In this document: piece after piece, positions 1 through 3,993 of the stretch
Layout: each line of letters begins with the position of its first letter
Numbering within the stretch: position 1 is the stretch's first letter
Origin: a virus
Lineage: Duplodnaviria; Heunggongvirae; Uroviricota; Caudoviricetes
IMG/VR virus record: IMGVR_UViG_2740892230_000039
Reading direction: 5' to 3' (one strand)
Length of the DNA: 3,993 nt
Translations under genes and position numbers: made by a program
Notes under the pieces: model-generated
The model's input: the letters and a program-made list of their open reading frames with translations, nothing else
The model's database searches: none
What the model was told of the DNA's origin: nothing

Positions 1-74
1 CCCGTAACGCCTCTGCCACGCGCGTAACGTGACAGGGATTAAAGGTAAACCAATTGATTTTGCAAGTTTTTATT

Positions 75-1361
75 TTACCCCGCTTTCTTATGGGGCATAC
101 ATGGGACACTTTCAGATAGTCTTTTGTTAAGGAGTTCTATCTGTTCGTGATTGTTGTCTTTCATCCATGCTCCGTAAACATTGAATACCATTTGTGCGTT
201 TGTGTGGCCCATCTGGCTTGCGATAAAACTAGGATTAGCTCCTGCGGCAAGTGACCAGCATGCATAAGTATGCCTGGATTGGTACGATTTTCTGTGTCTC
301 AGACCTGCGCGTTTTAAGATACTTGTCCATGACTCCCTGATGGAGTCAACCTTGTAGTGAGGTCCGGACAACTGCTGCTGTTTTGTTACCTGAGGACGAA
401 AAACAAAAGTGCATTTATGCACAGCAGTTCTCCCATATTCCCTCTGCTTCACCTCTACAGAATGTTGCTTTCCAAGCATGGTCATTTCCGCCTGGCTTTT
501 AAGAGCATCAATAGCTGGTTGAACCAGATGAATTGTCCTTCCGGTGCCTGCATCGGTTTTTGGTGGAGTGAATTCGCCAAGTTTTGTATAATTTCTACGG
601 ATGGTTATAGTCCTTGCTTTAAGGTCTATATCTTCCCATGCCAGCGATACCAACTCCCCGTGACGAATACCCGTGTATACAGCGAGAATCCACAGGTTTT
701 TTGTTTGTTGATGACGGCAAGCCTCAATAAAACGAATAAATTCGTCACGGGTGAGAGGATCTGGTTTTACCTTGGACTTTTTTAAGGGAGCCAGACCGTT
801 AAATGGGTTTCCTGAGGTATAACCATTATCTGTTGCAAATTGAAACATTCCAGCTATGGTTGTCATATAGTAGTTTACCGTGACCACTGAGCGCCCTTTT
901 ATGGAAGAAGTCTTTCCATTAGAAAGCTTTTGGTAACCGGTCAACAAATCTCTCCTTACGAAAAGTAAATCCTCTTTTGTTATGGATGAAACCAGTTTTT
1001 TTTCACCTAACATTGGTAACATGTTTTTAATTACTGACTGGTAACGGTTAAGTGCATTCGCACAAATCTCAATTTTCTTAAGGTCCAACCATTTTTCCGA
1101 AAGTGCCTTAACGGTTATCTCTCTTTTTCCCAGACCAAAGTGTTTCAGGTTAGGGGAATTAGGGAACTGCGCGGCGTAGTCGAAACTCCCCATTCTGATT
1201 GCAAAACAAACGGAAGTGCGAAGTTCACCAGCGATCTTCCGGTTTTTGGCTGTGTCAGGAACACCGAGGTTTTCTCTGACACGTTTGCCATTATAGTGAA
1301 ACCATATACGGAGTGATCCTCCATGGTTTTCAACGCCTGTCGGGTATGATGCGTTACTCAT
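75..1361 (-). CDS. int: Tyrosine-type site-specific recombinase (phage integrase), 428 aa
   Basis: Long uninterrupted minus-strand ORF. N-terminal arm-binding-like region (PTGVENHGGSLRIWFHYNGKRVRE). C-terminal catalytic-domain motifs in the expected order: Arg in AVYTGIRHGEL, second Arg in SYQSRHTYACW, His in QMGHTNAQ, catalytic Tyr in FNVYGAW. GGGAGG lies 4 nt upstream of the ATG. An excisionase-like gene sits immediately upstream on the same strand, the classical xis-int arrangement. Confidence 0.9.
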   Translation of the reverse strand: MSNASYPTGVENHGGSLRIWFHYNGKRVRENLGVPDTAKNRKIAGELRTSVCFAIRMGSFDYAAQFPNSPNLKHFGLGKREITVKALSEKWLDLKKIEICANALNRYQSVIKNMLPMLGEKKLVSSITKEDLLFVRRDLLTGYQKLSNGKTSSIKGRSVVTVNYYMTTIAGMFQFATDNGYTSGNPFNGLAPLKKSKVKPDPLTRDEFIRFIEACRHQQTKNLWILAVYTGIRHGELVSLAWEDIDLKARTITIRRNYTKLGEFTPPKTDAGTGRTIHLVQPAIDALKSQAEMTMLGKQHSVEVKQREYGRTAVHKCTFVFRPQVTKQQQLSGPHYKVDSIRESWTSILKRAGLRHRKSYQSRHTYACWSLAAGANPSFIASQMGHTNAQMVFNVYGAWMKDNNHEQIELLNKRLSESVPCMPHKKAG

Positions 1362-1394
1362 TAAACCTCCCAGACGTCCAGGAGCATTAACAGG

Positions 1395-1649
1395 TTAACC
1401 GGAACTTGCATTTTTGGCACCTGGTTGTTTCTGGTTTTCGATCCATCGCATAATTTCTTCGATGTTGTACAGGCATTCACTGTAATGCCCAGGATCACCT
1501 TCTACAGCGTAATGGCGGTATTCTTTTCCCTGCATCCATGACTTTCTTCTGGCCCGCTCGATGGTGCCGGGCTTTAGCCCTGTTGATGCAATAAGGACTC
1601 TCTCCGTACACCATTTGCTGGGGGTTATCTGATAGATGATTGTCTGCAT
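1395..1649 (-). CDS. xis: Excisionase-like recombination directionality factor, 84 aa
   Basis: Small basic protein directly upstream of int on the same strand with a 33-bp gap. The W...ST...R...W..GKEY pattern (KWCTERVLIASTGLKPGTIERARRKSWMQGKEYRHY) resembles excisionase-like winged-helix proteins of enterobacterial prophages. Assignment is from memory of the family and gene position, not from a search. Confidence 0.6.
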   Translation of the reverse strand: MQTIIYQITPSKWCTERVLIASTGLKPGTIERARRKSWMQGKEYRHYAVEGDPGHYSECLYNIEEIMRWIENQKQPGAKNASSG

Positions 1650-1667
1650 GCCAACCTCATAAAACTT

Positions 1668-1802
1668 TCATCCACGGCAGTGGAACCACACGTCAAACAT
1701 TCGTTTCACAACTTCACGGCAGTAGAAGCCGTCGACATCACGGGTCAGGTCGTAGCGATTGCCGAATGTCTTGCGAACCCAGAACTCAAAAGCCGTATGC
1801 AT
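1668..1802 (-). CDS. Hypothetical small protein, 44 aa (MHTAFEFWVRKTFGNRYDLTRDVDGFYCREVVKRMFDVWFHCRG); not in the supplied ORF track
   Basis: Hand-translated. ATG at 1802-1800 is preceded by GGAGGTGA with a 3-nt spacer; this Shine-Dalgarno contains the TGA stop of the upstream 80-aa ORF. Its own stop at 1670-1668 lies 18 nt before the xis ATG. Fits the operon-wide tight packing. Confidence 0.35.
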   Translation of the reverse strand: MHTAFEFWVRKTFGNRYDLTRDVDGFYCREVVKRMFDVWFHCRG

Positions 1803-1805
1803 GTA

Positions 1806-2048
1806 TCACCTCCGTTGCATTGCGCGTAATTTTTTCAGGCGCATTTCCTGCTCAGTGCCCGCCAGAATTTTGCGGTACTCCTGTTGGTCAATATGTTCGA
1901 ACAGGTTGTTGAACTCACCAATGCGTACCCGTCCGGAGCGCCCGTCCATGCGTCGAAAGAACACTGAGTGCTGAGTACTGCGAGTAATCACCACAGGGTA
2001 TCCGGCTCTGTCCGTGTATATCTGACCACGTTGAATCAGAGCGAACAT
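1806..2048 (-). CDS. Hypothetical prophage protein, 80 aa
   Basis: Minus-strand ORF co-oriented with int and xis and packed tightly against its neighbours (4 nt after the upstream stop, 3 nt before the downstream start). GGGGA lies upstream of the ATG. No family recognised by eye. Confidence 0.5.
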   Translation of the reverse strand: MFALIQRGQIYTDRAGYPVVITRSTQHSVFFRRMDGRSGRVRIGEFNNLFEHIDQQEYRKILAGTEQEMRLKKLRAMQRR

Positions 2049-2052
2049 TCCT

Positions 2053-2139
2053 TTATCCCCAGCGGAAAAGCGAATACAGAATAAATGCCACCGCTATTGC
2101 AACTCCAACTGCGGTGAATGCTTCAGGCCAATTCATCAT
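2053..2139 (-). CDS. Hypothetical 28-aa hydrophobic peptide (MMNWPEAFTAVGVAIAVAFILYSLFRWG), predicted single transmembrane helix; not in the supplied ORF track
   Basis: Hand-translated. AGGAGGTGA lies immediately upstream. The ATG at 2139-2137 overlaps the TGA stop of the upstream 240-aa ORF (2138-2136) in an ATGA arrangement. A 19-residue uninterrupted hydrophobic stretch is followed by RWG. Stop TAA at 2055-2053, 4 nt before the next start. Confidence 0.35.
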   Translation of the reverse strand: MMNWPEAFTAVGVAIAVAFILYSLFRWG

Positions 2140-2858
2140 TTCACCTCCTGCGGCGGTTCTGGTAGCTGCATCCAGTGGGTTACCTCTTTGAGATACAGGT
2201 CTTCGCCATCACCGTCATCCCAAGTGGGCTTGCCATCATTAAACCAGTCGCCATATACGCCGACCTGAGTGTTGGGGATGTTTGGTGGGTAGTTGTTTTT
2301 AAAGTCAGCTGCTAACACATAGCATTGTCGCTCTCCCATTTCAGGCATTCGCTCACTACAGCTTATCCAACCATCCGGAGTTACCGGATAGTTGCCATTC
2401 ACAAGGTCAGCTCGAACATATAGCGTGTCATCATGGTGTTGATTGTGGCTGCACCACGTTAATTCGCTTAACTNNNNNNNNNNCTCAGGCCACTGGCGCT
2501 CCATGTTGATCTTCAATTTATCTTCCATAGCAGCGGTAATTTCAGCATCGCTGATGCCAGCACGGCGCTGTGCATCCCACAACAGAAACTGCATATCAGC
2601 CCACTCGCTAAGATCGTCTGNNNNNNNNNNCGTTTGCAGCCAGATATGGGCTGGCGCATCTTGGCAAGGTGTATTAACTGGCAACTTGTAAGTTTGGCTT
2701 ACAGGTTCTGCACTATCAGCCTTGCGGCGCTCCTGTAGCTCGCGCAGAGCCGCTACAACATAATGGCTATTGTGCTGGTCAGCCCACAGAATGAGCCGAA
2801 TCAACGTTGCATTTGAAACGTATTCGTCTGTTAGTTTGCTATTGGTAAAAGTGGTCAT
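2136..2858 (-). CDS. Ea22-like prophage protein, 240 aa as translated through two N-runs; C-terminal W/D/G/P-rich region reminiscent of DUF551
   Basis: Minus-strand ORF with AAGGTGA 7 nt upstream of the ATG. The N-terminus MTTFT parallels MTTIT of the upstream paralog. An internal 45-aa module (DDLSEW...ERQWPE) is shared with the upstream gene. The C-terminal region (YPVTPDGWISCSERMPE...GVYGDWFNDGKPTWDDGDGEDLY...WMQLPEPP) matches my recollection of the DUF551 domain found in Ea22-like phage proteins. The true length is uncertain because the ORF is interrupted by N-runs at 2474-2483 and 2621-2630. Confidence 0.55.
   Translation of the reverse strand: MTTFTNSKLTDEYVSNATLIRLILWADQHNSHYVVAALRELQERRKADSAEPVSQTYKLPVNTPCQDAPAHIWLQTXXXXDDLSEWADMQFLLWDAQRRAGISDAEITAAMEDKLKINMERQWPEXXXXLSELTWCSHNQHHDDTLYVRADLVNGNYPVTPDGWISCSERMPEMGERQCYVLAADFKNNYPPNIPNTQVGVYGDWFNDGKPTWDDGDGEDLYLKEVTHWMQLPEPPQEVK
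2474..2483. other. Run of 10 N (gap or masked bases)
   Basis: Directly visible in the sequence. Lies immediately left of repeat copy A. Confidence 1.
2484..2620. repeat. Copy A of a diverged 137-bp direct repeat (coding module), bounded on both sides by 10-N runs
   Basis: Aligns without gaps to 2886-3022, with 131 of 137 positions identical. The six mismatches are at 2484, 2499, 2522, 2550, 2556 and 2586. Confidence 0.95.
2621..2630. other. Run of 10 N (gap or masked bases)
   Basis: Directly visible in the sequence. Lies immediately right of repeat copy A. Confidence 1.
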
Positions 2859-2870
2859 AGCTATTTCACC

Positions 2871-3251
2871 TTAATNNNNNNNNNNTTCAGGCCACTGGCG
2901 TTCCATGTTGATCTTCAATTTATTTTCCATAGCAGCGGTAATTTCAGCATCACTGATACCAGCACGGCGCTGTGCATCCCACAACAGGAACTGCATATCA
3001 GCCCACTCGCTAAGATCGTCTGGTTCGGCTGCGGCTTCCAGTGCCTCTTTTGAGAGGTGTTTCAGTGGACCAATGGGGCCAACGCAGCCAAATGTGGAGT
3101 CAGACCATTTGGCATGCTCGTGGCGAATCTGTTCGCGTTCCAGTGATGCCAGTGCAATTCGTGCCAGTTCCATTTGTTCGCCACGAGTAAGCCCGTTTTC
3201 AAGCGGATTTTTAATGAACAATTCAATACGTTCTTTGGTAATAGTGGTCAT
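2871..3251 (-). CDS. Ea22-like prophage protein, upstream paralog, 126 aa as translated; C-terminus undetermined because the last four codons fall in an N-run
   Basis: The ATG at 3251-3249 overlaps the TGA stop of the upstream 69-aa ORF (ATGA). GAGGA lies 7 nt upstream. The N-terminal part is charged and helical-looking (ERIELF...EQMELARIALASLEREQIRHEHAKW), followed by the shared DDLSEWADMQFLLWDAQRRAGISDAEITAAMENKLKINMERQWPE module. The apparent stop at 2873-2871 comes directly after the 10-N run, so the real end is unknown. Confidence 0.5.
   Translation of the reverse strand: MTTITKERIELFIKNPLENGLTRGEQMELARIALASLEREQIRHEHAKWSDSTFGCVGPIGPLKHLSKEALEAAAEPDDLSEWADMQFLLWDAQRRAGISDAEITAAMENKLKINMERQWPEXXXX
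2876..2885. other. Run of 10 N (gap or masked bases)
   Basis: Directly visible in the sequence. Lies immediately left of repeat copy B, between the two Ea22-like genes. Confidence 1.
2886..3022. repeat. Copy B of the diverged 137-bp direct repeat, preceded by a 10-N run
   Basis: Aligns without gaps to 2484-2620. Corresponding mismatch positions are 2886, 2901, 2924, 2952, 2958 and 2988. Confidence 0.95.
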
Positions 3252-3457
3252 GTGTTAATCCTCAAAACTTTATGCCCGGGCGCAAAAGTACGTGTTTTGT
3301 CTTTGCTTATTCGCCACCCGTCTTTACGGGCCTCTTTTGCACAACCAGACCATGACGTACCGATATACTCACCGAAGTCTGGCACTGGATATACACCTTC
3401 CGTACACTGGCGACAATCACAATAGAGATGCATGGTGTAACTTGCAGCGATAGCCAT
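3248..3457 (-). CDS. Hypothetical small Cys-rich protein, 69 aa (C-x-C-x2-C then a distal Cys and two His)
   Basis: Strong ribosome-binding site (AAAGGAGAG, then a 4-nt spacer, then ATG). The start is 1 nt after the stop of the upstream 62-aa ORF, and the stop overlaps the downstream start. Possible metal-binding motif HLYCDCRQC ... SGC ... PGH. Confidence 0.5.
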   Translation of the reverse strand: MAIAASYTMHLYCDCRQCTEGVYPVPDFGEYIGTSWSGCAKEARKDGWRISKDKTRTFAPGHKVLRINT

Positions 3458-3458
3458 A

Positions 3459-3647
3459 TCACTCTCCTTTAGTCCGCAAGTAGTTTTTCCAGCGGTTTTG
3501 CGCCGCGCTGGGCTTTTTGCAACAACTGTGACCCATCACCCCGCAACACCCCATCAACCTCACTCGTCTGTTACTAATCCTCACCCATCGCCAGACCCCA
3601 ACACCGTTTCTGCGAGCTAACAGAATCTTTGCTTTACGGTTTTTCAT
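3459..3647 (-). CDS. Questionable ORF, 62 aa, Arg/Trp/Gly/Cys-rich (contains GCCGVMGHSCC); coding status uncertain
   Basis: For coding: AGGAGAG 7 nt upstream of the ATG, and the stop is 1 nt before the next gene's ATG. Against: the ORF lies in a strongly purine-rich, degenerately repetitive stretch (C-rich on the plus strand, about 3530-3606) that would yield G/W/R/V codons by chance, and it contains a terminator-like hairpin. Confidence 0.3.
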   Translation of the reverse strand: MKNRKAKILLARRNGVGVWRWVRISNRRVRLMGCCGVMGHSCCKKPSAAQNRWKNYLRTKGE

Positions 3648-3819
3648 CGTTTTGCTCTCCTGCGTCTCTTTGCTGCTCGTCGTGCCGCTGCAATACCGGT
3701 ATGGCGGCGCTTTGGTGCCGGGATGATGTTGTCAGCTATCAGGACATGTGGCTTTGCAATTAGCGCAGAAGCCCAAAAACGAGTCGGGTACGGTAACAAG
3801 CCGATACATGCCACACGCA

Positions 3820-3993
3820 CTACTCACCCTCTTTGATGCGAATGCCTGCGGCGCGTGGCACATTAACTTCCACGATGCGCACTGTTGGTTTGTACATCTC
3901 AATCGCTGTCAGCCAGTCAGCTCCTGTCATGCGCTTTTCCGCATCGCCATTAGTCCACTGAACCGGTACACCAATAGCCTTCATCGCGATTTC
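3820..3993 (-). CDS. 3' end of a gene entering from beyond the right edge (C-terminal 57 aa: EIAMKAIGVPVQWTNGDAEKRMTGADWLTAIEMYKPTVRIVEVNVPRAAGIRIKEGE); product not recognised
   Basis: Hand-translated minus-strand frame, open from the window edge at 3993 to a TAG stop at 3822-3820. Same orientation as the rest of the operon. Too short to appear in the supplied ORF track. Confidence 0.45.
   Translation of the reverse strand, partial: EIAMKAIGVPVQWTNGDAEKRMTGADWLTAIEMYKPTVRIVEVNVPRAAGIRIKEGE

Follow-up and report, generated by a model that had tools for sequence, protein, structure and literature searches.

The segment of lambdoid phage genomes between the recombination genes and xis-int is known as the exo-xis region, for which a matching layout has been described (PMC8614690, PMC3824215). 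[quoted passage not shown] The prophage-encoded protein RgdR (ECs1581) activates LEE type III secretion in EHEC O157:H7; it is the one characterised DUF4222 protein and regulates type III secretion and motility of the host (PMC3378721).

The window analysed here is a stretch of 3,993 nucleotides. A preliminary description equated its positions 1395-3993 with the pL-distal region of lambda, and this is borne out by the synteny of complete relatives from int-xis to exo-bet and by the published layout. L001 and L002, two complete relatives, carry in order int, xis, 44-aa gene, DUF4222 gene, (28-aa ORF), DUF551 gene, 63-aa gene, Ead/Ea22-like gene and TraR/DksA-like gene (orf73-type), followed by DUF1382, DUF1317, exo and bet. 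The lambda analogy holds because every piece of the window falls in the variable portion of the lambdoid exo-xis region already described; each real piece would be a part of its xis-proximal half. Packed small accessory genes beside xis-int are an organization already known from lambda-like prophages of E. coli. The best explanation of the locus as a whole, with a probability of about 80%, is a draft scaffold of real exo-xis pieces with ordinary tight packing and accessory products.

Composition of the window

Three runs of 10 N (2474-2483, 2621-2630 and 2876-2885), all overlooked in the preliminary description, coincide with synteny breaks relative to every relative. They interrupt an apparent 240-aa ORF twice and an apparent 126-aa ORF once. 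Two or more different prophages appear to have contributed to the window, which is joined across three assembly gaps and would not be a single gene cassette. Its features are as follows.

75-1361, minus strand: tyrosine integrase of the type integrating beside mlrA (yehV) (Pfam Arm-DNA-bind_2, 2e-24; Phage_integrase, 6e-18)
1395-1649, minus strand: excisionase, 84 aa, DUF1233, xisR in RefSeq (Pfam DUF1233, 2e-29; phrog_539 'excisionase', 1.6e-37)
1668-1802, minus strand: 44-aa protein (phrog_3871, 1.5e-31; RefSeq WP_000556584.1)
1806-2048, minus strand: 80-aa DUF4222 protein, pI 11.1 (Pfam DUF4222, 9e-16)
2053-2139, minus strand: predicted single-pass membrane peptide of 28 aa, start overlapping the DUF551 stop (ATGA)
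2136-2473, minus strand: C-terminal part, with the DUF551 domain, of the DUF551 gene, true length 196 aa (Pfam DUF551, 4e-20)
2474-2483, no strand: scaffold gap 1, 10 N at a synteny break
2484-2620, minus strand: apparently misplaced 137-bp fragment, from the middle of a gene for a DUF550 (dATP/dGTP pyrophosphohydrolase-like) protein in a different prophage
2621-2630, no strand: scaffold gap 2, 10 N
2631-2858, minus strand: N-terminal part of the DUF551 gene (196 aa), matching L002
2861-2875, minus strand: last four codons and stop (IKVK*) of a 63-aa gene, the remainder of which is absent from the window
2876-2885, no strand: scaffold gap 3, 10 N, linking the terminal codons of the 63-aa gene to the interior of a DUF550 gene in a different frame
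2886-3251, minus strand: DUF550 domain, first 122 codons of a 209-aa DUF550-DUF551 fusion (Pfam dATP-dGTP_PPHyd, 2e-36), cut by gap 3
3248-3457, minus strand: 69-aa protein (phrog_926, 3.6e-36), stop overlapping the DUF550 start (ATGA)
3459-3647, minus strand: very basic 62-aa protein, pI 11.7 (phrog_1380)
3644-3820, minus strand: arginine-rich 58-aa protein, pI 12.0, GTG start (phrog_13831, 8e-41), homologue of phiV10 p49
3820-3993, minus strand: last 57 codons of an Ead/Ea22-like gene (full length 223 aa in O104:H4), continuing beyond the window

A lambdoid prophage of the Stx1/BP-4795 type, integrated next to mlrA (yehV), is the probable source of positions 1-2473 and 2631-2875, which would be its left arm. 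Window positions 2-2473 are 99.96% identical to 1608-4079 of L002, and 2631-2875 are 100% identical to 4105-4349; an identical integrase gene abuts mlrA in L001 and L002. The integrase itself lies outside the finding, at the downstream end of the transcription unit. These two pieces would carry int and xis, the genes of the 44-aa protein, the 80-aa DUF4222 protein, the 28-aa membrane peptide and the 196-aa DUF551 protein, and the final codons of the 63-aa gene. The relatives have the same 25 nt, CGCCATCTTCTGGCCATACTCCAGC, between positions 2473 and 2631 (30 of 30 complete genomes among the matches listed, 14 of 14 IMG/VR contigs and 9 of 9 metagenome contigs), and the L002 protein reads ...HIWLQTAGVWPEDGELSELTW... 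across this join. By contrast, the window's own joins occur in none of 5426 complete E. coli genomes, including those at 2473/2484 and at gap 3 (2875/2886), and in none of three contig collections; for 2473/2484 these are viral, genome-representative and metagenome contigs. Complete relatives have the 63-aa gene upstream of DUF551; L002 4335-4526 and L004 2965-3156 encode MNGQISIV...NVEIKVK*. The stop of the 126-aa ORF (2871-2873) sits out of frame within the last codons of this different gene, whose own stop is at 2861-2863.

Positions 2886-3993 are 100% identical to the P22-like prophage of E. coli O104:H4 and 55989, and are probably the equivalent region of a P22-like prophage: part of DUF550, then the 69-aa, 62-aa and 58-aa genes and the Ea22-like C-terminus. 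The DUF550 ORF continues for a further 264 nt in the L007/O104:H4 prophage. The fragment at 2484-2620 is a 96.3% copy of window 2887-3022 and is 100% identical to positions 1364630-1364766 of NZ_CP027544.1, the closest complete genome to the fragment's flanks. There it is part of a DUF550-DUF551 fusion gene, in a prophage adjoining dsdC/torI, 341 kb from the yehV prophage, and this fusion gene has a near-identical DUF551 C-terminal module. The module common to the genes of both prophages probably misled the scaffolder as a shared repeat, and four contigs linked by 10-N placeholders would form a draft-assembly scaffold rather than one piece of DNA.

Alternatively, the arrangement could be real: a mosaic prophage in which the DUF551 gene has an in-frame insert of 44 DUF550 codons, with a truncated DUF550 gene and the 69-, 62- and 58-aa genes immediately upstream of it, the N runs are tiny unresolved stretches, and the whole 2.6 kb is one operon. 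The 240-aa ORF is open and in frame across both its N runs, which has a chance of approximately one in nine under an assembly artefact and matches the expectation for a genuine in-frame mosaic gene, and the insert is in the correct DUF550 frame. The 25 nt of the relatives encode ...VWPEDGE..., like the WPEPKDGE that ends the DUF550 segment, so that recombination at micro-homology is conceivable. Mosaicism is common in this region and extensive among lambdoid phages, so that a unique arrangement is conceivable. However, none of the three joins is present in any other sequence of any collection, the N runs fall exactly on the synteny breaks, and the best-matching genome has a perfect copy of the 137-bp piece in a different prophage. 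Furthermore, both DUF550 pieces start from one homologous position (2484 and 2886), in each case directly after an N run, gap 3 makes an out-of-frame junction between the final 15 nt of one gene and the interior of another, and the chimeric 240-aa protein would cover just positions 37-83 of the 97 of the DUF550 profile. A real mosaic is highly improbable.

The case for mis-joining is drawn from comparison with other sequences rather than from the source reads. Because the pieces derive from different prophages, the 240-aa and 126-aa ORFs would be scaffold chimeras, and with two chimeric ORFs in the chain, co-transcription across 2474-2885 cannot be claimed. The proposal of a single co-translated cassette therefore fails for the 2.6 kb, which is best read as a gapped scaffold of different prophages.

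Gene packing and translation signals

The junctions reported earlier are all correct: ATGA overlaps at 3248-3251 and 2136-2139, gaps of 1 nt (3458), 4 nt (2049-2052) and 3 nt (1803-1805, between the DUF4222 stop and the 44-aa gene start), and 18 nt before xis (1650-1667). Two more overlaps had been missed, an ATGA shared by the 62-aa and 58-aa genes (3644-3647) and a 1-nt TAG/GTG overlap of the 58-aa gene with the Ea22-like stop (3820). Coding sequence occupies 98.5% of the minus strand of 1395-3993. That strand contains no terminator-like sites, and the same interval has no sigma-70-like sites, compared with 4.8 ± 2.2 in shuffles. The Shine-Dalgarno sequences are also real, and most of them fall within the final codons of the preceding gene. 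All nine testable starts have anti-Shine-Dalgarno duplex energies of -5.5 kcal/mol or lower (-5.5 to -11.6), including the excisionase gene (-6.3), the 44-aa gene (GGAGG, -10.8) and the 28-aa ORF (AGGAGGT, -11.6), whereas just 16-22% of all minus-strand ATG, GTG and TTG codons reach -6 or -5. The packing and the Shine-Dalgarno pattern exceed chance, and a geometry permitting translational coupling is real.

By analogy with lambda, an early leftward transcript would start at pL, with these genes in its distal part, and continue into xis and int. The genes follow each other end to end at spacings of -4 to +18 nt, and because the Shine-Dalgarno sequence usually lies inside the end of the preceding gene, a ribosome could restart at the next gene; free ribosomes could also initiate directly. 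Coupling is suggested by the geometry, yet each gene has its own Shine-Dalgarno sequence and, therefore, independent initiation is equally possible. Such packing is probably the normal early-operon economy of phages and no special device.

A serious possibility, somewhat short of even odds, is that the tight spacing reflects genome compaction alone, with independent translation and no functional coupling. Duplex energies as strong as those at every testable start suffice for de novo initiation, such spacing is general in phage operons, and gene content varies freely between phages, which argues against a fixed stoichiometric unit. By contrast, the three ATGA overlaps, the 1-nt overlap and the 1-4-nt gaps have the classic termination-reinitiation geometry, which is preserved in BP-4795 and L002. 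Overlap geometry and its conservation do not prove that translation depends on the upstream gene.

Small proteins

The genes are real, as judged by ORF conservation with an excess of third-position substitutions and by PHROG family matches. All 6-8 substitutions in the excisionase gene relative to its relatives are synonymous. The 44-aa ORF is retained in relatives at 79-85% DNA identity with a third-codon-position excess (16 versus 5 and 7), which is also found for the 80-aa gene (17 versus 6 and 6) and the 69-aa gene (12 versus 5 and 4). In the 58-aa gene, absent from the preliminary description, 8 of 10 substitutions relative to phiV10 are at the third codon position. The signal is weaker for the 62-aa gene (4, 1 and 8 relative to phiV10; 11, 10 and 10 relative to PhiR49_2), the product of which is a recombinant of two tandem paralogues present in phage phiV10 (p50 and p51). 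Neither the 62-aa nor the 58-aa ORF is annotated in RefSeq in O104:H4. The Ea22-like C-terminus had also been overlooked; the full-length L007 protein matches Pfam Ead_Ea22 (4e-45). The RefSeq records examined have no coding sequence over the 28-aa ORF, and L001, L002 and BP-4795 have an 87-nt gap in annotation exactly there. The ORF is matched in 92 phage records, and diverged homologues in L006, L022 and L024 keep both it and its ends (M-x-W-P-[ED]-A ... V-Y-S-I-C-R-W-G). The Kyte-Doolittle 19-residue maximum of the peptide is 2.28.

Searches with Pfam, PHROG, NCBIfam and PADLOC profiles assigned none of the small ORFs to a characterised housekeeping function, in line with the earlier view of them as candidates for uncharacterised functions. 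The small proteins have no NCBIfam match, all of their PHROG matches are to families of 'unknown function', and comparison with solved structures by sequence or fold gave no informative match. Among 15 homologues of the 69-aa protein, C13, C15 and C18 do not vary and H62 hardly does; the AF2 model of this protein (pLDDT 82) has no fold match in the PDB. The AF2 model of the 80-aa protein (pLDDT 86) is a small beta-barrel with a C-terminal helix. The products would be non-essential accessory proteins.

The suggestion of an anti-defence or host-takeover island, whose small proteins counter host immunity or shut off host functions, received no direct support and is unlikely. The block occupies the position where lambdoid phages keep non-essential early genes (PMC8614690), an anti-RecBCD gene and kil lie a few genes upstream in O104:H4, and the phage dATP/dGTP pyrophosphohydrolase MazZ belongs to the DUF550 family; however, comparison with MazZ itself gave no significant match (E 0.41). 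The sole functional lead is the membership of the 80-aa protein in the DUF4222 family, which includes the host regulator RgdR. No PADLOC model, from a library covering defence systems and not anti-defence, was matched, the uninformative profile and structure searches point the same way, and the studied exo-xis genes act on the lysis-lysogeny decision, not on defence.

Comparison with known systems

The 80-aa protein is a distant relative of RgdR. Both are small, very basic and prophage-borne, and both match Pfam DUF4222 (RgdR 2e-23). However, RgdR has 99 residues, and the pairwise identity is only 37% over 27 aa (E 0.009). The RGD of RgdR corresponds to RGQ, with R-G aligned. Moreover, RgdR is encoded in a P4-like element beside a primase gene and not in an exo-xis region.

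Among named phages, BP-4795 (ORF1-ORF7) is 94.7% identical to window 1395-2473 plus 2631-2875, and YYZ-2008 and Sp15/VT1-Sakai are 99.2-99.3% identical over 1395-2397; by comparison, L002 has 99.96-100% identity to the yehV-type pieces. BP-4795 and the Stx1 prophages at yehV/mlrA share gene order and junction spacings with the window, but they have 25 nt in place of N10, 137 bp and N10, followed by the 63-aa and Ea22-like genes instead of DUF550 and the 69-, 62- and 58-aa genes. The P22-like prophage of O104:H4/55989, which adjoins the csc genes and torI, has the same order of Ea22-like, 58-aa, 62-aa, 69-aa and DUF550-DUF551 genes; however, its fusion gene is complete (209 aa) and is followed by Eag and TorI (excisionase-like), with no yehV-type genes.

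The window resembles the exo-xis region of lambda and Stx phages in its position between the recombination genes and xis-int, its strand, which is that of int and xis, its Ea22-like gene, and its small, tightly packed, non-essential genes. The complete relatives have the conserved block of orf60a/DUF1317, orf63/DUF1382 and TraR/DksA-like orf73 just upstream. By contrast, the window spans just the 'variable downstream' part of the region; the lambda genes ea8.5, orf61, orf63 and orf60a are all absent from it, and its DUF4222, DUF551, DUF550 and 28-, 44-, 58-, 62- and 69-aa proteins are distinct from those studied in the lambda/Stx exo-xis literature.

Scaffold gaps and the assembly of the window

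The open reading frames (ORFs) of the window all lie on the minus strand, and their order is interrupted by three runs of exactly 10 N (gaps 1–3: 2474–2483, 2621–2630, and 2876–2885), which were overlooked in the preliminary description. Four pieces of sequence result (pieces 1–4: 1–2473, 2484–2620, 2631–2875, and 2886–3993), and each run falls on a break in synteny, a pattern typical of a draft assembly scaffolded within a prophage repeat. Runs of 10 N are a common minimal gap placeholder in submitted assemblies. Because of the three runs, the window is read here as a stitched scaffold, and on the sequence comparisons the probability that it is mis-scaffolded is put at 85–90%.

Open reading frames of the window; lengths in quotation marks are those read across N runs
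75–1361, minus strand, integrase (int; Arm-DNA-bind_2 and Phage_integrase)
1395–1649, minus strand, excisionase (xis; DUF1233, E 2e-29)
1668–1802, minus strand, 44-aa ORF (phrog_3871)
1806–2048, minus strand, 80-aa ORF (DUF4222)
2053–2139, minus strand, 28-aa ORF without a family match
2136–2858, minus strand, "240-aa" ORF (DUF551 and partial DUF550)
2871–3251, minus strand, "126-aa" ORF (DUF550)
3248–3457, minus strand, 69-aa ORF (phrog_926)
3459–3647, minus strand, 62-aa ORF (phrog_1380)
3644–3820, minus strand, 58-aa ORF with a GTG start (phrog_13831), absent from the preliminary description
3820–3993, minus strand, last 57 codons of an Ead/Ea22-like gene that leaves the window at its edge

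Piece 1 is 99.96% and piece 3 is 100% identical to the mlrA (yehV)-adjacent prophage of E. coli 2013C-3264. A stretch of 25 nt, CGCCATCTTCTGGCCATACTCCAGC, lies between the two there, and together they form one 196-aa DUF551 gene, the product of which reads ...HIWLQTAGVWPEDGELSELTW... at the join. The 25-nt join is kept in all 30 of the complete genomes listed, in 14 of 14 IMG/VR contigs that hold the end of piece 1, and in the nine metagenome contigs recovered by a spacing-tolerant pattern (9/9). The join of pieces 1 and 2 present in the window was found in none of the viral, genome-representative, and metagenome contigs and in none of 5426 complete E. coli genomes; the normal 25-nt join, used as the positive control of the join searches, was recovered.

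Piece 2, which is 137 bp long, is a 96% copy of nucleotides 2887–3022. A second prophage of 2013C-3264, which adjoins dsdC and torI and is located 341 kb from the yehV prophage, has a DUF550-DUF551 fusion gene that contains piece 2 at 100% identity. The DUF551 C-terminal module of that fusion gene is nearly identical to nucleotides 2152–2400 of the window, and therefore the two prophages share the repeat that ends piece 1. A shared repeat in this position is a situation in which a short-read scaffolder could interleave contigs. Piece 4 matches, at 100% identity, a P22-like prophage present in E. coli O104:H4 and 55989. In O104:H4, the DUF550 frame extends a further 264 bases and yields a 209-aa DUF550-DUF551 protein; Eag and TorI come next. 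In the window, gap 3 puts the last 15 nt of a 63-aa gene (encoding IKVK, with the stop codon at 2861–2863) against the middle of DUF550 in a different frame, and the stop of the "126-aa" ORF at 2871–2873 is therefore accidental. The third join, across 2876–2885, occurs in no complete genome searched.

The frame of the "240-aa" ORF is kept across both of its N runs, which would have a chance of about one in nine if the joins were arbitrary, and for this reason a real in-frame mosaic gene covered by exact 10-nt masks was considered. It was rejected as the main reading because the third join is out of frame, the two DUF550 pieces share their first homologous nucleotide, which in each case immediately follows an N run (2484 and 2886), and piece 2 has its 100% match in the other prophage. 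The profile PF04447 (DUF550) is covered at positions 1–82 of 97 by the ORF 2871–3251, which is cut by gap 3, and at positions 37–83 by the fragment 2484–2620, the latter being all of the profile that the "240-aa" protein would hold. Under the stitched-scaffold reading, two ORFs of the window are, as judged from these alignments, chimeras.

N runs at synteny breaks, joins that occur in no collection searched, and pieces that match different prophages speak against the proposal that 1395–3993 forms a single contiguous, co-translated accessory cassette. A single cassette is unsupported: an assembly artifact occupies the middle of the region, and the right-hand 1.1 kb of the window is most probably derived from another prophage. 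Of the proposed cassette, about half is assigned to another prophage. ORFs, "fusion proteins", and operon structures read across 10-N runs are unreliable in prophage-rich E. coli drafts.

The first base of the window is also the start base of several unrelated IMG/VR contigs (L008, L010, and L019), approximately 74 nt past the end of int. The common start points to contigs that break repeatedly at a repeat or at the prophage-host boundary near mlrA.

Gene packing and translation signals

The stop-start junctions reported previously are all correct: ATGA overlaps at 3248–3251 and 2136–2139, and gaps of 1 nt (3458), 4 nt (2049–2052), 3 nt (1803–1805), and 18 nt (1650–1667). Two additional overlaps were identified on the minus strand, an ATGA at 3644–3647 and a single base common to TAG and GTG at 3820, and the stop-start spacings are −4, −1, −4, +1, −4, +4, +3, and +18 nt. 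The apparent 12-nt gap at 2859–2870 is an artifact of scaffold gap 3. The coding share of the minus strand in 1395–3993 is 98.5%. A consensus scan of both strands of this region found no sigma-70-like sites, compared with 4.8 ± 2.2 expected, and a scan for terminator-like sites on its minus strand found none.

To evaluate Shine-Dalgarno (SD) sequences, the 18 nt preceding each start were scored by their energy of pairing with the tail of the 16S rRNA. The energies are −5.5 to −11.6 kcal/mol at nine of nine testable starts; as background, −6 or −5 is reached by only 16–22% of all ATG, GTG, and TTG codons on the minus strand. Most of the SD sequences are located within the last codons of the preceding gene, as the preliminary description had stated. 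The tight gene packing is real and beyond that expected by chance.

Overlapping or nearly abutting stop and start codons combined with an SD inside the upstream gene constitute the geometry of a coupled operon. Given this geometry, ribosomes could reinitiate at the ATGA and 1–4-nt junctions. Independent initiation at each gene from its own SD, without coupling, is just as plausible, because every gene has a good SD of its own. Early operons of phages are normally laid out in this way, and a special explanation is unnecessary.

Small open reading frames and their products

Each of the small ORFs is kept in relatives with 72–92% DNA identity, and third codon positions carry an excess of the substitutions between relatives. 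For the 62-aa ORF the evidence of coding is less strong, and the 58-aa ORF has a clear excess of synonymous substitutions, with mostly synonymous change.

Substitutions at codon positions 1, 2, and 3
44-aa ORF versus BP-4795, a yehV/Stx1-type phage: 5, 7, 16
80-aa ORF versus BP-4795: 6, 6, 17
69-aa ORF versus phiV10: 5, 4, 12
58-aa ORF versus phiV10: 0, 2, 8
62-aa ORF versus phiV10: 4, 1, 8
62-aa ORF versus PhiR49_2: 11, 10, 10

The 62-aa ORF (3459–3647) is a recombinant in which an N-terminal part from p50 of phiV10 is joined to a C-terminal part from p51 (L003, the phiV10 record, 1515–1885). The genes p50 and p51 are tandem paralogues, and about 150 nt between them are missing from the window; a 32-nt stretch common to both (3484–3515) is located at the crossover. 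The 62-aa and 58-aa ORFs tile a 363-nt interval (3458–3820; 5572–5935 in the O104:H4 prophage locus L007) that carries no RefSeq gene in E. coli O104:H4. A permissive Rfam search (E up to 1) of the whole window returned no match, and no known RNA accounts for 3458–3820; both ORFs there have PHROG families. Their products are extremely basic, with pI values of 11.7 and 12.0, respectively, and the C-terminus of the 58-aa protein is an arginine-rich tail, KRRHTGIAAARRAAKRRRRAKR.

The small proteins had been put forward as candidates for uncharacterized host-interaction functions. The PHROG families to which profile searches assigned them are all of unknown function. The NCBIfam search of the window proteins gave only one sub-threshold chance match, and the anti-phage defense models of PADLOC gave no match to ten proteins at E up to 0.01. 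For the two small genes of the yehV piece, the 28-aa ORF and the 80-aa DUF4222 gene, real host-directed roles are rather unlikely.

The start of the 28-aa ORF (2053–2139, minus strand) overlaps the DUF551 stop in an ATGA and has the strongest SD of the region. The ORF exactly fills an 87-nt interval without a RefSeq CDS in two complete relatives with the yehV prophage (L001 and L002) and in BP-4795. Homologues of the peptide were identified by tblastn against phages in 92 phage records, including 933W, VT2-Sakai, and Min27; diverged homologues keep the ends M-x-W-P-[ED]-A ... V-Y-S-I-C-R-W-G and a hydrophobic core. The hydropathy maximum over 19 residues is 2.28. The ORF very likely encodes a real single-pass membrane peptide. 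The host envelope could be its target, with growth inhibition or exclusion as possible effects. A widespread membrane peptide of 27–28 aa that is skipped in the RefSeq annotations examined is part of the residual value of the window.

The other part is the RgdR-family membership of the 80-aa protein, which matches Pfam PF13973 (DUF4222) with 57.6 bits (cut-off 27, E 9e-16). The one studied member of DUF4222 is RgdR (82 bits, 2e-23). RgdR (ECs1581) is a 99-aa basic protein from a P4-like element of EHEC O157:H7 that activates the LEE1 promoter and type III secretion and represses motility (PMC3378721; PMC10877973). The direct alignment of the two proteins is weak (37% over 27 residues, E 0.009). 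The RGD motif is reported to be important for the activity of RgdR (PMC3378721), whereas the 80-aa protein has R7-G8-Q9 in place of this tripeptide, with Q9 invariant in 17 close homologues. The AlphaFold model of the 80-aa protein (pLDDT 86) contains a small SH3-like barrel followed by a long helix. The best matches in a fold search have E 0.01 or worse and TM of about 0.5; no function was read from them, as they are generic small beta-barrels (PWWP, KOW, MscS beta domain, and a TraI domain). The relation to RgdR is a lead provided by family membership, not an assignment. The 80-aa protein could be an RgdR-like co-regulator by which Stx1-type prophages adjust host virulence or motility genes; a functional link would tie these prophages to the regulation of virulence in the host.

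The 69-aa protein has an invariant C-x-C-x-x-C (C13, C15, and C18) and a near-invariant H62 among homologues from Escherichia, Salmonella, Kosakonia, and Pantoea, and it may be a small metal-binding fold. A fold search of its AF2 model (pLDDT 82) against solved structures gave no match. Sequence searches of the PDB with the 80-aa, 69-aa, DUF550-DUF551, and Ea22-like proteins gave nothing significant.

DUF550 corresponds to PF04447 (dATP-dGTP_PPHyd), a Pfam family named for phage dATP/dGTP pyrophosphohydrolases, with a MazG-like all-alpha NTP pyrophosphohydrolase fold. In the intact O104:H4 gene, the DUF550 region matches several PHROG families. DUF550 has no significant sequence match to 7ODY, the solved structure of MazZ (E 0.41). 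A putative MazG metal-binding motif, with the pattern E-x-x-E ... E-x-x-D (KEALE ... EWAD), is readable in the DUF550 sequence. The NCBI pipeline splits the in-frame DUF550-DUF551 ORF of L001 (3742–4572) and L007 (4737–5366) into a "partial hypothetical" pseudogene and a DUF550 CDS with a non-standard start. A similar split is present at L036 3198–3866, a span that translates without an internal stop. The split looks like an annotation quirk rather than biology. The true DUF551 gene of L002 has ...VWPEDGE... at the 25 nt that the window lacks (4080–4104), where the fusion genes have ...QWPEPKDGE...; therefore, the DUF551-only gene may have arisen from a fusion gene that lost most of its DUF550 domain.

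Comparison with the lambda exo-xis region

The preliminary description had likened the region to the pL-distal region of lambda, and gene order in complete relatives confirms the likeness for each piece. The ORFs in 1395–2875 are directly upstream of xis (1395–1649) and int (75–1361) on the same minus strand. In relatives of pieces 1 and 3, the order read from L001, L002, and BP-4795 is int, xis, 44-aa, DUF4222, the unannotated 28-aa ORF, DUF551, 63-aa, Ead/Ea22-like, TraR/DksA-like, a small hypothetical gene, DUF1382, DUF1317, exo, and bet. Piece 4 natively adjoins torI, and upstream of it in L007 are Ea22-like, DUF2737, DUF5405, anti-RecBCD, ERF, kil, and cIII genes, with Abc2 and ERF as the recombination-side neighbors beyond Ea22-like. 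The window is the variable, xis-proximal part of the exo-xis region, and piece 4 is its counterpart in a P22-like prophage.

In lambda, the exo-xis genes are transcribed early from pL (PMC8614690). By analogy, the genes of the window would lie in the tail of an antiterminated transcript from pL, with xis and int as its last genes. The scans of 1395–3993, which gave no promoter-like site and no terminator-like site on the minus strand, are consistent with such a transcript. The exo-xis region holds non-essential modulators of the lysis-lysogeny decision, and its genes influence lysogenization and prophage induction (PMC8614690; PMC3824215). The sequences of the window are 99.9–100% identical to prophages in public complete genomes; their gene organization has already been described, and tight packing is expected of an exo-xis region. 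On its other side, an exo-xis region is expected to be bounded by exo/bet or another recombination module, with a conserved block (orf60a, orf63, orf61, orf73, and ea22). The genes that agree with this in complete relatives are Ea22-like, TraR/DksA-like, DUF1382, DUF1317, exo, and bet for pieces 1 and 3, and Ea22-like, Abc2, and ERF for piece 4; the window itself holds only the C-terminus of the Ea22-like protein.

Follow-up and report, generated by a model that had tools for sequence, protein, structure and literature searches.

Apparent tandem paralogs in a lambdoid prophage scaffold are very probably alternative gene versions set in series across N10 placeholders

The two neighbouring, module-sharing genes that can be read from the 3,993-nucleotide stretch of viral DNA analysed here (the window) are very probably a scaffolding artefact (probability roughly 94%), in which alternative versions of a prophage gene were strung across placeholders of ten Ns. 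The window covers the terminal 4 kb of CCPR01000381.1, a draft scaffold of assembly GCA_000752855.1, and it consists of four contigs, c1 (1–2473), c2 (2484–2620), c3 (2631–2875) and c4 (2886–3993). These are linked by three strandless N runs of exactly 10 N each, at 2474–2483 (c1/c2), 2621–2630 (c2/c3) and 2876–2885 (c3/c4). Piece c2 has a placeholder at either end, and the first base of c4 directly follows one. An earlier note had read this stretch as tandem paralogs produced by a within-locus duplication; from closed relatives and from the behaviour of the same scaffold elsewhere, we infer that c2 has most likely been misplaced.

The repeat itself is real sequence. As the earlier note had described, the segments at 2484–2620 and 2886–3022 are 137 bp each and differ at six positions, all of them transitions; in the minus-strand frame five of the six differences are synonymous and the remaining one exchanges Asp and Asn (D/N). 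The probability of at least five synonymous differences out of six is about 0.001 with all single changes equally likely and 0.013 with transitions only. The near-identical gene starts are also present, as two 17-nt starts with one base different, a motif with two matches in the window and none in 200 shuffles. The tandem placement of the repeat and the boundaries of both open reading frames (ORFs) are not established by the window, and neither copy is joined to both of its flanks by determined sequence. The picture of two intact adjacent genes, each with the module, is not confirmed: the 240-aa ORF at 2136–2858 crosses two N runs and has X residues in its translation, and the 126-aa ORF at 2871–3251 crosses the third and ends in 2871–2875, bases from the final codons of another gene, a homologue of BP-4795 ORF6. 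The stop of ORF 2871–3251 is therefore fortuitous.

In closed genomes, the outer pieces of the 240-aa ORF form a single uninterrupted gene. Positions 2–2473 of the window have 1 mismatch in 2472 bp relative to the closed E. coli genome 2013C-3264, c3 is identical to it at 245/245 bases, and c1 and c3 are collinear there with 25 bp between them, a spacer also found in phage BP-4795. Both in the closed genome and in BP-4795, c3 is joined to position 2473 through CGCCATCTTCTGGCCATACTCCAGC without a break. This junction of c1, 25 bp and c3 occurs in 207 closed E. coli genomes and gives a 196-aa DUF551 gene without the module, so that closed genomes, used as a stand-in for the resequencing that had been proposed, show the locus with no copy of the module between c1 and c3. 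The 3′ part of the gene is the end of c1 (2136–2473, minus strand), assigned by PF04448 and by the closed-genome match. Its 5′ part lies in c3 (2631–2858, minus strand), starts with ATGACCACTTTTACC at 2858 and is 100% identical to positions 4998–5225 of closed-genome locus L001 and to BP-4795 ORF5. The suggestion that the downstream ORF carries a C-terminal DUF551 domain was confirmed: PF04448 matches residues 163–237 of ORF 2136–2858 at 72.8 bits (cut-off 22; profile positions 1–68 of 68), and it also matches the closed-genome form of the gene.

Pieces c1 and c3 are part of a BP-4795-like lambdoid prophage at mlrA/yehV and encode an ordinary stand-alone DUF551 protein. The two parts at 2136–2473 and 2631–2858 together are the gene known as BP-4795 ORF5 (CAD88808.1) or WP_000206819.1 in lambdoid prophages integrated at mlrA (yehV), and the window and BP-4795 have int, xis, the 44-aa ORF, the DUF4222 gene and ORF6 as common neighbours. 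Where BP-4795 ORF5 has its central 25 bp, the window shows N10, 137 bp and N10, an assembly difference and not a biological one. Next to this gene, c3 ends with the last four codons (IKVK) and the stop of the BP-4795 ORF6 homologue, a 63-aa hypothetical protein (2861–2875, minus strand; stop TAG at 2861–2863). These bases are identical to L001 5228–5242, the 3′ end of an annotated 63-aa CDS. Since c3 ends within the last four codons of this unrelated gene, the c3/c4 join cannot be a 10-bp gap; it is probably a mis-join of two different prophages.

The same signature recurs at other placeholder joins of the scaffold, in single-copy genes. CCPR01000381.1 has three further N10 joins, inside yehW and yehY, and the flanks of each are overlapping versions of one reference segment placed in tandem (85 bp at 96.5%, 133 bp at 94.7% and 100 bp at 96.0% identity), with differences that are mostly synonymous (3/0, 4/3 and 4/0). 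Judged from these joins, the N10 runs of the scaffold do not stand for 10-bp gaps. Each of the two yehW versions matches a natural allele at 100% identity, and closed genomes have one such allele apiece. Exact suffix–prefix overlaps between consecutive scaffold pieces were not found; the overlaps are allelic, at 95–96% identity. For single-copy genes GCA_000752855.1 appears to hold two alleles, a sign that the data set may be mixed or merged and a point relevant to all users of the assembly. A literature search by accession and WGS prefix returned no paper on it.

Profile matches place the shared module in PF04447 (DUF550), a family of predicted MazZ/MazG-like dATP/dGTP pyrophosphohydrolases, and not in Ea22. 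Positions 2886–3251 (minus strand) are the first 366 nt of an EaA-like DUF550–DUF551 fusion gene, ended by the gap, and encode an N-terminal 41-aa segment and the MazG/MazZ-like PF04447 domain. PF04447 matches ORF 2871–3251 at 124.4 bits (cut-off 23) over profile positions 1–82 of 97, up to the gap, and the complete gene of strain 55989 at 143 bits over positions 1–96 of 97. The whole of c4 (2886–3993) is 100% identical to a prophage of 55989/O104:H4 and lies, in closed genomes, within a different, torI-type prophage. Such EaA-like fusions belong to P22-like/torI-type prophages, and the complete gene in 55989 encodes 209 aa, continuing for 264 nt beyond c4 into the linker and DUF551; unlike it, the window copy stops after WPE at the gap, without the linker and the DUF551 domain. 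The 55989 fusion ORF is annotated in part as WP_244399359.1, and is labelled “Phage EaA protein” in phage ev017.

The orphan piece c2 (2484–2620, minus strand) is an allelic version of the PF04447 domain's second half, apparently misplaced in the DUF551 gene. It matches profile positions 37–83 of 97 only, with the ExxE helix absent, and is 100% identical to a DUF550–DUF551 fusion gene in another prophage of 2013C-3264, ~340 kb from the mlrA prophage of that genome. Relative to the segment in c4 it is a second allele, contributed either by another prophage or by reads of a second strain. The proposal of purifying selection on the module stands in part: the module is constrained and protein-coding, and the selection acts between alleles, not between neighbouring paralogs. 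Among closed-genome alleles of the gene, dN/dS was 0.12–0.16, and it was ~0.04 for c2 against c4. The surplus of silent changes is real, and its source is a single functional enzyme gene whose alleles are under purifying selection.

The pattern ExxE...ExxD is the acidic metal-binding motif of the MazG family, and it is present here as KEALEAAAEPDDLSEWAD, read in translation (EALE...SEWAD). MazZ was the only match in a PDB sequence search, across the shared module and with SEWAD aligned to its LEVAD, a very weak match (E 0.41) that serves as a consistency check and not as proof. PF04447 membership and the ExxE...ExxD motif are shared with MazZ of cyanophage S-2L (PDB 7ODY) and the DUF550 protein of Acinetobacter phage SH-Ab 15497, both MazG-HisE-fold dGTP/dATP pyrophosphohydrolases. 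Unlike either, the domain here has no PurZ/DatZ context and no Z-genome, and it forms a fusion with DUF551 within the early-left operon of a temperate lambdoid phage. MazZ function has been assigned to PF04447/DUF550, the activity that converts dGTP/dATP to dNMP and PPi having been shown for distant PF04447 members only (PMC12884076, PMC8342488).

A branching assembly graph would explain how the pieces came to be ordered in this way. Positions 2152–2396 of c1 have 98.4% identity to the DUF551 part of DUF550–DUF551 fusion genes in other prophages, with an exact match of 53 bp (2344–2396). Because the DUF551 end of c1 is about 98% identical to the fusion genes, the assembly graph would branch there, and the scaffolder may have strung its alternative paths in a row, separated by N10. 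That the chimeric ORF keeps the module in frame would then be a coincidence: 157, the c1–c3 distance as printed, and 25 leave the same remainder of 1 on division by 3. A real insertion would likewise put the module in frame across the two gaps, an outcome that arises by chance alone ~1 time in 9. This account is partly conjectural, as c2 sits between c1 and c3 and does not abut its twin in the manner of the yehW and yehY versions.

A genuine tandem would mean that, by recombination in the source strain, the neighbouring DUF551 gene acquired a copy of the DUF550 domain's second half, and that both genes are translated; it would be a module shuffle caught in the act, leaving neighbouring genes with a constrained 45-aa segment. 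The in-frame module of ORF 2136–2858, the near-identical 17-nt starts and the highly mosaic nature of lambdoid exo-xis regions (PMC10834534) would fit such an event, yet we regard it as highly improbable. At either end the module meets an N10 placeholder rather than sequence, in a scaffold whose other N10 joins make false duplications in single-copy genes, and closed genomes identical in the flanks have 25 bp at this place. The inserted piece would be half a catalytic domain, and c3 ends within the last codons of another gene. The c1 end, c2 and c3 occur in one place in 0 of 5,426 closed E. coli genomes, none of which has c3 beside c4, and the arrangement of the window is absent from 50,697 phage and 72,556 plasmid records, the best matches among which place both module copies onto a single copy. 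With c2 bounded by N10, 25 bp in its position in closed genomes and the arrangement found nowhere in these records, the within-locus duplication claimed earlier is not supported. Even harder to credit is that the N runs are masks over 10 true bases each and that the architecture is as printed. Every run is exactly 10 N, as a mask would have it, but X residues are already present in the gene call of the NCBI record itself (exact look-up), the distance from c1 to c3 must be 25 bp and not 157 to match the 207 closed genomes, and the overlapping duplicated segments at the yehW/yehY joins are impossible under a simple 10-base mask.

A scaffolding artefact remains the preferred reading, and a further alternative differs from it in the origin of c2 and c4 only: both would come from one clonal genome with several co-resident lambdoid prophages, whose repeats collapsed or branched in assembly, and not from mixed or contaminated reads. 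Closed STEC genomes do have up to 8 places that match window positions 2631–3993, and 2013C-3264 by itself combines the mlrA prophage (c1/c3) with another that has the exact c2. Prophage repeats cannot, however, account for yehW and yehY, single-copy chromosomal genes with two alleles in the same scaffold; these require sequence from a second strain or from a reference, or else a merged assembly. We consider a purely clonal origin rather unlikely, and both sources may contribute. The case is a caution that N10 gaps in draft scaffolds can line up two alleles of the same segment one behind the other, that such alleles mimic duplicated modules “under purifying selection”, and that chimeric in-frame ORFs reach protein databases. 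An exact protein look-up, which identified the source scaffold, placed the chimeric 240-aa product on one contig only. The BP-4795-like prophage at mlrA/yehV, the stand-alone DUF551 gene and EaA-like DUF550–DUF551 fusions are already known.

The Ead_Ea22 profile of the ead/Ea22-like family (PF13935, IPR025153) recognises an N-terminal segment together with a central coiled coil. We used Pfam PF13935 with positive controls in place of NCBIfam, in which a scan for an Ea22 model gave no match, annotated Ea22-like proteins included. The profile recovered lambda Ea22 (1.1e-28), the Ea22-like protein of 55989 (4e-45) and that of closed-genome locus L002 (1.1e-18). ORFs 2136–2858 and 2871–3251, which had been called Ea22-like, gave no PF13935 match at E ≤ 0.01, and the closed-genome forms (the L003 fusion and the L001 DUF551 gene) gave none even at E ≤ 1. 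BLASTP against lambda Ea22 and annotated Ea22-like proteins reached a best E of 0.05–0.1, across a linker of 17–67 residues only, with all other matches at E > 2. The DUF550 and DUF551 genes resemble the lambda Ea22 family in their neighbourhood, the exo-xis early-left region, and differ from it in that both ORFs are without the Ead_Ea22 signature or significant similarity; the Ea22-like label does not apply to them. The 3′ end of a genuine ead/Ea22-like gene lies at 3820–3993 (minus strand), where it leaves the window and the scaffold end. Its 57 aa match the C-terminus of the Ea22-like protein from 55989 at 100% identity, and that protein carries PF13935. A mosaic prophage region, as the earlier note had envisaged, is in agreement with closed-genome comparisons and published work, in which DUF551 is a portable domain; the Stx-phage variant Ea22_V2 also has a C-terminal DUF551 (PMC10834534).

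The remaining genes of the window are all on the minus strand. In c1, positions 1–74 form the junction with chromosomal mlrA (yehV), which the annotated integrase adjoins in closed genomes. They are followed by a 428-aa prophage tyrosine integrase (75–1361; Pfam Arm-DNA-bind_2 and Phage_integrase; BP-4795 int), an 84-aa xisR-type DUF1233 excisionase (1395–1649; PF06806 at 2e-29; RefSeq xisR), a 44-aa hypothetical homologue of BP-4795 ORF3 (1668–1802; same annotated position in closed genomes and BP-4795) and an 80-aa DUF4222 gene (1806–2048; PF13973 at 9e-16; closed-genome annotation). In c4, a 69-aa phage gene (3248–3457; phrog_926) is a hypothetical protein in 55989, and a 62-aa ORF (3459–3647; phrog_1380) lacks annotation there. 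Every matching PHROGs family is of “unknown function”.

We also considered the N-terminus of the stand-alone DUF551 protein as a degenerate DUF550 domain, and rejected it, BLASTP and Pfam finding nothing there. A MAFFT alignment of the two aligns WAD / SDAE / KLxxN / WPE..DGE, and the short WPE..DGE junction remnant is the one part of this likeness that we retain.

The repeated feature at 2136-3251 is not real as described, with a residual uncertainty of about 3%, and the genes that underlie it are already known. Three stretches of exactly ten N (2474-2483, 2621-2630 and 2876-2885) divide the window into four pieces, referred to here as c1 (1-2473), c2 (2484-2620), c3 (2631-2875) and c4 (2886-3993). 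The earlier note interpreted this region as tandem minus-strand paralogs, and the repeat it observed is present: c2 aligns to the first 137 bases of c4 (2886-3022) with six differences, all transitions, of which five are synonymous and one exchanges Asp and Asn in the minus-strand frame (P ~0.001 for at least five of six synonymous under equal single-base changes, 0.013 under transitions only), and the 17-nt gene starts at 2842-2858 and 3235-3251 are identical except at one base, with no such pair in 200 shuffles. The reading of two intact genes is not confirmed: the downstream copy is exactly c2, an orphan piece flanked at either end by N10, the upstream copy starts at the first base of c4, and both ORFs cross N runs (XXXX in translation). 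The 126-aa ORF (2871-3251) extends across the third run into 2871-2875, bases from the last codons of another gene (IKVK; TAG at 2861-2863), so that the stop codon of the ORF is fortuitous.

Comparison with gap-free genomes recovered the gene interrupted in the window. In the closed genome 2013C-3264, c1 matches with one mismatch in 2472 bp and c3 at 245/245 positions, and the 25 bp between them (CGCCATCTTCTGGCCATACTCCAGC) complete a 591-bp gene encoding a 196-aa DUF551 protein without the DUF550 module. The identical 25 bp lie between the c1 and c3 sequences in BP-4795, a sequenced Stx1 phage that integrates in yehV, and the genes of this phage follow the same order (int, xis, ORF3, ORF4, ORF5, which is the stand-alone DUF551 gene, and ORF6). 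The uninterrupted c1-c3 junction is found in 207 closed genomes, while the end of c1, c2 and c3 occur in one place in 0 of 5,426 (best coverage 68%, from the c1 end plus c3, spanning 355 bp), and c3 adjoins c4 in none of these genomes. Phage and plasmid records likewise lack the window arrangement, and in their best matches both window copies fall on one and the same copy. Both the N10 boundaries of c2 and these searches speak against the proposed within-locus duplication.

The pieces have different homes. c1 and c3 match mlrA-site BP-4795-like prophages of O26/O145-type STEC; c2 matches, at 100% identity, a segment of a gene in a second prophage of 2013C-3264, which is of the torI type and lies ~340 kb away from the one at mlrA; and all 1,108 bp of c4 recur at 100% identity in a torI-type prophage that adjoins the csc sucrose genes in 55989 and O104:H4 strains. 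From these matches, the scaffold appears to join two different prophages (c4 versus c1/c3). The genes matched by c2 and c4 are each one uninterrupted ORF (209-222 aa), labelled "EaA" in phage records, with a 41-aa N-terminal segment (MTTITKERIELF...), a PF04447 domain, a linker PKDGEPRLHIKEPGN and a DUF551 domain. RefSeq/PGAP cuts this ORF in two (L003 4237-4866, L008 2237-2866 and L004 3198-3866, three loci with the fusion gene), as an N-terminal "pseudogene, missing C-terminus" and a CDS from an internal Ile codon (IGPLKH...); with no stop or frameshift between the two features, the split is likely an annotation artefact. Window positions 2152-2396 are 98.4% identical to the DUF551-coding portion of the fusion gene in 2013C-3264 and exact over 2344-2396, including 2383, the sole c1 mismatch to the stand-alone gene, where the window carries the fusion-gene allele (Val for Ala); this allele may be a natural variant or the consensus of a collapsed repeat.

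The scaffold behaves in the same manner elsewhere. The chimeric 240-aa product occurs, by exact look-up, in one contig only, CCPR01000381.1 (14,916 bp; GCA_000752855.1), of which the window is the terminal 4 kb and which has three more N10 runs in the chromosomal genes yehW and yehY (joins within 5155-5335, 7383-7659 and 7680-7890 of L005, the locus from this scaffold). When compared against 2013C-3264, the sequences flanking each of these runs are overlapping versions of one reference segment: 85 bp at 96.5% identity in yehW (three synonymous differences, no non-synonymous), and 133 bp at 94.7% (four and three) and 100 bp at 96.0% (four and none) in yehY. An N10 here therefore marks an unresolved join that places two alleles of one segment in tandem. 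Each of the two yehW versions reproduces a natural allele at 100% identity, closed genomes carry that segment once, and the joins inflate the gene calls to 275 aa (yehW) and 470 aa (yehY). By the logic of the earlier note, yehW and yehY, which are single-copy housekeeping genes, would also be "discovered" to contain duplicated modules under purifying selection. This behaviour suggests that the data behind GCA_000752855.1 came from mixed strains, were merged, or were patched from a reference. The shared DUF551 stretch (2152-2396) would tie c2 and c4 to c1 via read pairs or graph paths, and the scaffolder would then have placed three alternative branches from this segment in series. Since 157 (10+137+10) and 25 both leave a remainder of 1 on division by 3, the chimeric ORF keeps the module in frame; the chance expectation of an in-frame module is ~1 in 9.

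What the two copies have in common corresponds to the second half of Pfam PF04447, the "dATP/dGTP pyrophosphohydrolase" family once named DUF550. ORF 2871-3251 matches profile positions 1-82 of 97 (124 bits), and c2 within ORF 2136-2858 only positions 37-83. The acidic motif of MazG-type enzymes, ExxE...ExxD, appears here as EALE...SEWAD, with c2 carrying the ExxD half only. The sole PDB sequence match, MazZ of cyanophage S-2L (7ODY), is weak (E 0.41) and aligns across the module; DUF550 has been equated with MazZ-type dGTP/dATP pyrophosphohydrolases (PMC12884076; PMC8342488). The DUF551 call proved correct (72.8 bits, full profile), and the Ea22-like assignment did not: PF13935 (Ead_Ea22) scores strongly on its positive controls, which were lambda Ea22 plus a pair of neighbouring Ea22-like proteins, and gives no match to the closed-genome forms of both genes at E<=1 or to the two window ORFs at E<=0.01, with BLASTP to Ea22 non-significant. 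The end of a genuine Ea22-like gene lies at 3820-3993. Ea22_V2, one Stx-phage variant, has a C-terminal DUF551 domain (PMC10834534), which may be the source of the Ea22 association. The linker DGEPRLHIKEPGNSPVT (L003 fusion protein, 124-140) is weakly similar to DGNQFLVVRHPGKTPVI of lambda Ea22 (107-123; E 0.05-0.1, five-sequence comparison), a likeness that may come from an inter-domain linker common to mosaic joints, or may be due to chance.

The inferred coding constraint is real, with dN/dS of 0.12-0.16 between closed-genome alleles (366-nt segment, Nei-Gojobori) and ~0.04 between c2 and c4; such constraint is normal between alleles of a functional gene that different prophages or strains carry. 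The EaA-like protein is probably an early-left (pL-operon) product in which a predicted pyrophosphohydrolase domain is fused to a portable DUF551 domain; by family membership, the N-terminal domain is predicted to be a tetrameric dNTP pyrophosphohydrolase of the MazG-HisE fold, with purine dNTPs as its substrates. In the stand-alone DUF551 gene, which appears to be a derivative, another N-terminal segment takes the place of DUF550. Both genes share their first codons (MTT[F/I]T) and, exactly at the junction, a 14/16-nt match (WPE..DGE; CTCGCCATCTTCTGGC vs CTCACCATCTTTTGGC, protein WPEDGE vs WPEPKDGE; 4968-4997 of the mlrA-site locus L001 vs 3482-3500 of L004 and 4482-4500 of L003). This match, between the 25 bp absent from the window (2473 to 2631) plus flank and the sequence beside the fusion-gene module, looks like the remnant of a mosaic junction where DUF550 was replaced.

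Three further features of the window were recorded. The 5' portion of the DUF550 gene contains a 17-nt inverted repeat (3111-3127 / 3177-3193), whose arms are 88% complementary and separated by 49 nt. A 62-aa minus-strand ORF (3459-3647) matches phrog_1380 end to end (9e-32) and is without annotation in the identical 55989 sequence. The first base of the window falls within mlrA (yehV), at its annotated 5' end, and the integrase gene stops at 75, which places the prophage-chromosome junction (att site) within 1-74; the mlrA beside this prophage is annotated as 233 aa in closed genomes.

What the first reader, a model, noticed from the sequence alone, without database searches (positions are those of the whole stretch)
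2053..2139. Unannotated 28-aa hydrophobic peptide gene translationally coupled to the upstream gene
An ORF absent from the supplied track encodes MMNWPEAFTAVGVAIAVAFILYSLFRWG. It has a near-consensus Shine-Dalgarno (AGGAGGTGA) and its start overlaps the upstream stop in an ATGATGA arrangement, a strong signature of a genuinely translated small gene. A 19-residue hydrophobic core with a short basic tail is the architecture of single-pass small membrane proteins, including phage Kil-like or host-membrane-targeting peptides and type I toxin-like peptides. Small membrane peptides in the early-left operon of lambdoid phages are poorly characterised.
Basis: partly seen in the sequence, partly recalled or inferred. 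Interest (0 to 1): 0.5.

Follow-up and report, generated by a model that had tools for sequence, protein, structure and literature searches.

The report
Conserved 27-residue phage membrane peptide gene
The flagged ORF is a real, protein-level-conserved small gene that encodes a roughly 27-residue single-helix membrane peptide; it occurs in prophages of about a third of complete E. coli genomes, standard annotation skips it, and its function is unknown.

Summary
Window 2053-2139 (-) is an intact ORF, preceded by AGGAGG, whose start overlaps the stop of the upstream DUF551-type gene.

It belongs to a family of about 40 distinct peptides. Their consensus is M-[TSN]-WPEAF-x3-G-x-A-x-A-x-A-x3-YS-I-C-RWG, and the length is almost always 27 aa.

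The evidence for a self-contained coding module is:
- Members follow at least five unrelated upstream genes, always with an ATGA overlap.
- Downstream contexts are unrelated: DUF4222, hok/sok, terminator hairpins, or convergent toxin-antitoxin genes.
- Identity is box-shaped: about 0.33 in the flanks, 0.62 over the Shine-Dalgarno region and 0.80 in the ORF.
- Third codon positions vary most. pN/pS is 0.32-0.41, against 0.67 to 2.0 in the other forward frames.
- A relative in 27-28% GC environmental DNA keeps 18 of 26 residues, half of them through different codons.

The family start corresponds to the second ATG (2136), giving 27 aa. The peptide is one hydrophobic helix bracketed by invariant Trp residues.

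No Pfam, NCBIfam, PHROG, PADLOC, PDB or Rfam match was found, and no paper mentions it. A few GenBank records call it "hypothetical protein".

The function is untested. The Kil-like and type I toxin labels are not supported as family memberships.

Verdict: a genuine uncharacterised small membrane protein, of moderate interest.

The parts
2053..2136 (-). Small gene in its family-conserved form: 27 codons plus TAA, encoding MNWPEAFTAVGVAIAVAFILYSLFRWG.
   Evidence: The start aligns with the ATG of all relatives. pN/pS is 0.32. Conservation is box-like.
2137..2139 (-). Extra upstream in-frame ATG, specific to this variant. It forms ATGA with the upstream stop and lies only 4 nt after GGAGG.
   Evidence: Other family members have TCA here (GGAGGTGAATCAATGA).
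2144..2149 (-). Shine-Dalgarno AGGAGG, embedded in the last codons (Q-E-V) of the upstream gene. It is 7 nt from the family start codon.
   Evidence: GGAGG or GGAGGA is retained in front of the sORF behind unrelated upstream genes. The -18..-1 region is 0.62 identical, against 0.31-0.37 further upstream.
2136..2138 (-). TGA stop of the upstream gene, overlapping the sORF start region. This is a termination-reinitiation arrangement.
   Evidence: The upstream CDS ends 4 nt into the sORF in every annotated relative.
2065..2121 (-). Predicted transmembrane core, residues 6-24 (AFTAVGVAIAVAFILYSLF). It includes the nearly invariant G11-x-A13-x-A15-x-A17 motif and is bracketed by invariant W3 and W26.
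   Evidence: Kyte-Doolittle mean is 2.28 over 19 residues, and a Hessa-type sum is -0.86.
2136..2858 (-). Upstream gene of 240 aa, containing N-masked runs. It is a mosaic of an N-terminal segment, a dATP/dGTP pyrophosphohydrolase fragment and DUF551. It provides the translational coupling, but is not a conserved partner of the sORF.
   Evidence: Pfam and PHROGs. Relatives sit behind at least five different upstream genes.
1806..2048 (-). Downstream DUF4222 gene (80 aa), starting 4 nt after the sORF stop. It is one of several alternative downstream neighbours.
   Evidence: Pfam. Downstream contexts are listed.

Best explanation
This is a self-contained small protein gene, consisting of a Shine-Dalgarno plus 27 codons. 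It encodes a bitopic inner-membrane micro-protein.

Expression (inferred). The gene lies in the leftward early operon of a lambdoid Stx-type prophage, upstream of DUF4222, xis and int on the same strand. It has no promoter of its own. It would therefore be transcribed with the early-left genes after infection or induction. Ribosomes would load either at its own strong Shine-Dalgarno or by reinitiation at the overlapping stop/start of whichever gene lies upstream.

Product (inferred from sequence). Almost the whole peptide is one transmembrane helix.
- Invariant W3-P4 and W26 sit 23 residues apart, about one bilayer thickness.
- E5 at the N-terminus and R25 at the C-terminus weakly favour an N-out/C-in orientation.
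- The nearly invariant mid-helix G11-x-A13-x-A15-x-A17 forms two interleaved small-xxx-small packing motifs.

Mechanism (least secure step). I infer that the peptide works inside the membrane by packing against another transmembrane helix. That helix could be its own, giving an oligomer, or more likely one belonging to a host inner-membrane protein. It would then modulate that target during early lytic development, in the way that small membrane regulators such as KdpF, AcrZ and MgtS act on larger complexes.

Shown: the gene is real, is conserved at the protein level, moves as a module, and encodes a hydrophobic helix.
Inferred: the timing of expression, the topology, the helix-helix mode of action, and the existence of a host target.
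For: Coding:
- Codon-position identity among 53 representatives sharing less than 90% identity is 0.84, 0.90 and 0.66.
- pN/pS is 0.32 over the whole ORF. It is 0.41 in codons 7-24, which the search pattern did not constrain, against 0.67 and 1.78 in the other two forward frames.
- No antisense ORF spans the region.
- The AT-rich relatives L299 and L302 (27-28% GC) keep 18 of 26 residues, 9 of them with different codons. Identity by codon position is 17/26, 24/26 and 11/26.

Unbiased anchoring: among loci fetched through the neighbouring DUF4222 gene, 77 of 78 carry an intact sORF.

Module behaviour:
- At least five unrelated upstream C-termini occur, all with an ATGA overlap and a retained GGAGG.
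- There are more than seven downstream contexts, including terminators and convergent genes.
- Identity falls to about 0.33 immediately after the stop codon.

Membrane helix:
- Kyte-Doolittle mean is 2.1-2.6 over 19 residues in the five representative peptides scored.
- Substitutions are almost all hydrophobic-for-hydrophobic, and G11, A15, A17, Y21, C24, R25 and W26 are near-invariant.

Abundance: at least 1740 of 5426 complete E. coli genomes carry it, with up to 8 copies per genome. It also occurs on plasmids and in the virulent phage Av-05.

Not an RNA element: no Rfam hit, no promoter or terminator, and the fold z-score is +1.28.

Comparators KdpF, AcrZ and MgtS are taken from PMC12648545.
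Against: - There is no direct evidence of translation. The Sakai Ribo-seq study only considered ORFs of at least 30 aa and sampled uninduced cells, and the peptide is absent from its supplements.
- The helical moment of conservation is not significant (p=0.16), so a single conserved interaction face is not demonstrated.
- The Hessa-type insertion energy is only borderline for several members (median -0.15, and 15 of 38 are above 0).
- The sequence sets were partly gathered with protein- or pattern-based searches, which inflates apparent conservation at codons 1-6 and 25-26.
- A few copies are broken: a TAG in POCJ13, and 1-nt indels in vB_EcoS-689R5 and L298.
- No partner protein is identified.
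Confidence: 0.8

Rival explanations
1. It is a membrane-damaging host-killing peptide, in the manner of a type I toxin, a holin or Kil. Once the early-left operon is expressed, the peptide oligomerises in the inner membrane, dissipates the proton-motive force, and so arrests host growth or division.
For: - Its size and single-helix architecture match small membrane toxins (19-60 aa, one TM helix, short extensions; PMC12648545).
- The small-xxx-small motifs would allow self-association.
- Its strong Shine-Dalgarno suggests high expression.
- In 933W-type phages it sits next to hok/sok.
Against: - The helix has no charged or strongly polar lining residues.
- There is no antisense promoter-like site, and no conserved flanking DNA that could encode an antitoxin RNA.
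- It has no promoter or structured leader of its own.
- There is no Pfam hit to Hok/Gef or Lambda Kil and no PADLOC hit.
- The hok/sok adjacency is only one of more than seven downstream contexts.
Confidence: 0.15
2. The act of translating the ORF matters, not the peptide. On this view the sORF is a coupling or spacer cistron that keeps ribosomes on the early-left mRNA. This would prevent Rho termination or help translation of the next gene.
For: - It shows ATGA coupling to the upstream gene, and only a 4-nt gap before DUF4222 in this window.
- Translation-dependent polarity control is well established in operons (own knowledge).
Against: - The amino-acid sequence is itself conserved, with pN/pS of 0.32-0.41, invariant W, P, G, R and W residues, and retention across a shift from 48% to 28% GC.
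- Many copies are the last gene before a terminator hairpin or a convergent gene, so there is nothing downstream to couple to.
Confidence: 0.04
3. It is not a gene at all. On this view the ORF is a chance reading frame within DNA conserved for a nucleic-acid-level reason, such as an RNA element or a recombination site.
For: The ORF is very short, and most annotation pipelines omit it.
Against: - Variation concentrates at third codon positions in exactly one frame.
- The conserved block ends at the stop codon.
- There is no Rfam hit, and the RNA folds no better than shuffled sequence (z = +1.28).
- The AT-rich homologue shares the peptide but has only 11 of 26 identical third positions.
Confidence: 0.01

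Closest known systems
Small single-pass membrane regulators of E. coli: KdpF (29 aa), AcrZ (49 aa), MgtS (31 aa)
   Same: The size class is the same. The peptide is essentially one transmembrane helix with extensions of only a few residues. The presumed mode of action is also the same: intramembrane binding to a larger membrane protein (PMC12648545).
   Different: There is no sequence relationship. The only hint is a compositional 14.7-bit match to the KdpF model, well below its 26.85-bit cut-off. This peptide is phage-borne rather than chromosomal, is translationally coupled within an early phage operon, and has no known partner.
Type I toxin membrane peptides: Hok/Gef, TisB, IbsC, ShoB, DinQ
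   Same: These are also short hydrophobic peptides with a single helix, and they are often carried on prophages. In 933W-type phages a hok/sok locus lies directly downstream of the sORF.
   Different: No antisense RNA partner, dedicated promoter or leader is detectable. No Hok/Gef Pfam match was found. The helix lacks the polar or charged positions typical of pore-forming toxins such as TisB (own knowledge).
Lambda Kil and other early-left host-killing proteins (Kil, KilR, DicB)
   Same: They share the genomic neighbourhood and timing, being early-left operon genes of lambdoid phages, and they are small.
   Different: Kil is a 47-aa soluble FtsZ antagonist (own knowledge), not a transmembrane helix. 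No Pfam hit to it was found. The exo-xis literature I read does not mention any membrane peptide.
Phage morons and accessory mini-modules
   Same: The sORF moves as a discrete unit with sharp boundaries between unrelated neighbours. It occurs in temperate phages, phage-plasmids and a virulent phage.
   Different: Classical morons carry their own promoter and terminator. This module carries only a Shine-Dalgarno and depends on the host operon for transcription.

Membership tests
Type I toxin-antitoxin system | A small hydrophobic toxin peptide with one transmembrane helix | tested here: met
   Kyte-Doolittle mean is 2.28 over 19 residues, in a peptide of 27-28 aa.
Type I toxin-antitoxin system | A cis- or trans-encoded antisense RNA antitoxin at the locus | tested here: not met
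   No promoter-like site occurs on either strand in 1600-2900. No Rfam family matches. The flanks are unconserved (0.31-0.37 identity), so no conserved antisense gene accompanies the ORF. The promoter scan is consensus-based, so this is negative evidence rather than proof.
Type I toxin-antitoxin system | Its own promoter and a structured leader that sequesters the Shine-Dalgarno | tested here: not met
   The Shine-Dalgarno lies inside the coding sequence of whichever gene is upstream, and the start overlaps that gene's stop. The local RNA folds no better than shuffled sequence.
Type I toxin-antitoxin system | Growth arrest or membrane depolarisation on expression | not testable with these tools
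   This needs inducible expression and membrane-potential assays.
Hok/Gef family | Sequence match to the Hok/Gef profile | tested here: not met
   A Pfam scan at E<=10 returns only sub-threshold compositional hits (DUF883_C, B12D, PTR2) and no Hok/Gef.
Lambda Kil family | Sequence match to a Kil profile, and a soluble FtsZ-binding protein of about 47 aa | tested here: not met
   No Pfam, PHROG or NCBIfam hit to Kil was found. The peptide is almost entirely a hydrophobic helix. The properties of Kil are from my own knowledge.
Small membrane-protein regulators (a functional class, not a homology family) | At most 50 aa with a single transmembrane helix | tested here: met
Small membrane-protein regulators (a functional class, not a homology family) | Physical association with a larger membrane protein whose activity it changes | not testable with these tools
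   No partner is identifiable from sequence. The conserved GxAxAxA motif is only suggestive.
DUF551 (the name attached to some fragment records of this peptide in GenBank) | Contains the DUF551 domain | tested here: not met
   DUF551 maps to residues 163-237 of the upstream protein, in another frame. The peptide itself has no DUF551 hit. The "DUF551, partial" names on P0003 and P0016 belong to contig-edge fragments read in the sORF frame.

The most novel reading that the evidence does not exclude
The peptide may be a phage-borne modulator of a broadly conserved inner-membrane machine, such as an insertase, a protease, a transporter used for DNA entry, or a membrane-bound defence effector. This would explain why nearly the same 26 residues persist in E. 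coli Stx phages, phage-plasmids, a virulent Vequintavirinae phage and a 27-28% GC environmental element. It would be a new class of early phage host-takeover or anti-defence micro-protein acting purely through transmembrane helix packing.
Probability: 0.2. Interest if true: 0.65.

Novelty: new member of a known kind. Interest (0 to 1): 0.4.

Why it matters
Small membrane proteins are systematically missed by annotation. This one is in roughly a third of complete E. coli genomes, often in several copies, and it is in the medically important Stx1 and Stx2 converting phages. It lies in the exo-xis/ea region, which is known to influence the lysis-lysogeny decision and prophage induction.

Its sharp module boundaries, strong ribosome-binding site and strict length make it an easy, well-defined target for genetics. 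In most family members a single G-to-A change in the ATGA kills the start codon while keeping the upstream stop; this window, which has two ATGs, needs the change in both.

If it modulates a host membrane protein, it would add a phage example to a class so far known mostly from chromosomal genes. If it has no detectable phenotype, it is still a clean annotation correction for thousands of genomes.

Tried and rejected
- The search for homologous proteins refuses queries shorter than 40 aa. A 43-aa window translation returned only two fragment records.
- HMMER against 1.84 billion representative proteins gave 12 hits. Eleven belong to this family or are over-extended calls of it; the twelfth (P0047, 855 aa) was not retrieved. 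No distant relatives appeared.
- The exact-sequence clusters appeared to link the peptide to 121- and 185-aa DUF551 proteins. I checked for a DUF551-peptide fusion, but those proteins end at ...QEVNQ and do not contain the peptide, so the link is a clustering artefact.
- A profile search against PDB sequences found nothing.
- PHROGs gave only weak hits, the best being phrog_4612 at E=0.0011 for 13 of 28 members, with unknown function.
- PADLOC found nothing.
- The literature yielded nothing. The string WPEAF occurs in no biology paper in the library. The peptide is absent from the supplements of the Sakai and EDL933 Ribo-seq papers and of Pro-SMP finder. The CFT073 small-proteome preprint could not be opened. 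An exo-xis modelling paper mentions no membrane peptide.
A degenerate DNA pattern restricted to AGR-Arg codons found one further AT-rich relative.
- A conserved-face test (helical moment of conservation) was not significant.
- I considered a frameshift fusion of the upstream protein to the peptide. The sORF frame is closed a few codons upstream in 933W-type contexts, so I rejected it as a general mechanism.
- I considered a lipoprotein signal peptide because of the conserved Cys24. I rejected it because YSIC is not a lipobox and the window variant has Phe at that position.
- Structure prediction was not attempted, because the peptide is below the 30-aa minimum.

Full report
**What is in the window.** All recognisable genes lie on the minus strand. 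They form the left end of a lambdoid early-left operon.
- An integrase is at 75-1361 and an excisionase at 1395-1649.
- A 44-aa gene (phrog_3871) is at 1668-1802.
- A DUF4222 gene is at 1806-2048.
- The flagged ORF is at 2053-2139.
- A 240-aa mosaic gene is at 2136-2858. It combines a dATP/dGTP pyrophosphohydrolase fragment with DUF551.
- Further "ea"-type genes lie upstream.

The DNA is 92-99% identical to BP-4795, YYZ-2008, VT1-Sakai and a series of Stx1a phages.

The ORF reads MMNWPEAFTAVGVAIAVAFILYSLFRWG.
- AGGAGG is at 2149-2144.
- The upstream TGA stop is at 2138-2136.
- There are two consecutive ATGs, at 2139 and 2136.
- Of 76 mechanical ORFs of at least 20 aa in the window, this is the only one with both a transmembrane-grade hydrophobic stretch and a strong Shine-Dalgarno.
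- The 87-nt gap it fills is left empty in RefSeq phage records and in PGAP-annotated E. coli genomes.

**It is a conserved family.** tblastn against phage records found identical copies, and also 48-70% identical ones. These occur in 933W, ArgO145, Stx2a_WGPS2, PhiR12 and PhiR49, in partial lambdoid genomes, and in the virulent Vequintavirinae phage Av-05. IMG/VR scans added many more.

In total I collected about 40 distinct peptides and 68 distinct 27-codon nucleotide sequences.
- Length is almost always 27 aa.
- M1, W3, P4, A6, R25 and W26 are invariant, although this is partly imposed by my search pattern.
- G11, A15, A17, Y21, C24 and G27 are nearly invariant and were not imposed.
- The remaining substitutions are hydrophobic-for-hydrophobic.

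In all relatives the start codon aligns with the window's second ATG, 7 nt after GGAGG. The likely product here is therefore 27 aa. The extra ATG is a peculiarity of this variant, which has AAATGATGA where the others have AATCAATGA.

**Selection acts on the protein.**
- Variation is concentrated at third codon positions. Mean pairwise identity is 0.84, 0.90 and 0.66 for positions 1, 2 and 3.
- pN/pS is 0.32 over the whole ORF. It is 0.41 for codons 7-24, which my search pattern did not constrain. The other two forward frames give 0.67 and 1.78 over that core, and 1.04 and 1.97 over the whole ORF.
- The one reverse frame with a similar ratio shares wobble positions, and it is interrupted by stops.

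Because those sets were gathered by peptide or pattern, I also anchored on the neighbouring DUF4222 gene. Of 78 such loci, 77 carry an intact sORF. The exception has a 1-nt insertion in a G run.

The strongest single item comes from two metagenomic contigs of 27-28% GC, L299 and L302. They encode MNITNWPEAFTY[IV]GCAFAIAIIFYSMFRWG.
- 18 of 26 residues are identical to the window peptide, 9 of them through different codons.
- Identity by codon position is 17/26, 24/26 and 11/26.

**It moves as a module.**
- The upstream gene differs between copies. It can be a DUF551 protein, a truncated DUF551 variant, or a 114-aa, 156-aa, 167-aa or 220-aa protein without a Pfam domain. The ATGA overlap and a GGAGG-type Shine-Dalgarno are present in every case.
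- Downstream lies DUF4222, a 77-aa gene, the hok/sok locus, terminator-like hairpins, or convergent toxin-antitoxin or KilA-N genes.
- Mean pairwise identity is 0.31-0.37 in the upstream flank, 0.62 over the 18 nt holding the Shine-Dalgarno and 0.80 in the ORF. It drops to 0.33 immediately after the stop.

This pattern rules out a mere coupling device for a particular downstream gene. It also leaves no conserved space for an accompanying antisense RNA gene.

**RNA-level alternatives fail.** There is no Rfam match at E<=1. There is no promoter-like or terminator-like site in 1600-2900. The local RNA folds no better than shuffled sequence, with z = +1.28.

**The product.** A 19-residue window has a Kyte-Doolittle mean of 2.1-2.6 in the five representative peptides scored.

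W3 and W26 lie 23 residues apart, about the span of a bilayer. The only charged residues are E/D5 and R25, which weakly favours an N-out/C-in orientation.

The mid-helix G11-x-A13-x-A15-x-A17 forms two interleaved small-xxx-small motifs. From general knowledge, such motifs mediate tight helix-helix packing. A single conserved face was not statistically demonstrable (p=0.16).

**Is it known?**
- No curated family matches in Pfam, NCBIfam, PHROGs or PADLOC, and no solved structure matches.
- HMMER against 1.84 billion representative proteins returned 12 hits. Eleven belong to this family or are over-extended calls of it; the twelfth (P0047, 855 aa) was not retrieved.
- Exact look-up shows that some GenBank submissions did call it, unnamed, as "hypothetical protein", "bacteriophage protein" or "Prophage protein".
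- Full-text search found no paper containing the motif. The EHEC Ribo-seq surveys either excluded ORFs under 30 aa or do not list it. The exo-xis literature does not mention a membrane peptide.

**Distribution.** At least 1740 of 5426 complete E. coli genomes carry a family member, with up to 8 copies per genome, and 164 of the matching places are on plasmids. One-genome-per-species scanning found it only in Escherichia and Shigella, plus two tiny contigs that are probably contaminants. The AT-rich relatives lie next to a protein-kinase-like gene whose homologues occur in Desulfobacterales and other environmental bacteria.

**Interpretation.**
- Shown: this is a genuine, mobile, protein-level-conserved small gene encoding a hydrophobic helix.
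- Inferred: it is expressed with the early-left operon by coupling or through its own Shine-Dalgarno, it inserts in the inner membrane, and it acts by helix packing with a partner.

The toxin reading remains possible, but it lacks the defining features of type I systems. Homology to Kil or Hok is not supported.

I rate this a new, uncharacterised member of the known class of small phage and bacterial membrane proteins. It is well worth annotating and testing, but not categorically new.

Noticed in passing
window 2460-2620 and 2862-3022 (N runs at 2474-2483, 2621-2630 and 2876-2885): There is a 161-nt direct repeat at 93% identity. It duplicates the C-terminal part of the dATP/dGTP pyrophosphohydrolase domain. 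Each copy contains one 10-N masked run near its start, and a third run directly follows the first copy. As a result, the 240-aa gene upstream of the sORF is a mosaic of an N-terminal segment, a PPHyd fragment and DUF551. A separate 126-aa PPHyd gene lies at 2871-3251.
   Followed up: partly
L004 (933W) 1578-1750; L098 and L090 downstream of the sORF: In 933W-type phages the sORF stop is followed directly by the hokW/sokW locus. Promoter-like hexamers (TTGCGG ... TAGAAT) and the conserved hok mRNA 5' end begin within about 50 nt of the stop.
   Followed up: partly
L098 (ON470583.1) 1499-1609; L096 (POCJ13) about 1501-1581; L298: Some copies are broken. vB_EcoS-689R5 has a 1-nt deletion, and GenBank annotates the wrong frame there as a 36-aa protein (URC08898.1). 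Shigella phage POCJ13 has TGG changed to TAG. One IMG/VR locus has a 1-nt insertion in a G run. These could be pseudogenes or sequencing errors.
   Followed up: partly
L299 3001-3093 (ENA ERZ27247121 k141_117111); L302 2129-2221 (Ga0180007_10069133): Relatives of the peptide occur in DNA of 27-28% GC. L299 has no nucleotide match to any deposited phage. In L299 the sORF follows a PP2C-like gene, a 549-aa protein-kinase-like gene and two small genes. The kinase has hundreds of homologues in environmental bacteria such as Desulfobacterales. The host and the nature of the element are unknown.
   Followed up: partly
L163, minus strand (IMGVR_UViG_3300020202_000070, 72% GC): A look-alike peptide, MNWPEAAVACTAIAAFAFIVYAWWRWGPEL, lies in a high-GC viral contig. 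It has a possible GTG start 6 codons upstream and a GTGA overlap with the next gene. Whether this is homology or chance is unresolved.
   Followed up: no
window 1668-1802 (-): A 44-aa gene between DUF4222 and xis matches phrog_3871 at E=1.5e-31. It is annotated as hypothetical in RefSeq. It is another conserved micro-gene of unknown function in the same operon.
   Followed up: no
protein clusters (P0003, P0016, P0040): Contig-edge fragments of the sORF frame are named "DUF551 domain-containing protein, partial" in NCBI records. The 90%-identity clusters also lump the 27-aa peptide with full-length DUF551 proteins that do not contain it. This is a naming and clustering artefact that could mislead automated annotation.
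   Followed up: yes

Follow-up and report, generated by a model that had tools for sequence, protein, structure and literature searches.

The window, by which we mean the whole stretch of 3,993 nucleotides that was analysed, carries a series of minus-strand prophage genes interrupted by Ns. The Ns are confined to three runs (2474-2483, 2621-2630 and 2876-2885), all three of the same fixed, conventional length of 10 N, and these runs divide the window into four segments, each with a natural context of its own that it matches at 99.9-100% identity. Two copies of a 137-nt module, copy A (2484-2620) and copy B (2886-3022), lie against the runs and differ from each other at six positions (2484, 2499, 2522, 2550, 2556 and 2586). 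Two ORFs meet the runs, both on the minus strand: a 240-aa ORF at 2136-2858 and a 126-aa ORF at 2871-3251. The features of the window are as follows.

1-2473: segment 1, putatively a single assembly unit, matching the mlrA prophage of 2013C-3264
1-54, minus strand: 5' end of mlrA, with the start codon at 54 (segment 1)
75-1361, minus strand: integrase (segment 1)
1395-1649, minus strand: excisionase (segment 1)
1668-1802, minus strand: 44-aa ORF (segment 1)
1806-2048, minus strand: DUF4222 gene (segment 1)
2136-2473, minus strand: DUF551 gene, 3' 112 codons (segment 1)
2474-2483: N-run 1, probably a placeholder scaffold join and not 10 real bases, as the junction is absent from the genomes searched
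2484-2620, minus strand: copy A, a 137-nt excerpt of the DUF550 domain of an E308-type DUF550-DUF551 paralogue (100% identity)
2621-2630: N-run 2, probably a placeholder scaffold join, from the same absence of the junction
2631-2875, minus strand: segment 3, the 5' 76 codons of the DUF551 gene (start codon 2858-2856) plus 17 nt upstream, 100% identical to BP-4795 and 2013C-3264
2876-2885: N-run 3, probably a placeholder joining pieces of two prophage types, again from the absence of the junction
2886-3022, minus strand: copy B, in its own gene context and continuous into segment 4 without a break
2886-3251, minus strand: first 122 codons of a DUF550 gene cut by the gap (PF04447 profile positions 1-81 of 97)
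2886-3993: segment 4, putatively a single assembly unit, 100.0% identical over 1,108 nt to the O104:H4 / 55989 prophage
3248-3457, minus strand: 69-aa ORF (segment 4)
3458-3819: unannotated stretch (segment 4)
3820-3993, minus strand: 3' end of an Ea22-like gene (partial), the only Ea22-like gene here (segment 4)

At its left end the window begins within the 5' end of mlrA, and the stop codon of the integrase lies about 20 nt from the mlrA start codon; positions 1-75 are the end of a prophage that has mlrA as its integration site, like those of 2013C-3264 and 2014C-3061. Near the right end, the 362 nt of 3458-3819 hold only two ORFs, both Arg/Cys-rich, of 62 and 58 aa, and the O104:H4 prophage of identical sequence has no gene annotated there. 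In related prophages this position is occupied by real genes of 84 and 177 aa, so the stretch may be a decayed gene.

The initial annotation had noticed that the 10-nt N-runs touch the copies of the 137-bp repeat, and this is borne out: each run adjoins a copy, and three of the four copy edges are in contact with a run, the exception being the edge at 3022/3023. The coincidence of N-runs and copy edges is far beyond chance, yet partly circular, because the apparent repeat length of 137 bp is set only by the cut of copy A. In natural loci, the identity between A-type and B-type sequences stays near 97% over a longer interval, from about -93 to +241 as counted from the start of the module.

The natural contexts of the segments were identified individually. 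Segment 1 (window 2-2473) has a single mismatch, at 2383, to the mlrA prophage of the complete genome of 2013C-3264, and segment 3 is 100% identical both to 2013C-3264 and to BP-4795 2483-2727, the 5' part of ORF5; taken together, segments 1 and 3 differ from 2013C-3264 at one base in 2,717. At position 2383 the window has A where 2013C-3264 has G (NYPA to NYPV), and this A is also the base in the E308-type paralogue from which copy A comes, and in part of the natural contigs. Copy A, which was suspected to belong to a different paralogue, does so: it is 100% identical to the DUF550-DUF551 gene of E308 (L004 3103-3239), from another prophage type, and covers only positions 37-83 of the PF04447 profile. 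Segment 4, with 100.0% identity over all of its 1,108 nt, matches a prophage that lies next to torI in the O104:H4 / 55989 lineage. Among 5,426 complete E. coli genomes, the rebuilt DUF551 locus is carried by 23, including O26:H11 and O145 STEC, and segment 4 (at least 80% coverage) by 35, including O104:H4 and 55989. No genome of the 5,426 carries both. Because the two sets are disjoint, the source is an unusual combination of prophages or a mixed sample.

The junctions were then searched one by one against the same 5,426 complete E. coli genomes. For none of the three window junctions were both sides found together in any of these genomes, and the whole arrangement was found in none at a coverage of at least 80%. 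In particular, none of the 5,426 genomes joins 2398-2473 to the module, and in none does the module lie closer than about 650 nt to 2631-2780. The flanking segments thus come from separate natural contexts, with junctions that are absent from finished genomes. Uninterrupted copies together with their junctions, as a real duplication or domain insertion would present them, were seen in 0 of the 5,426. Pattern scans permitting any gap of 0-30 nt were made of species-representative genomes, metagenome records and 2.9 million viral contigs, and gave no match to the window junctions; the join of segment 3 to segment 4 in particular is absent from the 5,426 complete genomes and from the pattern-scanned collections.

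As a positive control, the same scan was run on a direct join of segment 1 to segment 3. This join was found in 42 viral contigs, with a gap of 25 nt in all 42, and the gap sequence was CGCCATCTTCTGGCCATACTCCAGC in 37 of them. The comparison with complete genomes that had been proposed gave the same picture: segment 1, the 25 nt and segment 3 form one uninterrupted piece at 99.6-99.9% identity in 20 complete genomes. The true sequence between these flanks thus differs in length from the N-runs, in line with the initial reading of the runs as scaffold joins of unknown true length; where nature has 25 nt, the window has 10 N, copy A and 10 N. On its other side, segment 3 is followed by ORF6 of BP-4795, and never by copy B, in 12 of the 12 natural contigs that contain the whole of segment 3.

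The natural gene at this locus encodes a DUF551 protein of 196 aa (...HIWLQT-AGVWPEDGE-LSELTW...), and the 240-aa ORF is this gene with 44 extra codons. The ORF at 2136-2858 matches PF04448 (DUF551) over the complete profile (1-68 of 68; 72.8 bits, cut-off 22). Its suspected fortuitous nature is supported by the absence of its chimeric architecture among 5.8 billion protein clusters; the best cluster matches are of the 196-aa type and align with a 44-aa gap. The inserted material comprises 10 + 137 + 10 = 157 nt, and 157 - 25 = 132 = 44 x 3, so that the frame survives because the difference is divisible by 3 and copy A lands in frame. This preservation is a coincidence of about 1 in 9 and is compatible also with a real in-frame insertion. 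As 25 real bases stand in nature for the two N-runs and copy A, the 196-aa gene is the ordinary one, and the 240-aa ORF is fortuitous, an assembly artefact.

The 25 nt of BP-4795-type DUF551 genes (L001 2458-2482) encode AGVWPEDG. This is similar to RQWPEPKDGE, in which the DUF550 domain ends and passes into its linker, and it occupies the same relative place. Judging from this likeness, the 196-aa genes may have arisen from DUF550-DUF551 fusions through replacement or deletion. A search for natural DUF550+DUF551 proteins in which the module leads into 'LSELTW...' found none; all continue with PKDGEPRLHIKEPGN.

The 126-aa ORF belongs to PF04447 (dATP/dGTP pyrophosphohydrolase, formerly DUF550), with a score of 123 bits against a cut-off of 23. 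Its domain is incomplete, covering profile positions 1-81 of 97, as compared with 1-96 in an intact relative of 209 aa. Of its 126 residues, 122 are identical to a 209-aa DUF550+DUF551 protein that continues PKDGEPRLHIKEPGNSPVTPDGW... into DUF551, and intact relatives with exactly its N-terminus are 209-276 aa long and have a DUF551 tail. In 10 natural contexts, the gene next after the 69-aa gene encodes 119-257 aa with DUF550, DUF551 or both, and in none of the 10 does it end right after RQWPE. The apparent stop of the ORF (2873-2871) is part of segment 3. The 126-aa ORF is therefore a truncated dATP/dGTP pyrophosphohydrolase (DUF550) gene. The suspicion in the initial annotation that the upstream gene had lost its C-terminus in the gap is supported by the length of the relatives, but the gene is not Ea22-like, as had been supposed there: PF13935 (Ead/Ea22-like) gave no match at E <= 0.01 for either the 122-aa or the 240-aa sequence.

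In RefSeq, one continuous 209-aa ORF (L003 2737-3366), which corresponds to window 2886-3251 and sequence past it, is split into a CDS of 150 aa with a non-ATG start and an upstream pseudogene labelled 'incomplete'; in another gene call, identical DNA is given as a single 209-aa protein. In E. coli YDC107 (L058 3466-3816), two DUF551 pseudogene fragments lie between a 69-aa gene and ORF6. This locus, in a finished genome, is a genuine break-up of the DUF550/DUF551 module family by recombination. It was considered as a natural analogue of the window, having a match in five pieces and two DUF551 annotations, and was rejected, being an ordinary fusion-type locus plus unrelated fragments.

The ends of the segments were compared with the positions at which the paralogues differ. 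On the left of the module, the natural A-type and B-type loci share 46 nt without a difference; they then differ at relative positions 0, 15, 38, 66, 72 and 102, and next only at 156. Copy A and segment 4 both start exactly at the first of these SNPs (position 0), and copy A ends 34 nt past the last (102 + 34). In the assembler Velvet, the label of a node consists of the last nucleotides of its k-mers (PMC3488206), so that a paralogue-specific branch runs from the first SNP to the last SNP + k - 1. The length of copy A, 137 = 102 + k, then gives k = 35, which is odd and lies inside 31-47, the sole range in which the six SNPs merge into a single branch. Since both module copies start at a SNP, the true left flank of each is the shared linker for at least 34 nt, and a distance of only 10 nt from the sequence shown to the left is impossible for either copy.

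The value of k was derived from copy A alone, and the other ends served as predictions. With k = 35, SNPs are predicted at 2439 (the end of segment 1 at 2473 being 2439 + 34) and at 2631, with the 59 nt between the two sites identical in some paralogue. At 2439 the window has T, and 30 of 42 natural contigs have C; this site is the dominant polymorphism of the region. Among 45 contigs in which the 25 nt are followed by a non-C base, 43 have C at 2439, the identical 59 nt and T at 2631. At k = 35, the node common to the two alleles contains 25 k-mers, and its label is the exact 25 nt that are missing from the window. We also simulated the graph from four natural loci, trying every odd k from 21 to 65. 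Only k = 35 reproduced the 25-nt node together with the point where segment 1 ends, the two ends of copy A and the point where copy B starts; the simulation also yields extra node boundaries where the window has no N-runs.

Altogether, five of the six segment ends lie at branch points of a de Bruijn graph with k = 35. The sixth, at 2875 in segment 3, is not explained in this way. A SNP at 2841, as this end would require, had no match in viral contigs, and the paralogues compared diverge at 2849, which would place the end at 2883 and not at 2875; in the simulation no node boundary was produced at 2875. The ends of segments 1 and 3 were also considered as mosaic breakpoints, with divergence at 2474, before 2631 and at 2876. 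No matches were found in any of these cases, that at 2876 being sought in viral contigs, and the model of SNP-bounded nodes was adopted instead.

Given the observed segment identities, the absence of the three junctions, the join across 25 nt in nature and the segment ends and confirmed predictions that agree with k = 35, it is very probable that the N-runs are placeholder joins among four short-read assembly fragments and that the 240-aa and 126-aa genes read across them are artefacts. The window would be a scaffold of four short-read contigs, each a de Bruijn node at k = 35, with placeholders of the minimum length of 10 N between them. From the sequence comparisons, the source genome presumably had several lambdoid prophages whose DUF551 and DUF550 genes are paralogous. 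Where these paralogues are identical for at least 35 nt they would have collapsed into a shared node, and where they differ they would have given allele-specific nodes, each starting at the first distinguishing SNP and ending 34 nt past the last. Segments 1 and 3 would then both come from a single ordinary DUF551 gene of 196 aa, as its allele-specific parts, and the 25 nt between them a node shared with the second allele and dropped. Copy A would stem from another prophage, as the bubble branch of a DUF550 gene there, and would be out of place within the DUF551 gene; the scaffolder probably slotted it between segments 1 and 3 on the strength of read pairs reaching into DUF551 sequence common to both loci. 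Both this read-pair logic and the choice of assembler are our inferences. Segment 4 would begin at the homologous SNP of another DUF550 gene, that of an O104:H4-type prophage, and would have been appended. Velvet writes gaps of less than 10 bp as 10 N (manual), which fits the reading of the runs as minimum-length placeholders; for a '10 N minimum gap' rule as such, no source was found in the papers searched.

Of the other readings, the one that survives best, though we hold it to be very unlikely, is that the arrangement is real: an in-frame DUF550 piece of 44 codons would lie inside the DUF551 gene, or would have been lost from BP-4795-type genes, with a DUF550 gene directly upstream, and the Ns would conceal only short junctions that are hard to assemble. 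The reading frame is indeed intact across both N-runs, lambdoid early regions are highly mosaic, and 'VWPEDGE' of the BP-4795 type sits where 'QWPE(PKDGE)' of copy A would end, a hint of shared linker ancestry. Nevertheless, the junctions are missing from every collection searched (the 5,426 complete genomes, the 2.9 million viral contigs, the metagenome records and the species representatives), and the 5.8 billion clusters contain no such protein. A de Bruijn assembly would moreover have crossed a unique junction and carried the contig about 34 nt into the repeat. The start of both copies at an A/B SNP requires at least 34 nt of shared left flank, whereas the visible flanks are unrelated, and a second allele of the plain 196-aa gene accounts for the ends of segments 1 and 3. 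A real in-frame insertion thus has, in our estimate, a very slim chance. Its most specific form is a DUF551 gene with half of a MazG-like DUF550 domain inserted in frame as 44 codons, beside a second DUF550 gene and with the Ns as short junctions. Such a gene would be the undeleted ancestor of the BP-4795-type ORF5, in which 'VWPEDGE' would be the scar; we hold this form, too, to be very unlikely.

It is more doubtful still that the placeholders were kept and k = 35 is wrong in detail, the pieces having been joined by hand, under the guidance of a reference or by an assembler not of the Velvet type, or drawn from a mixed sample. Fixed spacers are common in contig-ordering pipelines, the disjoint sets of complete genomes carrying the DUF551 locus and segment 4 are compatible with a mixture, and the end of segment 3 misfits the k = 35 model. 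However, five of six ends fit a single k, two predictions made from it were confirmed afterwards, and a 137-nt contig running from a SNP to a SNP + 34 is specific to last-nucleotide node labelling. The least credible reading is deliberate masking, which the initial annotation had offered as the alternative to scaffold joins: masks laid by a provider or pipeline over exactly 10 real bases each, in otherwise correct sequence, would suit three runs of equal length and are known from some collections, but they require the literal arrangement, which the evidence just given against a real insertion leaves unsupported, as well as a spacing of 10 + 137 + 10 where segments 1 and 3 are naturally 25 nt apart, and no masking rule has reason to follow graph branch points set by paralogue SNPs.

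Read as placeholder joins among assembly fragments, this feature of the window is an assembly artefact of low biological interest that matters for data hygiene only. Neither a 240-aa DUF551 protein with half of a DUF550 domain nor a short DUF550 protein of 126 aa should be annotated, and gene calls that run across these Ns should be excluded from counts of new architectures and from analyses of domain shuffling. The geometry of segment ends, combined with public paralogues, can recover the k-mer size of an unknown assembly and diagnose a chimeric scaffold without reads.

The window can be compared with several known systems. With Velvet-type scaffold gaps in multi-prophage E. coli it shares the fixed runs of 10 N, contig ends at paralogue SNPs and at SNP + (k-1), a short bubble-branch contig among paralogues and the loss of a shared 25-nt node; unlike in that model, the contig end at 2875 misfits. 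Ea22 / Ead of phage lambda (PF13935) belong to the same early-left lambdoid region, and an Ea22-like gene ends at 3820-3993, but the 126-aa and 240-aa ORFs are members of PF04447 and PF04448. A close relative of the 126-aa ORF is the torI-adjacent 209-aa DUF550+DUF551 protein of O104:H4 / 55989, annotated as dATP/dGTP pyrophosphohydrolase domain-containing, whose first 122 aa are 100% identical to the product of window 2886-3251. Unlike the gene for this protein, the window is without the last 87 codons (the end of PF04447, the PKDGEPRLHIKEPGN linker and the DUF551 domain) and has an unrelated stop codon after the gap. The int-xis-DUF4222 surroundings are those of the 2013C-3264 mlrA prophage and of BP-4795. 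In the window, however, the DUF551 gene is followed by an O104:H4-type segment and not by ORF6 and an Ea22-like gene as in these two, and N10 + 137 nt + N10 take the place of the 25 nt in ORF5 of BP-4795 and in 2013C-3264. With those 25 nt restored, window 2136-2473 + 25 nt + 2631-2858 encodes BP-4795 ORF5 (YP_001449242.1), the DUF551 protein of 196 aa.

Follow-up and report, generated by a model that had tools for sequence, protein, structure and literature searches.

A 69-residue protein of the lambdoid exo-xis region belongs to a widespread, uncharacterised phage family with a predicted structural metal site

Lar and Ral act on type I restriction-modification systems. Lar (RalR) of the Rac prophage is a small Cys-rich protein of ~65 aa encoded by a lambdoid prophage near xis/int, and in these respects it resembles the 69-aa protein described here. 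A second likeness is offered by Ea8.5 of phage lambda (PDB 2M7A; hybrid homeodomain/zinc-finger), a small zinc-binding protein of unknown function that is encoded between ea22 and xis and is named among the exo-xis genes (PMC8614690). Exo-xis genes are dispensable in the laboratory (PMC8614690), and members of the region other than the 69-aa ORF affect lysogenisation and induction (PMC3824215, PMC8614690). A search of the literature on this region (orf60a, orf61, orf63, orf73, ea22, ea8.5, orf55 and gp05) retrieved no study of the 69-aa ORF. Small Cys-rich proteins appear to be recurrent in lambdoid early regions; a further example is YdaE of the Rac prophage of E. coli K-12 (56 aa, annotated as zinc-binding, adjoining kilR; locus L017, positions 5839-6009), which by eye looks unrelated to PHROG 926, the family discussed below.

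The window, that is, the whole stretch of 3,993 nt that was analysed, contains an integrase gene and an excisionase gene, beyond which lie several small genes and then the C-terminal end of an ead/Ea22-like gene. The 69-aa gene is located between the ead/Ea22-like gene and xis/int, a position that corresponds to the early-left exo-xis region of a lambdoid prophage and bears out its placement in the early-left accessory region by a preliminary description of this DNA. The relevant features are as follows.

75..1361, minus strand: integrase gene
1395..1649, minus strand: DUF1233 excisionase gene
2871..3251, minus strand: downstream gene with a PF04447 dATP/dGTP pyrophosphohydrolase domain, its ATG overlapping the stop codon of the 69-aa gene (ATGA)
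3248..3457, minus strand: 69-aa gene, a member of PHROG 926, encoding a predicted Zn(Cys3His) mini-domain
3272..3274, minus strand: codon 62 (His), from family conservation and covariation the putative fourth ligand, within the conserved knuckle A/C-P-x-H/C (residues 59-62)
3404..3421, minus strand: codons 13-18 (C-D-C-R-Q-C), the putative N-terminal metal knuckle with predicted ligands C13, C15 and C18, from family conservation and covariation
3459..3647, minus strand: upstream 62-aa ORF matching phrog_1380, its TGA 1 nt ahead of the ATG of the 69-aa gene; unannotated in RefSeq
3464..3469, minus strand: Shine-Dalgarno sequence AAGGAG, 6 nt 5' of the ATG (3457..3455), read from the sequence

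The product of ORF 3248..3457 (MAIAASYTMHLYCDCRQCTEGVYPVPDFGEYIGTSWSGCAKEARKDGWRISKDKTRTFAPGHKVLRINT) has Cys at positions 13, 15, 18 and 39 and His at positions 10 and 62, confirming the small Cys-rich 69-aa protein described previously, and is identical to WP_000951713.1, a protein named 'hypothetical protein'. On the minus strand its start is preceded by AAAGGAGAGTGAT-ATG, with AAGGAG ending 6 nt short of the ATG, in keeping with the excellent ribosome-binding site noted before. The DNA is 100% identical to that of a prophage of E. coli 55989 and O104:H4, and the 210 bp of the gene were found in 585 of 5426 complete E. coli genomes, at up to six copies per genome; this share of ~11% includes O104:H4 and Stx phages of O157:H7. 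Comparison with the copies in the Stx phages Min27 (in which the counterpart is pMIN27_08) and VT2-Sakai gave a dN/dS of 0.18 (dS 0.44, dN 0.08). ORF 3248..3457 is a real gene under purifying selection: together with this ratio, the strength of its match to PHROG 926 (E = 3.6e-36) and the breadth of its distribution in 427 phage records and 327 clusters of related proteins place it beyond chance.

Neither a promoter-like site on either strand nor a terminator-like site on the strand of the 69-aa gene was found between positions 2800 and 3993 of the window, which is why the gene is taken to belong to a long operon that runs leftward; an Rfam scan of the window returned nothing relevant. Translational coupling had been proposed on both sides of the gene. 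This holds downstream, given the ATGA overlap with 2871..3251, and is probable upstream, where a gap of 1 nt separates the gene from ORF 3459..3647. In VT2-Sakai, Sasha and TL-2011c the upstream ORF is uninterrupted and differs by an in-frame indel, its ends being conserved and its middle variable. Upstream coupling is thus probable rather than certain, since this ORF matches phrog_1380 and stays open in divergent phages though RefSeq has no annotation for it, which renders its status as a gene uncertain. The surrounding segment of ~360 bp (3458-3819) carries no RefSeq gene and two Arg/Trp-rich minus-strand ORFs, namely 3459..3647 itself and 3644..3820 (phrog_13831). Elsewhere in the window, a 161-nt direct repeat of 93% identity (2460-2620 and 2862-3022) falls in the PF04447 parts of the adjacent paralogous genes 2136..2858 and 2871..3251 (both on the minus strand) and could serve as a recombination substrate inside the accessory region; runs of N at 2474-2483, 2621-2630 and 2876-2885 lie inside or beside it. 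A hydrophobic ORF of 28 aa (MMNWPEAFTAVGVAIAVAFILYSLFRWG; 2053-2139, minus strand), the start of which overlaps the stop of a DUF551 gene as ATGA, may encode a small membrane peptide.

The 69-aa gene is typical of the phage family to which it belongs, one that is catalogued yet uncharacterised. Its product matches PHROG 926 over residues 1-68 (profile positions 1-68 of 69), all of the 95 relatives tested also match this profile, and the product keeps the core motifs of the family (Y-C-D, A-R/K-x-x-G-W and A/C-P-x-H/C) in the form of Y12, C13, D14, A43, R44, G47, W48, P60 and H62. The 427 phage records were retrieved by tblastn (lambdoid and Stx phages, Klebsiella siphoviruses, the Ackermannviridae Vi01 and Det7, Rogunavirus and Dickeya phages), and the 327 clusters (50% identity) by a profile search of 1.84 billion representatives at E ≤ 0.001; the family is carried by lambdoid, Ackermannviridae and Drexlerviridae phages, Klebsiella siphoviruses and metagenomic phages. 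Its proteins are labelled hypothetical in every source and none has a Pfam domain. The preliminary description could assign no named family by eye, and this still stands, PHROG 926 being a family to which no function is assigned. One NCBI record encodes a tandem duplication of the 69-aa protein in a single ORF (P0046, 134 aa), which may be real or an assembly or frameshift artefact.

At every locus examined, the family gene is surrounded by tight arrays of small early or accessory ORFs, frequently with 4-nt overlaps, and this is true of temperate and virulent phages from several families. The settings comprise lambdoid exo-xis regions, the nin-like region of a Klebsiella prophage inside a plasmid, a phage-plasmid, Vi01 (in which the gene adjoins a dCMP deaminase gene), Rogunavirus and metagenomic phage contigs of 8 to 153 kb. 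Conjugative leading regions were considered as the setting of the plasmid matches and rejected, these matches being phage-plasmids or prophages inside plasmids. An all-against-all comparison of fifteen loci identified Ea22-like and DUF550/DUF551/PF04447 proteins as recurrent neighbours within the enterobacterial lambdoid mosaic and found no conserved neighbour outside it, which points to common ancestry, not functional linkage.

Conservation within the family suggests how a metal would be held. In an alignment of 124 diverse members, C13, G47 and W48 each occur in 123, Y7, Y12, A43 and P60 in 113-121, G33 and L11 in 109 and D14 in 103. At position 62, 74 members carry His and 48 carry Cys (122/124 His or Cys); at position 18, 97 carry Cys and six carry His, most of the others having a His a few residues away in the loop. 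Cysteines 15 and 59 replace one another: 56 members have only C15, 64 only C59, four both and none neither (Fisher test 6e-31, uncorrected for phylogeny). When mutual information was scanned free of assumptions, no long-range pair of the 2016 scored higher than 15-59 (z = 6.7); next came 15-61, 59-62, 15-62 and 15-18, although common ancestry inflates these statistics. On a neighbour-joining tree, which is poorly resolved because the sequences are so short, the number of independent C15/C59 switches comes out only tentatively at 28, compared with 40 when the labels are shuffled. A single ligand supplied by either of two distant segments, and always by one of them, is as expected of a shared four-ligand metal site. 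Four conserved Cys/His positions (C13, C15 or C59, C18 and H/C62), with compensating exchange between two of the segments, suggest a zinc mini-domain, and point to C13, C15, C18 and H62 as the predicted ligand set of the 69-aa protein. The protein very probably holds one structural metal ion, most likely zinc; an iron ion or an Fe-S cluster may occupy the predicted site instead. The possible zinc-binding motif proposed earlier is therefore probable as regards its conserved ligands, whereas the inclusion of the distal Cys39 and of His10 is not upheld: position 39 lies within a helix and is Cys in 75 of the 124 members, and position 10 is usually Asp.

Two AlphaFold runs, based on 11 and 95 sequences, agree with one another (mean pLDDT 81.6 and 82.3, respectively) and predict a strand (7-12), a short helix (16-19), a second strand (28-33), a helix (36-45) and short strands at 49-50 and 57-58. 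The model thus describes a putative beta-beta-alpha-beta-beta domain with the predicted metal site at one end. A zinc-ribbon or treble-clef fold had been put forward as the structure to look for, and the model is neither in classic form. Foldseek comparison of the model with the PDB gave nothing below E = 0.68, and comparison with viral models gave two matches at E ≤ 0.0014, both to uncharacterised relatives. Among solved structures, nothing matches this predicted fold or the putative site in which one ligand migrates.

Searches with the sequence likewise yielded no characterised homologue. The 69-aa protein has no Pfam match of any kind at E ≤ 1, no NCBIfam match and no match to a PADLOC-DB model of defence or anti-defence at E ≤ 1. 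A Pfam scan of 95 relatives produced scattered weak zinc-knuckle matches (L32p and fn2 among them) but no family that recurred consistently. When PDB sequences were searched with the single protein or with the profile, only fibronectin-II repeats of MMPs and a borderline segment of plant ZF-HD homeodomains came up. The latter identity (E = 0.0015, PDB profile) was rejected because the match is short, covering one helix and the G-W-R-I motif, and because the predicted fold contains a single long helix instead of three. Homology to lambda Ea8.5 was also rejected, with an hhalign probability of 1.2% and only the CPxC knuckle aligning.

Taking all this together, the 69-aa product is probably, though by no means securely, a small non-enzymatic, zinc-stabilised protein that is encoded in the early-left operon and binds a conserved host component through its basic half, acting as a dispensable takeover or accessory factor. 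With a domain of ~60 residues, and with conserved Cys, His, Gly, Trp, Tyr, Ala and Pro that look like core or ligand positions, the protein is not plausibly an enzyme. The gene would be expressed from the early-left (pL, exo-xis) operon upon infection or induction. In its product, one structural metal ion, most likely zinc, would hold the fold together. Its ligands would be Cys13, Cys15 and Cys18, located where the first strand ends and in the short turn that follows, and His62, immediately past the last strand; the ion would thereby clamp the C-terminal tail onto the N-terminal hairpin of the beta-beta-alpha-beta-beta domain. Binding would be stoichiometric and would proceed through the basic half, to which the helix at 36-48 (with the conserved motif A-R/K-x-x-G-W), the hairpin at 49-62 and the tail rich in Lys and Arg all belong. 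A nucleic acid or the acidic surface of a protein would be the target, in either case a conserved component of the host, and the role would be that of a dispensable host-takeover or accessory factor. The mean net charge of the family is +2.65, the N-terminal half being acidic and residues 36-48, 49-62 and the tail basic; the basic charge is moderate, and a quarter of the members carry no net positive charge. Zinc as the metal, the binding mode and the target are inferred, and the choice between a nucleic-acid and a protein target is a guess.

If the target were a nucleic acid, the protein could be a small zinc-finger regulator that places its basic helix and tail on DNA or RNA and tunes phage or host expression, for instance the balance between lysis and lysogeny. 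The basic C-terminal half and Lys/Arg-rich tails found across the family, the effects of other exo-xis genes on lysogenisation and induction (PMC3824215, PMC8614690) and the local match to the helix-1/GWRI segment of ZF-HD homeodomains (E = 0.0015) are consistent with such a role. However, that match is short and borderline, the predicted fold is neither a homeodomain nor any known DNA-binding fold, and members of the family are also found in strictly virulent phages, for which no decision on lysogeny arises; this occurrence argues against a role limited to that decision, and a regulator of this kind appears unlikely.

An anti-restriction or anti-defence factor, which would bind, neutralise or re-program a host defence enzyme, is quite improbable. 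Its appeal derives from the setting of the gene alongside early genes of a phage accessory region, from its presence in many unrelated phages and from one relative, P0089, in which a C-terminal zinc ribbon resembling Rac RalR/Lar is fused to the family domain (BLASTP E = 7e-4, a single pairwise comparison). This fusion is found on eight metagenomic contigs; at locus L018 (positions 4001-4399), genes for an Rnl1-type RNA ligase and a PIF1-like helicase come directly downstream, and the phage additionally has a separate gene with a weak match to PF14354 (Lar_restr_allev), the Lar family in Pfam. It is an isolated hint at anti-defence, as the single such case among 327 clusters. The loci compared have no recurrent methyltransferase or known anti-defence neighbours, and the protein is basic, not an acidic DNA mimic. 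The restriction-alleviation function of Lar/Ral type suggested at the outset found no backing in Pfam (E ≤ 1) or PADLOC, and homology to Rac RalR/Lar was rejected at an hhalign probability of 0.45%; as for Ral, which presumably has a family of its own in Pfam, the absence of any Pfam match at E ≤ 1 applies equally. That the ORF is conserved without a function of its own, as selfish or neutral mosaic cargo, or that its Cys cluster binds no metal, would accord with the lack of a known phenotype and the laboratory dispensability of exo-xis genes (PMC8614690) but is very hard to reconcile with a dN/dS of 0.18 and with retention across very distant phages of an invariant core and compensating ligand changes.

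The preferred reading, that of a zinc-stabilised accessory factor, can be extended to a more ambitious and distinctly speculative proposal, that PHROG 926 represents a structurally new class of zinc-clamped, beta-grasp-like mini-proteins in which one metal ligand has migrated between a knuckle at the N-terminal end and one at the C-terminal end, and which inhibit a conserved host machine or defence system. If true, this would define a new host-takeover or anti-defence family common to lambdoid phages, Ackermannviridae, Drexlerviridae and many uncultured phages. The family spans very different phage groups, yet has no Pfam model, solved structure or assigned function. The four predicted ligand residues, the conserved basic face and the natural Lar-like fusion provide starting points for experiments, and the identity of the target would add a piece to the picture of the exo-xis region, which is poorly understood and has an influence on prophage induction in Stx phages. 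The 69-aa protein is nonetheless one more small phage protein of unassigned function, which is not surprising in itself, and is a reasonable, not an exceptional, candidate for follow-up.

With respect to the systems it most resembles, the protein differs in architecture. Lar combines a CPFCG...CxxC ribbon with a C-terminal EA..WN helix, whereas the 69-aa protein is predicted to display CxCxxC...H on a beta-beta-alpha-beta-beta domain, and its predicted fold is also dissimilar to that of lambda Ea8.5. In the order of its strands and helix, the model is instead GB1-like, resembling the beta-grasp domains of the GB1 and protein L type.
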